From assembly GCA_965199825.1 (NCBI GenBank), contig OZ241329.1, positions 832,001-896,000 of the forward strand: 64,000 bases of DNA. Reading direction: 5' to 3'. The notes beneath the pieces are model-generated. The model searched no databases. It had not been told where the DNA came from and saw only the letters and a program-made list of their open reading frames with translations. How positions within the stretch are numbered: position 1 is the first letter of the stretch; every line of letters begins with the position of its first letter. Source of the stretch: Bdellovibrionales bacterium (GTDB taxonomy: Bacteria > Bdellovibrionota > Bdellovibrionia > Bdellovibrionales > UBA1609). Shown here in pieces: positions 1 to 64,000 of the stretch. A program made the position numbers and the translations under genes.

Positions 1-783
1 AGTGCGGTGACCGTTTATGAAATGACCAAAGCTTTTGGGAGCATAGCAAAACTGGGGCAACGGGTGCGTCCAATGCTTGTGCATAAAGTGATGGATAAAA
101 AAGGCAAAACGATATTAGAAAATATCAGTCTTGATGAGCGATTTGAAAATGAAATTGCCAAATCAGAAGATGACTTTGAAAAACGTCGCCTTGCCTATTT
201 GCAGTATAAAAAAGATCCAGCAAAAAGTCCTGTGGCCAAAAAAATGGAAAAAGAACCACCCATTTTTTTTGATGATCCCAATCAGCTGATTAAGCCTCAA
301 ACCGCTTATGTCATCACGACTTTACTTCAAGGTGTGGTCGATGACAAAGCCGGTACTGGCGGTCGAGCGCGCGCGCTCAATCGTCCCGTGGCGGGCAAGA
401 CCGGAAGTACCAGTGGATATTACGACGGTTGGTTTATGGGTTTTACCCCTGATTATGTCACGGGGGTTTGGGTTGGTTTTGATGATGAAAAAAGTATGGG
501 TCGTGGACAAACCGGAGGACACACCGCGCTTCCGATTTGGCTCGAATATATGAAAGCCGCACATAAAGATTTACCCCAGCACTCTTTTCCAGTACCAGAA
601 GGTATCGTGTTCGCAAATATCGACAACCATACCGGTCTGCTCGCTTCGGCTAGTTCTAAAGATGTTGTTCGACAAGCATTTGTTGAAGGTACTGAGCCAG
701 GCTCCCCACAATCACTTGATCAACAAAAACAGACAAAGCCTCAAGAGGAGCAAGACTTTTACAAAGAGGATCTTTCTCAATGA
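1..783 (+). CDS. mrcA: Class A penicillin-binding protein 1A, C-terminal transpeptidase part (5' truncated by window)
   Basis: AGKTGSTS (KTG motif), DGWFMGFTPDYVTGVWVGFD and ALPIW motifs; frame open to the window edge. Confidence 0.85.
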   Translation, partial: SAVTVYEMTKAFGSIAKLGQRVRPMLVHKVMDKKGKTILENISLDERFENEIAKSEDDFEKRRLAYLQYKKDPAKSPVAKKMEKEPPIFFDDPNQLIKPQTAYVITTLLQGVVDDKAGTGGRARALNRPVAGKTGSTSGYYDGWFMGFTPDYVTGVWVGFDDEKSMGRGQTGGHTALPIWLEYMKAAHKDLPQHSFPVPEGIVFANIDNHTGLLASASSKDVVRQAFVEGTEPGSPQSLDQQKQTKPQEEQDFYKEDLSQ

Positions 784-3662
784 TAAAGAGCATCAAGCTC
801 TTAGGTGTTCGGCAAAATAATTTAAAAAATATTGACGTCGAAATTCAGATGAATTCGTTTACTGTGATTTGTGGTCCCAGCGGCTCGGGCAAAAGTTCGC
901 TTGCGTTTGAGACTCTTTATGCCGAAGGCCAACGTCGTTATATCGAAAGCTTGTCGAATTATTCTAAACAATTTTTAAATAAAGCCCCAAAGCCTGACGT
1001 CGAGAAAATTGAAAATATTCCGCCCGCAATTTCGATCGAACAAAAAAATTCGGTCAAGAGTTCGCGATCAACTGTGGGAACCACCACAGAAATTGTTGAT
1101 TATCTCAGATTGGTTTTTGAAAAAGCCGGAAAAGTTTTTTGTCCCATCCATGCCTTGCCGCTGGATCGGGACTCAACAACCTCGGGTGCCGACAAAATGG
1201 TGCGATTGTTTGATGGAGCACGTGGATATTTGCTTGCGCCAGTAAACAAAGATCGCACTCTTCAGGGCAAAAAATTAATGGCCGAAATGATGAAGGATGG
1301 CTTTGCCCGAGTTTATTTGCCCAAAAAAACAAAACCGCAGTGGACGTCTCCTGAGCCATTCACTCTCGAAGACATGGGCACCATTGTTGAGTTGAGCGAG
1401 CTAAAAAAAGAGCCGCCCAAAGATTTGTTCTATATTATTATTGATCGCGCGGTGGTGAAAGCGGATGAGCGGGATCGTTTAGCCGATTCTCTTTCCCAAG
1501 CGTATCATGCCTCTTTAAAATACAATATGCAGTTGATCGCAGGCACTGCGATCTTTTTGACTACCGAAGGTAAACGTCTTTTATTGAGTGATGAGCACTC
1601 CTGCTCGGTCTGTGGCTATAAATTTCCTAATATTACTTCGGCACTTTTTAGTTTCAATAGTCCTGTAGGGGCCTGCCAAACTTGTAATGGGTTTGGAAAT
1701 ATTCTTACCATTGATGAATCTAAGGTGGTTCCGAATCCTAAGCTTCCCTTGAGCAAGGGGGCAATCACTCCTTTTGCAATGCCCTCGGCAGCAGCAGACA
1801 AAAAAGCCCTTTATGCATTTTGCAAAAAAGCAAAAATTGATCTCAACACTCCTTGGGAAGAGTTGCCGCGCGAAGAGCGCGCCCTTATTTGGAATGGCAA
1901 AGATAAATTTTGGGGTGTTAAAGGTCTGTTTGAATATTTAGAAACCAAAAAATATAAAATGCACGTCCGTGTGTTTTTATCCCGCTACAAATCTCCACAC
2001 CTCTGCACAACTTGTAATGGCACTCGATTAAAACCCGAATCCAATCAAGTGGTGGTTGGCGAGCGCAGTATTTCGCAATTGTGCGACTTAACCGTTGATG
2101 ATTTAAGTGATTTTATGACCGCACTCAAACTCGATATTCAATCCGAAACGGTTTGTGTTGAGCCTTTAAGACAAGTCAAATCACGATTACAATTTTTAAA
2201 AGATGTGGGCGTAGGGTATTTGTCGCTCAATCGTCCGACTCGAACTTTATCGGGCGGCGAGTTTCAAAGATTGATTTTGGCAAACCAACTCGGAATGGGT
2301 TTGTCACAAACACTTTATGTTTTGGATGAACCCACCGTTGGATTGCATCCGCGTGACAATGATCGGCTTATTAAAATTTTAAAGGGTTTGCGCTCTTTGG
2401 GCAATACCCTTGTTGTGGTCGAGCATGACCAAGACGTTATTAAGAGCGCCACTCATATTTTAGAAATGGGCCCAGGGTCGGGACATCTTGGTGGCGAGCT
2501 GATTTATTCTGGACCACTCGAAAAGTTTTGGACCTCAGAAAAATCGGTCACGGTCCCCTATCTTTTGAATCATTCAAAAAATGCAACTCGCGAACTTAAA
2601 AGTGTGGATATTCCTTCGCACAAATATGTTTTGAATATCAAAGGGTGCACCGGTCACAATCTTAAAAATATTGATGTGGTGATTCCTCTTCACCGTATGG
2701 TTACGGTCACTGGAGTTTCGGGCTCGGGCAAATCCACTTTGGTGACACACACTCTGTTTCCGGCACTTGCTCGAGAACTTGAAATTGACTATTTGCCTAC
2801 ACAACCCTATCGATCGCTCACAGGCCAAAAACATTTAAAAAATGTTGTGCTGGTTGATCAATCCTCGATTGGCAAAACCGCACGATCTTCACCCGTTACC
2901 TATCTAAAAATCTATGATGCCATTCGGACTTTGATGGCTTCAACCAATGAGGCGCGGGCACTTGCACTCTCGGCTGGTTCGTTCAGTTTAAATATTGAAG
3001 GCGGACGTTGTCCTGCATGTAAAGGTTTGGGCTACGAACTTGTCGACATGGTTTTTATGGATGACATCGAAATCAAGTGTGAAACTTGTGATGGCAAACG
3101 TTTTCGACCAGAAGTTTTGGGCACCACATTTATGGGTAAAAACATAAATGAGATTTTGAATATGACCGTGTTAGAAGCGATGGAATTTTTTGTGTCCTAC
3201 CCTAACATTCGAAAGCCCTTGGTTTTGTTAAAAGAAGTTGGGTTAGAATATATTCGGCTGGGTCAAAGTGCGAGTTCACTCAGTGGTGGCGAATCGCAAA
3301 GATTAAAAATTGCGCGTGAACTTTTAGAGACTCAACAAAAAGACACTCTCTACATTTTGGATGAGCCCACCACCGGACTCCACTTTCGCGAAGTTCATTT
3401 GTTGCTTTCGGTTTTAAACAAACTGATCGAAAATGGCGGAAGCGTTATTTTGATTGAGCATAATCTTGAGGTCATTCGATCTTCTGATTACGTGATCGAT
3501 ATCGGACCCGAGGGTGGGGCACACGGGGGCGAGGTTGTCGCGGTAGGTAGCCCAAATGAAATTACCAAAGCAAAACTCAGCCACACCGGCCGCTATTTAA
3601 AAGAATATTTAGAAAGTGGCAAACGTGCGCCGGAGAAATTAAATCATGAAATACGTCTTTGA
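780..3662 (+). CDS. uvrA: Excinuclease ABC subunit A
   Basis: Two ABC ATPase modules (GPSGSGKSSLAF, GVSGSGKST, LSGGE x2, LDEPT x2), CxxC zinc fingers, EGQRRYIES, FSFNSPVGAC. Confidence 0.96.
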   Translation: MIKSIKLLGVRQNNLKNIDVEIQMNSFTVICGPSGSGKSSLAFETLYAEGQRRYIESLSNYSKQFLNKAPKPDVEKIENIPPAISIEQKNSVKSSRSTVGTTTEIVDYLRLVFEKAGKVFCPIHALPLDRDSTTSGADKMVRLFDGARGYLLAPVNKDRTLQGKKLMAEMMKDGFARVYLPKKTKPQWTSPEPFTLEDMGTIVELSELKKEPPKDLFYIIIDRAVVKADERDRLADSLSQAYHASLKYNMQLIAGTAIFLTTEGKRLLLSDEHSCSVCGYKFPNITSALFSFNSPVGACQTCNGFGNILTIDESKVVPNPKLPLSKGAITPFAMPSAAADKKALYAFCKKAKIDLNTPWEELPREERALIWNGKDKFWGVKGLFEYLETKKYKMHVRVFLSRYKSPHLCTTCNGTRLKPESNQVVVGERSISQLCDLTVDDLSDFMTALKLDIQSETVCVEPLRQVKSRLQFLKDVGVGYLSLNRPTRTLSGGEFQRLILANQLGMGLSQTLYVLDEPTVGLHPRDNDRLIKILKGLRSLGNTLVVVEHDQDVIKSATHILEMGPGSGHLGGELIYSGPLEKFWTSEKSVTVPYLLNHSKNATRELKSVDIPSHKYVLNIKGCTGHNLKNIDVVIPLHRMVTVTGVSGSGKSTLVTHTLFPALARELEIDYLPTQPYRSLTGQKHLKNVVLVDQSSIGKTARSSPVTYLKIYDAIRTLMASTNEARALALSAGSFSLNIEGGRCPACKGLGYELVDMVFMDDIEIKCETCDGKRFRPEVLGTTFMGKNINEILNMTVLEAMEFFVSYPNIRKPLVLLKEVGLEYIRLGQSASSLSGGESQRLKIARELLETQQKDTLYILDEPTTGLHFREVHLLLSVLNKLIENGGSVILIEHNLEVIRSSDYVIDIGPEGGAHGGEVVAVGSPNEITKAKLSHTGRYLKEYLESGKRAPEKLNHEIRL

Positions 3663-5373
3663 TAAGCTGTGGCCCGAACTTCGTCTTCATAAACGAACTT
3701 TGTTTTGGGTGATGCTTGTGGGCGCTTTAACAAGTGCTCTTAAAGCGGTTACACCTGAATTGATTCGCCAGCTGCAAATCGCATGGACCCACGGAGATAG
3801 AGTTCGCGCTTATCAATTGCCATTTGTGGTTGCGTTGGTTTGGTCGATATCGGGTGTGGGTCGATTTTATCATATCGCTTGGATGAAGTTTGCGAGCGAT
3901 CTTGTCGCGGTCAATTTGCGCAGGCGATTGATGAACAAATATTTGTCGCTCAATTTGAGTTTTCATCAAAAATTTGTAAGTGGTTCTGGCGGCCTGATTA
4001 GCCGGATGATTAATGACATCAATGTGATTCAAGGCGGAATTCATAAGGTCGCCGATGTGCTGCGCGAACCTTTTATGGCGGTCTTTGCTTTGGGCTATGT
4101 TGTTTATCTCGACTGGAGACTTACCCTCTTTGTGGGTGCAGCCTCTCCTATTGTGATGACCATTATGAAGAACCTTGCGCGATCTTTAAGAAAGTATGGA
4201 CGCAATCACCAACAAACCATGGAGGATCTCACAAAAACTTTAAAAGAGAGCCTCGACGGAACACGCATCGTGCAGAGTTTTAATTTAGAAAATGAAATGC
4301 GTCGACGGTTTGAGGCCCAATCCGTTGATTACATTAGAAACTCGAGAGCGATTACCATACGAGAAGAAGTCTCTGGTCCAGTTTCTGAAACCCTTGCGGC
4401 CATTACACTTGCTGTGATTTTGGTTTACATCGGAAATCAGATTTTGGCCGGCACACTGACGGTGGGTGATTTTATTGGATTTTCATTTGCGGTGGGGCTC
4501 TTGCAAGATTCTATTAAAAAAATGCAAGATGGTTACATTCGCATCCAACAGGCCTCGGTTGCGCTTGAGCGTCTTTACGCAATCCTTGATGACACCAATA
4601 CGATACCGCTTGCCCAAAATGCAAAATCATTTCCGCTCAACTGGCAGAAAATTGAATTTCGAAATGTTTCGTTTAAATTTGATCAAGAATTGATTTTGAA
4701 GAATATCAATCTGACTGTTCAACGTGGCGAGCTGGTTGCGATTGTTGGTTCAAGCGGTGGGGGCAAGTCTACTCTCGTTAATTTGCTTCCTCGGTTTTTT
4801 GATCCCAGCGAAGGTGAAATCCTTATCGATAATATTCCTATCAAAGATTTGGATTTAACTGAGCTCCGATCAAAAGTGGGCCTTGTTTCACAAGATGTGT
4901 TTTTGTTTGGTGATACCATCGAGCGCAATATTCATGCGGGTGACTTTAGCAAAGAAGGTTCGGGCATCGAGCGTGCGGCAAAACTGGCCAACGCCTCAAC
5001 ATTTATCGCTAAAACTCCTCAAGGTTTTGACACACGCATTGGCGATATGGGTTCGAATTTATCAGGTGGCGAAAAGCAGCGACTGAGCATTGCCCGCGCG
5101 ATTTTTAAAGATGCTCCGATTTTGGTATTGGACGAAGCCACAAGTGCACTTGATTCTGAGTCCGAACGCGAAGTGCAAAAGGGGCTTGATGAATTAATGC
5201 AAGGCCGGACCGCATTTGTGATTGCTCATCGTCTTTCGACAATTGCTAAGGCCACGCGTATTTTGGTTATTCGAAAAGGTGAAATCATTGAGCAAGGATC
5301 GCATCAGCAATTGATCTCCAACAATGGAGAGTACGCTAAATTTTTATCTCTTCAGCAGTCGCCCCAGATTTAG
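3646..5373 (+). CDS. msbA: ABC transporter ATP-binding/permease, MsbA-like lipid A flippase
   Basis: N-terminal TM domain plus GSSGGGKST, LSGGEKQR, LDEATSALD, IAHRLSTI. Confidence 0.8.
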   Translation: MKYVFDKLWPELRLHKRTLFWVMLVGALTSALKAVTPELIRQLQIAWTHGDRVRAYQLPFVVALVWSISGVGRFYHIAWMKFASDLVAVNLRRRLMNKYLSLNLSFHQKFVSGSGGLISRMINDINVIQGGIHKVADVLREPFMAVFALGYVVYLDWRLTLFVGAASPIVMTIMKNLARSLRKYGRNHQQTMEDLTKTLKESLDGTRIVQSFNLENEMRRRFEAQSVDYIRNSRAITIREEVSGPVSETLAAITLAVILVYIGNQILAGTLTVGDFIGFSFAVGLLQDSIKKMQDGYIRIQQASVALERLYAILDDTNTIPLAQNAKSFPLNWQKIEFRNVSFKFDQELILKNINLTVQRGELVAIVGSSGGGKSTLVNLLPRFFDPSEGEILIDNIPIKDLDLTELRSKVGLVSQDVFLFGDTIERNIHAGDFSKEGSGIERAAKLANASTFIAKTPQGFDTRIGDMGSNLSGGEKQRLSIARAIFKDAPILVLDEATSALDSESEREVQKGLDELMQGRTAFVIAHRLSTIAKATRILVIRKGEIIEQGSHQQLISNNGEYAKFLSLQQSPQI

Positions 5374-6527
5374 AGTGATGCAGATACCGAATGCTGCTGT
5401 TTTGTAGGAGCAATGGCGGCTTCGAGATTGGAGATTTTGTGCCAGGTTTTTTCCCAAGATAAATTTTTGAGATGTTGATCCACTCGTTTGAGCCAATGCT
5501 CGCGGTCCTCAGCGGCCATTGCGTTTTTTATACTTTCGATAAATTCATCTGGTCCTTGGGCAATTCCAACCAGTTTGGATTCACCAAAAGCTTCAGCAAC
5601 ATCCGGCAAGGGAGTCGACACCACAGGCTTCGCCGCCGACAAACATTCAAGAATTCTTAAAGGATTAAGGACCTCGGTATTCTCATTGATTTGATAGGGC
5701 AAAATGGCACAGTCCCAATTGGCGAGATAAGCCGGAAGTTCGTCATATTCTTTTTTGCCTAAATAAAAAATATTTTGACGTTTCGGGAGGTGGACACCTT
5801 GAGAGGTGTCGATGGGACCGATAAGCACAAAATTCCATTGTGGTTTTTGACATGCTATTTGATCGATAAGTTTAAAATTGACACGATGATCGAGAATTCC
5901 AAAATATCCTATGCGCACTCCACCGATCCGGGCCTGATCACAAGGATCAGGGAGCACTCGACGGGCAAGACCAAAATGTTGTGGGTCCAAACTACTCGGA
6001 CAAAAGTGCACATTAAAATGAGCCCGCCGTTTTTCTTTATAAAGCGCCCGACTGTTTGTAAGGACCAAATCGCTTTTATTTAGCAGTTGTTGTTCGGCTT
6101 GTTTGTCGATATTTCGGTTGAGTTCCGCTGTGCAGTCATAAATCGTGAGTCGAGGCTTTAAATGGCTACTATAGCTCAAGGCTTCTGGCGTATAGTACCA
6201 AAGAGTAAAATCATTTAAATTTTCTTCTGTGATGAGTTCATCAACCAGTTGGCAAATGTCTTGATTACTCAATTCATTGCGTTCGGCAAGATAGGGAGTT
6301 ACCACGTTCATTCCGCATTCCATTTTGCGCACATGAAGTTGTGAAGAGAGGGTGACTCCGAATATTGGTTTTTCGATAAAAAAGACTCTGCGGTATTTCA
6401 CAAAGCGGGTCATAAGATGTTGTGGTCTTTGGAAGATAAAATTCCAGCGCGTCTCGGAAAAAACAAGGAGATCAGAAATTTCACATGGAGTTAGCAAACT
6501 TGAACCCACTTTCATACAACCCGTCAC
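5370..6527 (-). CDS. Glycosyltransferase (GT-B, family 4-like)
   Basis: RWNFIFQRPQHLM N-terminus, IGYFGILDHRV, NPLRILECLSAAKPVVST. Confidence 0.8.
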   Translation of the reverse strand: MTGCMKVGSSLLTPCEISDLLVFSETRWNFIFQRPQHLMTRFVKYRRVFFIEKPIFGVTLSSQLHVRKMECGMNVVTPYLAERNELSNQDICQLVDELITEENLNDFTLWYYTPEALSYSSHLKPRLTIYDCTAELNRNIDKQAEQQLLNKSDLVLTNSRALYKEKRRAHFNVHFCPSSLDPQHFGLARRVLPDPCDQARIGGVRIGYFGILDHRVNFKLIDQIACQKPQWNFVLIGPIDTSQGVHLPKRQNIFYLGKKEYDELPAYLANWDCAILPYQINENTEVLNPLRILECLSAAKPVVSTPLPDVAEAFGESKLVGIAQGPDEFIESIKNAMAAEDREHWLKRVDQHLKNLSWEKTWHKISNLEAAIAPTKQQHSVSASL

Positions 6528-6594
6528 TCATCGAGATAGCATCTATATCCATTGGAGTTAATTTATTTTGTCGATTGAGTTTGATGAGGTGCCA

Positions 6595-8589
6595 ATGACG
6601 AACTGGACTCGTGGTTTAAATCAAGAACAGCAACAAGCGGTTCTTCACTCCAATGGGCCTTTGCTTATCCTTGCTGGAGCAGGTTCGGGCAAAACCACCG
6701 TGCTCGTTTCACGCACTGGACAACTCATCGAGCATCACAATATTGCTGCCGAAAAAATTTGTGTTCTTACCTTCACAAATAAGGCGTCGCGTGAATTAAA
6801 GGAAAGAGTCGATCTCAAATTGGGTTTACAGAACCTATGGTCTGGAACATTTCATTCGTTTGGACTCCAACTGTTGCGAAGGTTTGCCAAAGTTGCGGGG
6901 CTTCCCTCAAATTTTGGAGTGATCGACCAATCAGATTCGCAAGCGATCATCAAAGACTTACTTTTAGATATTAAAAATTACTCCAAGGATTCATTTAAAA
7001 CCGAAAAATTGATTTCGATGATCAACGAAAAGCGCCAAGGTCTAACTACCTCCATCGAAGTGGATGAGTACGAAGAGATGGCCGTCGTACTTTTGCCAAA
7101 ATACCTGAAGCGTTTAGAGATGCTGGGTGTTTTAGACTTTGAAGCTTTATTGATTGAGCCATTAAAATTGTTTGAGAAACATCCAAAAGTTTTAGATCAA
7201 CTTCAAGATCAATTTTCACATCTGATGGTCGATGAGTTTCAAGACACCAATGCCCTTCAGTTTAGGTTGGTCAAGGCGTTGAGTGCGCGCGAAAATAATC
7301 TGGCGGTGGTTGGTGATGATGATCAATCGATCTATGGATGGCGCGGAGCGTGTGTTTCAAATATTTTAGATTTTCCGAAACATTTTAAAGACTGCAAAGT
7401 GGTTCGTCTCGAGCGCAATTACCGCTCAACTCCTGCAATCTTGAGTGTGGCGAATGCGGTGATTGGCAAAAACGAAAATCGCTACGGTAAGATTTTAAAA
7501 TGCGATCCCCAAGCCCTTGATGGAGATAAACCAGAATTATTTGTATACGAAACCGACGATATCGAAACCGAAGAGGTCACCACCCACATTCAACATTATC
7601 TCACCCAAGGATTTAGCCTTAAAGATATGGCGGTTCTTTACCGCTCAAACGGCCAAGGCGGAATGATTGAAGCTGGTTTGCGCAAAGCCCAAATTGCGTA
7701 CAGCATTACTGGAGGCACTGGACTTTTTGATCGCCGCGAAAGCAAAGACATCTTGGCTTACTTGCGCTGCTCGGTCAGTCCCAACGAAATTGCATTCCGG
7801 CGTATTCTGAATGTGCCCGCTCGTGGAATAGGTGAAGCCACAATTGAGCGGATTAATGTTTTTGCAGAAACTCATGGAATCAAATTTCATATCGCCGCAC
7901 GTGGCTGGAAAAAAGCGGGCGTGGGTGAAAAAATTGGCGGTCAAATCGACCAGCTGTTTTTAACCCTCGACCATATGGCAGCCGAAATCTTATCGGGGCC
8001 CGAGGTCGGTCAACTGTTGGCTAAACAAATGATCAAGATCGGTTACCGAAACCATCTGCAGTTACAAAGTAAACAAAAAGGATCGCTCGAAAAAAAATGG
8101 GCGATTGTCGAAATCGTCGGGCGAATATTAGAGACTTACGTTGAGCGCGGTCAAAGAGATGAAGCCACCTTGCTCAAATTTCTAGATGCAATGGAACTCC
8201 GAGATCTAGATTTAAAAGAAAATAAGGAAGATCGTGTTCAGCTTTTAACTCTGCACGCATGCAAAGGATTAGAATTTCCGGTGGTGATTTTTGTGGGATG
8301 CGAAGAAGATTTAATCCCCCACCGCATTCTGGGCTCCGATGTTTCCGAAGAACGGCGCTTATTTTATGTGGGACTGACCCGGGCGAAAAAACATTTGGTC
8401 CTCACCCGTGCCCAGACTCGCAAACGTTTTGGAAAATGGCAGCCCTGCGCGCCCTCGCGATTTTTATTAGAAATTCCTTCTGAAATGTTAACCGCCTATG
8501 CCTCGGGCTTTCGTCCATTACCCGAGGTCAATCGTAAACAGATGCTTGCAGATTTATTTGCCAAGATTGATCGTAAGGCGCAGTTGTGA
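6595..8589 (+). CDS. UvrD/Rep/PcrA family ATP-dependent DNA helicase
   Basis: LAGAGSGKT, VDEFQDTN, VGDDDQSIYGWRGA, LERNYRST, TLHACKGLEF, EERRLFYVGLTRA; ATG 6595 follows a GAGGT RBS. Confidence 0.93.
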   Translation: MTNWTRGLNQEQQQAVLHSNGPLLILAGAGSGKTTVLVSRTGQLIEHHNIAAEKICVLTFTNKASRELKERVDLKLGLQNLWSGTFHSFGLQLLRRFAKVAGLPSNFGVIDQSDSQAIIKDLLLDIKNYSKDSFKTEKLISMINEKRQGLTTSIEVDEYEEMAVVLLPKYLKRLEMLGVLDFEALLIEPLKLFEKHPKVLDQLQDQFSHLMVDEFQDTNALQFRLVKALSARENNLAVVGDDDQSIYGWRGACVSNILDFPKHFKDCKVVRLERNYRSTPAILSVANAVIGKNENRYGKILKCDPQALDGDKPELFVYETDDIETEEVTTHIQHYLTQGFSLKDMAVLYRSNGQGGMIEAGLRKAQIAYSITGGTGLFDRRESKDILAYLRCSVSPNEIAFRRILNVPARGIGEATIERINVFAETHGIKFHIAARGWKKAGVGEKIGGQIDQLFLTLDHMAAEILSGPEVGQLLAKQMIKIGYRNHLQLQSKQKGSLEKKWAIVEIVGRILETYVERGQRDEATLLKFLDAMELRDLDLKENKEDRVQLLTLHACKGLEFPVVIFVGCEEDLIPHRILGSDVSEERRLFYVGLTRAKKHLVLTRAQTRKRFGKWQPCAPSRFLLEIPSEMLTAYASGFRPLPEVNRKQMLADLFAKIDRKAQL

Positions 8590-8597
8590 TTTTATTT

Positions 8598-9266
8598 TCA
8601 ACCGGTTTTTTCCGCTCTGTGATGGGCACGATGATGTCCGCTGCATAAAAGCGTCAGATTTTGTTCTATGTTTGTGCCGCCTTGTGATCGTGGGATGATA
8701 TGATGAATATCAAGATGACGGCGTTCAGTGCATCTAATGCCGTCTGCATCTTTGAATGTGCATTGACTGTTATGAACTTGATGAAGTTTTCGCTTAAGAG
8801 TGATGGTCAATTTTGTCGTGCCCGCTGATTTCTGATGTATCGGTTTTTTCAACGGATCAAGTTTTTGTTGCAACTCTTCAAGAGCTGCAAGATGAACCTC
8901 ACTGATCGAGGCTGGCCGCTTTAATTTTTGGCTTAAGAGATCTTGTGTCCGTTCAAACATTGCGAATTCTTCTTGGGTCATCGAATAAGAAATCGCAACT
9001 CGTAAAGTGTCGCCCGCTTTTTGATATCGTGCCCGTTCAGGAATTGCTTTTTCGGGTTGGACCTTTGCGATTTTATTTACAATACTTGCCATCTCTTCGG
9101 AAAGTTTTAATTCCTTGGTCGAATATTCAAAAAGCGAACGACAACCGTACTGAGAAAATGTTTTATTTTTCCAAACGAGCCCAAGCGCATTGAGCAATTC
9201 CATTTCAGATTTGCGATGAGTGTCGGCCGCTTTCTTTGCTTCGAAATGAATTTGAGAATGATTCAT
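8598..9266 (-). CDS. HNH endonuclease, copy 1 (222 aa; lacks an internal 54 aa block present in copy 2)
   Basis: C-terminal C..C..HLDIHHIIPRSQGG..NLTLLCSGHH HNH/Zn motif; start moved to ATG 9266 (AGGAGA RBS, aligns with copy 2 start). Confidence 0.85.
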   Translation of the reverse strand: MNHSQIHFEAKKAADTHRKSEMELLNALGLVWKNKTFSQYGCRSLFEYSTKELKLSEEMASIVNKIAKVQPEKAIPERARYQKAGDTLRVAISYSMTQEEFAMFERTQDLLSQKLKRPASISEVHLAALEELQQKLDPLKKPIHQKSAGTTKLTITLKRKLHQVHNSQCTFKDADGIRCTERRHLDIHHIIPRSQGGTNIEQNLTLLCSGHHRAHHRAEKTG

Positions 9267-9501
9267 AAATTTCTCCTGTTTTTGTGAGGAGTGTAACATG
9301 AGTTTTGCGAGTGCGTTTTTATGGATGGCGAAAATCAATATTAGTCGGTCGAATTTCACAGGTGATTTGGCTCTAGCAGCGCTTGGAGAGGTCATCGCAG
9401 CAAAAAAGTAGAAAATGTTTAGTAATCGCGATACAGGTCAAATGAGCGAGCAAAAAAACACGTCAATAAAAATATGATTCGTGGAAGATTTTAATTTGGG
9501 A

Positions 9502-9702
9502 GGCACGACAAAATCTCCGGCGGTTTTAAAATTGAGTTTGATTTAAAAACACTGGGCAACACAACTAAGCTTTTTTGATTCAACGAAGTTTCTAACATTA
9601 CTAGTTTCATCGTTTATAAAAATAATCTGGATTATTTAAGCGGGCACGACAAAATCCCCAATAATCAAAATTAAATGTAATTCTAAATCAACGGGCACGA
9701 TA
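9502..9702 (+). repeat. Three GGCACGA(C/T)A boxes upstream of HNH copy 1
   Basis: GGCACGACAAAATC at 9502-9515 and 9643-9656; AACGGGCACGATA at 9690-9702. Confidence 0.8.
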
Positions 9703-9763
9703 ACTTCAATTATTTCTAGAAATCATAACCCCCCCAACCAAAGTCCTGTTCAACTCTTAGTCT

Positions 9764-9790
9764 TTAAGTTGTCCAACAATTTGACGATAA
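9764..9790 (+). promoter_or_regulatory. Putative sigma28 (FliA) promoter
   Basis: TTAAGTTG-N11-GACGATAA versus consensus TAAAGTTT-N11-GCCGATAA; lies upstream of the AAGGAG RBS of 9814. Confidence 0.55.
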
Positions 9791-9813
9791 GTCAGAAGAA
9801 CAAGGAGACTTAA

Positions 9814-11361
9814 ATGATCAATTGGGATGAGTTTGAACACATACACGTTATTAAAAAACTTCGTCAGATTCTAAACCACTGGTGGAATATTGATATTGTT
9901 TTTACTGATGAGCGTGGTCATCTCAAGGGTTTCGATTTGCGCCAAGGTGCTTTTTGTAATCCTGCCGTCACCGCTTACCTCGGAAACGAAAATGCGCTTA
10001 CAAACTTGCAAGAAAACGTTGCAACCGCCATTGATGATCTCAGAAATTCTGGCAATCGCTATTGCTTTAAAAAATGGGACACCGCCGGCTACGATGTGGC
10101 CATCATCCCGATCATGATCGAAAATGATTTTATGGGCACTGTTGTGGCAATGGGATTTTTAAAAGACAATGATCCCACTCGTCTAAAAGATATTCATGAG
10201 CGTTTGGCAATTTTTGGTGCAAACCAAGATTTGATTCAAACTGCAGTGAGCAAAATAAAATATGTTGAGGATCAAGATCGCGAACATTTTTTAGAGCTCG
10301 TTGAACTTGTGAGCCAAGAGATTGTGACTCTTCATTTAGAGATCACCAGCCGCGAAAATCGTATCAAAGAACTCAATAAAGAATTGGGCTCACGTTACAA
10401 GTACGACAGCATGATTGGTAAATCCAAGCCCATGCAGACCCTTTACTCACTCCTTGATAAAATCAAAACCGCAGACAGCACCGTGCTGATCCAAGGTGAC
10501 AACGGAACGGGTAAAGAACTTATTGCTAAAGCAATTCACTATAATTCTGCTCGTAAAGATAAAGCTTTTGTTATTCAAAACTGCTCGGCATTTAACGACA
10601 ACCTTTTGGAGTCTGAACTTTTTGGCCATGTGAAGGGTTCTTTTACAGGCGCGATTCGAGACAAAAAAGGTTTATTCGAAATGGCCGACAAGGGCACATT
10701 TTTTCTTGATGAGATTGGTGATACTTCACCCACCATGCAAGTGAAACTTCTTCGCGTTATTCAAGAGGGAACATTTATGCCCGTCGGTGCTGTTGACAGT
10801 CGCCGAGTGGACGTAAGAATTCTTGCGGCAACAAATCGTGGATTAAAAGAAATGGTCGAAGCTGGGACCTTTCGTGAAGATTTGTACTACCGTCTAAATG
10901 TGATCAACATTCGTGTTCCGCCATTGAGAGAGCGAAAGGAAGATATTCCATTCTTGTCAGAATTCTTCTTAAACAAAGCTCAAAATGGCGAAGGTAAAAA
11001 AGTTTTAACTAAACGCGCTTTAGAAAAACTTTATGATTATGCTTGGCCAGGAAACGTTCGAGAACTTCAAAACGAGATTGAGCGAACAATCGTTCTTTCT
11101 GGTAGCGAGACTAAAATTACTGCAGACATGTTGAGTCCTAAGATACTTGAAGCCACCGAGCGTGGAAAAGTTCAGGGCGCACGCGTTCACGGTAAACTCA
11201 AAGATGCTCTCGAAGAGCTTGAGCGTGACATGATTAAAGAAGGACTTCGTCGAACAGGTTGGAATAAAAGTAAATTGGCGAAGGAGCTCGGCATCTCTCG
11301 CGCGGGTCTCATCATGAAAGTTGAAAAATACGGTCTCGATAAAAGAAAAATGCTGAAATAA
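9814..11361 (+). CDS. Sigma54-dependent transcriptional activator (N-terminal PocR-like sensor, AAA+, Fis HTH)
   Basis: GDNGTGKELIA, ESELFGHVKGSFTGA, FLDEIG, FREDLYYRLNV, WPGNVRELQN, C-terminal WNKSKLAKELGISR. Confidence 0.92.
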   Translation: MINWDEFEHIHVIKKLRQILNHWWNIDIVFTDERGHLKGFDLRQGAFCNPAVTAYLGNENALTNLQENVATAIDDLRNSGNRYCFKKWDTAGYDVAIIPIMIENDFMGTVVAMGFLKDNDPTRLKDIHERLAIFGANQDLIQTAVSKIKYVEDQDREHFLELVELVSQEIVTLHLEITSRENRIKELNKELGSRYKYDSMIGKSKPMQTLYSLLDKIKTADSTVLIQGDNGTGKELIAKAIHYNSARKDKAFVIQNCSAFNDNLLESELFGHVKGSFTGAIRDKKGLFEMADKGTFFLDEIGDTSPTMQVKLLRVIQEGTFMPVGAVDSRRVDVRILAATNRGLKEMVEAGTFREDLYYRLNVINIRVPPLRERKEDIPFLSEFFLNKAQNGEGKKVLTKRALEKLYDYAWPGNVRELQNEIERTIVLSGSETKITADMLSPKILEATERGKVQGARVHGKLKDALEELERDMIKEGLRRTGWNKSKLAKELGISRAGLIMKVEKYGLDKRKMLK

Positions 11362-11369
11362 TCTAATTT

Positions 11370-11384
11370 CGGCACAGACTTTGA
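11370..11384 (+). promoter_or_regulatory. Possible sigma54 -24/-12 element
   Basis: CGGCACAGACTTTGA = GG-N10-GA (canonical is GG-N10-GC), upstream of ORF 11412. Confidence 0.3.
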
Positions 11385-11411
11385 AGAAGAGTTGCTCATG
11401 GGTAGAGTTTC

Positions 11412-12224
11412 ATGAGCAACAGATCCGACGAACTTTCATTTTTAGAGTCTCGTCTTGAACATCTTATTAATAAAAGCAAATCGGTATTGGAGCGTCGCTT
11501 TCATTGTGACGTGTCCATTTCTGAAGACAATCATTTAAAAACTGAGAATGTAAAACCTGCTGATCAAAAGCTATGCAGCGAGATCTCGGATGCCCTCTCA
11601 AAAGAGATCCTCGCACTGTATGAGCGCTACTCGGAACTTCTTGCACTAGAAAAAAACTTTGCCCATTTGATCGACGATCTCTATGGGGCAGAACCCAATG
11701 TTTTTTCGCTCACCCGATTTCGAAAACTTCGCGAAGCTGCTAAAAAGATCGACACCGAGCCAGAGAGTAAAATTTATTTTGCCGTCAGCTGTTTTATCGA
11801 TGGTAAAGATGCCGAAGAGTGCCGCAAGCTCGCCTTCGAAATGCACGTCGTCAGCCACCGTATGGCTTTTTTACCTTTTACCGACCTCCACGAAGAGGTC
11901 CGCTCAAAGCCCGAAAATTTGGTCGATATGGGTGCAATCACAATATTTATCCCAGACGTCACCGAGCTCACTGTGAGTGAGCAAAAAGGCCTGCTCGAAT
12001 ACTTTAAGGGAGCTCGCTCCAACGAGACTCCACACATCATGTCGGCGTCCTCAATTTCTTACGCTGAGTTGTTAAAAAGTCGAGTGGTCAGCACCGAACT
12101 TTTGGAGTGGTTGGGCTTAAGTGTGATTCAAATGAACAAACCTTTTAGAACTTATATGAACGATGGTTTGATTCCATTTTTGTATCACTCTCTTCTGGAC
12201 CGTAAGCTCGAAAATAAACCTTGA
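11412..12224 (+). CDS. Hypothetical protein with degenerate sigma54-activator-like AAA+ region
   Basis: C-terminal half aligns by eye with the upstream activator but lacks Walker A, Walker B and GAFTGA residues. Confidence 0.6.
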   Translation: MSNRSDELSFLESRLEHLINKSKSVLERRFHCDVSISEDNHLKTENVKPADQKLCSEISDALSKEILALYERYSELLALEKNFAHLIDDLYGAEPNVFSLTRFRKLREAAKKIDTEPESKIYFAVSCFIDGKDAEECRKLAFEMHVVSHRMAFLPFTDLHEEVRSKPENLVDMGAITIFIPDVTELTVSEQKGLLEYFKGARSNETPHIMSASSISYAELLKSRVVSTELLEWLGLSVIQMNKPFRTYMNDGLIPFLYHSLLDRKLENKP

Positions 12225-12255
12225 ACTTTAAACTTGAGGTTTGCGACTCTTAATT

Positions 12256-13257
12256 ATGAGCCCGCAACATCTCGCGTTTTTAAAAAGTCATTTTTCCTCT
12301 GACAATTTTCAAATTGTTCCTCTCGCCGGTGATGCAAGCTCAAGGCGGTACTACCGCATTGTGCAGGAACCAAAAACTTATGTGTTAATGAGTTGGGATC
12401 CCTTTCCCGATACTCAGAGCTATCCTTTTTTAAATGTTCGAAATCATTTTGCCCAATTTGATATTCATGTGCCCGAAGTGATTGATGTGGCCCCAGAACT
12501 TGGATTGATCTTGCTTGAGGATTTAGGTGATCTTACCCTGGAGAGAAAATTTTGGGAAAATCAGGATCAAACCGAGTCTTGGCCTTTTTATGAGCAAGCC
12601 ATCGATGAGCTTGTCAAAATCCATGGCCCCGCATCCAAAGACCGCACAAAAACCTGCGCCGCATTTCAAATCGCTTTTGATACCCAAAAATTTATGTGGG
12701 AAATGAATTACGGCAAAGAACATCTGTTCGAAAAACTCGCCCACATCAGCCTTGAGCCGTCACAAGAAAAAGATCTGCAAAAAATATTTTTAAATATTTG
12801 TGAAATTTTGGATCGCGAGCCCAAGTTTATTTCCCACCGCGACTATCACTCGCGAAATTTGATGATCAAATACGGAAAAGTTCGGGTGATTGATTTTCAA
12901 GATGCGCGTATGGGGCCTGTTCAATATGATCTGGTGAGTCTCTTTGAAGACAGTTATGTGCAATTGTCGCGCGAAAGTCGAAAGCATCTGATCAATAATT
13001 ATCTCGATCAAAATCCGGTCGATCAAACACGTGATCATTTTGATCACATCTATAAACTTCAAACCATTCAAAGATGTTTTAAAGCCTGCGGCAGTTTTGC
13101 GAGCTTTTATAATATGCGCGGCGATAAGCGCTATCTCAAATATTTAACCAACACACTCAAGACGGTGGCGCGCCAACTCAAAGAATTTAAAGAGTATCGG
13201 TTTTTTGCCCAATTGATCGAAGACAATGGACTGCTCGAAAGGTCCTACGATTTATGA
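12256..13257 (+). CDS. amgK: Anomeric MurNAc/GlcNAc kinase (APH family)
   Basis: GDASSRRYYR, LLEDLGD, HRDYHSRNLM, IDFQDA; coupled to a nucleotidyltransferase gene. Confidence 0.85.
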   Translation: MSPQHLAFLKSHFSSDNFQIVPLAGDASSRRYYRIVQEPKTYVLMSWDPFPDTQSYPFLNVRNHFAQFDIHVPEVIDVAPELGLILLEDLGDLTLERKFWENQDQTESWPFYEQAIDELVKIHGPASKDRTKTCAAFQIAFDTQKFMWEMNYGKEHLFEKLAHISLEPSQEKDLQKIFLNICEILDREPKFISHRDYHSRNLMIKYGKVRVIDFQDARMGPVQYDLVSLFEDSYVQLSRESRKHLINNYLDQNPVDQTRDHFDHIYKLQTIQRCFKACGSFASFYNMRGDKRYLKYLTNTLKTVARQLKEFKEYRFFAQLIEDNGLLERSYDL

Positions 13258-14285
13258 CCGCATTTTTATTATGCGCAGGGCTTGGAACCCGCTTTCGTCC
13301 TCACACCGAATTTATCGCAAAGCCCGCACTCCCCGTTTTAAATATTCCAACTCTTTGTTATTCGCTTTTTTTTCTCGAGCATGCAGGGCTTAACAACTTG
13401 ATCGTGAACACCCATCATTTGCCGCGGACAATTGAACATGCCATCAACACTCTTGAGCTCAACTATCCTTGCACCTTTTCCTCAGAGCAGCCAAAAATCT
13501 TGGGCAGTGGTGGCGCTCTTAAAAATGCCAAACATTTATTGCCCGATCATTTTTTATTGGGCAATGGCGATGCGGTGGTTTTGTTTGAAGATCCAAAGAT
13601 TTTTGATCAAACCGCTGAGCTCAATCAGCGCACCAAAGCGATTGCCACCCTCGTGGTTATCCCTCACCCTCAAGCGGGCAAAGAACTCTCTGCGGTTTGG
13701 GTTGAGAATGACCGGGTTGTGGGATTTGGAAGGTCAGCGCCCACTGTGAACGCCAAGCCATTTCATTTTATTGGATTTACTGTTTTTTCTAAAGATATCT
13801 TAAAATATCTTCCCGAGGGCGAATCCAATATTTTTTATGACGGAATTTTAGGCGCTATTGCACAAGGCCATCTGGCCAATGTTCATATCGTAGAATCGGC
13901 AAAGTGGTACGAGGCCGGCAACGAACATGACTACCTTCGTGCACACCAGGAGTTATTAAGTCTAATCGAAACCCATAAAGTCTTGCGCCAAATTTTGGAC
14001 CGCTTTTCTCATGGCTGGAGTAAATCAAGTCCCTACGCCGGTTTGTATTTTAATGGCGATTACACGCTAAAAGAATCCCCAAAATATGGATTGATTGGAA
14101 AAAATTGTTTGATCCATCCTGATGCTCAATTTTCGAAAACAGGATTCGTGGTTCTTGGTGATGAATGCGAAATAAAAAAACCGGTGTTACTCGATAATGT
14201 GGTGATGGGTATGGGTGCAACCACCGAACAAAAAGGTCATTTGGCCCAGACCTTTATTTCTCGCAGTGACATCAAAGGTCACTGA
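13254..14285 (+). CDS. murU: MurNAc-alpha-1-phosphate uridylyltransferase-like nucleotidyltransferase
   Basis: LLCAGLGTRFRP..KP, LGSGGAL, NGD; ATGA overlap with amgK. Confidence 0.75.
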   Translation: MTAFLLCAGLGTRFRPHTEFIAKPALPVLNIPTLCYSLFFLEHAGLNNLIVNTHHLPRTIEHAINTLELNYPCTFSSEQPKILGSGGALKNAKHLLPDHFLLGNGDAVVLFEDPKIFDQTAELNQRTKAIATLVVIPHPQAGKELSAVWVENDRVVGFGRSAPTVNAKPFHFIGFTVFSKDILKYLPEGESNIFYDGILGAIAQGHLANVHIVESAKWYEAGNEHDYLRAHQELLSLIETHKVLRQILDRFSHGWSKSSPYAGLYFNGDYTLKESPKYGLIGKNCLIHPDAQFSKTGFVVLGDECEIKKPVLLDNVVMGMGATTEQKGHLAQTFISRSDIKGH

Positions 14286-15314
14286 CTATCTCTTTCTTGG
14301 CGTAAATCCGACGGGCTGTTTTTTGAGCGAGGTCATTGCGCGTTGGGGTTGAGCTTCGACCACTTCGATAAATTCGCCAGCCGCTCGCTTACGTTGATAC
14401 GCCCGGTGAATCATCTCAAAAATATTGTCGCCTTTGACACCAATCGGTTCACCATCAAGCAAAATACTTTTGCCCGCAATAAAGTCGGCTTTTTGTTGGG
14501 CGGTGAGCGGTTTATTAAGGCGTCTTAAATAATCGTTGAGAGCATCGTCAGAGCCCGCCGCAGATCCACCGCCGCCGCCTCCACCTTCGCCCGAATCAAT
14601 CGCAACCGGAACCACATTAGGCCCGCTATTTCCGATACGTGCCAGTGCATCCTTGGTGAGCTTATCCAATGTTGCGCCCGAGGCAGAAATCGCACCCGAT
14701 GAAAACCCTGCCGCAGCCATTGCCGCGGGGCTCGCAAGCGCACTCGCGGGCACAACCGTGCCATCGGGTGTGGTCACAGATTTTGTGACGGGATCAAATT
14801 TATAACCTTTTGAAGTTAAAAACGCGATACCATCGTTCGCCTTTTTTATTCCATCGACCGCCGCAGGAGTTAATCCGGTGTTAGGATCGACCACATTTTG
14901 CAAATCACTCGAACCCGGAGGCAGTGTATTGTCATTCCAACCCGAGGACGCATCGCCCGTTTTTCCTGAGGAGCCCGAAGCCATCAATGAAGTGAGGGCT
15001 TGCATCAACGCCATCGCCGCCATCGGATAGGCCCATGACTTCGCTGATTGATCTGTCTGAGCATAAATAATCAATCCCGCACCGACAGCTCCACTGATTA
15101 AGCCGCCCATCATTTGAGAACTGCCGCCTTGTTTTGCGCTCGAGTTAATGGCGGGTGCAGCCGTATTCGAAGCGGTGGATGCCGCCGTAGGTATTGTGGA
15201 GGTCGCAGGTGCAGCAACCGGCACAGGTGCGGTACTGACCGCACCACTATCGGTGGTCGACAGAGTGGCAAGAGCATTTTGGGATAGAAAAGCCAGTAAG
15301 ATCAAATATCTCAT
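14286..15314 (-). CDS. Secreted Ala/Ser/Gly-rich hypothetical protein
   Basis: Signal peptide, two hydrophobic Gly/Ala segments, poly-Gly tract, C-terminal IGVKGDNIFEMIHRAYQRK. Confidence 0.75.
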   Translation of the reverse strand: MRYLILLAFLSQNALATLSTTDSGAVSTAPVPVAAPATSTIPTAASTASNTAAPAINSSAKQGGSSQMMGGLISGAVGAGLIIYAQTDQSAKSWAYPMAAMALMQALTSLMASGSSGKTGDASSGWNDNTLPPGSSDLQNVVDPNTGLTPAAVDGIKKANDGIAFLTSKGYKFDPVTKSVTTPDGTVVPASALASPAAMAAAGFSSGAISASGATLDKLTKDALARIGNSGPNVVPVAIDSGEGGGGGGGSAAGSDDALNDYLRRLNKPLTAQQKADFIAGKSILLDGEPIGVKGDNIFEMIHRAYQRKRAAGEFIEVVEAQPQRAMTSLKKQPVGFTPRKR

Positions 15315-15320
15315 CTGACT

Positions 15321-15348
15321 TTATCGGCAGATTGAGACATGTATTAAA
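15321..15348 (-). promoter_or_regulatory. Putative sigma28 (FliA) promoter, probably leaderless transcript
   Basis: Minus strand TTTAATAC-N12-GCCGATAA (perfect -10), 6 nt before ATG 15314. Confidence 0.6.
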
Positions 15349-15409
15349 GCGTCTCATCTTAAGACAAAATCCTATCAATATTACTATTATTTAGTAAACC
15401 GTTGTTGTT

Positions 15410-16114
15410 TTGGCACCACTCGAATACACGCAGTTTGTGACCTTATTTATGTTAACCGTTGCGGTATTTTTATTGAGTGTGGCTTATCTGCGTGAGCGCA
15501 GTCGTCATCGTCGGCTTTATTGGCTCACCCGCCAGGCAGTGCATGACCTTCGTTCACCCCTTCATGTGCTGGATGCGGTTAGCAAATTTTTGCCCGACGA
15601 CTATAAGCTGCTTTTGAAATCATCGAAATGTCGCACCCAGGATATCTTAGAGGAACTGCATCACGATTTAGTCCCTTTGGAAATGAGCTCCAATCAACTT
15701 TTGAATTTGATCAACGAACTCATTACTGAAAAAGCGGCAGCCTTTCAAAATATTCAATTCACCAAAACTTTAAATGCACATCAAAACAAAAAATATTTGA
15801 TTCCGATTTCGCAATTGAAGCGCGCGCTCGAAAATGTTTTGCAAAATGCGGTGGATTCAAAAACCAAATCAATTCATTTGTCTTGCGAAGGGAATGATCA
15901 GTCCTTGAAACTCAAAGTGGCAGACCAAGGTTGCGGCATTGGATCTCAAGATTTAATTGCGATTCTCAAAGGCCAAAAAACAAAATTAAATGGTGAAGGT
16001 TTGGGCTTAAAGCAGGTTCGCTCGGCAATAAAGCAAATGGGTGGTCAATTTAAGATTGAATCCGGTAGAGGCACCCAAGTGACTCTCGAAATTCCAACCC
16101 TTACCACCCTTTAG
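15410..16114 (+). CDS. Small membrane-anchored sensor histidine kinase (orphan)
   Basis: One TM helix, H-box HDLRSPL, N-box NVLQNAVD, G1 DQGCGI, G2 GEGLGL. Confidence 0.85.
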   Translation: MAPLEYTQFVTLFMLTVAVFLLSVAYLRERSRHRRLYWLTRQAVHDLRSPLHVLDAVSKFLPDDYKLLLKSSKCRTQDILEELHHDLVPLEMSSNQLLNLINELITEKAAAFQNIQFTKTLNAHQNKKYLIPISQLKRALENVLQNAVDSKTKSIHLSCEGNDQSLKLKVADQGCGIGSQDLIAILKGQKTKLNGEGLGLKQVRSAIKQMGGQFKIESGRGTQVTLEIPTLTTL

Positions 16115-18074
16115 GTGGATTCATAATCGCACCCGGCGCTGCACTGGGCCCACCGAGCCGATTCATCTGCGAATTTAATAAATTTGGGCTCACAATTTTT
16201 ACCGAATATCCCACACGGCCACCATGGGCCACGCAAGATCCTGGAACTTTATCTTTAAACGCATCATCGGTCACTCCGCACTTTCCAAAATTGGCGATTT
16301 GGGCTGGATAATCAACCGCTCCATCTCCCGGTGCCCACGCGGTTAAAAGATGCTCGCGCTTTCGTGCAAAATAAAACGCTTGGGGGATTTGTATTTCTGA
16401 TCCCTGATTCTCGAGCATCTGGGTTTGGATATTGAACACCGGAATTTTTGGTTCGTGAGTTCCAAGATCTCCTCGAATCACTTGCGAAGATGGTATTTTA
16501 AATTTAGCGCGGTTAGCTTTGATGTACGGCAAATAATTAGACGAAAAATTGGGTTCAATCGAATAGTAGGTCATATCAAAAAGATCTGGCGCAATCGCGG
16601 CAAGCTCATAGCGGCGATAGTCCGGCATTTCATCGGTTTGATAATTCCAAGCCAGAGAATCGTTGGGGGATTGCGCACTAAATTGGGTAAAGATCTTCAT
16701 AAACCAAGCATATTTAATTCGAACCTTGGCCAAATCCTTAAATGCACCTTGTGAAAGATATGTGGTGAGCCCGTTTGTATCTCCCGGAAAGCGAGCATAG
16801 TTTGGCAATCGCCGGGTGTTTTTTGGATCATCCAATGTGCCATCCGATTTTGTGCGATCAGGAAGATTGTTGTCGGTAGGATTGCCCACCGAAAAAGTCG
16901 ATTGGCGCGGCCACTGCGATCCAAACCAAGGGCCGATGCGTCCGCCGAAGGGTTGAGCATAAGCTTTTGCTTTTAAGGTCACATAAGGCCCGATCGGAAA
17001 AAAGATTTGTCGTGGTGTGGTGGTGGCTTTAACTCCGACGTAGGCCATAAACCACGGGTTTTTTTCGACACCAATGCTGTTCGAAAAGGAATCTGTGGCG
17101 GGCGGCTCCCCTTTCATCCATGGAATTAATGGAGCTCCATTCAAAGTTCGAGGATCCATCAATTTGGATTGAGCCTCTGGTCGACTGGGAAGATCACTAA
17201 TCAGGCGCGGTAAAGCGGTACACCCTGCGCCGGCCTTAACATCGGTATAAACAATTGTTGGTGTGATTTTAATTTCGGGAAGCCACGTCGTTTTGGGATC
17301 AACACCTCCTAAGGAATTGAGCATTTCGAAACTTTGAATCGCATTGCTATTGGCAAAGGTCAGATTTTTTTTAAAGGTGTGTTGGGCCCCTTGCATTGCC
17401 GAGTCGCCATTGAGATCGATAAAATCATCGGGCGATGCCGAAAGATTTTGGGCCAAAGCATAGATTAAAGATTTTCTGTTTTCTTGTTCGAGGCGATAAT
17501 TTTGCAAGATGATCGCACCGAACCACCAATTGTAAGCCCCGAACACATCGCAAGCCGCATTAAAGGCGTTGATCAGTTGATTCGACAATGCCGAAACGGT
17601 CGCATTGATTCCGATAAATCCCGCAATGACGGGCACCGCCGGAAGTGGCGGAATACTTAAGCCCGGTTGATTGCACAAATTTTGATCCTTGGCGACTTCA
17701 TCCCAAGTGGGTTTATAATTCACACATAGCGCAGGCCTTGATGCAGCAAGATAGGGGGCCTCATCAATTTTTCCGGTCCAAGCGGGATGGACTGAAGACG
17801 AACTTTGCCGATCAAACCCAAGTGTTCCAAGCACTCGGTAACGAAAAGACAAAAGCTTCCAAGCTTGGCGAATTTGATAATTCACATGGGCAATGGCATT
17901 GAGATGTTCGGCTTGGCGTTCGGCCGCATAGTAGGCCGCAAGATCAACCGAATTTTGTAGATTGATTTTGTCGTGCACCACAAGCGCCACATTGAGAGTC
18001 ATCGCAAAAAGCACAAAAAGAACTTGAAAGATCAGGGCGATAAAGATTGCGGTTTGCCCGCGTTGATTATTCAT
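16101..18074 (-). CDS. TadG-like (Tad/Flp pseudopilin-domain) pilus-associated protein
   Basis: MNNQRGQTAIFIAL prepilin-like start and KINLQNSVDLAAYYAA Tad motif; start moved to ATG 18074. Confidence 0.8.
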   Translation of the reverse strand: MNNQRGQTAIFIALIFQVLFVLFAMTLNVALVVHDKINLQNSVDLAAYYAAERQAEHLNAIAHVNYQIRQAWKLLSFRYRVLGTLGFDRQSSSSVHPAWTGKIDEAPYLAASRPALCVNYKPTWDEVAKDQNLCNQPGLSIPPLPAVPVIAGFIGINATVSALSNQLINAFNAACDVFGAYNWWFGAIILQNYRLEQENRKSLIYALAQNLSASPDDFIDLNGDSAMQGAQHTFKKNLTFANSNAIQSFEMLNSLGGVDPKTTWLPEIKITPTIVYTDVKAGAGCTALPRLISDLPSRPEAQSKLMDPRTLNGAPLIPWMKGEPPATDSFSNSIGVEKNPWFMAYVGVKATTTPRQIFFPIGPYVTLKAKAYAQPFGGRIGPWFGSQWPRQSTFSVGNPTDNNLPDRTKSDGTLDDPKNTRRLPNYARFPGDTNGLTTYLSQGAFKDLAKVRIKYAWFMKIFTQFSAQSPNDSLAWNYQTDEMPDYRRYELAAIAPDLFDMTYYSIEPNFSSNYLPYIKANRAKFKIPSSQVIRGDLGTHEPKIPVFNIQTQMLENQGSEIQIPQAFYFARKREHLLTAWAPGDGAVDYPAQIANFGKCGVTDDAFKDKVPGSCVAHGGRVGYSVKIVSPNLLNSQMNRLGGPSAAPGAIMNPPKGW

Positions 18075-18149
18075 TGATTCTATTTTGACCGAGCTCGGTG
18101 GCAGGGAGAAACTGAATCTTTGATTGCACCTCGACGAAAGTAGGTACGA

Positions 18150-18896
18150 ATGCACATCCTTTTGATATTTTTGAATCTTTCAACCGCCCAGGTTTTGTTC
18201 GAGGGGTATTCAAAAATTTTGGTGGATAAAAAACATTCCGGCTTTAGCGTTCAACGTTATGAGTTTGATAAAAATAAAAAACAAATGAACGCATTTGTGT
18301 TTACCCGTTTGAATCCGCAAGGTGGCAACACCACCGAAACCTTGCATGCCACCGTAAAGGAAAATTTTTTTCCTGTTTCGTTTTTTTATTCTTTCAAAAA
18401 TGACAGCGGCTCAAAGACCATCGACGGCAAAATTAAAGATAAAAAAATGCAGATCAAAATATTTGAAAAGCAAAAGACCAAAACACTGATGCTTCCTCTC
18501 GAAAAAGGCATTTTCTTATCTAGTTTTTTAAATTACTTGATGCTGCAAGAGGGCTATTCGGTGGGAAAAAAACTGAGCTACAAAACTCTAGCCGAAGAAG
18601 AGGGTCAAATTGTTGAGGGCAAGACCCTGATCGAAAAAGAAGAGAATTTTGAAGGAATTTCGGTTTTTCGGGTTCAAAACAATTATAAGCATCTCGAATA
18701 TTCAACCTTGGTGAGTCTTCGAGGCGAGATTTTAAAAAGTTATTTTTCGGATTCAAAAATCGAAACCCAGCTGGTGAAGACCGCATCTGAGGCGACCAAG
18801 GGCATCCCCTATTCAAAGGCTGAATTGGTCTTACTGTTCGGGAGAGAACCTCTCGGAGACAAAAATATCCTTTTTAACCCCAACGAAAGCCCTTAA
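18150..18896 (+). CDS. Exported hypothetical protein (beta-rich)
   Basis: 248 aa ORF with signal-like N-terminus. Confidence 0.65.
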   Translation: MHILLIFLNLSTAQVLFEGYSKILVDKKHSGFSVQRYEFDKNKKQMNAFVFTRLNPQGGNTTETLHATVKENFFPVSFFYSFKNDSGSKTIDGKIKDKKMQIKIFEKQKTKTLMLPLEKGIFLSSFLNYLMLQEGYSVGKKLSYKTLAEEEGQIVEGKTLIEKEENFEGISVFRVQNNYKHLEYSTLVSLRGEILKSYFSDSKIETQLVKTASEATKGIPYSKAELVLLFGREPLGDKNILFNPNESP

Positions 18897-18928
18897 CTTT
18901 ATTTTTTAGCCATGCTCCAATTGTGATT

Positions 18929-20029
18929 ATGAATGTAGGTCAACTTTTTATAATTGGGCTCTCTGGCAAGACTTTAACTCAACAGGAACAAAAATTTTTG
19001 ATCGAAAATGACATCGGCGGAGTCATTTTGTTTGATCGAAATATAGAAAGTCCCGAGCAGGTCCATGCCCTGTGCAGTGAAATCCAAAAACTAAGGCACA
19101 AGCAAGCAACCCAAGCTCCTTTATTTATATCAATCGATATGGAAGGTGGCCGCGTGATGCGCTTTAAGGCCCCCTTTACGAAGTGGCCGCCGCTCGCCAG
19201 GGTCGGAGACCTTGAGTCAACCTCGGTGGCATTTCGTTTTGCCAATGCGATGGGTGCTGAATTAAATGCGGTCGGTGTGAATCTTGATTTTGCTCCCTGT
19301 GTGGATGTGTTTTCAAACCCCAAAAATGCGATCATTGGCGATCGCTCTTTGAGTACCAATGCCGAAACTGTGGCAAAGCTCGCCTCGGCCCTTGTGCGGG
19401 GCTATATCAAATCGGCAGTGATTCCATGTGCAAAGCATTTTCCGGGTCACGGCAATACTCTTCTTGATAGTCATTTTGATTTGCCGGTGGAAGATATCGA
19501 CATGAAGCGACTTCAAGATGTTGAACTTGTTCCGTTTAAAAAAGTTTTTCGTTCCCAACTTGAAATGGTCATGACCGCACATATCAAATTCACAGCGATT
19601 GATCCCGAGTGGCCGATCACACTGTCAGAAAAAGCGATCAAGAATTTTTTGCGTAAAGATTTGCGCTACCGCAACATTGTGATTTCAGACGATCTCGACA
19701 TGAAGGCGTTAACCAAAAACTACGATAAAGAAAAAATTCCGGTCCAAGCCCTCAAAGCGGGTTGTGATATTTTACTTTATTGTAATGAACCCGACTCTCC
19801 GCCGCTTGGTCTTGAGATGATCGCAAAAGCACTCAAAGACAAAACTATCGATGAGGCTTCGATCACTGAAAGCTTAAAGCGTGTCGAAAAATTAAAGGCC
19901 CAACACATCACTGCGCCCGATCCGCTCGATTTCGAGCACGCAAAAAAAATGATCGGTCATCCCGATCATATTCGTTTAGCAAAAGCGATCGAAAACGGCA
20001 GCGTCCCTGCCGATCTCTTAATTACTTAG
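18929..20029 (+). CDS. nagZ: Beta-N-acetylhexosaminidase (GH3)
   Basis: IDMEGGRV, FAPCVDV, KHFPGHG..DSH, MTAHI, SDDLDM. Confidence 0.93.
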   Translation: MNVGQLFIIGLSGKTLTQQEQKFLIENDIGGVILFDRNIESPEQVHALCSEIQKLRHKQATQAPLFISIDMEGGRVMRFKAPFTKWPPLARVGDLESTSVAFRFANAMGAELNAVGVNLDFAPCVDVFSNPKNAIIGDRSLSTNAETVAKLASALVRGYIKSAVIPCAKHFPGHGNTLLDSHFDLPVEDIDMKRLQDVELVPFKKVFRSQLEMVMTAHIKFTAIDPEWPITLSEKAIKNFLRKDLRYRNIVISDDLDMKALTKNYDKEKIPVQALKAGCDILLYCNEPDSPPLGLEMIAKALKDKTIDEASITESLKRVEKLKAQHITAPDPLDFEHAKKMIGHPDHIRLAKAIENGSVPADLLIT

Positions 20030-20955
20030 TAGCAGCTATCGAGAGTGGTTGCGATGGTGACACCAGCACTTGTGAGATTTGCAGTCCCGCATCCGGTGAT
20101 CACCAACGTTTCAGACGTATTCACGAGCGCATTCGCAACCACATTGTTTGGAGTTGCACTGGTGGCCGCAAACGCAGTTGTAAGCGAACCCGAAACGGGG
20201 TTGCAGCAGCTGTCGTTGTAAACCACATTGGAAAAGGTGGTGGTTCCCTTAACTTTTGCCTTGTTATGCCAAACCGTAACCGCACCACTGACCGTGCGCG
20301 ACCCACTGGCCTCACTCACCGTCACGCTTCCATCGATCGAATGATCAAAAGATGTGGCGTAAAGACGTTGACGGACCATCACTCCGGTTCGCACTCCCGC
20401 ACCAGAAAATGTGACCTGTGATCCATATCCTGAATTAATATTTGTTGCGATCGTCGCAGACTGATAGTTCGAAAGATTAGCGCTGCTATGATCGATGGTC
20501 ACCATCTCGCCTTTAGCAGAAGTTCGTGTGCCCGATGAGGGTGAGCCGCTTGTGACAAACTGACGATTGAGGGTTGTCCCGATCACCGTCGGAAATGTGC
20601 CGCAGGTTAATGCCCCGGTGCCTAGAGAAATTCCTAAGGTGCCGGACCAAGTGGCCTGAGAACTTCCAAAACTACAATTGGAATAGGCAAGAATCGATAC
20701 ACCGCTCGTGTTGCTGCATCCTACACCCCCAGTTGTTCTTAAAGTCGGGCAAGCGGTTGAAGCAAAAGCAGATTCAATCAATTTGGGAAATGAATATCTG
20801 CTGGTTGTTCCGCTTGAGGAACTCGTATTCATCGCAGCTCCCACGGATGAAGCCGCAGCTCCGCTCGCTGTGACGTCGGTGATACTGGAACCACCCAACC
20901 CTGCCGTGCAACCAATAGAAACAGAAACTAGGACTAAACAAATTAAATTTTTCAT
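20026..20955 (-). CDS. Ser/Thr/Gly-rich lipoprotein, hypothetical
   Basis: Lipobox SIGC, several Cys residues, beta-strand-rich composition. Confidence 0.7.
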   Translation of the reverse strand: MKNLICLVLVSVSIGCTAGLGGSSITDVTASGAAASSVGAAMNTSSSSGTTSRYSFPKLIESAFASTACPTLRTTGGVGCSNTSGVSILAYSNCSFGSSQATWSGTLGISLGTGALTCGTFPTVIGTTLNRQFVTSGSPSSGTRTSAKGEMVTIDHSSANLSNYQSATIATNINSGYGSQVTFSGAGVRTGVMVRQRLYATSFDHSIDGSVTVSEASGSRTVSGAVTVWHNKAKVKGTTTFSNVVYNDSCCNPVSGSLTTAFAATSATPNNVVANALVNTSETLVITGCGTANLTSAGVTIATTLDSCY

Positions 20956-21141
20956 ATCGGTAGTTTTGCTCGGTTTTTATTTTTATTGAAGTCGAGATAT
21001 GAAGACTGGGACTTAGGTCTGCTTTATTCAGTGGTGATTGCTAGGCTCTGAGTTGTTGTATTTGTTTGATTTTGAAGCGGCAGCACGACTTGATTTTCGG
21101 CCAGTCTGTTTTGTGGACGAAGGTAGCGTCCGTGCATTGAT

Positions 21142-21684
21142 TTACCCTGCGGTTTTTTTAAAGAAATCCCGCCAATACTCTTTACAACTTTTCTCAAAAT
21201 GTTTGCGAGCGGCTTTTCCAAAGTGCGCTTGAATTAAATTTGCTTCTAAATAATCAAACATGCGAGTTACGTCTCGCCCTTTAGTGATGATGCGAGTGAA
21301 AAGAACCGAATCCCAAAAACGCCCGAACCTTTTTCCTTTTTTTGCACGAACAGTTATTCGTGCGATCACTCCCGCAACAACTCTAAAAAAAGTTTTAACC
21401 AGGGCACGGTCTTGAAACCGAATGATGAGGTGAAAATGGTTGCTCACATTGCTGTAAGCCGCAATACCTACCCCATACTTTTTAGCTTTAGAAAAAATTA
21501 AATTTTTATACTTGATCTGCATATCAAATTTTTTGAAACTTTGGTCACCCTTGGCATGCTGAGATTTAAGAATGACGTGGTGCAAACGCTTTTTGTCTAA
21601 CGGACGCACGGTTTTCCGACGACCTTTCATTTGTCCACCATATGATTTTTGTTTTGATAAATTAAAAAGTGGCAGCTGTTTCAT
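21142..21684 (-). CDS. Y1 HUH nuclease/transposase (IS200/TnpA or RAYT-like)
   Basis: HHVILKS, HUH motif NHFHLII, FW..FTRII and candidate catalytic Tyr in DYLEAN; 180 aa, basic. Confidence 0.85.
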   Translation of the reverse strand: MKQLPLFNLSKQKSYGGQMKGRRKTVRPLDKKRLHHVILKSQHAKGDQSFKKFDMQIKYKNLIFSKAKKYGVGIAAYSNVSNHFHLIIRFQDRALVKTFFRVVAGVIARITVRAKKGKRFGRFWDSVLFTRIITKGRDVTRMFDYLEANLIQAHFGKAARKHFEKSCKEYWRDFFKKTAG

Positions 21685-21690
21685 TTATGT

Positions 21691-21719
21691 AAACTATATC
21701 TATATATGTGAAAATGCAA
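21691..21719 (-). promoter_or_regulatory. Putative sigma70 promoter giving a leaderless transcript of the HUH gene
   Basis: TTGCAT-N17-TAGTTT-N6-ATG; no SD sequence. Confidence 0.5.
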
Positions 21720-21726
21720 TAGAAAC

Positions 21727-22167
21727 GCTGGAGTAATATCATTTTACTTGAGGAAAAAGTTGATTTCTTTCGTGCTCGATTCAATCCTAGGTTCGGTCAG
21801 GGCAATGTCATTTTCTTTGAGTAAATCTTTACTAAATTTATATTTTACTGCGCGATCCGAGGCTCGATCGAGGGCAATTTTATTTTGTTTAAATAAACCG
21901 TATTAACAATTTGATTTCTTCTTGCTCGATTCCTTTTCAGATTCGGTCAGGGCAATGTCATTTTTTTTAATAAAACTTTATTGAGTTTATTTCTGTCCTA
22001 ATGAAGCCAACGCCAGGCTCGGTCAGGGCAATGTCATTTTCTTTAAAGCGTTTTAACGAATCTAATCCCTTGTGCTCCTACCAATCATAGGCTCGGTGGG
22101 GCAATGTCATTTTGTTCAATCAATATCTATTTTCCTCACCATCATTTCGGTCGAAGTAATATCATTT
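21727..22167. repeat. Interspaced direct-repeat array (7 units, consensus AGGyTCGGTCAGGGCAATGTCATTTT)
   Basis: Identical 22-mer TCGGTCAGGGCAATGTCATTTT at 21793, 21943, 22019; variants at 21864 and 22093; degenerate end copies at ~21727 and 22147. Confidence 0.92.
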
Positions 22168-22610
22168 ATTTATAAAATCAGCGGAGTGTTTCTTAAACGA
22201 ATTCATCCACCACATAATAACAAATCTCCGAGGTGTTCGGATTTTGATCAAATCAAAACTAAAACAGATGAAGCCAATGAACTATAATCCGATCATTCTT
22301 AATGAAGTTGGGTTGTCTGAGGACTTCGCAATGATTTAGTATCGAGCTGTACATTCGGTTTTGGTCGAAATTAAAGATTAAATTGTTGCGCTGCTTTCTT
22401 AAAAAACTGATCTCCACATTGATCGGCCAGCGACTGAGTTAGAGCAAAAGCAAGTTCACATCCTGCGACTCCAAACCAAACGAGCCGACACCATTCCCTC
22501 AACCAAACAAAAATTGTCACCACCAAGTAATTTCTCCTGCTGATCTCAATTGTGCCCCCAAACTTGTGCGGTCTTGGGTTTGCTGAATACAGCATCGAAA
22601 GAGGTTGCCC

Positions 22611-23390
22611 ATGCAAACACGTTCATTTGGTTCGATCATAATTTCGATTTTGCTTCATGCCGGATTATTCTTAAGCTTGGTCTTTGCTGGTGAACGCGTG
22701 ACTGCGCCAAAGATTGAAAGCCCCGTAGAAATGTCGACGGCTGCACCGGAAGGTCCAAAGACTTCTGACACTCCGGCACCTCAGCCTCAAGCACCGGTTG
22801 CCGCAGCTCCAACACCACAGCCGCAACCCTCTTCACAAAAAATTGCTAAAGTGAAATCGGTTGCCGCACCCAAAGTCGCAGTCAAATCTGCAGATGCCGA
22901 AACCGAAGCAACACCTGGAGTTGAAATTGAATCCGAACCCGCAGACTCGGTGGAATCTGCAGTTACAGCGCCTTCAGTCGTTGCTGCTCCTGCTATCGTT
23001 GCGGCCCCTGCAGCCGGAATTTCTGAAAGCGAACCCCTCGATAAAGCCGAGCCCTCAGGTGGCGGTAATGGCGGAGTGGGACGCTCATATTTGGATCTTA
23101 AACAACAGCCCGGAAATAGACCGCCTCAGTATCCTTCAGAGGCCCGCCTTGAAAAACGTCAGGGCCAAGTGCAGTTGGCTTATTATGTCACTGCAGAAGG
23201 AACGGTTCGCGATGTTAAAATTTTGAAATCATCAGGATTTGCCGACTTAGATCAACAGGCCGCATCGGCAGTTGAGAAATACAAGTATGTACCTGGACAA
23301 GAAGGTTGGGCCGAACACCCAGTGAATTTCACTTTAAAAGGACCTGCAGAAGCAGCGCCCTCAAGACTTCGCACCAGCCAGAACAATTAG
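22611..23390 (+). CDS. tonB: Energy transducer TonB family protein
   Basis: TM segment with SILLH, Pro/Ala-rich linker, YPSEARLEKRQGQV..SSGFADLDQQA TonB_C domain. Confidence 0.85.
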   Translation: MQTRSFGSIIISILLHAGLFLSLVFAGERVTAPKIESPVEMSTAAPEGPKTSDTPAPQPQAPVAAAPTPQPQPSSQKIAKVKSVAAPKVAVKSADAETEATPGVEIESEPADSVESAVTAPSVVAAPAIVAAPAAGISESEPLDKAEPSGGGNGGVGRSYLDLKQQPGNRPPQYPSEARLEKRQGQVQLAYYVTAEGTVRDVKILKSSGFADLDQQAASAVEKYKYVPGQEGWAEHPVNFTLKGPAEAAPSRLRTSQNN

Positions 23391-23524
23391 TTTTGAGTGT
23401 CGCCAAAAAGTTCGGCTGCGGTTTTTGTTGTCCCTTTAGTGCGCAGTGAAGCTTTGCGTTTTGTTCCTTGGTTTGAAACTTTGCGCTTGCGGATGTGTTC
23501 GGTTCTTTGAGTTTTTGAAGCCAT
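23387..23524 (-). CDS. Small basic protein (45 aa), absent from the ORF track
   Basis: MASKTQRTEHIRKRKVSNQGTKRKASLRTKGTTKTAAELFGDTQN; AAGGGAGA RBS; fills the tonB to 23554 gap. Confidence 0.7.
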   Translation of the reverse strand: MASKTQRTEHIRKRKVSNQGTKRKASLRTKGTTKTAAELFGDTQN

Positions 23525-23553
23525 GACTTCTCCCTTGAAAAGACCTTCTGGTA

Positions 23554-24384
23554 TCAAAACAGAAGGCGCAAGTCAACGCTATGCATTCCTGATCCAGCCC
23601 GGTTGGCGTCTTTCTCGTAAGCATAATCCAGTTTCAATCTTGGGCCATTAAAACCCAAACCCAACGTCAACGTTGTTGAGTCGTCTTGGCGAGCTCCCAA
23701 ACGGATAATCGTCATGGGTGTTGATGCGGTCTCGAACCCACCTTTGACAGCAAGGCGCTGATTTCCAACCTCTTCGTAGTGCGAAAGTACATCCAGTCGT
23801 GCACGCAAAAAATCAAGAAACAAATAGTGCAGCCCTAAACCCAAAGTTGGTTGAAGTCTAAAATCAATCGGGATCACCGTTGATGGATGAACAAAATAAG
23901 CGGCGGTGAATCCAATGGCAAAATCGGGTGTGGGATTGTACAACAACCCGAACACACCATTCCACTGGGTTTGCTCACCGGCCACCGAAAAAATCTTTTG
24001 GCTTAACCGCACACCGGCGATGCCCACCGAAAAATTTTGACCCGCAAATTCGGCAATACTAAATTGCAAAAATTGTTCATCTGCCGGTACACCCTTGTTC
24101 CGCGATGAACGAAGGAATGTTATCGCTCCCGGAAAATAAGTCTGAGGATCGTTATTGGTGATCGAGATGCCGTAAGTTTTTTGCTGATCCGTTTCAACAT
24201 AGCCCCCATTGCGAAAAACCAAACTGGCTTCGATGGGCTGCCCGTGAACCAACACCGCAGGATTTAAGAGATGCCCCTCGCCTGATTCAACTGCTCCAAG
24301 ACTCGCACCTCCCATACCTGAGGCGATGGGACCCGTAAAATATTGGGCACAACAAAAGTGAATTGAGAGAAGCCATAAAATCAT
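23554..24384 (-). CDS. Outer-membrane beta-barrel-like hypothetical protein
   Basis: Signal peptide, GMGGA..NPA motif (FadL/PorV-like N-terminus), amphipathic strands, terminal Phe. Confidence 0.65.
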   Translation of the reverse strand: MILWLLSIHFCCAQYFTGPIASGMGGASLGAVESGEGHLLNPAVLVHGQPIEASLVFRNGGYVETDQQKTYGISITNNDPQTYFPGAITFLRSSRNKGVPADEQFLQFSIAEFAGQNFSVGIAGVRLSQKIFSVAGEQTQWNGVFGLLYNPTPDFAIGFTAAYFVHPSTVIPIDFRLQPTLGLGLHYLFLDFLRARLDVLSHYEEVGNQRLAVKGGFETASTPMTIIRLGARQDDSTTLTLGLGFNGPRLKLDYAYEKDANRAGSGMHSVDLRLLF

Positions 24385-24415
24385 TGGCCAAAGCTAATGA
24401 GGTAAATTTAAAAAA

Positions 24416-25738
24416 TCAATTGCTGCTTTGGTTGCGAGTACAAATTGAAGCATAGTGAGGGCACATGCCGTTTGTTGTATTGGGACACGCTGAGTAGGAA
24501 TTGCTCTGCGTTCTTCGATTGTAATTCACCGGAAGATTTCCGGCTGCAGTTGCTGGCAAAGGACCATAACAGGCGTCGTTATTTGTGCCCAAGTTAAGTG
24601 TGGGCTTTGGAACAATACACTGATCGGTCAAGTTGACGTACCAGTCTTCGGCACGAAGAATGTTTCTTACTTTTCTCATTTGGGCGACAAATGCTGTGTT
24701 GGTAGATGCGCCTGCTGCTGTTTGTGCCGCACTTATTGATTGTGTATCCGTCTGAGCATTACAAGGAATGTTATTGCCATTAGTCGAAAAGTTTGTGGCG
24801 ACGTCGTCTGCACGCACGATCATAAATCGATCTTTTGGATCACAAGTCCAACCCGAAACGGTGGACCCGCCGGTGGATCCGGTTGCCAAATCCACCTCGG
24901 TAATATGATCAATCACCCGTGGATCTGCAGATGTGTAATTGCCAAGATCCAAAGTAAAGGCCATGTTGTATCCCTTGCCGTAGGCGCGACTCGCCGGAGC
25001 ATACACAACCGGCGACACTCCCACAGCACTCACAACTGGAGCTTGAGCCGCATAAGGCTGGGTGATCAACGCATTGGTGTAGGTCAACGTAAGGTAGGCG
25101 CCGTTGTTCATTTGGGTGCGCACAAGGCTCGCGATGTTTTCATTTTCGGTGTAATAAAGGCTGCCTTCGAGCAATCGACCTTGCAGGCCCGGAATGCCAG
25201 AAAAATATCCCACACGACTACTTGCTGTGGGCATATTTGCTAAGCGTTGCACGATTGCTTGTGTATCAAGAGTGTCGAGGAGATTCACATACTCTTGTCC
25301 AAGAGTTCCACTGCCTCCACTGGGCACGATCAATCCGCCTTGCACATCGCTTGAGGTTCGCATCGAAAATTGAATGGATGTCGAAATCATTTGCTGCATT
25401 TTTGAGAGTGCGGTCACTCGTGAAGTGATGGGTAACGGATTTAAAGTGGTGAACATCGCTTGAGTTAAACCAAGACCCGCTTGTCCATTTGGCGAAGTGA
25501 GCGCCGTATTATAAGCGCCACCACGAAATGAAAATACCGCGCGCTTTAAACTATTTGCTGGAGTGGCAGAGCAAGACATGTAAGCAAGAGTGTCAAACGA
25601 TGTTTCCACCGGAAACACGTTACTTTGTGTGGTGCTCAAAAAAGTGCTGTCGCCGTAATTGAGCGGCTGCGCACAATTTTGAAATATGAATGTCAGTGCT
25701 AATCCAAGCACACTGAAAACAAGAATTCTTCTCAACAC
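24416..25738 (-). CDS. Secreted/lipoprotein with FQNC signal motif
   Basis: LTFIFQNCA N-terminal motif, DTLAYMSC, Cys-rich C-terminus. Confidence 0.75.
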   Translation of the reverse strand: MLRRILVFSVLGLALTFIFQNCAQPLNYGDSTFLSTTQSNVFPVETSFDTLAYMSCSATPANSLKRAVFSFRGGAYNTALTSPNGQAGLGLTQAMFTTLNPLPITSRVTALSKMQQMISTSIQFSMRTSSDVQGGLIVPSGGSGTLGQEYVNLLDTLDTQAIVQRLANMPTASSRVGYFSGIPGLQGRLLEGSLYYTENENIASLVRTQMNNGAYLTLTYTNALITQPYAAQAPVVSAVGVSPVVYAPASRAYGKGYNMAFTLDLGNYTSADPRVIDHITEVDLATGSTGGSTVSGWTCDPKDRFMIVRADDVATNFSTNGNNIPCNAQTDTQSISAAQTAAGASTNTAFVAQMRKVRNILRAEDWYVNLTDQCIVPKPTLNLGTNNDACYGPLPATAAGNLPVNYNRRTQSNSYSACPNTTNGMCPHYASICTRNQSSN

Positions 25739-25773
25739 TTCCTACCCGTCTTTCGTCGGTCCCTTATTAATAC

Positions 25774-25800
25774 GTATCGGAATTTGGCAAGAAAGTTTGA
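25774..25800 (-). promoter_or_regulatory. Putative sigma28 (FliA) promoter
   Basis: Minus strand TCAAACTT-N11-TCCGATAC upstream of 25738. Confidence 0.5.
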
Positions 25801-25832
25801 GCCCGATGTTTTTTTATGTTTTTGTTGGTGGC

Positions 25833-26708
25833 ATGAGAATTAAAAAAGCAATTATCCCGGTTGCAGGCCTTGGCACACGCTTCTTGCCTGCAACCAAATC
25901 GGTTCCTAAAGAGCTTTTACCCATCGTTGATCGTCCTCTTTTGCTCTGGAATGTCGATGAGATTATTGCTTCGGGCATTGAGGATATTATTCTCATTATG
26001 GGACGCGGTAAGACCGCAATCGAAGATCTCTTTGATACCTCCTACGAGCTTGAAGATCTTTTATATAAAAGCGGAAAATTCCAGCAGCTTGAGGATTTAA
26101 AACGCATTCGCAATAGTTGTAATATTATTAGCGTGCGCCAAAAGCAGGCGCTCGGCCTTGGGCATGCGGTCTACACCGCACGTCCTGTGGTTGGAAATGA
26201 GCCCTTTGCGTTGCTGTTGGGCGATGAATTGATGCTGCAAGAGCCCGCACCGGCCACAAAAATTCTTGCAGAAATTTATGAGGCTCACGATGTTTCATCG
26301 GTTGCGGTGATTGAAGTTTCTGAAGAGGAAGTGGATAAGTACGGAATCATCGAAGTTGATCACACAAAAGATGGGATTATTCGGGTGAAGTCCGTGATAG
26401 AAAAACCAAAGGCTTCAGAGGCTCCTTCGCATTTAGCACTTTCGGGCCGCTATGTTTTTTCGTCTGATATTTTTGCGGCGCTTGAAAATATTAAACCGGG
26501 CAAAAATGGCGAGATTCAATTGAGTGATGCGATGTCAACCATTGCCCAAACTCAAGGATTGGTTGCCACTGTACTTAAAAACGAAAGATTTGATGCCGGA
26601 GATAAGCTCGGATTTTTAAAAGCCAACGTGATGATGGGGATGAAGCATCCAGAAGTGGGTGCCGACTTCAAAAAATTTATTAAAGAACTCTGTCAGGGAG
26701 AATTTTGA
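25833..26708 (+). CDS. galU: UTP-glucose-1-phosphate uridylyltransferase
   Basis: KAIIPVAGLGTRFLPATKSVPKELLP, RQKQALGLGHAV, GEIQLSDA; start moved to ATG 25833. Confidence 0.95.
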   Translation: MRIKKAIIPVAGLGTRFLPATKSVPKELLPIVDRPLLLWNVDEIIASGIEDIILIMGRGKTAIEDLFDTSYELEDLLYKSGKFQQLEDLKRIRNSCNIISVRQKQALGLGHAVYTARPVVGNEPFALLLGDELMLQEPAPATKILAEIYEAHDVSSVAVIEVSEEEVDKYGIIEVDHTKDGIIRVKSVIEKPKASEAPSHLALSGRYVFSSDIFAALENIKPGKNGEIQLSDAMSTIAQTQGLVATVLKNERFDAGDKLGFLKANVMMGMKHPEVGADFKKFIKELCQGEF

Positions 26709-27514
26709 TGCTGTTTTATTTTTTATTTTCGCTTCAGGCTTTTGCAATCCCTGAACTCAAAACCATTTTGTCTCGCACCGCCGAAAATCATGGGCGTGGG
26801 CTTTATTCGGTTGAGCAAGAAGTGCATTTTGCGGGCGACTCTGTGGTTAAAGAAACTTGGTTGATCAAAGACGAAAACACCATGCGCTTGCAATTTGAAG
26901 GTGTGGGAAGCTTAAAAAATTCGGTGCAAGGAACAATCATTTATGATGGTGGCCGAAAATATTTTTTGGATGAATCAGGACTGAAGCAAACTCGAACGTC
27001 CGATAGTTTTTTTGAACCGTTTTTTCATTTTCGATTTAGCAAAAACTTTCGAGCAAAAATGCTCTCAACAAAAGTTTTTAATTCTGAACTCGCAAAAGAC
27101 CGCCCCGCTTTTATAAAAGGAATTTCAAACTACACTCCACCGCCTTATGTGCGCTTGAGCCGATCCGGCGGCGTGGTCACTTACGCCATTGGGCAACCCA
27201 GTGAACCAGATTCCAAACCACGACCCGGAGTGTGGATTGAGCAAGATCAATTTTTGATTCGTAAAGTTCGCACCGCCGATCAGATGGTGGTGAGTGCAGA
27301 TCAGTATCAAAACTACGCTGCAAATCTGTGGCTGCCCAAATCTCGATTGGTGTCATGGGGACCAAACACGGTGCAGATCCAAATCTTGGATGTTCGAAGT
27401 CTTGGCAAAGGATCACCCGATCAACTGGCCAAATTTCATAATAAATCTTTGAATGGAATAACAAAAACCGCTGGAGCCGAAAGCTTGCACGATTTTTATG
27501 CGCACTATCGATGA
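26705..27514 (+). CDS. Exported hypothetical protein
   Basis: Signal peptide; translationally coupled between galU and priA. Confidence 0.7.
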   Translation: MMLFYFLFSLQAFAIPELKTILSRTAENHGRGLYSVEQEVHFAGDSVVKETWLIKDENTMRLQFEGVGSLKNSVQGTIIYDGGRKYFLDESGLKQTRTSDSFFEPFFHFRFSKNFRAKMLSTKVFNSELAKDRPAFIKGISNYTPPPYVRLSRSGGVVTYAIGQPSEPDSKPRPGVWIEQDQFLIRKVRTADQMVVSADQYQNYAANLWLPKSRLVSWGPNTVQIQILDVRSLGKGSPDQLAKFHNKSLNGITKTAGAESLHDFYAHYR

Positions 27515-29514
27515 CATTTTATCAGATCGCGGTAGCCGCACCCATCGCCGATCTTTTGACCTACACCTCTGACCTCAACGAGACGCTTGTTGTTGGTCAA
27601 TCGGTCATTGTACCTTTAAGTTCGCGCAAAGTTGCGGGTGTGATCATCGCAATCACCGATGAAGCTCCGCCATTTAAGACAAAATCGATTTTAAGTCTCG
27701 ACAACGAGCGGCCAACTTTAAGCCAAAATTCTTTAGAGTGGCTCAAGTGGTTGTCCAGTTATTATATTTATCCTTTTGGCCAAGTGATTGATCTGAGTTT
27801 TCCACCACTAAAAAAAAGTACCCGCAAAAAAAAAGAAAACCAGATTTTTATTCCACAAGAACACACTCCGCCGCCACATCTTACGGTTGAACAAAAAAAT
27901 GTTTTGTCGGCGATCAATCAAACCAAAGGATTTCAGACCCATCTTTTGTTTGGGGTGACGGGCTCGGGTAAAACCGAAGTGTATCTGCAGCTGCTCTATG
28001 AGGTTTTAAAAAATAATGGATCTGGATTGGTTTTGGTTCCAGAGATTTCTTTAACGCCCCAATTGATCGCTCGTTTTGCCGAGCGCTTTCCTGATGAGGT
28101 TGCGGTGATCCACTCGCATTTGACCGAGCGAGAAAAAACCGAGCAGTGGTGGCAAGCCTACTCAGGCCAAAAGAAAATTCTGGTTGGGGCGCGCTCAGCT
28201 CTATTTTGTCCACTTCCTAATTTAAAATTGATTGTGTTGGACGAAGAGCACGAGCCCAGTTTTAAGCAAGACGAAAAATTAAAATACCACGCGCGCGACA
28301 GTGCGGTGATGCTCGCAAAAATTTTGGATATTCCGGTTGTGCTTGGCTCAGCCACTCCCAGTCTCGAAACTTTTAAGCGCGCAAGCGATGGCTTTTACCA
28401 TCTTCACCAAATGAAAAACCGTGTGGAGGATCGAAGCCTCCCCTTAATGTATGTGAATGACCTGCGCCTTGAGCGGTCACAGCGCAAAGAGCAAACAAGT
28501 GAAATTCCCTACTGGTTAAGCGAACAGCTCTACGATGAATTGCTCGCAACACTTTCGCGCAACGAACAAAGCGCCTTATTTTTAAATCGGCGTGGACTTG
28601 CCCAGGTTGCACTATGTGAGAGCTGTGGGTTTACTTACGAATGCCCCAACTGCGCAATTTCTCTCACTGTTCATCATCAAACACATCTTGTTTGTCACTA
28701 CTGTGATTACGCAACCGAACTCAAAGTGAAATGCTCGTCTTGTCACGAAGGCGAGATCAAACCTTTGGGACTCGGTACCGAGCGTGTTGAAAACGATATT
28801 AAAAAACTTTTTCCCCAAGCTCGCGTGGCAAGAGCCGATCGGGATGAGATTCAAAATCGCGAAGACCTCAACAATTTAATTACCGACATGGAACGGGGTG
28901 AAATCGATATTTTGATTGGCACCCAGATGATTGCAAAGGGTCTTGATTTTCCAAAACTGACATTAGTGGGATTGGTTATGGCCGATGTTGGATTTCACTT
29001 ACCCGATTTTAGAGCGAGCGAGCGCAGCTTTCAACTCATCACCCAAGTTGCGGGACGTGCAGGTCGCCACTCAAAAAATCCGGGACGGGTGATAATTCAA
29101 ACCTATGATCCTGACCATATCAGCGTGATTGAATCAAAAAATGCCGACTACTTAAAATTTGCGGCTCAAGAACTCACCTCACGAAAACAATTGCGCTATC
29201 CTCCCTTTGGAAAATTGGCTTTGGTGCGCTTTCAGGGATTGAGTTTGTCGGTCACCGAGAGTTGTGCAGAAAGATTTATCAACCGTGTGCACACCCTAAA
29301 AAATCAGCGACCAGAGTTTGGCGATATTCAGGCCCTTGGTCCAGCTCCCTCGCCATTGTCTCGATTAAGGGGAAAATATCGCTTTCAGGTTTTAATCAAA
29401 AGCCCAGAACACAAATTGCTCAATCGGTTTTGTCGGCTGATTATTTCTGATGGCAAATGGGTTTCTAGCGGGGTCAAACTTCAAATTGATGTGGACCCAA
29501 TTAATATGATGTAG
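27511..29514 (+). CDS. priA: Primosomal protein N'
   Basis: GVTGSGKTEVY, VPEISLTPQ, DEEH, CxxC zinc cluster, GTQMIAKGLDF, QVAGRAGR. Confidence 0.96.
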   Translation: MTFYQIAVAAPIADLLTYTSDLNETLVVGQSVIVPLSSRKVAGVIIAITDEAPPFKTKSILSLDNERPTLSQNSLEWLKWLSSYYIYPFGQVIDLSFPPLKKSTRKKKENQIFIPQEHTPPPHLTVEQKNVLSAINQTKGFQTHLLFGVTGSGKTEVYLQLLYEVLKNNGSGLVLVPEISLTPQLIARFAERFPDEVAVIHSHLTEREKTEQWWQAYSGQKKILVGARSALFCPLPNLKLIVLDEEHEPSFKQDEKLKYHARDSAVMLAKILDIPVVLGSATPSLETFKRASDGFYHLHQMKNRVEDRSLPLMYVNDLRLERSQRKEQTSEIPYWLSEQLYDELLATLSRNEQSALFLNRRGLAQVALCESCGFTYECPNCAISLTVHHQTHLVCHYCDYATELKVKCSSCHEGEIKPLGLGTERVENDIKKLFPQARVARADRDEIQNREDLNNLITDMERGEIDILIGTQMIAKGLDFPKLTLVGLVMADVGFHLPDFRASERSFQLITQVAGRAGRHSKNPGRVIIQTYDPDHISVIESKNADYLKFAAQELTSRKQLRYPPFGKLALVRFQGLSLSVTESCAERFINRVHTLKNQRPEFGDIQALGPAPSPLSRLRGKYRFQVLIKSPEHKLLNRFCRLIISDGKWVSSGVKLQIDVDPINMM

Positions 29515-29527
29515 GCTCAATGTACTC

Positions 29528-30397
29528 ATGAAAGATTCTGTTCAATGTCCACGCTGTGGCAAAACCGTTGATCATCTGCAGGCTGTCGACACCGCCTTGC
29601 GCGTTTCGCTCGAAACCACCAACATGGAAACTCGCCTGCCCCCCTCAGTCTGTGTCAATTGCTATAGCGAACTGACAAGCTCTGTTTCACAAGGACTCAA
29701 ACTGCGTATCGAGGCCGAGCAGCGCGAAAAAAATAAGATGACCATGTGGAAGCACCGAGTGGAGCTGGTCAAACAGGCGCGCCAGCACATGCTCTACAAA
29801 GGATATTCTGAAGCCGCAGTTCTTTATGAAAAATACTTAAGAGTGATCGAACTTGTTTATAACAAAAAAAAGGGCGAGCTTTCGCCAGAGATCTTTAACA
29901 ACTCAAAACATTCAAAAGAACTTAATGTGATTGCGGCGGTCTATTGGGATTTGCTTCGCATCTATGACAGCTCGCCTCGTCATATGACTCGAATGCAAGA
30001 AACCGCAGATATGCTTGCGAGGTTTTTGCCGCACTCCCATCTGTATCCACATATCGCGCGCAAGGCCGATCAGTTTTTGGCCCAATCAAATAACCCAGAA
30101 ATTATTCGCCAATTTATGATTGCGGTAAAAGCAAAAATTGGTCGTTGTTTTATTGCAACCGCTGCATTCGAAAATTCTTTGACCGAAGAGATTTTATTTT
30201 TACAAAATTTTCGCGATCAAAAATTAAAATCAAATGCCCTCGGCCGAAGGTTCATCAAATTTTATTATAAGGTCTCGCCATCAATCGCCCTGTTCATCGC
30301 GCGCCACTCAATTTTGCGGATGCTCACTCGTTGGGGAATAAAACAATTGATTTCCTTTATTAAACTCGTGATCTTCATTTTATGTTGGACATCTTAG
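29528..30397 (+). CDS. CFI-box-CTERM domain protein with N-terminal Zn-binding motif
   Basis: CPRC..CVNC at N-terminus; C-terminal RCFIATAAF..FRDQ.L..GR.FI.FYY.VSP. Confidence 0.75.
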   Translation: MKDSVQCPRCGKTVDHLQAVDTALRVSLETTNMETRLPPSVCVNCYSELTSSVSQGLKLRIEAEQREKNKMTMWKHRVELVKQARQHMLYKGYSEAAVLYEKYLRVIELVYNKKKGELSPEIFNNSKHSKELNVIAAVYWDLLRIYDSSPRHMTRMQETADMLARFLPHSHLYPHIARKADQFLAQSNNPEIIRQFMIAVKAKIGRCFIATAAFENSLTEEILFLQNFRDQKLKSNALGRRFIKFYYKVSPSIALFIARHSILRMLTRWGIKQLISFIKLVIFILCWTS

Positions 30398-31458
30398 TAA
30401 TTGGTTCTGGGCTTAGCGGCCTGATCGCGGCCACCGCATTAAAACAAAAAGGCCTTTCGGTTCATGTGATTGAGGCGCTTGATTTGTGCGGCGGATGTTT
30501 AAAGCCGATTGAGGTCAAGGGACATCGACTGTTGCCAGGATTGCAATTTGCGAATAGCTCCGACATTCATTCGATTTTAGAACTCCAAACTCTTTTGCAA
30601 ACCGAAATTGACCCGCAAGTGGAAGAAGCTCGATCTCTCACTTACGACGCTGGACAGTTTAAAACTTTTTTAAGTTTTGGAGACGAATCTACCGCGGTGA
30701 TTGACGAGCTTACCCAATTCAATGTGGGCCAGCGCCTTCATCTTAAAAGTACTCCTGATATTTGGATTCAGAAATTGCTTGAGCACTTAACTCCAAAAGA
30801 GATTTCACCCCTCACTCAACTGACCCAATTTGAAATTGAAAATGGACAAATCAAAGGTGTTCAAGTGAACGGGGCTAAAACCTTGAGCGCCAAAAATTAT
30901 ATCTACACCGGCGCTTTAACTTCACTCGAAAAATTATTGCCCGAAAATACATTAAACCCAAAAACTCGGGCTCGCTTGGTCAAATCAAAAGGGCTCAGCT
31001 CAATTTCGCTGCATCTTGCCCATAGCGCAAAACAAACCGACGAAATGGGATTTCATTTTTTAACCGGCCAACCCTTTCAACCCTTTGTGGGCCGATTTTT
31101 TGGCGAAGACAATGGCATCCAAAAATCAACCTGGATGGCTCTTGTGACCGATGACCAAAGTGATGAAGAGTCAGTTGCCGACACTCTTCGCTACATGAAA
31201 CGCCAAATCAAACGGGCTTATCCTCAGGCTTTTGAAACCGTAGTGGCAGAAAAATTGATCGTCACCGAAGACAGTCACGGCTCATTTCAAAAACTAAAAG
31301 AGCCTGGGGTATTCTCAGAAATACAAAATTTATTTATTGGAACCTCAAGGACTTCGGCTCATGCAGGGCTGACCTCAGCAGTGTCAAAAGGGTTTGCTGC
31401 CGCCACTTGGGCCGCTCCTAGTGAAGTTAAAACCGTTGCCGCCTCATCCAGCCTATGA
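30382..31458 (+). CDS. FAD/NAD(P)-binding oxidoreductase-like protein
   Basis: ILVIGSGLSGLIAA..E..GG Rossmann fold start. Confidence 0.7.
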   Translation: MLDILVIGSGLSGLIAATALKQKGLSVHVIEALDLCGGCLKPIEVKGHRLLPGLQFANSSDIHSILELQTLLQTEIDPQVEEARSLTYDAGQFKTFLSFGDESTAVIDELTQFNVGQRLHLKSTPDIWIQKLLEHLTPKEISPLTQLTQFEIENGQIKGVQVNGAKTLSAKNYIYTGALTSLEKLLPENTLNPKTRARLVKSKGLSSISLHLAHSAKQTDEMGFHFLTGQPFQPFVGRFFGEDNGIQKSTWMALVTDDQSDEESVADTLRYMKRQIKRAYPQAFETVVAEKLIVTEDSHGSFQKLKEPGVFSEIQNLFIGTSRTSAHAGLTSAVSKGFAAATWAAPSEVKTVAASSSL

Positions 31459-31476
31459 TATTCCGGCTCAACTAAT

Positions 31477-31561
31477 TACACACTTCCTGTGTCGATGATT
31501 CTGGTCTTTAAATTTTTAAAGCAATTATCACGGGAAGGCGGACAAACCAGAGAGGATCCCT
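31477..31561 (+). promoter_or_regulatory. Structured rpsB 5' leader (candidate S2 autoregulatory element)
   Basis: ACACAC, then nested stems CTTCCTGTG(31483)/CACGGGAAG(31529) and CTTTAAA/TTTAAAG; CTGGT(31501)/ACCAG(31546) pairing next to the RBS. Confidence 0.55.
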
Positions 31562-32520
31562 ATGGCAATGATCACAATGAAAGAGATGTTGGATGCCGGT
31601 GTGCATTTTGGCCACCAAACCCAACGTTGGAACCCAAAAATGAAGCCCTACGTCTACACAGACCGAGGCGGCATTCATATTATCGATCTGCAAAAATCGG
31701 TAGTGAACGCAAAACGTGCTGCCGAATTTGTACGTAAAGTCGCCTCAGAAGGCGGACGTATGATTTTTGTGGGCACAAAAAAACAAGCTGTTGAGCCAAT
31801 CAAAGAAGCCGCCGAAAAATGCGGTCAATTTCATGTCACAAAACGTTGGCTTGGTGGAATGCTCACAAATTTCCAAACTATCAAAACAAGCATCGATCGC
31901 TTAAAGCGGATTGATCAGATGCGTGAAAAAGGCGAGCTCGAATATTTTTCTAAAAAAGAACGCTCACGTATCGAAAAAGAATATGTTCGTTTAAGTGATT
32001 ACCTCGACGGGATTCGCGACATGAAAGATGCACCCTCGGTGCTTTTTGTTGTGGATTTAAACAAAGAACATATCGCGGTTGCCGAAGCAAAACGCCTTCA
32101 CATTCCAGTGGTGGGCATTGCTGACACAAATACAGATCCCGATATTATTGAATTTCCGATTCCAGGAAATGATGATGCGATTCGCTCAATCAAACTTTTT
32201 GCAAATATGGCTGCTGAAGCTTTCTTAGAAGGTGCAAAAGAATATAGCGAATCTGCTCGTGCCCAAGCTGATAAAGAGCCTCGCTTTGAAAAACCAGAAC
32301 GCGAAGAGCGTCAACCTCGTGATCGCTCGGCACCTGCGCCAAGCGGACCTGCGGTGGTCAAGGTTTCAAAACGTAAACTCGTTGCAGCCGGAACAGCCGA
32401 AGATGTGGAGATCGCAATGGAGCTAGAAACTCCAAGTGATGAAGCCCCTGCGGTTGAAGAAGAAGGAGCTGTGAACGAGGCAAAAACCGAAGCTAAAAAG
32501 CCTGCAAAGAAGGTTAAAAA

Positions 32521-32524
<4 letters not shown>
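31562..32524 (+). CDS. rpsB: 30S ribosomal protein S2 (long C-terminal extension)
   Basis: [35 protein letters not shown]. Confidence 0.98.
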
Positions 32525-33902
<1,378 letters not shown>

Positions 33903-33924
33903 TCAAAAACTAAAAGGAGTCTTC

Positions 33925-34482
33925 ATGCTCGATAATGTTAAAAGCGATGCAACCTCAGGCATGGAAAAAGCGATTCAAGGTCTCATCAGCGAACTTAAAA
34001 AAGTGCGCACAGGTCGAGCCCAAGTCTCGATGCTCGATAGCATTCGGGTTAATTACTACGGCACACCCACACCGCTCAACCAAGTTGCCGCCCTCTCAAC
34101 TCCCGATGCAAAATCATTTTTAATTTCCCCTTGGGACACCACCGCTCTCAAAGAGATCGAGCAATCCATTGTTAAGAGCGATATCGGAATGACTCCCCAA
34201 AATGATGGCAAAGTGATCCGACTCAAAGTTCCTGAACTGACCGAACAACGTCGAAAAGATTTGGTCAAAAGCATAAAAAAAATTGTTGAAGACGCGCGCG
34301 TTGCGGTCCGCATGGCCAGACGCGATGCCAACGAGTTATTAAAAAAAGCCTTGAAAGACAAAACCATCTCTGAAGATGATGAGAAAAGATCTGAGACCGA
34401 AATCCAAAAACTCACTGACGACTACATTAAAAAAGTCGACAAGTTGGCAGAGGATAAAGAAAAAGATTTGATGACCATCTAA
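33925..34482 (+). CDS. frr: Ribosome recycling factor
   Basis: RTGRA, YYGTPTPL, PELTEQRRKDL. Confidence 0.98.
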   Translation: MLDNVKSDATSGMEKAIQGLISELKKVRTGRAQVSMLDSIRVNYYGTPTPLNQVAALSTPDAKSFLISPWDTTALKEIEQSIVKSDIGMTPQNDGKVIRLKVPELTEQRRKDLVKSIKKIVEDARVAVRMARRDANELLKKALKDKTISEDDEKRSETEIQKLTDDYIKKVDKLAEDKEKDLMTI

Positions 34483-34500
34483 GTCCAAAGGATTGCCGCC

Positions 34501-35244
34501 TTGAAGCTTCCCAAACATTTAGCGATAATTATGGATGGTAACGGACGCTGGGCAAAGGCGCGTGGCAAGCAGCGCTTTCATGGTCACAGTCGCGGCGCAA
34601 ATGTTGCCGGCGTAATAATCGAAGAAGCCGCTCGCCTGAATATCCCTCAACTGACTTTATTTACATTTAGTACCGAAAATTGGTTGCGCCCCGAACGCGA
34701 GGTTGCATTTTTGATGATGCTCCTTTCAAGACGGTTAAAAAAAGAGCGCAACACTCTGATGAAAAACAATATTCGATTTCAATGCATTGGAGATCTTGAG
34801 CGACTGCCAAAATCGGTTTTGGATGTGGTGCATGAGACAATCAAAGTCACCGCACAAAACACCGGAATGGAGCTGGTGTTCGCCTTGAGCTACGGCGGAA
34901 GGCAGGATTTAACTTTTGCGATGAAGTCGATTGCTGCCGACATTGCCAGTGGCCAAGTGGAATTAGCCGATGTGGACGAGGCCTTGATTGCCTCACGTCT
35001 TGAAACTCATCAGTTTCATGATCCCGATTTGATTATTCGGACAAGTGGAGAATCACGACTGTCCAATTTCTTTTTATGGCAGGCGGCGTATTCAGAAATT
35101 TATATCACCGACACGCTATGGCCCGATTTTACCAAAGAAGATTTGCTGCAAGCTCTCAACTTTTTTTCCTCCCGCGAGCGTCGCTATGGACGCACCGGAG
35201 AGCAGTTGCGTGAAATGCAGTGGCCTCGCTTTCAACAAGGGTAA
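34501..35244 (+). CDS. uppS: Undecaprenyl diphosphate synthase
   Basis: HLAIIMDGNGRWA, FSTENW, RTSGESRLSNFFLWQ. Confidence 0.96.
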   Translation: MKLPKHLAIIMDGNGRWAKARGKQRFHGHSRGANVAGVIIEEAARLNIPQLTLFTFSTENWLRPEREVAFLMMLLSRRLKKERNTLMKNNIRFQCIGDLERLPKSVLDVVHETIKVTAQNTGMELVFALSYGGRQDLTFAMKSIAADIASGQVELADVDEALIASRLETHQFHDPDLIIRTSGESRLSNFFLWQAAYSEIYITDTLWPDFTKEDLLQALNFFSSRERRYGRTGEQLREMQWPRFQQG

Positions 35245-36044
35245 TCTCCGCATTTGGAGCCCTTTTTATTTTATTGGGTGCAACCTATTGGGGTGGCCCC
35301 ACAGCCTTAGTGGCTTTTACTTTCTTGATTATTTTTGCAACCATTTATGAATATGACAAAATCGCCTTTTTATCTTTGGCGGTGGCTCGCCCACTCAGAA
35401 TTTTATTTGTTGTGGCATGTCTTTCGACTCTCTTGGCGCTCACTCTCAGAACTCATGCCTTTGCTTATTATGGGCTGATCAACTGTTTGATGCTCTCGAC
35501 TGGGCTATGGATTGCCCGCAATCGCATGGATAACAATGCCCTGCTCCAAGCCCTTGCCATTTGTTCGGTGGGCATTTTGTATTGTGTGGTTCTTCCTTCG
35601 TTCGCAGCCCAAGTGTTATTTTTAACAAACGGAATTGCTTGGTTTTACTCTCTATTGATTATGGTTTTTATGGGCGACATTTGTGCTTATTTTGGTGGAT
35701 ATTTTTTTGGTAAAACTCCGCTCATGCCCTCCTTAAGTCCTAAAAAAACCATCGAAGGTTCGGTCAGTGGGTTTTTTGGGACTGCATTGAGTGGGTCGGT
35801 GTTTGGATTTTATTTTTTGCCGCATGTTCCAACCGCATTTATGATTTTGATGAGTCTTGTTTTATCTTTTGCGGCTCAAAATGGAGATCTCTTTGCGTCA
35901 CTCGTCAAACGCGTTGCGAAAGTGAAAGATTCTGGTCACATTATGCCCGGCCATGGTGGAGTCCTGGACCGCTTTGATGGGGTTTATTTCGCAGCGCCCA
36001 TCTTATTTACTTTTGCATCTTACTTCGAGACCAGCTCAATTTGA
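35220..36044 (+). CDS. cdsA: Phosphatidate cytidylyltransferase
   Basis: SPKKTIEG, GDLFASLVKR..KDSG..PGHGGVLDRFD. Confidence 0.95.
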   Translation: MASLSTRVISAFGALFILLGATYWGGPTALVAFTFLIIFATIYEYDKIAFLSLAVARPLRILFVVACLSTLLALTLRTHAFAYYGLINCLMLSTGLWIARNRMDNNALLQALAICSVGILYCVVLPSFAAQVLFLTNGIAWFYSLLIMVFMGDICAYFGGYFFGKTPLMPSLSPKKTIEGSVSGFFGTALSGSVFGFYFLPHVPTAFMILMSLVLSFAAQNGDLFASLVKRVAKVKDSGHIMPGHGGVLDRFDGVYFAAPILFTFASYFETSSI

Positions 36045-36085
36045 GGCGATCAATTTTTTGAAATTGATGATAAAATTTAGCCCAT

Positions 36086-37732
36086 ATGACACAAATTTTA
36101 GTTTGGCTTCAGCATGGTTTTATCACAGTCGGTCCATTTTTTATTTTGCTCGGGATTTTGATTTTCGTCCATGAGCTTGGTCACTTTGCGGTAGCCAAAT
36201 ATTTTAAAGTCCGAGTGGAGACTTTTAGTCTCGGGTTTGGCAAAAAGATTTTTAAATATAAAAAAGGCGATACCACCTATGCGGTCTCGCTGATCCCTGC
36301 GGGCGGCTATGTCAAAATGTATGGCGACGATCCCAATGCCGAAGTTCCTGAACACGAAAAAGCGCATGCGTTTTTGCACAAACCAGTAAGTCAGCGGATC
36401 TGGATTGTTCTTGCTGGCCCCTTGATGAATTTCTTTTTCGCGGTGCTTTTGCTTTTTGCGATCGGCATGATTGGCGAGCAATTGCCGAGCACCGAACTTG
36501 GCGACATCAATGCGGGCACTGCCGCGGCTCAAGCCGGATTTCAATCGGGCGATAAAGTTTTGAGCATCAATGGTCAAAGCGTTGTGACTTGGTCTCAGCT
36601 TCGCGATCGAGTTGAGAATTCTCCGCAGACCAGCCTTGAATTTCAGGTGCAGCGCGGAGAACAAACAATTGTGGTCAATGCCACACCCACCTTGGGCGAA
36701 AGCGAAAGTCCGCTAAGTCTTAAAAAAAATGTGGGCCGCATTGAGGGTTTAACAAATGAATCGGTGGCTACAGTGGTTGGACTTAGAGACGGTCTGCTTG
36801 CCCATACCGATATGAAAAATTTAAGCCGAATCGTTTCGATTAACGGCAAAGAAGTTCATTATTTTCGTGAGCTTACGCCAGTTCTTTATGACGAAGCCAA
36901 AAAATCTGGAAAATTAGTTTTAAAAGTTCAAGAAGACGAAAAGCCCGAGCAGACCATCCATGTTGAACTTCAGCCCGAGGCCATCGACTCATTGGGAATT
37001 GAAAGTTCGGAGCTCTACTTAGCTCGCATCAAAAGCGATTCTCCCGCACAGCGTGCGGGTTTTATTGTGGGCGATAAAATTTTAAAACTAGGTGATCAGC
37101 CAATCACTCAGTGGAAACAAATTATCGAGCGCGTTTCTGTTTACGACGCCAGCAAAGGCCCATTGAAGTTTCAAATTCTTCGCTCTGGAAAAGTTTTGAA
37201 TCTCGATGTTAACCCTGAGATGACCGACACCATGACTCTTCAAGGAAAGGAAGAAAAACGCTATACCATTGGTGTGCTTCCCGCTTTGGCGATGACGATT
37301 TCTACTCCGGTTTATTTTCGCATTTCCAATCCTATAAAGGCTTTGGAAAATGGTTTTGTTAAAACTTATGAACTCAGCCAAATGGTTGTGATGGGTCTTG
37401 TGAGACTCGTTCAAAATCAAGTTTCATCCAAAAATATTGGCGGCATGATCTCGATCGGGCGTTATGCCAGTCAGAGTTTTGAGATGGGGCTCGTCGCATT
37501 TTTAAAAATGATGGCTTTGATTTCGGTTAATTTATTTTTACTCAATCTTTTACCTGTTCCGGTTCTTGATGGTGGTCACTTGGTGTTTTTTGCGATCGAA
37601 GCCATTAAGGGCAGTCCGTTGAGCCTTAAGAAAATGGAAATCGCACAGCAAATTGGAATCATCTTACTGATGTCGCTTATGGCTTTTGCATTTTTTAACG
37701 ACATTTCAAATTTGATCAAGCCCGCTTGGTGA
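36086..37732 (+). CDS. rseP: RIP metalloprotease RseP
   Basis: HELGH, AGPLMN, PDZ domains, NLLPVPVLDGGH. Confidence 0.95.
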   Translation: MTQILVWLQHGFITVGPFFILLGILIFVHELGHFAVAKYFKVRVETFSLGFGKKIFKYKKGDTTYAVSLIPAGGYVKMYGDDPNAEVPEHEKAHAFLHKPVSQRIWIVLAGPLMNFFFAVLLLFAIGMIGEQLPSTELGDINAGTAAAQAGFQSGDKVLSINGQSVVTWSQLRDRVENSPQTSLEFQVQRGEQTIVVNATPTLGESESPLSLKKNVGRIEGLTNESVATVVGLRDGLLAHTDMKNLSRIVSINGKEVHYFRELTPVLYDEAKKSGKLVLKVQEDEKPEQTIHVELQPEAIDSLGIESSELYLARIKSDSPAQRAGFIVGDKILKLGDQPITQWKQIIERVSVYDASKGPLKFQILRSGKVLNLDVNPEMTDTMTLQGKEEKRYTIGVLPALAMTISTPVYFRISNPIKALENGFVKTYELSQMVVMGLVRLVQNQVSSKNIGGMISIGRYASQSFEMGLVAFLKMMALISVNLFLLNLLPVPVLDGGHLVFFAIEAIKGSPLSLKKMEIAQQIGIILLMSLMAFAFFNDISNLIKPAW

Positions 37733-38379
37733 TGCTCGGTTTAAGTATCGAGACCTCTTCGAATTTAGGAAGTGTTGCGCTCTTTGAATCAAATCCGTTT
37801 CGAATTATAAAGAGCTTTGAGTGGGAGCGCACTCAAAGCCATTCCGAGTTGGTGACCGACCACATTCAACAACTGTTTGAACATCATCAGCCGTCTGATC
37901 TCAAGGTCATTGCGGTTGGAATTGGGCCCGGAAGTTTTACCGGAGTCAGAGTTGCGATCAATGTGGCAAAAGCTTTTGGTTATGCCCAAAAAATTCCGAT
38001 CTTTGCCTGCAACTCTCACCAAATTTTGGCCAGCTCAGTTTCAGAAGATTGTGTGGTGATCACAAATGCGTATAAAAATTTATATTTTTTTTCGAGATAC
38101 CAAAATCAGGACGAGACCATTCAACCACGAGTCTTAAGTCTAGAAGAATTAAAAACCGAAATCCAAAATCCAATCCTTAGTCTAGGCCCACTCCCCCAAA
38201 TCTTGCCACAGCTCAAGGTTAACCCCAACCTTCGTCCCTATCCAAAGGCTACGATTTTGGCTCAACACTTTTCTAAAATCGATTCTCCTCAGCTTTTATT
38301 GTGGTCAGAGGTAAAACCCCTTTATCTTCGAGCATCTGCGGCCGAAGAGGTTTTAGAAGCAAGGAAGTCAAAATCGTGA
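37732..38379 (+). CDS. tsaB: tRNA threonylcarbamoyladenosine biosynthesis protein TsaB
   Basis: SIETS, GPGSFTGVRV, PLYLR. Confidence 0.9.
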   Translation: MLGLSIETSSNLGSVALFESNPFRIIKSFEWERTQSHSELVTDHIQQLFEHHQPSDLKVIAVGIGPGSFTGVRVAINVAKAFGYAQKIPIFACNSHQILASSVSEDCVVITNAYKNLYFFSRYQNQDETIQPRVLSLEELKTEIQNPILSLGPLPQILPQLKVNPNLRPYPKATILAQHFSKIDSPQLLLWSEVKPLYLRASAAEEVLEARKSKS

Positions 38380-39344
38380 ACGAACCTATTTCTCTCCAAG
38401 AATTTAGCCTGTTGCGCGGCCAACTCGAGTCGAAGGCAACGATTATCGCCGTGGGTGGCGGAAAGGGCGGCGTGGGGAAATCATTTTTTTCTTCTTCTCT
38501 CGCAATATTTTTGGGTCACCTTGGTCACAAGACTTTGCTTGTTGATATGGATCTTGGCGCCGGAAATGTGCACACCTGTTTAGGCGAAGGTCTTCCTGCA
38601 GTAGGCATCAACGAATTTTTGCGGAATCCAAATTTAAAACTCGAAGACGTTAAGAGCTCAACCAAACTTCCAAATCTTGATATCATCACCGGCTGCTCTG
38701 AGGTTTTTGATACAGCAGCCATCACCGATGACCAAAAGTCGCGGTTAATGTCGGCTCTTTACGCTTATCCCAGTGAATTTATCGTGCTCGATTTGAGTGC
38801 TGGAACTCATCAGTCCACTCTTGATTTCTTTTTGATGGCGCAACGACGCATCGTGGTTGTGACGCCAGAGCCTTCGAGCATCGAAAATGCTTACCGATTT
38901 ATGAAGGCTAGTTTTTATCGCAAGCTTAAGCGCTTCGAATTTCAACTGCAACTTGGCACATTGACCGATGATCTTATGACTGAGCGTCAACAGCTTGGGA
39001 TTCGTAGTCCTGGAGATTTATTACGCGCAATCGAAAAGCGTGCACCACAGGGCGGCGAACGTTTGCGAAACGTGATGGACGATTTGCAATTCGAAATCAT
39101 ATTAAATCAGTCGCGAAGTTTGGCCGACGTCGAGTTAGGTCCACACATTAAAAGTGTTTGTCATAAGTATTTTGGAGTTCCTTGCCATCTTATGGGTCAC
39201 ATAGAGTATGATAATGCTGTCTGGCAGTCGCTGCGCAAAAAGCGACCGTTAGTTATCGAATACCCTTATAGCCGTTTGTATGCGCAACTTTTATCGGTTG
39301 CTCGACGAATCGCAGGATCCCGCTACAAAGCGAAAGCAGGATAA
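38376..39344 (+). CDS. MinD/FlhG/ParA-family P-loop ATPase
   Basis: GGKGGVGKS deviant Walker A, DMDLGAGN, LDLSAG, TPEPSSIENAY; GTG 38376 overlaps the tsaB stop. Confidence 0.85.
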   Translation: MNEPISLQEFSLLRGQLESKATIIAVGGGKGGVGKSFFSSSLAIFLGHLGHKTLLVDMDLGAGNVHTCLGEGLPAVGINEFLRNPNLKLEDVKSSTKLPNLDIITGCSEVFDTAAITDDQKSRLMSALYAYPSEFIVLDLSAGTHQSTLDFFLMAQRRIVVVTPEPSSIENAYRFMKASFYRKLKRFEFQLQLGTLTDDLMTERQQLGIRSPGDLLRAIEKRAPQGGERLRNVMDDLQFEIILNQSRSLADVELGPHIKSVCHKYFGVPCHLMGHIEYDNAVWQSLRKKRPLVIEYPYSRLYAQLLSVARRIAGSRYKAKAG

Positions 39345-39359
39345 AAGAAGAAGGCAGAA

Positions 39360-40007
39360 ATGAAAAGTGAGCGCTTCGAACAACAAACCTATTACGACAT
39401 TTTAGAAGTGCCCAATACGGCAGCCCCTCAAGAAATTCACGCCGCCTATCAACGCGCAAAACAAACTTACTCAACCGAAAGCCCCGCCCTTTACACCATG
39501 TTCACACAAGAAGAAGCCAAGGCTTTGATTGTGCTGATCGAAGAGGCTTATCTCACGCTGAGCAATCAAGCGCGGCGAAAACTCTACGACCAAAAATTGG
39601 TGAATCGAAGCCAACAGGATCTCCCCGATTTCAAAGTGGCCGAAGTGATTGCACCTCAACGTCCAGTGGCAGCGGGAACCCCAAGCGGAATGGGCAAAAC
39701 AAAATTTGGTCTTTATCCATTACGACCTGAGATGGAAAAAGAAATCACAGAGTGCACAGAATTTGATGGTCCATTTATAAAAAAAGTGCGCTCTTACAAA
39801 AAAATAACTCTTGAGCAAATGTGCGATGAAACTCGCATCAACAAGCCTTATTTAGTGGCTCTCGAAAATAATGATTTCAAACAACTGCCTGCACCCGTTT
39901 TTGTTCGTGGTTTTGTAATACAGCTTGCAAGATTGATGGGCGTTAACGAAAAAAAAATGACCGACAGCTATATTCAAATGATGAAAAAGGCACTTAACAT
40001 CTCGTGA
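39360..40007 (+). CDS. J-domain-like plus RodZ-like HTH protein
   Basis: TYYDILEV..EIHAAY..EEAYLTLSN..RKLYD; C-terminal TRINKPYLVALENNDF..LPAPVFVRGF. Confidence 0.8.
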   Translation: MKSERFEQQTYYDILEVPNTAAPQEIHAAYQRAKQTYSTESPALYTMFTQEEAKALIVLIEEAYLTLSNQARRKLYDQKLVNRSQQDLPDFKVAEVIAPQRPVAAGTPSGMGKTKFGLYPLRPEMEKEITECTEFDGPFIKKVRSYKKITLEQMCDETRINKPYLVALENNDFKQLPAPVFVRGFVIQLARLMGVNEKKMTDSYIQMMKKALNIS

Positions 40008-40894
40008 AATTTGAAGTCCCAGCGGCTTGCGTGGGGCTCCGTTTAGACAAAGCCCTCTCTCATGATCAAACTATCTCAACCCGCTCACGTGCCGAAAAAT
40101 TAATTGCCCAAGGTCGTGTGACCTTGAATGGTTTGGTTTTAAGGTCATCTTACAAATGCCGCACTGGAGATGTTTACCACATCGATTGGCCGCTTCCGGT
40201 CTCAAGTGAACTCACCCCCTGGGATTTTAAACTCGATGTGGTCTTTGAAGACAATGAATTGTTGGTAATCGAAAAACCCTCGGGACTCGTAGTCCACCCC
40301 TCTCACGGCCATTCGGAACATACGCTGGTGCATGCTTTGCTGTTTCACACCAAAAATCTTTCGATGGGTTTTAACGAGCTTAGGCCCGGCATTGTTCATC
40401 GATTGGATAAAGACACTTCGGGCTTACTCGTCATCGCAAAAACCGATCATGCTCATAAGGCCTTGGCCGAACAGTTCAAGGCCCACACCGTAAAGCGGCG
40501 CTACTGGGCCATTGTTCACAGCACTCCTCGATTAGCGAGCGGAGTCATCACAACTTTTTTAAATCGCCACCCCTCCGATCGCAAAAAATATGCATCCAGT
40601 ACCAAGGGCAAAAAAGCGGTGACCCACTACCGCGTTTTGAAAACTCACGGTGCATTCTCACTATTGGAATGTCGGCTCGAAACAGGCCGCACTCATCAAA
40701 TTCGGGTTCATCTTTCTGAGATGGGGCATCCGCTAGTTGGCGATGTGATCTATGGACGAAAAGAAAAGTTTAAATCGCGATTGGGTCTTCACGCCTTCGA
40801 GCTGGGATTTGAGCATCCTTTGAGTGGTGAGGGGATGAATTTCAAATCGCAGTGGCCAAAGGATCTTGAGCAGTGGGAGCAATTTCATGTTTGA
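40004..40894 (+). CDS. rluD: RluA/RluD family 23S rRNA pseudouridine synthase
   Basis: S4 domain, KPSGLVVHP, HRLDKDTSGL, TGRTHQIRVH. Confidence 0.92.
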   Translation: MKFEVPAACVGLRLDKALSHDQTISTRSRAEKLIAQGRVTLNGLVLRSSYKCRTGDVYHIDWPLPVSSELTPWDFKLDVVFEDNELLVIEKPSGLVVHPSHGHSEHTLVHALLFHTKNLSMGFNELRPGIVHRLDKDTSGLLVIAKTDHAHKALAEQFKAHTVKRRYWAIVHSTPRLASGVITTFLNRHPSDRKKYASSTKGKKAVTHYRVLKTHGAFSLLECRLETGRTHQIRVHLSEMGHPLVGDVIYGRKEKFKSRLGLHAFELGFEHPLSGEGMNFKSQWPKDLEQWEQFHV

Positions 40895-41510
40895 GGTTTT
40901 TAAAAACTATCATTTATTGAGATTGGATTCGTGCCTCTATTTTTTTGGCAATCGCTTTTTTGATCGCGGAGATCTTGATCGCGAATTTCCTTTGTTGCGA
41001 TTTTCTTGGCTCAAACAAATTCATAGTGATCTTGCGGTTGAAGCTTCGGATGGCTTTGCGGCTGATGCTCACTATACTTTTGAGCCTCGGCTTGGACTTG
41101 TGATCCAAACTGCCGATTGTGTTCCGATTCTCCTTTATCGTGAAGGATGCGTGGCCAGTGTCCATGCGGGCTGGCGTGGGATTGCCTCAAATATTATTGC
41201 AAAAACAATTTTGCCGCTCGGACTTGGTGATTGGACTGCGGTGATTGGCCCACACATTCACAACTACGAAGTGGGCCAAGAAATTTTGCCGCAACTGGTG
41301 GGTGATTTGACGGCGGCAGTGTCTCCCCATCCTCATCCGGGCAAAGCTCTTGTGAATTTGTCGATGCTGGTGCGTCGCCAACTGGCGGCTTGTGGTGTGG
41401 AGCGAATTGAAGAACTGGACCTTGATACTTATTCTGGAGAAGACCAAGCTTCGTACCGCCGCACCGGGGGTCCGGTACGACAGTTGAGTTTTGTGGCGCG
41501 ACTCGATTAG
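40887..41510 (+). CDS. pgeF: PgeF/YfiH (polyphenol oxidase-like) family protein
   Basis: KQIHS, TADCVPIL, HAGWRG, SYRR; conserved position after rluD. Confidence 0.9.
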   Translation: MFEVFKNYHLLRLDSCLYFFGNRFFDRGDLDREFPLLRFSWLKQIHSDLAVEASDGFAADAHYTFEPRLGLVIQTADCVPILLYREGCVASVHAGWRGIASNIIAKTILPLGLGDWTAVIGPHIHNYEVGQEILPQLVGDLTAAVSPHPHPGKALVNLSMLVRRQLAACGVERIEELDLDTYSGEDQASYRRTGGPVRQLSFVARLD

Positions 41511-41512
41511 AA
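41413..41512 (+). repeat. pgeF 3' end, copy A of a direct repeat
   Basis: 41413-41430 matches 43016-43033 (17/18); 41479-41512 matches 43043-43076 (32/34). Confidence 0.85.
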
Positions 41513-41513
41513 G

Positions 41514-42953
41514 TTAGATTCGTGATCGAATTAAACGAAATCCAACCGTGGGATAATAATAATTTGGTGGTTTACTAGATATTGCAGCCGATCGTAAATC
41601 GAGTGCGGCATCTTGGTAGGAGCCCCCACGCGTCCCCGTGGTGTAAACGATATCTTTTTCTTTTTCAGGCGCAATGACTTTGGGACGCACGGTTTGGGTC
41701 CATTGAGCAACATTCCCATATATGTCGAACATACCAAAAGGATTATTGTCTTTTTTAGCAACAGGATGAGTGTGATTGTCTGAATTGGCATTGTACCAGG
41801 CGTATTGATCAAGCTTGCTTCGATCGTCTCCAAAGAAATATGCGGTTTGAGTTCCTCCACGTGCCGCAGATTCCCACTCTTCATCACTTGGTAATCGATA
41901 TTGATATTTTAGATCTTGAGAATTTAATTTCGTTATAAAATCTTGAACTTGATTCCAAGAAACTGTTTCTACAGGAAGACTTGGGCAGATGCCGACTCCA
42001 TCTCTCACCGCATAAGTTTCAGGGCAATTTTTAGGCTTTGAAAAATATGAGGGATTTGTTCCCATGATTGACCACCACTGATATTGGGTCACTGCAGTTG
42101 AACCCATTTCAAAGGCCTTTAATATTGTCACATCAAATTGATTTTCGTTATTCCTTCGACCAAGTTCGGTCTTTGGACTACCAACAGTAAAGCTGCCGGC
42201 AGGAATCAAAAATGTGCCCATTTCAAGGTTGTTCTGTGACAGATAGCTCCGAAGAATTTGATAAGCGATGGAGTCGGAGGCATCTGAAAACTTGTAATTT
42301 GTGATTTCCTCTTTGCCGATAACGTTATCAACAAGCTTGTCAATCGACTCATTCATTGACGAGATGAATTCCTCTCCAGGAGAGGCACGATCAATTTTTT
42401 CAACAAGTGTTTTGAATTCCTCCACATCCATATTTTGTGCTGCACAATCGTTTTTGACTGAAACTGTTCCACAATAAAAATTAATAAACCTTAAAATTTT
42501 ATCTTTTTCTTTTTGAAGCTGAACCAAATTAAATCGCTGATCCTGATTGTTGATCGCCTCCTTATACTTGTTCAATTTCGACCTCTCATACGCGCTAACT
42601 AAAGGAAAGTTTTGCATATAGAGAGAGTCTTTCAACCGCTTTTTGAATTGTTCTACCGGCACCTCAACTGCGTGTGTTCCATTAATTGGGGTGCAATCCT
42701 CTTGCATTTGCACCACCGAATAAGGCTCACATTGTTTGATAATAATATTATCGTTTAGCTTAAAAAAGAAAATCACATTACCTTTGGGTTCGATAAGTGC
42801 AATGGATGCTTTCTTGATATTGCGATCGGTTGCCCGCGGAAGCGCAAATGAAGAAAACGATGCAAGGTTGCGCTGTGCTCTTACATTATCTGCCACGCGA
42901 TGGGTTGAGGAACAGCCAACAAAAATTAAACAAAATATGACAAGTCTAAACAT
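41514..42953 (-). CDS. Lipoprotein with C-terminal formylglycine-generating-enzyme (SUMF1/FGE) family domain
   Basis: Lipobox FVGC; FTVGS, VTQYQW, PVETVSW, YRLPSDEEWESAARGG, NPFGMFDIYGNVAQW, RGGSY, GFRL. Confidence 0.88.
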   Translation of the reverse strand: MFRLVIFCLIFVGCSSTHRVADNVRAQRNLASFSSFALPRATDRNIKKASIALIEPKGNVIFFFKLNDNIIIKQCEPYSVVQMQEDCTPINGTHAVEVPVEQFKKRLKDSLYMQNFPLVSAYERSKLNKYKEAINNQDQRFNLVQLQKEKDKILRFINFYCGTVSVKNDCAAQNMDVEEFKTLVEKIDRASPGEEFISSMNESIDKLVDNVIGKEEITNYKFSDASDSIAYQILRSYLSQNNLEMGTFLIPAGSFTVGSPKTELGRRNNENQFDVTILKAFEMGSTAVTQYQWWSIMGTNPSYFSKPKNCPETYAVRDGVGICPSLPVETVSWNQVQDFITKLNSQDLKYQYRLPSDEEWESAARGGTQTAYFFGDDRSKLDQYAWYNANSDNHTHPVAKKDNNPFGMFDIYGNVAQWTQTVRPKVIAPEKEKDIVYTTGTRGGSYQDAALDLRSAAISSKPPNYYYPTVGFRLIRSRI

Positions 42954-43015
42954 ATTTATTTAGTTATCCTTTGAAGGGGTAAAGCCAGATTTCAAATCAC
43001 TCATCGTTCATTTGC

Positions 43016-43076
43016 AACTAGACCTTGATACTTTTTGGGGCAGACAGTTGAGTTTTAAGGCGCGACTCGATTAGAA
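43016..43076 (+). repeat. Duplicated, internally shortened pgeF 3' end (copy B)
   Basis: Matches copy A; the two matching blocks are 9 nt apart here versus 48 nt in pgeF. Confidence 0.85.
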
Positions 43077-43084
43077 TAAGCATC

Positions 43085-43510
43085 ATGCGACAACTCCAAT
43101 GGGCTTTGACTTCTTTGGCGATCCTTAGTTTGTGTATGGTGCTTCACCCAGGACTTCGCGGCTTTGCCCGCTCGAAGATCTTTCGCCCCCATCGCAAACT
43201 CCTCTCGATGGTGAGCGGCGATGTTTTTCATAATGGCTCAACAGCTTCTGTTTATAAAGTTCAAACCGAACAAGGTTTATTTATCGAAGTTTATGGGCAC
43301 GATCGCCTGCTCTCGCGTTTGCCACTGCCCCACGCCCGAAACGGATTCTACAATTTTGCAGGCAAAATTTCCGATCTTGCATTGCAAGACAACAATGGTG
43401 AATTGGAAATCGTTGCTCCTACTTATGATGAGCATCTTGTGCCCCGTCTTAATATCTTTCATTATAGCCCCCAACGCGCGCGGATTGAACCTGTGGAGAG
43501 CGGGCTTTAG
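43085..43510 (+). CDS. Hypothetical membrane-anchored protein
   Basis: 141 aa, N-terminal hydrophobic segment, EIVAPTYD..VPRLN. Confidence 0.65.
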   Translation: MRQLQWALTSLAILSLCMVLHPGLRGFARSKIFRPHRKLLSMVSGDVFHNGSTASVYKVQTEQGLFIEVYGHDRLLSRLPLPHARNGFYNFAGKISDLALQDNNGELEIVAPTYDEHLVPRLNIFHYSPQRARIEPVESGL

Positions 43511-43590
43511 CTCGTGGCGATCCAGTTGCAGGTCTAAATCCTAGCGCAGACAAAAACTGTCAAAGCAAGAATCAGACTTGTCTCTCTGAT

Positions 43591-44415
43591 TTATTCGATA
43601 CATCTGTGGTGGGCACGATGATGGCCAGCGCATAATATCGTAAGGTTGTCTTCCTCATGGGTGCCACCTTTTGATTGTGGAATAATGTGATGGATATCAA
43701 GGTGGCGACGTTGAGCACATCGTTCGCCTTTCTCATCGACATGACTGCATTGACTATTGAATTTGTGATGGACTTTTCGCTTAAGATTAATGGTTAACTT
43801 TATCGTGCCCGCAGATTTTTGGCGAATCGGTTTTTCTAATGGGTCAAGCTTTTGATGAAGCTCCTTAAGTGCCGCCAGATGAACATCAGCGATTGAAGCC
43901 GGGCGTTTCAATTTTTGACTTAAGAGATCTTGTGTTCGTTCAAGCATCGCAAATTCTTCCTGGGTCATTGAATATGAAATCACGACTCTCAACGTATCAC
44001 CCGCCTTTTGATATCGTGCCCGCTCAGGAATGACTTTTTCGGGTTGGACCTTTGCAATCTCTTTTTCGAGATGGCGTTTAGTCCCTTTGGCCACATTGAC
44101 CCAGTGATCGACATTTTCTTTGTTAACCACAGCGGTAATTCGATTCACTTTTGAAAGCGACAGCTCCTCCGATTCCATTTTTAATTTAAGCTCGGGGAGT
44201 TCAGTAAATTTTTTTGCAATTTTATTTACGATACTCGCCATCTCTTCCGACAGCTTCAGTTCCTTAGTTGAGTATTCAAACAATGATCGACAGCCGTACT
44301 GAGAAAAGGTTTTATTTTTCCAAACGAGTTCCAAAGCATTGAGCAATTCCATTTCGGTTTGACGATGAGCCGTGGCGGCGCTAACTGCATTGCGATGAAT
44401 TTTTAGATGATCCAT
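43591..44415 (-). CDS. HNH endonuclease, copy 2 (full length, 274 aa)
   Basis: CSH..RC..HLDIHHIIPQSKGG..NLTILCAGHH; AGGAGA RBS; long identical stretches with copy 1. Confidence 0.88.
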   Translation of the reverse strand: MDHLKIHRNAVSAATAHRQTEMELLNALELVWKNKTFSQYGCRSLFEYSTKELKLSEEMASIVNKIAKKFTELPELKLKMESEELSLSKVNRITAVVNKENVDHWVNVAKGTKRHLEKEIAKVQPEKVIPERARYQKAGDTLRVVISYSMTQEEFAMLERTQDLLSQKLKRPASIADVHLAALKELHQKLDPLEKPIRQKSAGTIKLTINLKRKVHHKFNSQCSHVDEKGERCAQRRHLDIHHIIPQSKGGTHEEDNLTILCAGHHRAHHRCIE

Positions 44416-44646
44416 AAATATCTCCTATTTAGGAGGAGTGTATCATGGCTTTTTAAAAACCAGATTTACATGATTGTTAGACGCAAACCTCATTGCCGAA
44501 GTTTGTTGGGTTTTTTGGCCTACAATTCATCTTCAATGATCAGCGCAAATAAAAAAGTATTTTGCTTCTTAAAATTCGAATGTAGGCCATCAAAGGCTGC
44601 AACAAAATGTGTCAATAAGAAATCAAAATAAAATACACGCAAACAG

Positions 44647-44783
44647 GCGGGCACGATACACCGTCAACCTGGTACTCAACTCAGAATTAAAAAAAAAGCA
44701 TCTCGACAGTGCATTCGAAACACTTGAAGAAATTTACGGCACGATAAACCCATTAAGCTCCAAAGCTCCCTACGCGGGCACGA
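44647..44783 (+). repeat. Three GGCACGA boxes upstream of HNH copy 2
   Basis: GCGGGCACGATA 44647, GGCACGATAAA 44738, GCGGGCACGA 44774. Confidence 0.8.
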
Positions 44784-44944
44784 CTAACCAGCCACCGATG
44801 ACAATTTTTGTTAACCCGGTGGCAGCTACAACTTAAACCCAACTACCTTCGTCCACATCCAGCCAAAGTGACAAAAATAGGCCTCAGCATTCTTTTTTTT
44901 TCAACCCACTTGTGAAGTCTCTTAACCGAAAGTAGAATCCCGAT

Positions 44945-45607
44945 ATGAAATCAATATCTTTAGCTCTTGCCACAATCGTTCTTTCAGCCTGCAGCGGTGG
45001 CGGTAACGCCCTTTATGTTGCGGGTACTCAGTGTGCTCTTAACGAAAAAAGTTTTTATGATCCGCTTCCGGTGGATGTTAAAGATGCGAAGGTGATGAGT
45101 GTTTCGTCTTCTGGCTTGACCGAACTCGAGCCTGGTACCTACAGCTATGTCGGCGCCGAAGCGGTCTTTTCTCAAAAGCTTGAGGCTGATCCACGTGATC
45201 CAAACAAAAATCCAAAAGATTTAATTGTTCATGTTCGTGAAAGTAAACCACTTGGGGCGACCGAAGGATTTCAAGACCGTGTGTGTGTGCGCAACATCAC
45301 TTACGCTCCTCGTAATATCACTAGCAAAATTCGGGTGATCAGCGACATTCTGGTGTCGGATCGTAAAGAAGTGACCTTTAAAACCAAAGAACTCGGTTTT
45401 GAGATTACTCCTGAAAAATTGAATCCTGTGTTTGGTGAAACTCTGAATAAAGATTTTGTGAAGAGTTCCCGCGCTATGGATTCGCGAATCACTGAATACA
45501 ATATCTACCAATTGGATCCGACCGATAAAAATAAATTTGAAATTCGTGGACGCAAGTTCGAAGCGGGTCGACGGGTTGAGTTTTCGGTTCAACTGTTAAA
45601 GCACTAA
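44945..45607 (+). CDS. Hypothetical lipoprotein
   Basis: Lipobox LSAC. Confidence 0.7.
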   Translation: MKSISLALATIVLSACSGGGNALYVAGTQCALNEKSFYDPLPVDVKDAKVMSVSSSGLTELEPGTYSYVGAEAVFSQKLEADPRDPNKNPKDLIVHVRESKPLGATEGFQDRVCVRNITYAPRNITSKIRVISDILVSDRKEVTFKTKELGFEITPEKLNPVFGETLNKDFVKSSRAMDSRITEYNIYQLDPTDKNKFEIRGRKFEAGRRVEFSVQLLKH

Positions 45608-46410
45608 ATCTCAAAATGAATGATCAGCGGGCTAATATAATATTGACCAAAGCGATCATAGTCTAAATAGATCGACGAATAATTTACGGTTGCTTGATAC
45701 CAATGATAACGAATGCTTAAGCCACTTCCCCAGCGGAAGGGCTTAAGATGTTCATAGACGTCGCTTGCGAAATTGTATCCGCCGTAAACATCTGCCGCAA
45801 AAATTCCCGAAACAAAACTAAAGCGCGTGATAAATGACGACATCACCGCACTGCGAACCACATAATTCATCCACAACAGTTGTGGATCTAGAATCACACC
45901 CGCTCCCAATGTAATGGTAGGCGAATTCAGATGCAGCAAGGCTCCAAAGCGTGTGAGCTCATTGGGTGAGCCGACAAGATTGTGAATCTCATCGTGCACC
46001 GCTGCCCCGCCGTAGTTGCCAAAACTTTCGAGACCTCCGCCAAGTTCAAATTTTAAGGATTCGATTTGATATGAAAAGTCGATTCGGCCTTCGAGCTCAT
46101 CGGCATATAAACCCTGAATCGGAAAAATTTCTTGATTGCGAAAATGGGTTTTGATCACGGGCGTAAACAATCTGCGATTGAGACTAAGAACTTTGGTCCA
46201 CGATGATGTTTTGGGAAAAAAATAACTGATGCTCGTGCTGCCGGTCATCAGCTTGTCGGTGCTTCCTAAGTAATCATCATTTAAGACGCCAATCGAAATG
46301 CCTTCCGAGTTTAAATAAAAATTGCCGGGATCGCCAACCGCGGTGCTTGGCGTGTTGGAATAATCAAAAGGCAATGCCTGACAGAGCGCCAAAAATAAAA
46401 AAATGATCAA
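45604..46410 (-). CDS. Outer-membrane protein, possibly LpxR/DUF2219 lipid A deacylase family
   Basis: NDDYL..DKLMTG, LFTP, YAD, H..IH motifs resembling LpxR; amphipathic strands. Confidence 0.5.
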   Translation of the reverse strand: MIIFLFLALCQALPFDYSNTPSTAVGDPGNFYLNSEGISIGVLNDDYLGSTDKLMTGSTSISYFFPKTSSWTKVLSLNRRLFTPVIKTHFRNQEIFPIQGLYADELEGRIDFSYQIESLKFELGGGLESFGNYGGAAVHDEIHNLVGSPNELTRFGALLHLNSPTITLGAGVILDPQLLWMNYVVRSAVMSSFITRFSFVSGIFAADVYGGYNFASDVYEHLKPFRWGSGLSIRYHWYQATVNYSSIYLDYDRFGQYYISPLIIHFEI

Positions 46411-46425
46411 TCTAAACTCTTTCGG

Positions 46426-47463
46426 TTATTGGGTGGTGCGTTTGTTGAGATCACGCCAAGATTTGCCCACCCGAGCAGCAGGATCAATCTGAAATTTTCG
46501 AACCGCAGAGGAATGATCGGCATAGGTTTTTGAAAAAACATGGGTGCCATCATTGCGGCTTACAAAATATAAAAAGTCCGAAGTGGCGGGGTGCAAAACC
46601 GCATTAAGGGCTTGGCGGCCTGGATTCGAGATCGGTCCAATCGGTAACGCCTTTACCGTGTAGGTGTTAAAGGGTGTGGGCCTTAAAATATCGGCGTGAT
46701 GAATATTTTCGACCGGCTTTCCTGATTCTTCCATCATACCGTAAATAATGGTGGGGTCGCTTTGCAATTTCATACCTAAACGAAGTCTATTTATAAATAT
46801 TGAGGCGATCAAAGGCCGTTCTTCGGGTGCTCCGGTTTCTTTTTCGACAACACTTGCAAGGGTCACCAACTGTGCTCGGGTCCATGGAATCTTTTGATTC
46901 GCAGTCAGCTCAGAGTAAACGCGCATAAAGTTTTTAACCATCAATGTGATCAACTCAGGAGCGGTTGCAAACTTTGTGATCATATAGGTTTCGGGATAAA
47001 GATATCCTTCGAGGCTTTGGGCTGATTCACCAAGCAAACTTTTGATCAGTTGCGGGTCTTTGCTGGCATTTAAAAATTGGGCTCGGGTTCCATAATTTTG
47101 GGCTTCAAATTCGGCTGCGATATCATATTTGTTGTAACCCTCGGGTACGATAAAAGGCCGAGTAATACTTTTGCCGCTTGAAAGGACCGACAAGATTTCG
47201 AGGGGTCGCATGTTTTGGGCAATGCCATATTCCCCGCGCTTGATTTTAACACCGGTCAAACGGGCTAAAAAATAAAACTGGGTGGAATTTGAAATCAGAT
47301 TTTTTTTGAATAGGGCTTCGGCCACACCTCTTGTGGACGTATGAAGCGGAACTTCGAAGCTGACCGATTGCGAGTCCGACCCCGCGCTTGAAAATATAAA
47401 TTTAAAAGCTAATCCCGAGAAACACAAAATCAAAAAGGTAAATATCAAAAGGATATATTTCAT
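46426..47463 (-). CDS. mltG: Endolytic murein transglycosylase MltG
   Basis: LEGYLYPETY, LASVVEKET, LQSDPT, LPIGPISNPG, LYFVS. Confidence 0.95.
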   Translation of the reverse strand: MKYILLIFTFLILCFSGLAFKFIFSSAGSDSQSVSFEVPLHTSTRGVAEALFKKNLISNSTQFYFLARLTGVKIKRGEYGIAQNMRPLEILSVLSSGKSITRPFIVPEGYNKYDIAAEFEAQNYGTRAQFLNASKDPQLIKSLLGESAQSLEGYLYPETYMITKFATAPELITLMVKNFMRVYSELTANQKIPWTRAQLVTLASVVEKETGAPEERPLIASIFINRLRLGMKLQSDPTIIYGMMEESGKPVENIHHADILRPTPFNTYTVKALPIGPISNPGRQALNAVLHPATSDFLYFVSRNDGTHVFSKTYADHSSAVRKFQIDPAARVGKSWRDLNKRTTQ

Positions 47464-48966
47464 TTAAAAATTCTCTCTATTTAAACCGGGCAAAAGGGCT
47501 TCGGGGTTATAGGGCTGCTCGTCTTCGAGACTTGCAACTGGGATCGTACAATATTGGATTGCGAAATGGGCCGATGGTCGATCGTTTCCTGATTTGAGTA
47601 GCCCACCAAATGGCAATTTTGAACTTGCACCGTTTGTGGTGCGATTCAAATTTACCAATCCAACTTTGGCGTCGAGTAAACTCTTTTTGTAGAGTTCTTT
47701 TTGTTTGGTAAATAAAGCCATCACCAGTCCAAAACCAGAAGAATTGTTAATCGATAAGGCCTCATCAAAATCTGATACTTTATAGACCGCCACATTCGGA
47801 CCAAAGATTTCGCTTTTTTGATAAACCGATTTTTCGCTCGGCTTTGTAACCAAATGAATACTTGGAGTGACATAATGACCTTGATGCGAAAGCTCGAGCA
47901 CTTTGCCGCGCATCAAACTCTCGGCCCCCTCACGCCGAGCAATCTCTTGAAAGCGCAAATATTTTTCTACCGCATCGGCCGAAATCAATGGCCCCATAAA
48001 CACATCATTTTTCCAGTGACCAATTGATATTTTTTTTGCAGCCTGATGAAACTTATCAAGAAATTGATCATACACTTTTTCGTGTAAAATAATTCGACTC
48101 GTACCCGAGCATCGCTGACCCGTAGTCAAAAAGGATCCAATCAAAGTTTCATAGACCGCTTTGGAGATTTCGCAATCCTCCCAAATGATCGATGCATTTT
48201 TGCCGCCCATTTCGAGAGCCAAAATCTTGCCGAAGTGAGTGAGAGTGTCTTGCTTTATTTTAAGACCCACCTCATAGGAACCTGTAAACAAAATTCCATC
48301 GACCTGTTCATGAACACTGAGCCGTTTTCCGGTTTCGGCTTGGCCTTGCACCATATTAAAAACGCCACTGGGCAGTTCGGCTTTTTGATAAAGCTCTGCC
48401 ATAAACTGCCCAACAGCTGGAGTTTTGTCAGAGGGTTTAAAGATCACGGTGTTGCCCGCAGCAAGTGCAGGAATGATATGACCGTTGGGCAAATGACCCG
48501 GAAAATTAAATGGTCCAAGTACCGCCATCACACCGCGCGGCTTAAAGCGAGTGTAGCCTGTTACACCTGGAATCGCATTTTCGATTCGCTCTTCGGCAAT
48601 CAGCTTTAACGAATGGTTCAAGGTGATGTCGATTTTTGCGATCATCGCTTTGACTTCGGTTTTTGCTTCCCACAACGGTTTGCCCGTTTCGCGCGAAATG
48701 ATTTCGGCATACTGAGATTCATGATCTTGAAAAACTTTGCCAAGTTTTTTTAAGTGAGCACTGCGCTCGTCTTGTGACAGATGACTCCAAGATTTAAAAG
48801 CGGCACGTGCTGCAAAACAGGCTTGATCCACATGAGAAAATTGCACGCTCCCATCGAACACCGTATCCTTGAGATCGGCAGGAGATTCGATTGATAAATC
48901 GTGATCTGGATTTTCGGGAAGTACAAAACGGCCATCAATAAAATCACCGAGAAAAGAAACGGGCAT
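47464..48966 (-). CDS. astD: Succinylglutamate semialdehyde dehydrogenase
   Basis: GPFNFPGHLPNGHIIPAL, FTGS, LEMGGKN, GQRC, TNGASSKLPFGG..SGNDRPSA. Confidence 0.88.
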   Translation of the reverse strand: MPVSFLGDFIDGRFVLPENPDHDLSIESPADLKDTVFDGSVQFSHVDQACFAARAAFKSWSHLSQDERSAHLKKLGKVFQDHESQYAEIISRETGKPLWEAKTEVKAMIAKIDITLNHSLKLIAEERIENAIPGVTGYTRFKPRGVMAVLGPFNFPGHLPNGHIIPALAAGNTVIFKPSDKTPAVGQFMAELYQKAELPSGVFNMVQGQAETGKRLSVHEQVDGILFTGSYEVGLKIKQDTLTHFGKILALEMGGKNASIIWEDCEISKAVYETLIGSFLTTGQRCSGTSRIILHEKVYDQFLDKFHQAAKKISIGHWKNDVFMGPLISADAVEKYLRFQEIARREGAESLMRGKVLELSHQGHYVTPSIHLVTKPSEKSVYQKSEIFGPNVAVYKVSDFDEALSINNSSGFGLVMALFTKQKELYKKSLLDAKVGLVNLNRTTNGASSKLPFGGLLKSGNDRPSAHFAIQYCTIPVASLEDEQPYNPEALLPGLNRENF

Positions 48967-48999
48967 GTCGAGGCTCCTTTCTCACATCTTAAGGGCCTT

Positions 49000-50013
49000 T
49001 TAGCTTAAGGGAGAAATAAAAACTTCTTCACCATCAGACAAATCCAAAAGATTCCACGCTTGGTCTGGGACCGTGAGCTCATGGCCCGAAATATGGTACG
49101 CGGTGCACGCACAACGAAATTGCTGGTCGCGACAAATACTGACAAGCGCCATTCCACGAAATGCAGCATCTTGTTTTCGTGCCTTTAGTTTTCGGCCTTT
49201 TTTAATTGTTGCCACTTCACGCATTTCGCATCCGATATGGGGGCCACCATCAAAGGGATCGACCTCTTCCTTGTATCGAAATCCAATTTTATTGAGCAAA
49301 TGCATTGCGGCCTGAGTCTCTTCGCCCACCCGACCTAAAACAAGTCGAGCTTTGCTGTCGAGCAAACAGAGATAAATATCTTCTTCAGGAAAAAGACTTT
49401 GGATAAATTGATTATTTTGCGACGAAATTTGATCGGCTTCTTTGTAAGGCATGCCGGTAAATCGACGCCCCAAAGATTCCCAAAATTCACTTCGGCCTTC
49501 ATCTGTTAATGGAGGTGCAAGCTCTGCATGAGCCTCGTTTTCGAATCGATCGAAATTTGCGGCCACATAACAAAAGCGCGAGAGGCTAATGACCCTTCCC
49601 AATTTTTCGGGGCGACGTCGATAGCCACGATCAAGCACCAATCCGCCAAATTCGGTGGGTCCATCTGAATTAATATTTAATCGCAAGATTTGATGGATAA
49701 ATCCCACACCCAAATCTCGTGAGAAACGTTCTTTTTTTAAAACCTTGAAACTGTAATTAGGTGATCCGGCTGTTCCGTTTTTGGCAAGGATCATTGCCGA
49801 CCCCGCAACAAAACTATTTTCAACATCTTCTAAAACAAATAAATATTCAGCGTCTTCTTTTGCAAGTTCACCGTTAAAACTGGCCACACTTTTTTCGAGT
49901 TTGCGCGACAGAATACTTTTATCGGCAGGCAAATTCAAAAGGGTAAACTGCCGAGCCAGATCATAAAGTTGACCAAGATCATCAAGCTGAGCATTTCGCA
50001 CTACAAAATTCAT
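49000..50013 (-). CDS. astA: Arginine N-succinyltransferase
   Basis: LNLPAD, YLFVLED, LSRF, FWESLGRRFTGM, VDPFDGGP. Confidence 0.9.
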   Translation of the reverse strand: MNFVVRNAQLDDLGQLYDLARQFTLLNLPADKSILSRKLEKSVASFNGELAKEDAEYLFVLEDVENSFVAGSAMILAKNGTAGSPNYSFKVLKKERFSRDLGVGFIHQILRLNINSDGPTEFGGLVLDRGYRRRPEKLGRVISLSRFCYVAANFDRFENEAHAELAPPLTDEGRSEFWESLGRRFTGMPYKEADQISSQNNQFIQSLFPEEDIYLCLLDSKARLVLGRVGEETQAAMHLLNKIGFRYKEEVDPFDGGPHIGCEMREVATIKKGRKLKARKQDAAFRGMALVSICRDQQFRCACTAYHISGHELTVPDQAWNLLDLSDGEEVFISPLS

Positions 50014-51350
50014 ATACAAAATCTTTCTATAGCGTGCCGATAAAAGTCGGTGGCTTGTTGAAGTTCACTTAACAAAACACGCTCATTCGGTTCGTGAGAA
50101 TTTCCAAAACTTGTTCCAGGCCCAAAGGCCACACACTCAATGCCTGCTCGACTGAACACGCTGGATTCGGTTGTCGTATTTAAAGCACAAACCTCGGTGG
50201 GAAGCCCCATTTTTTTTGATATTGTTTTAAGGGCTTGAGCAAATTCCGAATCTTGATTCAAAGCAAAAGGCCTTTTTAAATCTTTTAAAGCAAAGTTTGC
50301 ACCTTGCTCAGAGCAGGCCGCCTCAAGTTGCTTCATCCAATTTTCATAAACTTCTTGCGGGACCGAGGGCGGAAATCGGCAGGATCCCAAAATCGAGATG
50401 TGGTCTTCAAAGGTGCGAATCATACCTATGTTCATTGTGGCAAGGGGTTGCTCAAATTGTTGTGCCGGATAATTTTTAAAATCGGCTTCACACACACGAA
50501 TCGCATCGAGCAGCGCTTTAATTTTTGGAACGATCGAATCTCTAAAACCACCCGCAATATCAATCTCCAAAAATGCGGTGCTTGGAACCGTATTAAAACT
50601 GACCCCGCCATTGAGATCCATAATCCCCACGCTCTCAGGAAGCTGACTTAAGTACTCCAACATTTTGATGATGGCATTGTCGCCCATTCCCGGAGCACCT
50701 GAAAGTGCCGATCTCCCATGAAACATTTTGCTCTGGGTGGTGACACTTTCCATCACGTCGTGATTTTTGCGATATTCTTTTTCCTCATCAGAAAATGGAA
50801 GAGTCACTTCGACAACCGCTGTGCCTTGACCCTCGAGCACCAATCGCAGTTCGGTGGGCTCGCCAATCAAAGCCTTTTTTGCATGGATCAAATTTTTGCG
50901 GAGAAGTTTTTGTGCGCCCGTCATTGCCGATTGCGCCCCGAATGTTGCGACCAAAACAAAAGGGCACCTCATCGGTTGACCCAAAAATTGTTTTGCCGCC
51001 TCAAGCTTACATAAAAAATCCAATTTTGAGTCGGCCGATCCTAAACCGTAAATCACATCGCCATAAATACTGGCGTTAAACGGATTACTTTGAGTTTTGG
51101 TCCACAATGCAAAGGGCCCAGGCTCCACCGAATCCAAATGGGTTTGGAGCAAGAATTCATTTTGGGATTTTGGACCAGGCCGAACAATAAGATTTGCGTC
51201 GGTTAAACCCTTTGAAGTCTCGGTGTGGACTTCTGTTTTAAATCCCATTTCGTTTGCGAGCGAAGCTAAATAATTCACAGCTTCTAAACATGTTTGTGAG
51301 GGAGATGAATCCTTGGCAATCAGCTCACGACAACTCTCCCAAAAACTCAA
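50010..51350 (-). CDS. M20/ArgE-DapE family metallohydrolase-like protein
   Basis: HLDSV, GLGSADSK, GEPT, FGPG..SHEPNE; the usual EE pair reads AQ. Confidence 0.8.
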   Translation of the reverse strand: MSFWESCRELIAKDSSPSQTCLEAVNYLASLANEMGFKTEVHTETSKGLTDANLIVRPGPKSQNEFLLQTHLDSVEPGPFALWTKTQSNPFNASIYGDVIYGLGSADSKLDFLCKLEAAKQFLGQPMRCPFVLVATFGAQSAMTGAQKLLRKNLIHAKKALIGEPTELRLVLEGQGTAVVEVTLPFSDEEKEYRKNHDVMESVTTQSKMFHGRSALSGAPGMGDNAIIKMLEYLSQLPESVGIMDLNGGVSFNTVPSTAFLEIDIAGGFRDSIVPKIKALLDAIRVCEADFKNYPAQQFEQPLATMNIGMIRTFEDHISILGSCRFPPSVPQEVYENWMKQLEAACSEQGANFALKDLKRPFALNQDSEFAQALKTISKKMGLPTEVCALNTTTESSVFSRAGIECVAFGPGTSFGNSHEPNERVLLSELQQATDFYRHAIERFCI

Positions 51351-52699
51351 GCCAGCTCCAATAAAGATTTTTCGATAATCGATGCGGCCACTTCAATATC
51401 TTTTTGGGTTGCAACCGCAGGAATCAAAAAGCGGATGCGATAAGGATCATGTCCACAACCAAAAGCGATCAACCCATTTTTAAATAATGTTTTTTGAAAT
51501 TTATTTTGTGTTTCTTTTGATCCATCCAAAGGGGTAAAGGCCATCATCAATCCCATGCCTTCGCACTCTTTGATTAATCCTTTGCAAGTGGTGTTGGCGA
51601 GATGATTGATCGCTTTTAAAAATCCATTATGGATCGCCATGACTTTTCCATCTGCACCCATGTAGCCTTGATGATCGAGAATATTTAAAATTTCTAATCC
51701 GGCATTTAATGAAACCGACGAGCCAGAAAATGTTCCGGCAATCAAACCTGGAGCTGGATTCATCGCCTCGGTATAAAGTGTCGCTCCATTTTGTGCCGTT
51801 TTTGCGATGGTACAAATATCAACATATTCACCAAACCCTAAAGTTTCGTAGGCAAAAAAGTTTCCGGTGCGGCTAAAGGTTTGAACCTCATCGGCCCAAA
51901 TCGGAATTTTATGTTCACGCGCAAGCTCTAAGAGAGGAATAAAGTATTCGCGCGGTGCCACCCGAAATCCGCCCTCACCTTGCATGGGCTCAAAAGTAAA
52001 AGTGCAGATCTCATTTTCGGCAATGTGTTGGCGCATAATTTCTAGGGCTTTTTCGCTACTGCGCGCATCGGCCTTTTTGTAAAATGGCAATCGCAAAACT
52101 TCGTTATAGTTGGGTAAGCCCACTTTAAAATCTGGATTGTCGGTGATCTCGGCCATCATGGTAGAGCGGCCCGCAAAGGCCGAACTCATCGCAAGTATCT
52201 TTCGGGCAGGAGTCGTTTTTTGGCGACAAATTTTAAGCGCATTCTCGTTTGCCATTGATCCACATGTGGCAAGCCATGCGTGTCGCATTCGCGAATTTCG
52301 TGAGGCAAGCTCGACCAATTTTTGGGTAAACAAAATATATTCTTTGTTGGGCTGCAGATTTCCCTGCATCACCACGTCTTGAAGTGCACCTTGCAAACTT
52401 GCGGCAAGGACTTGGGGGTGAGAGTGACCAAGAATATGTATTCCGATGCCATTAATAAAATCGAGTTTTACACTTCCATCTTCGAGTTCAACATAGGCAC
52501 CATGACCGATTCCGGAACCCACATAGTCGTAGTACAAGGGCCTTCCCCGAGCGGCCGCAATATTTTTGAGCTCGGCTTCCATCGAGGTTTTTGAGGGTTG
52601 AGGATGATTTAAGTTTTCACCTAATTTTTGAACCTCTGCCAAAATCTCGTCGATTAATTTTTTAATCTTTGGTGAACTTTTTAATTGTGAACCAATCAT
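51347..52699 (-). CDS. Class III aminotransferase (succinylornithine/acetylornithine transaminase-like)
   Basis: LGHSHP, GSMANENALK, EPMQGEGG, DEVQT, IAK (PLP lysine), GTFSG. Confidence 0.85.
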   Translation of the reverse strand: MIGSQLKSSPKIKKLIDEILAEVQKLGENLNHPQPSKTSMEAELKNIAAARGRPLYYDYVGSGIGHGAYVELEDGSVKLDFINGIGIHILGHSHPQVLAASLQGALQDVVMQGNLQPNKEYILFTQKLVELASRNSRMRHAWLATCGSMANENALKICRQKTTPARKILAMSSAFAGRSTMMAEITDNPDFKVGLPNYNEVLRLPFYKKADARSSEKALEIMRQHIAENEICTFTFEPMQGEGGFRVAPREYFIPLLELAREHKIPIWADEVQTFSRTGNFFAYETLGFGEYVDICTIAKTAQNGATLYTEAMNPAPGLIAGTFSGSSVSLNAGLEILNILDHQGYMGADGKVMAIHNGFLKAINHLANTTCKGLIKECEGMGLMMAFTPLDGSKETQNKFQKTLFKNGLIAFGCGHDPYRIRFLIPAVATQKDIEVAASIIEKSLLELA

Positions 52700-52774
52700 A
52701 TTCAAAACCCTTTCTGATTTTTAGAGACTTGTCCCTAGACAGACTGAAAGCATCTCTCATAGACTCGTGTACTT

Positions 52775-53497
52775 ATGAGATTCTACTTACTCTTTGCATC
52801 GATACTAGCACTCTTGCCTTTATGCGTGCAGGGACAAACTGCCAATTTTGCACAAGGCGTTTCGCAGTTGGAAAGTTCGCACTTTGCCGAGGCCCAAGTC
52901 GAGTTTCAAAAAGCGCTTGATCAGCAGCCCAATAACCCAAAGATCTTATTTAACTTGGGACTTTCGTTTTTTAAACAGAACAAAAAATCTTTGGCCGCAT
53001 CCTATTGGCGCAAAGCATTAGCTCAGCAACCCAATTTAAAAGAGGCCAAAAAAGGGATGACTCTTTTAGAAAAAGATTTGGTTCCCCCAACAGACGAACT
53101 CAGCTTTTTTATGCAAGCTCAGACATCCACAGTCTCAATCCCTTGGCCGCTCATATTCACCGTGGCACTTTTGGTTTTTAATCTTTTAGGATATTTTGGA
53201 TTTAAAAAAAATGTTTTGGCGGTTTGGCTCTTGGCAGCAGCACTCCTGATTGTGATTGCAGTGGGAAGTTTAAAATATCTCGACAGCCAGATTCCACGTG
53301 CAACCGTAATCGAAAACCAAAAACTAAAAGCGGGACCAGATGCCAATGCTCCCGAAGTTTTGGATGTGCTCGAGACTCAAGAGGTTGTGATTTTGCAAAA
53401 GCATGAGGATTGGATTCAAATCAAGATCGGCAATGACACCTTCGGATGGTTACCAAAATCATCTTTGATACAAACAATGGGGCCATCACAATGGTAA
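52775..53497 (+). CDS. BatE-like TPR plus SH3 protein
   Basis: Signal peptide, TPR (FNLGLSFFK), two TM helices, SH3b-like DWIQI..GWL. Confidence 0.75.
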   Translation: MRFYLLFASILALLPLCVQGQTANFAQGVSQLESSHFAEAQVEFQKALDQQPNNPKILFNLGLSFFKQNKKSLAASYWRKALAQQPNLKEAKKGMTLLEKDLVPPTDELSFFMQAQTSTVSIPWPLIFTVALLVFNLLGYFGFKKNVLAVWLLAAALLIVIAVGSLKYLDSQIPRATVIENQKLKAGPDANAPEVLDVLETQEVVILQKHEDWIQIKIGNDTFGWLPKSSLIQTMGPSQW

Positions 53498-54030
53498 AAT
53501 CGATTTGGATCAATCTTTTTCACCGCGATAAAAAAGAAAACGAATTTTTAACCGCGCTCAAGGAATCTTACCTATTTTCAGAACTCAACGCGAGCGAACT
53601 TCATTTTTTAAAAGAGATGGTTCATGTGCGCACCTATCGACCAGGCGAGAGTATTTTTCGCCAAGGTGAACTCGGTCTTGGAATGTACATTATCCATCGC
53701 GGTGCGGTTGATATTTTTGTTGAAGATTTGCAAGTCGAAGACCCGCTCCAACGCTCACTGCTTGTCACCAGATTATTGAGCGGTGATTTTTTTGGCGAGT
53801 CGTCATTGGTCGATGATATTGGGCGACGAACCGCCTCTGCCAACGCGGTGGATGAGTGCACATTGGTGGGATTTTTTAAACCCGATCTGCTAGAAATTGT
53901 GGCGCGCAATCCTGTGACCGGAAATAAAATTTTATTAAAACTTGCCCAAGTCTTATCGCGGAGACTCAAAGAAACCGCCGATCGGGTCAGCGAACTCAAA
54001 CGTGAAATGAAAAACATGAAGGTTGTCTAA
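53491..54030 (+). CDS. Cyclic nucleotide-binding domain protein
   Basis: IFRQGELG, GDFFGESSL..RTASA. Confidence 0.88.
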   Translation: MVKSIWINLFHRDKKENEFLTALKESYLFSELNASELHFLKEMVHVRTYRPGESIFRQGELGLGMYIIHRGAVDIFVEDLQVEDPLQRSLLVTRLLSGDFFGESSLVDDIGRRTASANAVDECTLVGFFKPDLLEIVARNPVTGNKILLKLAQVLSRRLKETADRVSELKREMKNMKVV

Positions 54031-55077
54031 GTGACAATAGGTCTAAAGGCTTTACGTCTCAAACGACTCAGTCAAATTCGGTTAGCATTATTTTTAATTT
54101 TATTAATGCTAAGTTTTGCTTTTATTTTTTTGGTCGACAATATGTTGGTCTCGCTGATTTTGGCCTTTGTCACAACTTACCTTCTTGGTCCTTGGGTCAA
54201 TGCATTTGAGCGAGGCGGCCTTCCCCGCGGACTTGCAACCACTCTCGTATTTTTATTTATAAGCATTTTATTATTTTTGGCAGGCCTGACTTTGTTCCCG
54301 ATGCTGCTGGATCAGATGTCGGGATTAAAAACCGAACTGCCTAAATACTGGGAAGGTCTTAATCGCCTGACCGTGACCATCGAAGATCGCCTGCATGTGC
54401 TCCCCATTGCGCCGATTGATATGAGTGGCCGACTGCAGCGTTTTTTAAGTCAGTGGACCGAAGGTTTTTTTTCGACCTTACCCAATATGCTGTCGCGCCT
54501 CATGACCGTTTTATTTTTGGTGCCGCTCCTGTCATTTTTTATGATCAAAGATGGCCGCAGTCTCACTCGCGGAATGATGGTCTTAGTCCCTAACGGAGTT
54601 TTTGAATTGTGTTTGACCCTGTACCATCAAATCAACGGTCAGTTGGGTCAGTTCGTTCGCGCTCGCTTGCTTGAAGCTTTGATTGTCGGCTTGGTGTGTT
54701 GGATCGGTTTACTGGTGATTCAATTTCCCTACGCCTTCTTATTTGGATTTTTGGCAGGTATTGCCAATCTCATTCCTTACATTGGCCCGATTCTGGGGGC
54801 TGTCCCTCCGCTCGCACTTGCGGCGATTCATGGCTTGAGTTCGCTCGAAATATTTGTTGTGGCGATGATCTATTTGGTGGCTCAGCTCGTGGATATTTTG
54901 TTTATTATTCCATTTGTTGTTGCCCGAATCGTAAATCTTCATCCTTTGGTTGTGATTTTATCTATTTTGGTCGGCGCTCAAACCATGGGGATTTTGGGAA
55001 TGCTGATCTCAATTCCGATGGCGAGCGTGCTGAAAGTCACAAGCAGCGCGGTTTATCAGTATCTTGTGGATCATTGA
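54031..55077 (+). CDS. AI-2E/PerM family transporter
   Basis: Multi-TM; IPYIGP, LHPLVV, GILGMLISIP. Confidence 0.88.
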   Translation: MTIGLKALRLKRLSQIRLALFLILLMLSFAFIFLVDNMLVSLILAFVTTYLLGPWVNAFERGGLPRGLATTLVFLFISILLFLAGLTLFPMLLDQMSGLKTELPKYWEGLNRLTVTIEDRLHVLPIAPIDMSGRLQRFLSQWTEGFFSTLPNMLSRLMTVLFLVPLLSFFMIKDGRSLTRGMMVLVPNGVFELCLTLYHQINGQLGQFVRARLLEALIVGLVCWIGLLVIQFPYAFLFGFLAGIANLIPYIGPILGAVPPLALAAIHGLSSLEIFVVAMIYLVAQLVDILFIIPFVVARIVNLHPLVVILSILVGAQTMGILGMLISIPMASVLKVTSSAVYQYLVDH

Positions 55078-55109
55078 CTTTTAAATCGCTTAAAACTTAC
55101 ACTCGCCTG

Positions 55110-55850
55110 ATGTTCAAAGGCTTTGTTGTTTCGCTTTTATTGTTGTTAACCGCTTGTGGATCGACGGCTAAAATCGATCCCGGAACGGCCGAGGGCGCAT
55201 TTGCCTTGGGCGAAAAATACGAAAAAGATGAGCGCTTTGAAGAAGCCTTGGCTCAATTTAGCCAGGTTAAAAATAAGCATCCCTATTCGCATTTTGCGAT
55301 CGAAGCTAAACTCAAGATTGCACAGATTCATTTCGATCGCGAAGATTGGATCGAAGCCCAAAATGCCTATCAGGTTTTTAAAGAGATGCATCCCCGTCAC
55401 CCTAAATCCGATTTTGTGACCTTTCGATTGGCCATGTGCTATTTAAAGCAGCTGCCTGCAACCATCGATCGCGACCTTGCGGTTTCAGAAAAAGCGGTCA
55501 CTTACTTTGACGAGACCATTCAGTCGTTTCCTGAAAGCGAATTTGTGGCTCAGGCTAAAGAGTATCGTGAAAAAACACTTCGCATGCTTGCCGACAAGGA
55601 AGACTATGTTGGCAATTTTTATTTTATTCATGAGCAGTACGATAGCGCCTTAGGACGCTACGAAGAACTGCTCGAAAAATATGCCGGCTTAGGACTTGAT
55701 GAAAAAGCTCTTTACCGCGCAAGCTATAGCGCAATGAAAAGTGATGATTTACCTAAAGCAAAATTTTACTATCAAAAATTGGTGGGCATATACCCTCAAT
55801 CGGAGAGTGCAAAAAAATTAGGTGGAGAAATCAGTCATGATCTCAAATAA
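55110..55850 (+). CDS. bamD: Outer membrane protein assembly factor BamD
   Basis: Lipobox LTAC, HPYS, HPRHP, DRDL, FPES TPR pattern; start moved to ATG 55110. Confidence 0.88.
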   Translation: MFKGFVVSLLLLLTACGSTAKIDPGTAEGAFALGEKYEKDERFEEALAQFSQVKNKHPYSHFAIEAKLKIAQIHFDREDWIEAQNAYQVFKEMHPRHPKSDFVTFRLAMCYLKQLPATIDRDLAVSEKAVTYFDETIQSFPESEFVAQAKEYREKTLRMLADKEDYVGNFYFIHEQYDSALGRYEELLEKYAGLGLDEKALYRASYSAMKSDDLPKAKFYYQKLVGIYPQSESAKKLGGEISHDLK

Positions 55851-56571
55851 AACCGAATCAGATCTTTTGATTTCGGCTCGCGAGCACTTTCGCGAAAGCA
55901 AATACTCTTTAGCTGAACCTTTACTGAACCAAATGATTTTGCAAAACGAAAAGACCTCCGAGGTCTTTCACATGCTCGGCACTATTTATTATGATCAGGG
56001 AAAATTTAATAAGGCGATCAAAGCATTTCAACGAGCGCTTGAACTTGACCCCTTGTTTACCGACGCGAGTGTGGGTTTAAGTATTATTCTTAATGATCTT
56101 GGCCGCTACGATGAAGGTCGAAAAGTTTTTGAAGATGCCCAAGCCCTCCTTGCTCGCAAATCTTCAACCGAAGACACCTACACCAATGAAAAATTGGGGC
56201 TCAAACACGACGAGCTTGGAGAAATGTATTATCATAGTGGTCAATTTAATGAAGCCGTCGAGCAGTATCTCAGAGCTTTAAGCCTTTCAAAACGCAAAGC
56301 CGAACTGACAATGAAAATTTCTGAGTGCTACATCAAGTTAAGTGAGCACGATAAAGCCCTTAAAGAACTTCGCGATCTTTGCCGCACCTATCCCGATTTT
56401 ACTGCGGCACGAGTTAAGATCGGCCAGATTTATTACGAGACAGGACATGTTCCCGAAGCGGTTGAAGCTTGGGAATCAGTTCGCCAAGCAGACCCCATGT
56501 ACAACGAAGCACAACGACTTTTGCGCCAAGCCCAATCTGTTCGCCACACATCGATGATGGAGCCCAACTGA
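55837..56571 (+). CDS. Tetratricopeptide repeat protein
   Basis: Multiple TPRs, e.g. LGTIYYDQGKFNKAIKAFQRALELDP. Confidence 0.85.
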   Translation: MISNKTESDLLISAREHFRESKYSLAEPLLNQMILQNEKTSEVFHMLGTIYYDQGKFNKAIKAFQRALELDPLFTDASVGLSIILNDLGRYDEGRKVFEDAQALLARKSSTEDTYTNEKLGLKHDELGEMYYHSGQFNEAVEQYLRALSLSKRKAELTMKISECYIKLSEHDKALKELRDLCRTYPDFTAARVKIGQIYYETGHVPEAVEAWESVRQADPMYNEAQRLLRQAQSVRHTSMMEPN

Positions 56572-57077
56572 TGCATGCTGGTATGATCCCATTTATCACC
56601 GAAGCCGAAATTCAAACATTGGTCAGTCAACTGGCTCGCGATATCGAGCGCGATTATGAAAATAAAGAGATCGTGTTGATCTGCCCTCTCAAGGGATCCA
56701 TTTTATTTTTTGCCGATTTGGTCAGAAAAATAAATTCTCCCGCAATCGTCGACTTCGTTCACGTCAGCTCACCCCGTGGCGAATGTGTGCGGATTTTAAA
56801 AGACATCACCGTCGATATTACCGATAAACATGTTTTGATTGTTGAAGAGATCATAGACGCTGGTCGAACTTTGAGTTTTTTAAAAACTCGCCTTCAAGCC
56901 TCAAACCCACGATCGGTCAAAATCGTAGCTCTGCTTGATAAGCCTGCACGTCGAGAACTTCCGCTTAAACCCGATTATTGTGGACGGACCATCGATGATC
57001 GTTTTGTAATCGGTTATGGACTTGATTCTGAAGAGCGCGGTCGCAATTACCGAAACATTTATAACTTTGCGCAGTAA
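56571..57077 (+). CDS. hpt: Hypoxanthine phosphoribosyltransferase
   Basis: LKGS..F.ADL, VLIVEEIIDAGRTL, LLDKP, FVIGYGLD..RN. Confidence 0.9.
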   Translation: MHAGMIPFITEAEIQTLVSQLARDIERDYENKEIVLICPLKGSILFFADLVRKINSPAIVDFVHVSSPRGECVRILKDITVDITDKHVLIVEEIIDAGRTLSFLKTRLQASNPRSVKIVALLDKPARRELPLKPDYCGRTIDDRFVIGYGLDSEERGRNYRNIYNFAQ

Positions 57078-57080
57078 GTA

Positions 57081-57626
57081 ATGAAAAATCAAAACGGTAG
57101 TTTCCTTATCGTTTTTGTTTTTGCACTCTTTATGGTGGCGGTCGGATTTTTTGCGGTTCTTCCCCAAATTTCCCAACCCATCGGTAACTCGATTCAACAA
57201 CTCAATTACGAAGCCCAAATTAAAATCATCCAGTCCAACATCCTTGGCATGTTGAACAATCCAAGATCATGGAAAAATACCTATTCTGCAGCCAGCAACA
57301 CAAATCTTCAGCAGTGTTTTTTAACCCCAACTTATCTGTGTCCTTCAGCACCGCTCCCTTTAGTGATTTATGATTCCAATAATATCATTTATTATGACAG
57401 CACAAATGCGGGCTATGGATTTAAACTCGATGGAACCGTTTGCACGACTTACACCACCGACCCTACCTGTTTATTTCGCTACAACATCACTTGGAATCCG
57501 ATGAACTGTGCACCTGCTCCCTCGTGTGGAGTGCCGACTTTGGCGATCAATCTTAATTTTCAGCTCAAACCCGCAAGTGTCCCAATCAATGCCACAAATT
57601 ATAAATACGTTGTGGTTATCAAGTGA
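57081..57626 (+). CDS. Pilin-like protein (PilX-type N-terminus lacking Glu5)
   Basis: MKNQNG/SFLIVFVF; Cys-rich head shared with the next two ORFs. Confidence 0.65.
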   Translation: MKNQNGSFLIVFVFALFMVAVGFFAVLPQISQPIGNSIQQLNYEAQIKIIQSNILGMLNNPRSWKNTYSAASNTNLQQCFLTPTYLCPSAPLPLVIYDSNNIIYYDSTNAGYGFKLDGTVCTTYTTDPTCLFRYNITWNPMNCAPAPSCGVPTLAINLNFQLKPASVPINATNYKYVVVIK

Positions 57627-58705
57627 CCAATCCACGCGGCATGAGTCTTGTTGAAGTCTTAATTGCCCTAGTGATTTTGAGCATCACAGTGGTGGTTGGC
57701 ATGATGCAGGTTGAAATCAACTCAAAAGAACTGACCACAAATAATCTTGCGGTCACTCTGCAAAATCTGAGCACCAATTTATCTTCGACAATTTTAAACG
57801 ATTTAGCTTGGACTTACACTGTGACAGATTCAACCAACTCGTCGATGAGTTGCCTTTCTGGCTATGTGGATTGCTTTGGGCAAACAGGTACATTTCAGCT
57901 GAGAGACTCAACAGGAACTGTTTATTTTAACAGTAACGATGCCACCGCCGGATTTTCGATCTCTGGCCAAGCATGTACTGGCTTTAGCGCAACAGGGTCT
58001 ACGTTATGTCCTATTGGATTGAAATTAAAATGGACTCCCATTTGTATTTCGGGTTCATGCGTGAACCCGATGGTTCAGGTGAGTGGAACATTCACCCTTA
58101 ATTCCACGGTGAAAGTAAACCAAGTTGCTTTAGCCCGAAGAAATTTTAATGTTTTAAGGCAAAGAGTTTATGGCGGAATTCAAACCACACCGATGACCTT
58201 TGGAAATTTTAGTGGCGGCGTGGTTGTCACATCTTCTTCTGTGGCTTCGAGTTCAAATCTTTTGGTTTATCCTGCAGGTACGGGTGTGACTTCGAGTAAC
58301 CTCGAGCCCAATCAGTTTCTTGATGTGATTTATACTTACGATTTGTCCTACACCAATGGCGCAGCCTCAACCGATGCGGCGAACCAAGCGAATTTTTGTT
58401 TTTTTGCCATCGGCGGAAACCCCAACACCGCCCCTTGTATTTATGAGTGGTATCAAAGCAAAGGGAATTGGGTTTTAAGAGCACGTGGTACAATTGTTTA
58501 TACCGCATCTGCCTCAGACGCTATGACCGCAGGTAATCAATTTGAATTTGGCTGGCAAAATGGGCAGATGACTTTTTATTATCAAAACCATCGCCGCTTT
58601 GTTTTTTCTGAAATCTATAGCCTTCCCTTGAGCGTGGCGTTTCATCCTGGGTCGGTTTCTTACAGTCCAACCGGCTTTGCCAACATGGTCTTCAATTTCC
58701 TTTAA
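57623..58705 (+). CDS. Type IV prepilin with C-terminal beta-rich domain
   Basis: PRG/MSLVEVLIAL N-methylation motif. Confidence 0.8.
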   Translation: MTNPRGMSLVEVLIALVILSITVVVGMMQVEINSKELTTNNLAVTLQNLSTNLSSTILNDLAWTYTVTDSTNSSMSCLSGYVDCFGQTGTFQLRDSTGTVYFNSNDATAGFSISGQACTGFSATGSTLCPIGLKLKWTPICISGSCVNPMVQVSGTFTLNSTVKVNQVALARRNFNVLRQRVYGGIQTTPMTFGNFSGGVVVTSSSVASSSNLLVYPAGTGVTSSNLEPNQFLDVIYTYDLSYTNGAASTDAANQANFCFFAIGGNPNTAPCIYEWYQSKGNWVLRARGTIVYTASASDAMTAGNQFEFGWQNGQMTFYYQNHRRFVFSEIYSLPLSVAFHPGSVSYSPTGFANMVFNFL

Positions 58706-58729
58706 GTTCTTTAGACCTTGGTCCGATAA
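58702..58729 (+). promoter_or_regulatory. Putative sigma28 (FliA) promoter
   Basis: TTAAGTTC-N12-TCCGATAA, 7 nt before GTG 58737. Confidence 0.55.
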
Positions 58730-58736
58730 GTAAGAT

Positions 58737-61559
58737 GTGGAACGTTTAAAGGAAAATTCAAAGGGTTTTACCCTACTCGAAGTGATCATAGCATTAGGCA
58801 TCAGCTCTATCGTGATGGTGGCTGCAGTCGACGTCTCATCGTCGATGTTTTCATTCCAAAGCAAAACATCTGCAGAGCAAAAGATCATTGGAATGAAGAC
58901 CGCCATTTTTCAAAATTTGGTGAGCTCCACTTCTATTCTCAACACGATCAATGATACCCAAAACACCGGAATGATTTGTCTAAGAAATCATACCGATTGC
59001 ACAGGCGCCGTGACTACCAGTCCAATGCGCATTCGCGATTTTAATAATAATATTTTGTTTGATTCAGCAGCAACCGGAGCAGGCTTTGATCAGAACGGTG
59101 CTGTGTGTTCGACTTTTAAAAAATCAGTCGGCTCAGCCAATTGTCCTTTTACTTATAATGTTGCTTGGAAGCCAAACTGCAAAGCGGGCAATCCTTGTAT
59201 CGATCCGCCACTTCATTTTAGTGCCACCTTTGATTATAAATTTTCGGGCACTAGTGGTTTTTATCTCAACTCTTCAAAATTCAGTATCCAACTCGATATT
59301 CAAAATCCAGCAAAGGTAACAAAACCAGTTGTTGGCAGCATGAATTTTTATACCAACGTCAATCAACCAGTAACCGCAAATGTTCTGGCAAGTTCGTGGT
59401 CGGGATCCACCAATCCACAACTCAACGTCACCGCGGTTTCGCCCTCAAAAAATGGCGGCACAACCGGAATCAATGGCGATGGCACAGTGACCTACACTCC
59501 ACCCTCAGCATTTCATGGACTTGATCAATATAATTTTACCGCAACAAATGCGTTTGGGGCTTCGCAAACAGTAACCAATTATGTGCGGGTCATGACTCCT
59601 CACACATGGACCGGCAACTCAGGCCTTACCGATTGGAACAATGGCAATAACTGGTGTGGCACTGTCACAGGCGGCGTTTGCCCAGGATCAACCACACCGG
59701 TCAACACGGACCTCACCATTTTTGATAACACCTGTTTTCAAAATTGTAGCGCCGATATCAAAACTGCAGCGGTTGCAGCCGGTGTGGAAGTCGATGCGGG
59801 CTACGGCGGAATCATTACTCAATACAGTAGCAACAACATTACTGTTGGAGCTCTTGGTTGGAATCAATCTGCAGGACAATTTATTGGATCGACTGCTGGA
59901 AACGTCAGTGTTGCAGGCGACTTTGTTTTAAAAAATGCGATCTTTACCGCGCCCGGTGCAACTCTCACTCTGGCCAATGCATTTGGATCATCGGTTAAAG
60001 TCGACATGTCCGCAGGAACTTTTAATCACAATAATGGCAACGTGCTTTTTGACAATCAATTGACCCCCCTCCAATTTATTCCCGGATCAAATGTATTTAA
60101 TAATCTTGGATGGTCTTCGTACGGTGAAGGATCCATCACATCGATGACCGGCACCTTGACTGTTTTAGGAAATTTGGGCGTCGCCCTATATCCCAATCAC
60201 ACCTGTGCCACCGTCAATGGCGGGAGTATTATGGTTGGTGGTAACGTCAATATTAACGGTGATGCGAGTTGCAACTACTCTGGATCAACACCCGTGACTC
60301 TCACCGGAAATGCGGCGGGACAAATTGTTACCGGCACCTCTGGTGGTTTAAGTTCATTGACCATTGCTGCGGGCACAAATGCAGTGAAGCTCGTGGGTAC
60401 AATCACGATCGGAAGTGATGACGGCGCAGTTGGAAATTTCAAATACACTTCAGGGACTCTGAATGTTGGAACCTCAACACTTGTTGCCACAGGTGCAAAC
60501 AACCCCATCAACATCAACGCAGGAACAAATCATCTTTACAATTTTAGTGTGTATTCAAATGGCGATCGAGGAAATGTCGATCTCGGTGGAAGCACTCTTA
60601 ATGTTGATAGTCTTTTGACCTTGGCCCAATCACAGTATCATATGGCAATCGGTATTAATAATGGAACAATTGTTTCGGCAGGTGATGTGAATATCGGCGG
60701 AGACACCGGCGCATACGGAACCGCCACGGTGAAACTGGTCGGAAAATCAAGTGGTGTTCAAACCGTTACGGGAGTGGCCTCCGGCAATGCGGGTTTTGGA
60801 AATCTCACGATTGCTGCTGGATCTAAATCAGTTGTGTTTAAAAATACAATCAACATTTTTGGCTATCTTGCATCCGCTTCGTTTACCAATACTTCAGGCA
60901 ACGTTTCTTGGCCTTCGGGATCAAAACTTCAGTTTGGTGATTACGCAAGTGCGATCAGTTTTTATCCAGGATTAACAAATTATAATGATGTGACCGTTGC
61001 TATCTCAGGTGATGGTGGAAAACTTGATCTTGGTGCAAACCTTCTTGGCGTTTATGGAACATTGACGATCGCAACCCAAGTTCAACACACCTGCCCCATT
61101 ATGGCGGGTGGAACAATAATCGCTATGGGCTCAACGGTTAATTTTAACGGTTGCGGAGTCAACGGCAACACAGTGATCAAACTGCAGGGCAACTCTTCTG
61201 GCGGAACCCAAATTGTGAATGCCACGGCCTCAGCCAATGTTGGCAGCTTGCAAATCAGTTCGACCACTCCAGTGGTTGAAGGCAGCGGCAGCAATCTTTC
61301 GGCGACTTCGGTTACGGTCATGCTCGGTACATTTAATATGCAAGGTTCTAATTTTACTATTAACAGTAACCTTGTAATGCTTCCCCTTACTGATATTCAA
61401 AAATCGGGGGGCACTCTCACAGTGGGTGGAACAACCGTTGCCAATGGGCTTTATAGCTTAGGCGGGTTTATCACCGCGGCTACTGATAAGATGCTTGACC
61501 TGTTTCTGATCGCTCGAAACAATCAGATTCATGAGCGAGCGCCCAACCTGGCTATCTAG
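58737..61559 (+). CDS. Very large type IV prepilin with Ig-like and beta-helix-like adhesin domains
   Basis: KG/FTLLEVIIAL; DGTVTYTP..FHGLDQYNF Ig-like motif; WTG..DWN..NW followed by Gly/Asn/Thr-rich repeats. Confidence 0.8.
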   Translation: MERLKENSKGFTLLEVIIALGISSIVMVAAVDVSSSMFSFQSKTSAEQKIIGMKTAIFQNLVSSTSILNTINDTQNTGMICLRNHTDCTGAVTTSPMRIRDFNNNILFDSAATGAGFDQNGAVCSTFKKSVGSANCPFTYNVAWKPNCKAGNPCIDPPLHFSATFDYKFSGTSGFYLNSSKFSIQLDIQNPAKVTKPVVGSMNFYTNVNQPVTANVLASSWSGSTNPQLNVTAVSPSKNGGTTGINGDGTVTYTPPSAFHGLDQYNFTATNAFGASQTVTNYVRVMTPHTWTGNSGLTDWNNGNNWCGTVTGGVCPGSTTPVNTDLTIFDNTCFQNCSADIKTAAVAAGVEVDAGYGGIITQYSSNNITVGALGWNQSAGQFIGSTAGNVSVAGDFVLKNAIFTAPGATLTLANAFGSSVKVDMSAGTFNHNNGNVLFDNQLTPLQFIPGSNVFNNLGWSSYGEGSITSMTGTLTVLGNLGVALYPNHTCATVNGGSIMVGGNVNINGDASCNYSGSTPVTLTGNAAGQIVTGTSGGLSSLTIAAGTNAVKLVGTITIGSDDGAVGNFKYTSGTLNVGTSTLVATGANNPININAGTNHLYNFSVYSNGDRGNVDLGGSTLNVDSLLTLAQSQYHMAIGINNGTIVSAGDVNIGGDTGAYGTATVKLVGKSSGVQTVTGVASGNAGFGNLTIAAGSKSVVFKNTINIFGYLASASFTNTSGNVSWPSGSKLQFGDYASAISFYPGLTNYNDVTVAISGDGGKLDLGANLLGVYGTLTIATQVQHTCPIMAGGTIIAMGSTVNFNGCGVNGNTVIKLQGNSSGGTQIVNATASANVGSLQISSTTPVVEGSGSNLSATSVTVMLGTFNMQGSNFTINSNLVMLPLTDIQKSGGTLTVGGTTVANGLYSLGGFITAATDKMLDLFLIARNNQIHERAPNLAI

Positions 61560-61917
61560 AAAATTAATTGTTTATCCCAAGCTTCAATTATTTTTGATGG
61601 TCTATCCGCTTTTTACTTTTGCACTCGTGATCACTATTATTCATTTTGGTGTGCAGTATTTGAGTTTTGTAAACTCTTACTTCTTGGTGGCAGGCGTTGC
61701 TGTGATCGTATCTGTTATTGCCCTATTGTCTGGGCTGATATTAACAAACAGAATTTTTGGCCCACTCTTTCGATTGCGTGAGCATATGAATAAGGTCGCA
61801 AACGGCGGCTCACCCGATCCGATTCAGTTTCGGGCAAATGATTGGCTTCCCGACATTGAGGAAAAATATAACAAGATTCTTGAGCGACTTAAAAACAAGG
61901 ATTCGTCAGTTCACTAA
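61531..61917 (+). CDS. Small two-TM protein with HAMP-like C-terminus
   Basis: RKLIVYPKLQ, TNRIFGPLFRL..HM..V..G..FRAND. Confidence 0.7.
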   Translation: MSERPTWLSRKLIVYPKLQLFLMVYPLFTFALVITIIHFGVQYLSFVNSYFLVAGVAVIVSVIALLSGLILTNRIFGPLFRLREHMNKVANGGSPDPIQFRANDWLPDIEEKYNKILERLKNKDSSVH

Positions 61918-61983
61918 GACGTTGACCAAAAAAAAGATCACCACGGACCCGACAAAAAACATCACGACAGGCATTGGTACCAT
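61906..61983 (-). CDS. Candidate 25 aa single-TM small protein
   Basis: MVPMPVVMFFVGSVVIFFLVNVLVN; GGAGG RBS 6 nt upstream; follows rimO. Confidence 0.4.
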   Translation of the reverse strand: MVPMPVVMFFVGSVVIFFLVNVLVN

Positions 61984-62034
61984 TGTTGTCCTCCATGAAC
62001 TCTTACCTTAGTGCACGATATCTTAGGCTTAATG

Positions 62035-63387
62035 TCAAACAATGTGTCCGACTAGATCATAGTCGTGAGCTTCGGTAATTTTCACTCGAACAATTTCGCC
62101 CACTCGTGCAACGCCGTCGTTAATCAATGTCACTCCATCGATCTCGGGAGCTTGCCAGGAGTTGCGGCCTTGAAGCAGCAAATCGGTTTCTTCGGATTTT
62201 CCTTCAACCAAAACCGGAATCGTTTTTCCGATCATTAATTTTTGCCGCGCTCGCGAAATTTTCTTTTGGGCCAGCATCAATGTGTCGTGGCGACGTTGCT
62301 TGATCTCTTCAGAGATCTGGTTGGGCATGGTTCCCGCTTTAGTATTGTCTTCGGGTGAATATTGAAAGCAACCCACACGATCAAATTTTTGGGTTTTTAC
62401 AAAATCCAAAAGTTCCTCAAACTGCTCTTCGGTTTCGCCAGGAAAGCCCACAATAAATTGGGTGCGAATCACCGCTTCAGGAATTTCTTGGCGAATCAAT
62501 CGAACCGCATTTTCGATTTCAGCACGGGTCATGCGACGATTCATATTTTTTAAAACCTGATTGTTGATATGCTGAAGGGGCATATCGAAATATTTAACCA
62601 AGTTTTGTTTTTCTTTGATGAGCTGAATAATTTCGGGAGTGATGCCATCGGGATAAAGATAAAGCACCCGAATCCACTGCGCTCCAGATTCTTCCGACAA
62701 TCGTTTTAAAATTTCAAAAGAGGATTCTTTGGCGGCGCTATCTTTTTTACGCAAGTCCCATCCGTAGTCGGTAAAATCATGGCTCACCACAATCAGCTCT
62801 TGAGTTCCACCTGCCACCAAAAGTTTTGCTTCTGAAACAACCGCATTGAGAGTCCGACTTTGCAGATTGCCTCGAATCAGTGGGATCGCACAAAAAGCGC
62901 AACGCTTTTTACATCCCTCAGAAATTTTAAGATAGGCACTGTGGCGTGGACCAGAGAGAATTCGGGGCGTATCGATTTCTTGCAAATAGGTGGGTAAATT
63001 AAAAAACTTTTTATTGAGCGAGCCCTGTTTGCGGTCACGCAAAATTTTGGCCAGATTTTGAAATTCACCAGACCCCACAAAAAGATCGGCCTCGGGCAAT
63101 CCATCAACCAAATCATCTTTGTATCTTTGGGTTAAGCAACCCGCCACAACCAGATTTTTTAATTTTCCATTGGCCTTGAGCTCAGCCATTTCCAAAATTG
63201 TATCCACCGATTCTTTTTTGCTTGCCTCAATAAACCCGCAGGTATTGACCACGATGGTGTCTGCAGCTTTTGAGTCATCGACGATCTCGTAGCCATCTTG
63301 AACCAGAGAACCCAGCATCATCTCGGTATCAACCCGGTTTTTGGGACAGCCTAAAGAAATAAAATGTACTTTTTTAGTTTCTAACAT
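62035..63387 (-). CDS. rimO: Ribosomal protein S12 methylthiotransferase
   Basis: SLGCPKNRVD, NTCGFI, AYLKISEGC..C.FC.IP, IVGFPGETEE, APEIDG, TRAM domain. Confidence 0.96.
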   Translation of the reverse strand: MLETKKVHFISLGCPKNRVDTEMMLGSLVQDGYEIVDDSKAADTIVVNTCGFIEASKKESVDTILEMAELKANGKLKNLVVAGCLTQRYKDDLVDGLPEADLFVGSGEFQNLAKILRDRKQGSLNKKFFNLPTYLQEIDTPRILSGPRHSAYLKISEGCKKRCAFCAIPLIRGNLQSRTLNAVVSEAKLLVAGGTQELIVVSHDFTDYGWDLRKKDSAAKESSFEILKRLSEESGAQWIRVLYLYPDGITPEIIQLIKEKQNLVKYFDMPLQHINNQVLKNMNRRMTRAEIENAVRLIRQEIPEAVIRTQFIVGFPGETEEQFEELLDFVKTQKFDRVGCFQYSPEDNTKAGTMPNQISEEIKQRRHDTLMLAQKKISRARQKLMIGKTIPVLVEGKSEETDLLLQGRNSWQAPEIDGVTLINDGVARVGEIVRVKITEAHDYDLVGHIV

Positions 63388-64000
63388 TTAAAAAACCGTA
63401 ACTTCTGCTTTTTTGGGAAGCGTAAAATGTAACTTTTCTGGACTGATCGAAGATTTGTAGTCTGTGTTTTTAAAGATATATTTTATTTGGTTATGAAGAC
63501 TATCGCTGTACTTCACACTGATCAGTTCAACATCATCAATCGTAATCAAAAGATTTTCGAAGTCGACACCGTTTAAGTTTTTTGGATTCAATTCAAAAAT
63601 TCTGCGGTTTTCGTCAATTCGAACCGACATCACTTTGAGTTGATCAAGAGCTTTGGCATCACCCAAAAGAGTCGCCAAAATACTATTTGATCTTTTTAAA
63701 CTTGGCGCATTGGTTTTTAAAACGTTCCACATGTCTTCGAATCGAGTGGCGAGCCACAAAGTTTTGCCGTCAAAAACCACCGTGGTGTTTTCATCGTCTT
63801 TTAGATCTAAACGAAATTTATTTTTAGAAAAGTAGAGCATGCCAGAGACCGATTTTTTTTCATTCAGTAAAGGCATCTCGGTTTGTTTTTCGATCTCAGA
63901 AGTGACCCCTTTGGCTTTTTGAAATCGGCCAAGCACCGCTTTTAAAGGAGATTTACTTTCGATTGCAAAAACCGAAGCAGATAAAAACAAACAGATAAAA
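63388..64000 (-). CDS. lolA: LolA-like outer membrane lipoprotein carrier (5' truncated by window)
   Basis: G.LYFSK.KFR, VVFDGKTLW, D..N, FTLPKKAEV; upstream of rimO; frame open to the window edge. Confidence 0.7.
   Translation of the reverse strand, partial: FICLFLSASVFAIESKSPLKAVLGRFQKAKGVTSEIEKQTEMPLLNEKKSVSGMLYFSKNKFRLDLKDDENTTVVFDGKTLWLATRFEDMWNVLKTNAPSLKRSNSILATLLGDAKALDQLKVMSVRIDENRRIFELNPKNLNGVDFENLLITIDDVELISVKYSDSLHNQIKYIFKNTDYKSSISPEKLHFTLPKKAEVTVF

Follow-up and report, generated by a model that had tools for sequence, protein, structure and literature searches.

To our knowledge, all characterised Y1 transposases (IS608, ISDra2, and TnpA-REP) recognise folded hairpins. In a survey of TnpA-Y1 proteins, three classes are distinguished by their signatures, Y---Q in class 1, Y---NP in class 2, and Y----Q in class 3, the last being found mainly in Planctomycetes and Acidobacteria (PMC6006769, Quentin et al. 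2018); the same text gives QL[SD]LF as a clamp-binding consensus that is not conserved in IS200 TnpA. According to PMC3971601, IS200 TnpA peptides bind the beta clamp through their C-terminal region, and IS200 shows an orientation bias in only 32% of chromosomes. Our literature search, which did not extend to most subscription journals or to all supplements, where members could be listed, returned no description of this family. The term "Bdellovibrio" is absent from the main texts of PMC6006769 and PMC3733652 and from two supplements of PMC6006769.

The window studied here (the whole stretch of DNA that was analysed, 64,000 nt) was originally predicted to hold a stand-alone Y1/HUH gene with an adjacent CRISPR-like interspaced array. 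An intact Y1/HUH (TnpA-like) gene encoding a 180-aa protein is indeed present on the minus strand at 21142..21684, and an array of seven co-oriented cores lies upstream of it; however, the gene does not stand alone, as it is one of 17 paralogs in the genome, all of them open reading frames (ORFs), and a member of a Bdellovibrionota family. On one side, the flanking genes (16101-20955) encode a Tad-domain protein, a GH3 glycoside hydrolase, and a Ser/Thr-rich protein without an assigned family, and on the opposite side lies a gene for a TonB-C protein (22605-23390). These neighbours show no link to the HUH element, and the paralogs have different neighbours.

Y1_Tnp was the sole Pfam family found in the 180-aa ORF (25.6 bits, cut-off 23). 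Both NCBIfam models scored below their cut-offs (RAYT, 23 against 80; IS200, 17.5 against 55), and no helix-turn-helix family was detected with either Pfam or NCBIfam. The HUH motif, H83-F84-H85, is encoded at 21430..21438, and the catalytic Y145, placed by alignment with the tyrosine of IS608, and N149 are encoded at 21238..21252 (both on the minus strand). Eight residues (G16, G17, R27, H36, H83, H85, Y145, and N149) are invariant among 47 aligned family members. The tyrosine motif of the family is Y-x-x-x-N, without a P next to the N: all 217 loci that match Y...[N/Q], of 224, have N at this position, and none of the 217 has Y---NP. This motif fits none of the three class signatures as given in PMC6006769. 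A profile of the family matched IS608 TnpA at 1e-7 and TnpA-REP at 0.64. The AlphaFold2 model of the protein (pLDDT 92) ends in one helix; with this model, Foldseek gave its best E-values for IS608/ISDra2 TnpA and its best query TM-score for TnpA-REP (0.57). A homodimer prediction returned a score of 0.00, which is evidence neither for nor against a dimer.

The N-terminus of the protein carries QLPLF at codons 3-7 (21664..21678, minus strand), a predicted beta-sliding-clamp binding motif. A clamp-like pattern, Q-x-x-[LFM]-[FLI], is found in the N-terminus of 136/224 family members, compared to 4/224 control windows, and the N-terminal QLxLF probably tethers the protein to the replication clamp. 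Codons 16-28 (21601..21639, minus strand) encode a basic GG..RK..RP arm, which its conservation and clade-dependence mark as a candidate site-recognition element: residues 16-28 vary with the class of word found at the promoter (see below), and R23 and K24 are present in ~100% of the 148 rows bearing the array word, whereas other residues occupy these positions in clades with other words. Codon conservation at the 3′ end of the ORF is not unusual, giving no sign of a DNA signal embedded there. Within 21142-21684, residues S81, G73, R113, and V139 differ from those common to most paralogs; in addition, the tree branch of this copy measures 0.2, compared to 0.05-0.1 in sister paralogs, and its proximal word is degenerate. 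The window copy may be starting to decay.

A predicted sigma-70 promoter occupies 21685..21719 (minus strand), with the −35 (TTGCAT) at 21714-21719 and the −10 (TAGTTT) at 21691-21696. It is conserved among the paralogs and was not reported by a strict consensus promoter scan. A −10-like TAnnnT lies 5-8 nt before the start codon in 15/17 paralogs, and a Shine-Dalgarno-like word was found in 0/17. Given a −10 box this close to the ATG and no Shine-Dalgarno sequence, the paralog mRNA is predicted to be leaderless, which we consider likely.

From 58 to 481 nt upstream of the gene, a 12-nt word that reads ATGACATTGCCC on the gene strand occurs seven times in the same orientation; four copies are exact and three degenerate. 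The exact copies are at 21800..21811 (within the 22-mer at 21793), 21950..21961, 22026..22037, and 22099..22110, all on the minus strand like the rest of the array. The copy at 21872..21883 reads ATAAAATTGCCC and retains the family core ATTGCCC. The promoter-proximal copy at 21731..21742 has decayed to ATGATATTACTC and is the counterpart by position of an intact site in paralog 1557903; the distal copy at 22154..22165 has decayed as well. These two end copies have the variant ATGATATTACT in common, which is absent in that form elsewhere on contig C1, and the variant ATGATATTACTYC occurs on C1 only at the same two copies. The core-to-core spacing is 69/72/78/76/73/55 nt, which agrees within indel ambiguity with the 71/79/76/74/54 nt of the original prediction. 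A contig from a second sequencing run is identical across 20467-22825; both runs belong to one study, and the assembly may derive from the first of them. In a single low-depth contig from another study (depth 3.7), 21032-21136, just past the stop codon, is swapped for 117 other letters; this contig was not relied on.

The repeat unit was first taken to be a 22-mer, identical at 21793, 21943, and 22019. These three copies are exact, and the 2.84-Mb genome holds no other match at ≤3 mismatches. When the 920-nt intergenic region was resampled 500 times under a first-order Markov model, the longest thrice-occurring word measured 6-13 nt, compared to 22 nt observed. The conserved unit of the array is nevertheless the 12-mer, not the 22-mer. 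The whole array (21731..22165) comprises seven mutually homologous units of 55-78 nt. Self-alignment of the array shows a dimer period of ~150 nt (71.6% over 236 nt at this offset), and 13/15 pairs of spacers, taken from unit position 25 onward, align above shuffles at p ≤ 0.05 (z up to 4.8). The spacers are only 62-84% alike, while the word stays exact in the units. The likeness among the spacers marks the array as a tandem duplication that has since decayed, rather than a spacer archive.

A CRISPR array consists of direct repeats at regular intervals, separated by unique, unrelated spacers of constant length. The window array resembles one in its direct repeats and regular intervals, but its spacers are related, its unit length varies across loci, its conserved part is 12 nt, and the genome, scored 100% complete, has no match to the cas1 profile. 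No spacer has a significant phage match (best E 0.05). The CRISPR reading was excluded on the basis of the homologous spacers, the lack of a significant phage match, and the lack of cas1. A tnpB gene (PF07282) was likewise not found in this 100% complete genome. RNA folding of the array is no better than that of shuffles, with z = −0.37 for one strand and −0.55 for the other, and the word-bearing 40-mers fold at 0 to −4.2 kcal/mol without a shared stem. Rfam gave zero matches at the array locus or at five related loci. Neither a structured RNA nor the suggested unit-length RNA product thus gains support from folding or Rfam.

The 17 paralogs include 14 close ones (51-100% identity) that form one clade (100% SH-aLRT) in a quick tree of 221 rows, from which 3 of 224 loci were dropped for X or length. 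Each of the 14 carries the word upstream on its own strand, in two to eight copies in 12 cases, and intact copies persist up to ~950 nt upstream. ATGACANTGCCC occurs 44 times in the genome (0.9 expected), with 39/44 copies ≤2 kb from a paralog and 5/44 away from any; the repeat is therefore not dispersed independently of the gene. At one locus without a HUH gene nearby (L090; C1 290532 and 290889), two co-oriented copies lie 357 nt apart, possibly as a remnant. The repeat unit, 55-78 nt long in the window, measures about 140-230 nt at other paralogs (~142, 200-230, and 224). Repeated blocks tend to begin shortly before and end shortly after a word, an observation that is partly circular, given that no other part is conserved as well as the word; at paralog 155843, for example, a 253-nt repeat (89% identical) runs from 11 nt before one word to 3-4 nt after another. 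The six closest paralog copies differ by a dS of 1.0-2.4 with a dN/dS of 0.04-0.15, indicating old copies under purifying selection, and no near-identical pair is present in the genome. Two words separated by a gap of 30-60 nt were found in this genome only, among 301 searched. A two-word pattern had three matches in viral contigs; one of these, L275, falls within a gene for a repeat protein and is unrelated.

With 749 clusters at 50% identity (E ≤ 1e-30), this is a large family, and Bdellovibrionota groups are the titles of nearly all of its 80 best named loci, with which the Atlas concurs. We collected 251 matches in 250 loci; filtering by score and flank kept 240 of them, which dereplication reduced to 224. 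The following counts are qualified by the alignment used to collect most of the loci, which favoured the clade of the window gene, and by the non-independence of kin. Outside this genome, 129/203 dereplicated loci have the core A[TCG]TGCCC on the gene strand within the nearest 200 nt upstream, compared to 7/203 on the opposite strand, 9/187 further upstream, and 5/191 downstream. The word of the family has the consensus ATNAYATTGCCCY; within it, the asymmetric half ATTGCCC is invariant and is found on one strand in every case. In 91/144 loci, no more than 12 nt separate the end of the word from the start codon, and the word overlaps the −10 box or the discriminator. A word-only search of 300 genomes of the phylum gave 11 matches outside this genome; five of these are followed by a co-oriented family gene 58-126 nt downstream, and six are not. 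The word thus sits at the promoter of most genes in a large HUH transposase family of predatory bacteria. The word may bear some likeness to the MatP site and GGTGCCTGTCAC-type repeats, on which no conclusion here is based.

Extra copies of the word are found in only 4/106 loci with ≥500 nt of flank (opposite-strand control, 1), compared to 10/14 in this genome when counted by the same rule. The single word is accordingly the trait of the family and arrays are mostly local, which is the strongest finding against the originally suggested HUH-plus-array system; the upstream arrays sought in homologues are present among the close paralogs (at least two copies in 12/14), but are rare elsewhere in the family. 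Sister clades carry other promoter words, ACCTTCGYTCAC, GACATCGCT, and CCATCGCCCC, and a clade with ACCTTCGTTCAC is distinct from the ATTGCCC clade. Word class follows the protein tree, with 19 changes compared to 68 when shuffled (0/200 shuffles as low); 45/224 loci have none of the four tested words. Collectively, these results show a word that is tied to the family, strand-specific, changing with the protein clade, normally single, and amplified in this genome into units that have the word at their borders.

Compared with IS200/IS605, the family has the same core fold with an HUH and a single catalytic Tyr, its best match to a solved sequence (E 1e-7), and its best Foldseek E-values, and it is likewise multi-copy and mobile. 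However, it has Y-x-x-x-N where class 1 has Y---Q (PMC6006769), it lacks conserved subterminal hairpins with fixed cleavage words as well as a conserved right end, it has no tnpB, and it bears an extra N-terminal arm. The clamp motif is N-terminal here and in the C-terminal helix E in IS200/IS605 TnpA. Moreover, the copies are highly diverged, and an orientation bias is absent: with the replication origin placed by GC skew and dnaN, 9 of the 17 paralogs are co-directional with replication and 8 head-on, a small sample.

RAYT/REPtron systems (PDB 4er8; PMC8266576 and 10.1101/119735) also place a Y1 HUH gene by a clustered cognate repeat that co-varies with the protein. Further likenesses are the Asn four residues past the Tyr, the best query TM-score (0.57), and old copies under purifying selection; the word of one sister HUH clade is even dispersed (96 copies). 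The family differs from RAYTs in having no NP motif, an NCBIfam score of 23 against a cut-off of 80, and 17 genes where RAYTs are mostly single-copy. Its word is not a GTAG-footed palindrome, nor does it come in inverted pairs; it is confined to one side and a single strand, overlaps with the promoter, and is undispersed (39/44 copies beside a paralog). TIRtron/TIRYT systems (PMC3733652, Di Nocera et al. 2013; subclass 2.1 of PMC6006769) similarly tie a short G-rich motif, sometimes clustered, to a Y1 gene, and the reverse strand of the family word begins with GGGG. TIRs, in the same sources, are inverted, on both sides, and read GGGGWSAS, whereas the family word is direct, upstream only, and reads GGGGCA; the C-terminal helix-turn-helix domain of TIRYTs was not found in the 180-aa protein. 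Class 3 TnpA-Y1, which we compared by description, shares an N-terminal extension and several paralogs per genome and is called an intermediate between IS and REPtron in PMC6006769; the Y----Q and CnGA-footed hairpins described there were unseen in the family. Taken together, the family pairs protein and word like REPtron/TIRtron and is multi-copy and mobile like IS200, yet fails defining tests of each. The original prediction that the repeat fits neither the hairpin ends of IS200/IS605 nor GTAG-led REPs is in keeping with these comparisons.

Several genomes have their own expansions of the family. Among relatives, HUH pairs 94-97% identical lie in different flanks, and a 96%-identical gene lies in different flanks of two genomes that are ~87-93% alike. 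In genome G032, a stretch of 43 nt that contains no gene joins the flank found upstream of one copy to the flank found downstream of another. Loci L116 and L106, compared with G032:C8 108643-108687, are two HUH copies at synteny breakpoints, with palindromic MITE-like elements adjoining. Because rearrangement and MITE-like inserts are involved, the G032/G041 junction gives no exact ends; this comparison shows movement and an association with breakpoints. Between close copies at different sites, homology mostly begins shortly upstream of the promoter and ends no more than ~20 nt from the stop codon. No conserved right end or target word was found in close pairs, and no terminal hairpin is shared around the stop codon in the 17 paralogs. 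Purifying selection maintains the gene with its catalytic residues intact, and closely related copies occupy non-orthologous places in related genomes.

We consider it rather likely that the word is the docking site of its own protein, serving as left-end signal and operator of a hairpin-free Y1 unit, with arrays formed by site-to-site duplication. The protein, tethered to the clamp via the N-terminal QLxLF, would read the word by sequence, likely via basic arm residues 16-28, without a hairpin. The word would be the single left-end signal of a mobile promoter-plus-ORF unit and, because it overlaps or abuts the promoter, also a site of autorepression. Nicking and rejoining, or plain recombination, between two copies would duplicate the intervening DNA to give an array, in which loss of the word would leave a unit to decay, as at the two ends of the window array; the originally proposed role of the repeats as nicking/joining substrates is plausible. 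Binding, autorepression, clamp tethering, nicking, and HUH-driven duplication are what we infer from sequence patterns. An unrelated multi-copy family of this genome has similar upstream arrays of another word, so the arrays may instead stem from a host-driven, genome-wide tendency to duplicate promoter regions, without HUH catalysis. The array would then be a by-product and a cluster of putative binding sites, not a guide-RNA gene, and as a local by-product it takes away the CRISPR-like prospect. In a bolder form, which we put forward only tentatively, the unit would be a one-ended, hairpin-free ssDNA transposon, whose clamp-tethered HUH protein uses its N-terminal arm to read a clade-specific 12-nt word as the only end signal and itself builds the tandem arrays through strand transfer between words.

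The word might instead be an operator only, bound as dsDNA by the HUH protein or a host regulator that represses a risky nicking enzyme, with no role in cutting; ordinary slippage or recombination would make arrays, kept where the site lies outside the core promoter since extra sites tighten repression. We regard this as rather unlikely, despite several observations that suit it. The word overlaps the −10 box or discriminator in 91/144 loci, where an extra copy is found in 1/79, and extra copies are commoner where it lies further upstream (3/27 outside the genome, 10/14 within it), although the near/far contrast outside the genome (1/79 vs 3/27) is weak. TGACA-N-TGCCC is a pseudo-palindrome with a variable centre, but the invariant ATTGCCC half is asymmetric and always on one strand. 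A putative HNH family has parallel arrays. Against an operator-only role also stand the intact copies up to ~950 nt upstream and the lack of a detected helix-turn-helix family. A domesticated, RAYT-like host function is improbable in our view: the genes would be immobile and the protein would spread or maintain the word as a non-palindromic equivalent of REPs that benefits the host. The 17/17 open ORFs, the dS ≥ 1 and dN/dS of 0.04-0.15 among the six copies compared, and a sister word present at 96 places here (75 in ORFs) but 0-24 in 40 relatives agree with such a function, as does the resemblance of RAYTs to housekeeping genes described in 10.1101/119735. Immobile genes are nevertheless difficult to reconcile with 17 copies here and genome-specific expansions elsewhere, or with presence and absence at non-orthologous sites in close genomes, and the word of the window clade is undispersed, with 5/44 copies away from a paralog.

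That transcription and processing of the array yield ~75-nt repeat-spacer RNAs acting as guides or regulators of the HUH protein is very unlikely. The regular spacing in the window and a weak promoter-like match that begins at the 21811 word copy would fit, but promoter-like sites number 3, compared to 4.0 by chance, and most homologues have a single, promoter-overlapping word. Furthermore, the unit length of 55-78 nt here against ~140-230 nt at other paralogs, the mutually homologous spacers with no significant phage match (E 0.05 at best), and the lack of structure or an Rfam match all argue against guide RNAs. Least credible to us, with hardly any likelihood, is the view that the loci are old and fixed and swap sequence through gene conversion, with arrays as neutral debris. 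Conversion would explain why homology stops at the promoter and the stop codon without defined ends, as the limits of homology match those of selected sequence, and the pairs L242/L250 and L199/L209 share one flank only; it leaves unexplained the first dispersal to unrelated sites and an exact word in units whose spacers are 62-84% alike.

A family in which each clade is paired with a short, unstructured promoter word makes sequence-only recognition directly testable, and it offers matched protein/word pairs with a candidate specificity arm. It also bears on how RAYT-like enzymes spread repeats, as one word stays by its genes while a sister word has spread through the chromosome. If the one-ended transposon were real, the proteins would be natural, orthogonal 180-aa ssDNA cutters and joiners whose 12-nt specificity can be changed, and they would serve as a model for the spread of short words in genomes, including within genes.

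The promoter word of a sister HUH clade, ACCTTCGYYCAC, has 96 copies on C1 (1.5 expected), 75 of them in ORFs, without replication polarity and with 0-24 copies in 40 relatives. One of the 96 genomic copies, ACCTTCGTCCAC, lies 18 nt past the stop codon of the window gene (21113..21124, minus strand), which may be a chance occurrence. A multi-copy family of ~275 aa (putative HNH) has 27 loci on C1, e.g., 638517-639324 and 1203215-1204067, with its own upstream tandem arrays of TCGTGCCC, also within the ORF, in the same layout as the HUH family. Finally, an AACACC..GGAG box with a small hairpin lies at 22223..22241 (minus strand) and also precedes other HUH paralogs as well as unrelated HNH genes; the pattern has 21 matches, 11 near HUH genes and 5 near the putative HNH family.
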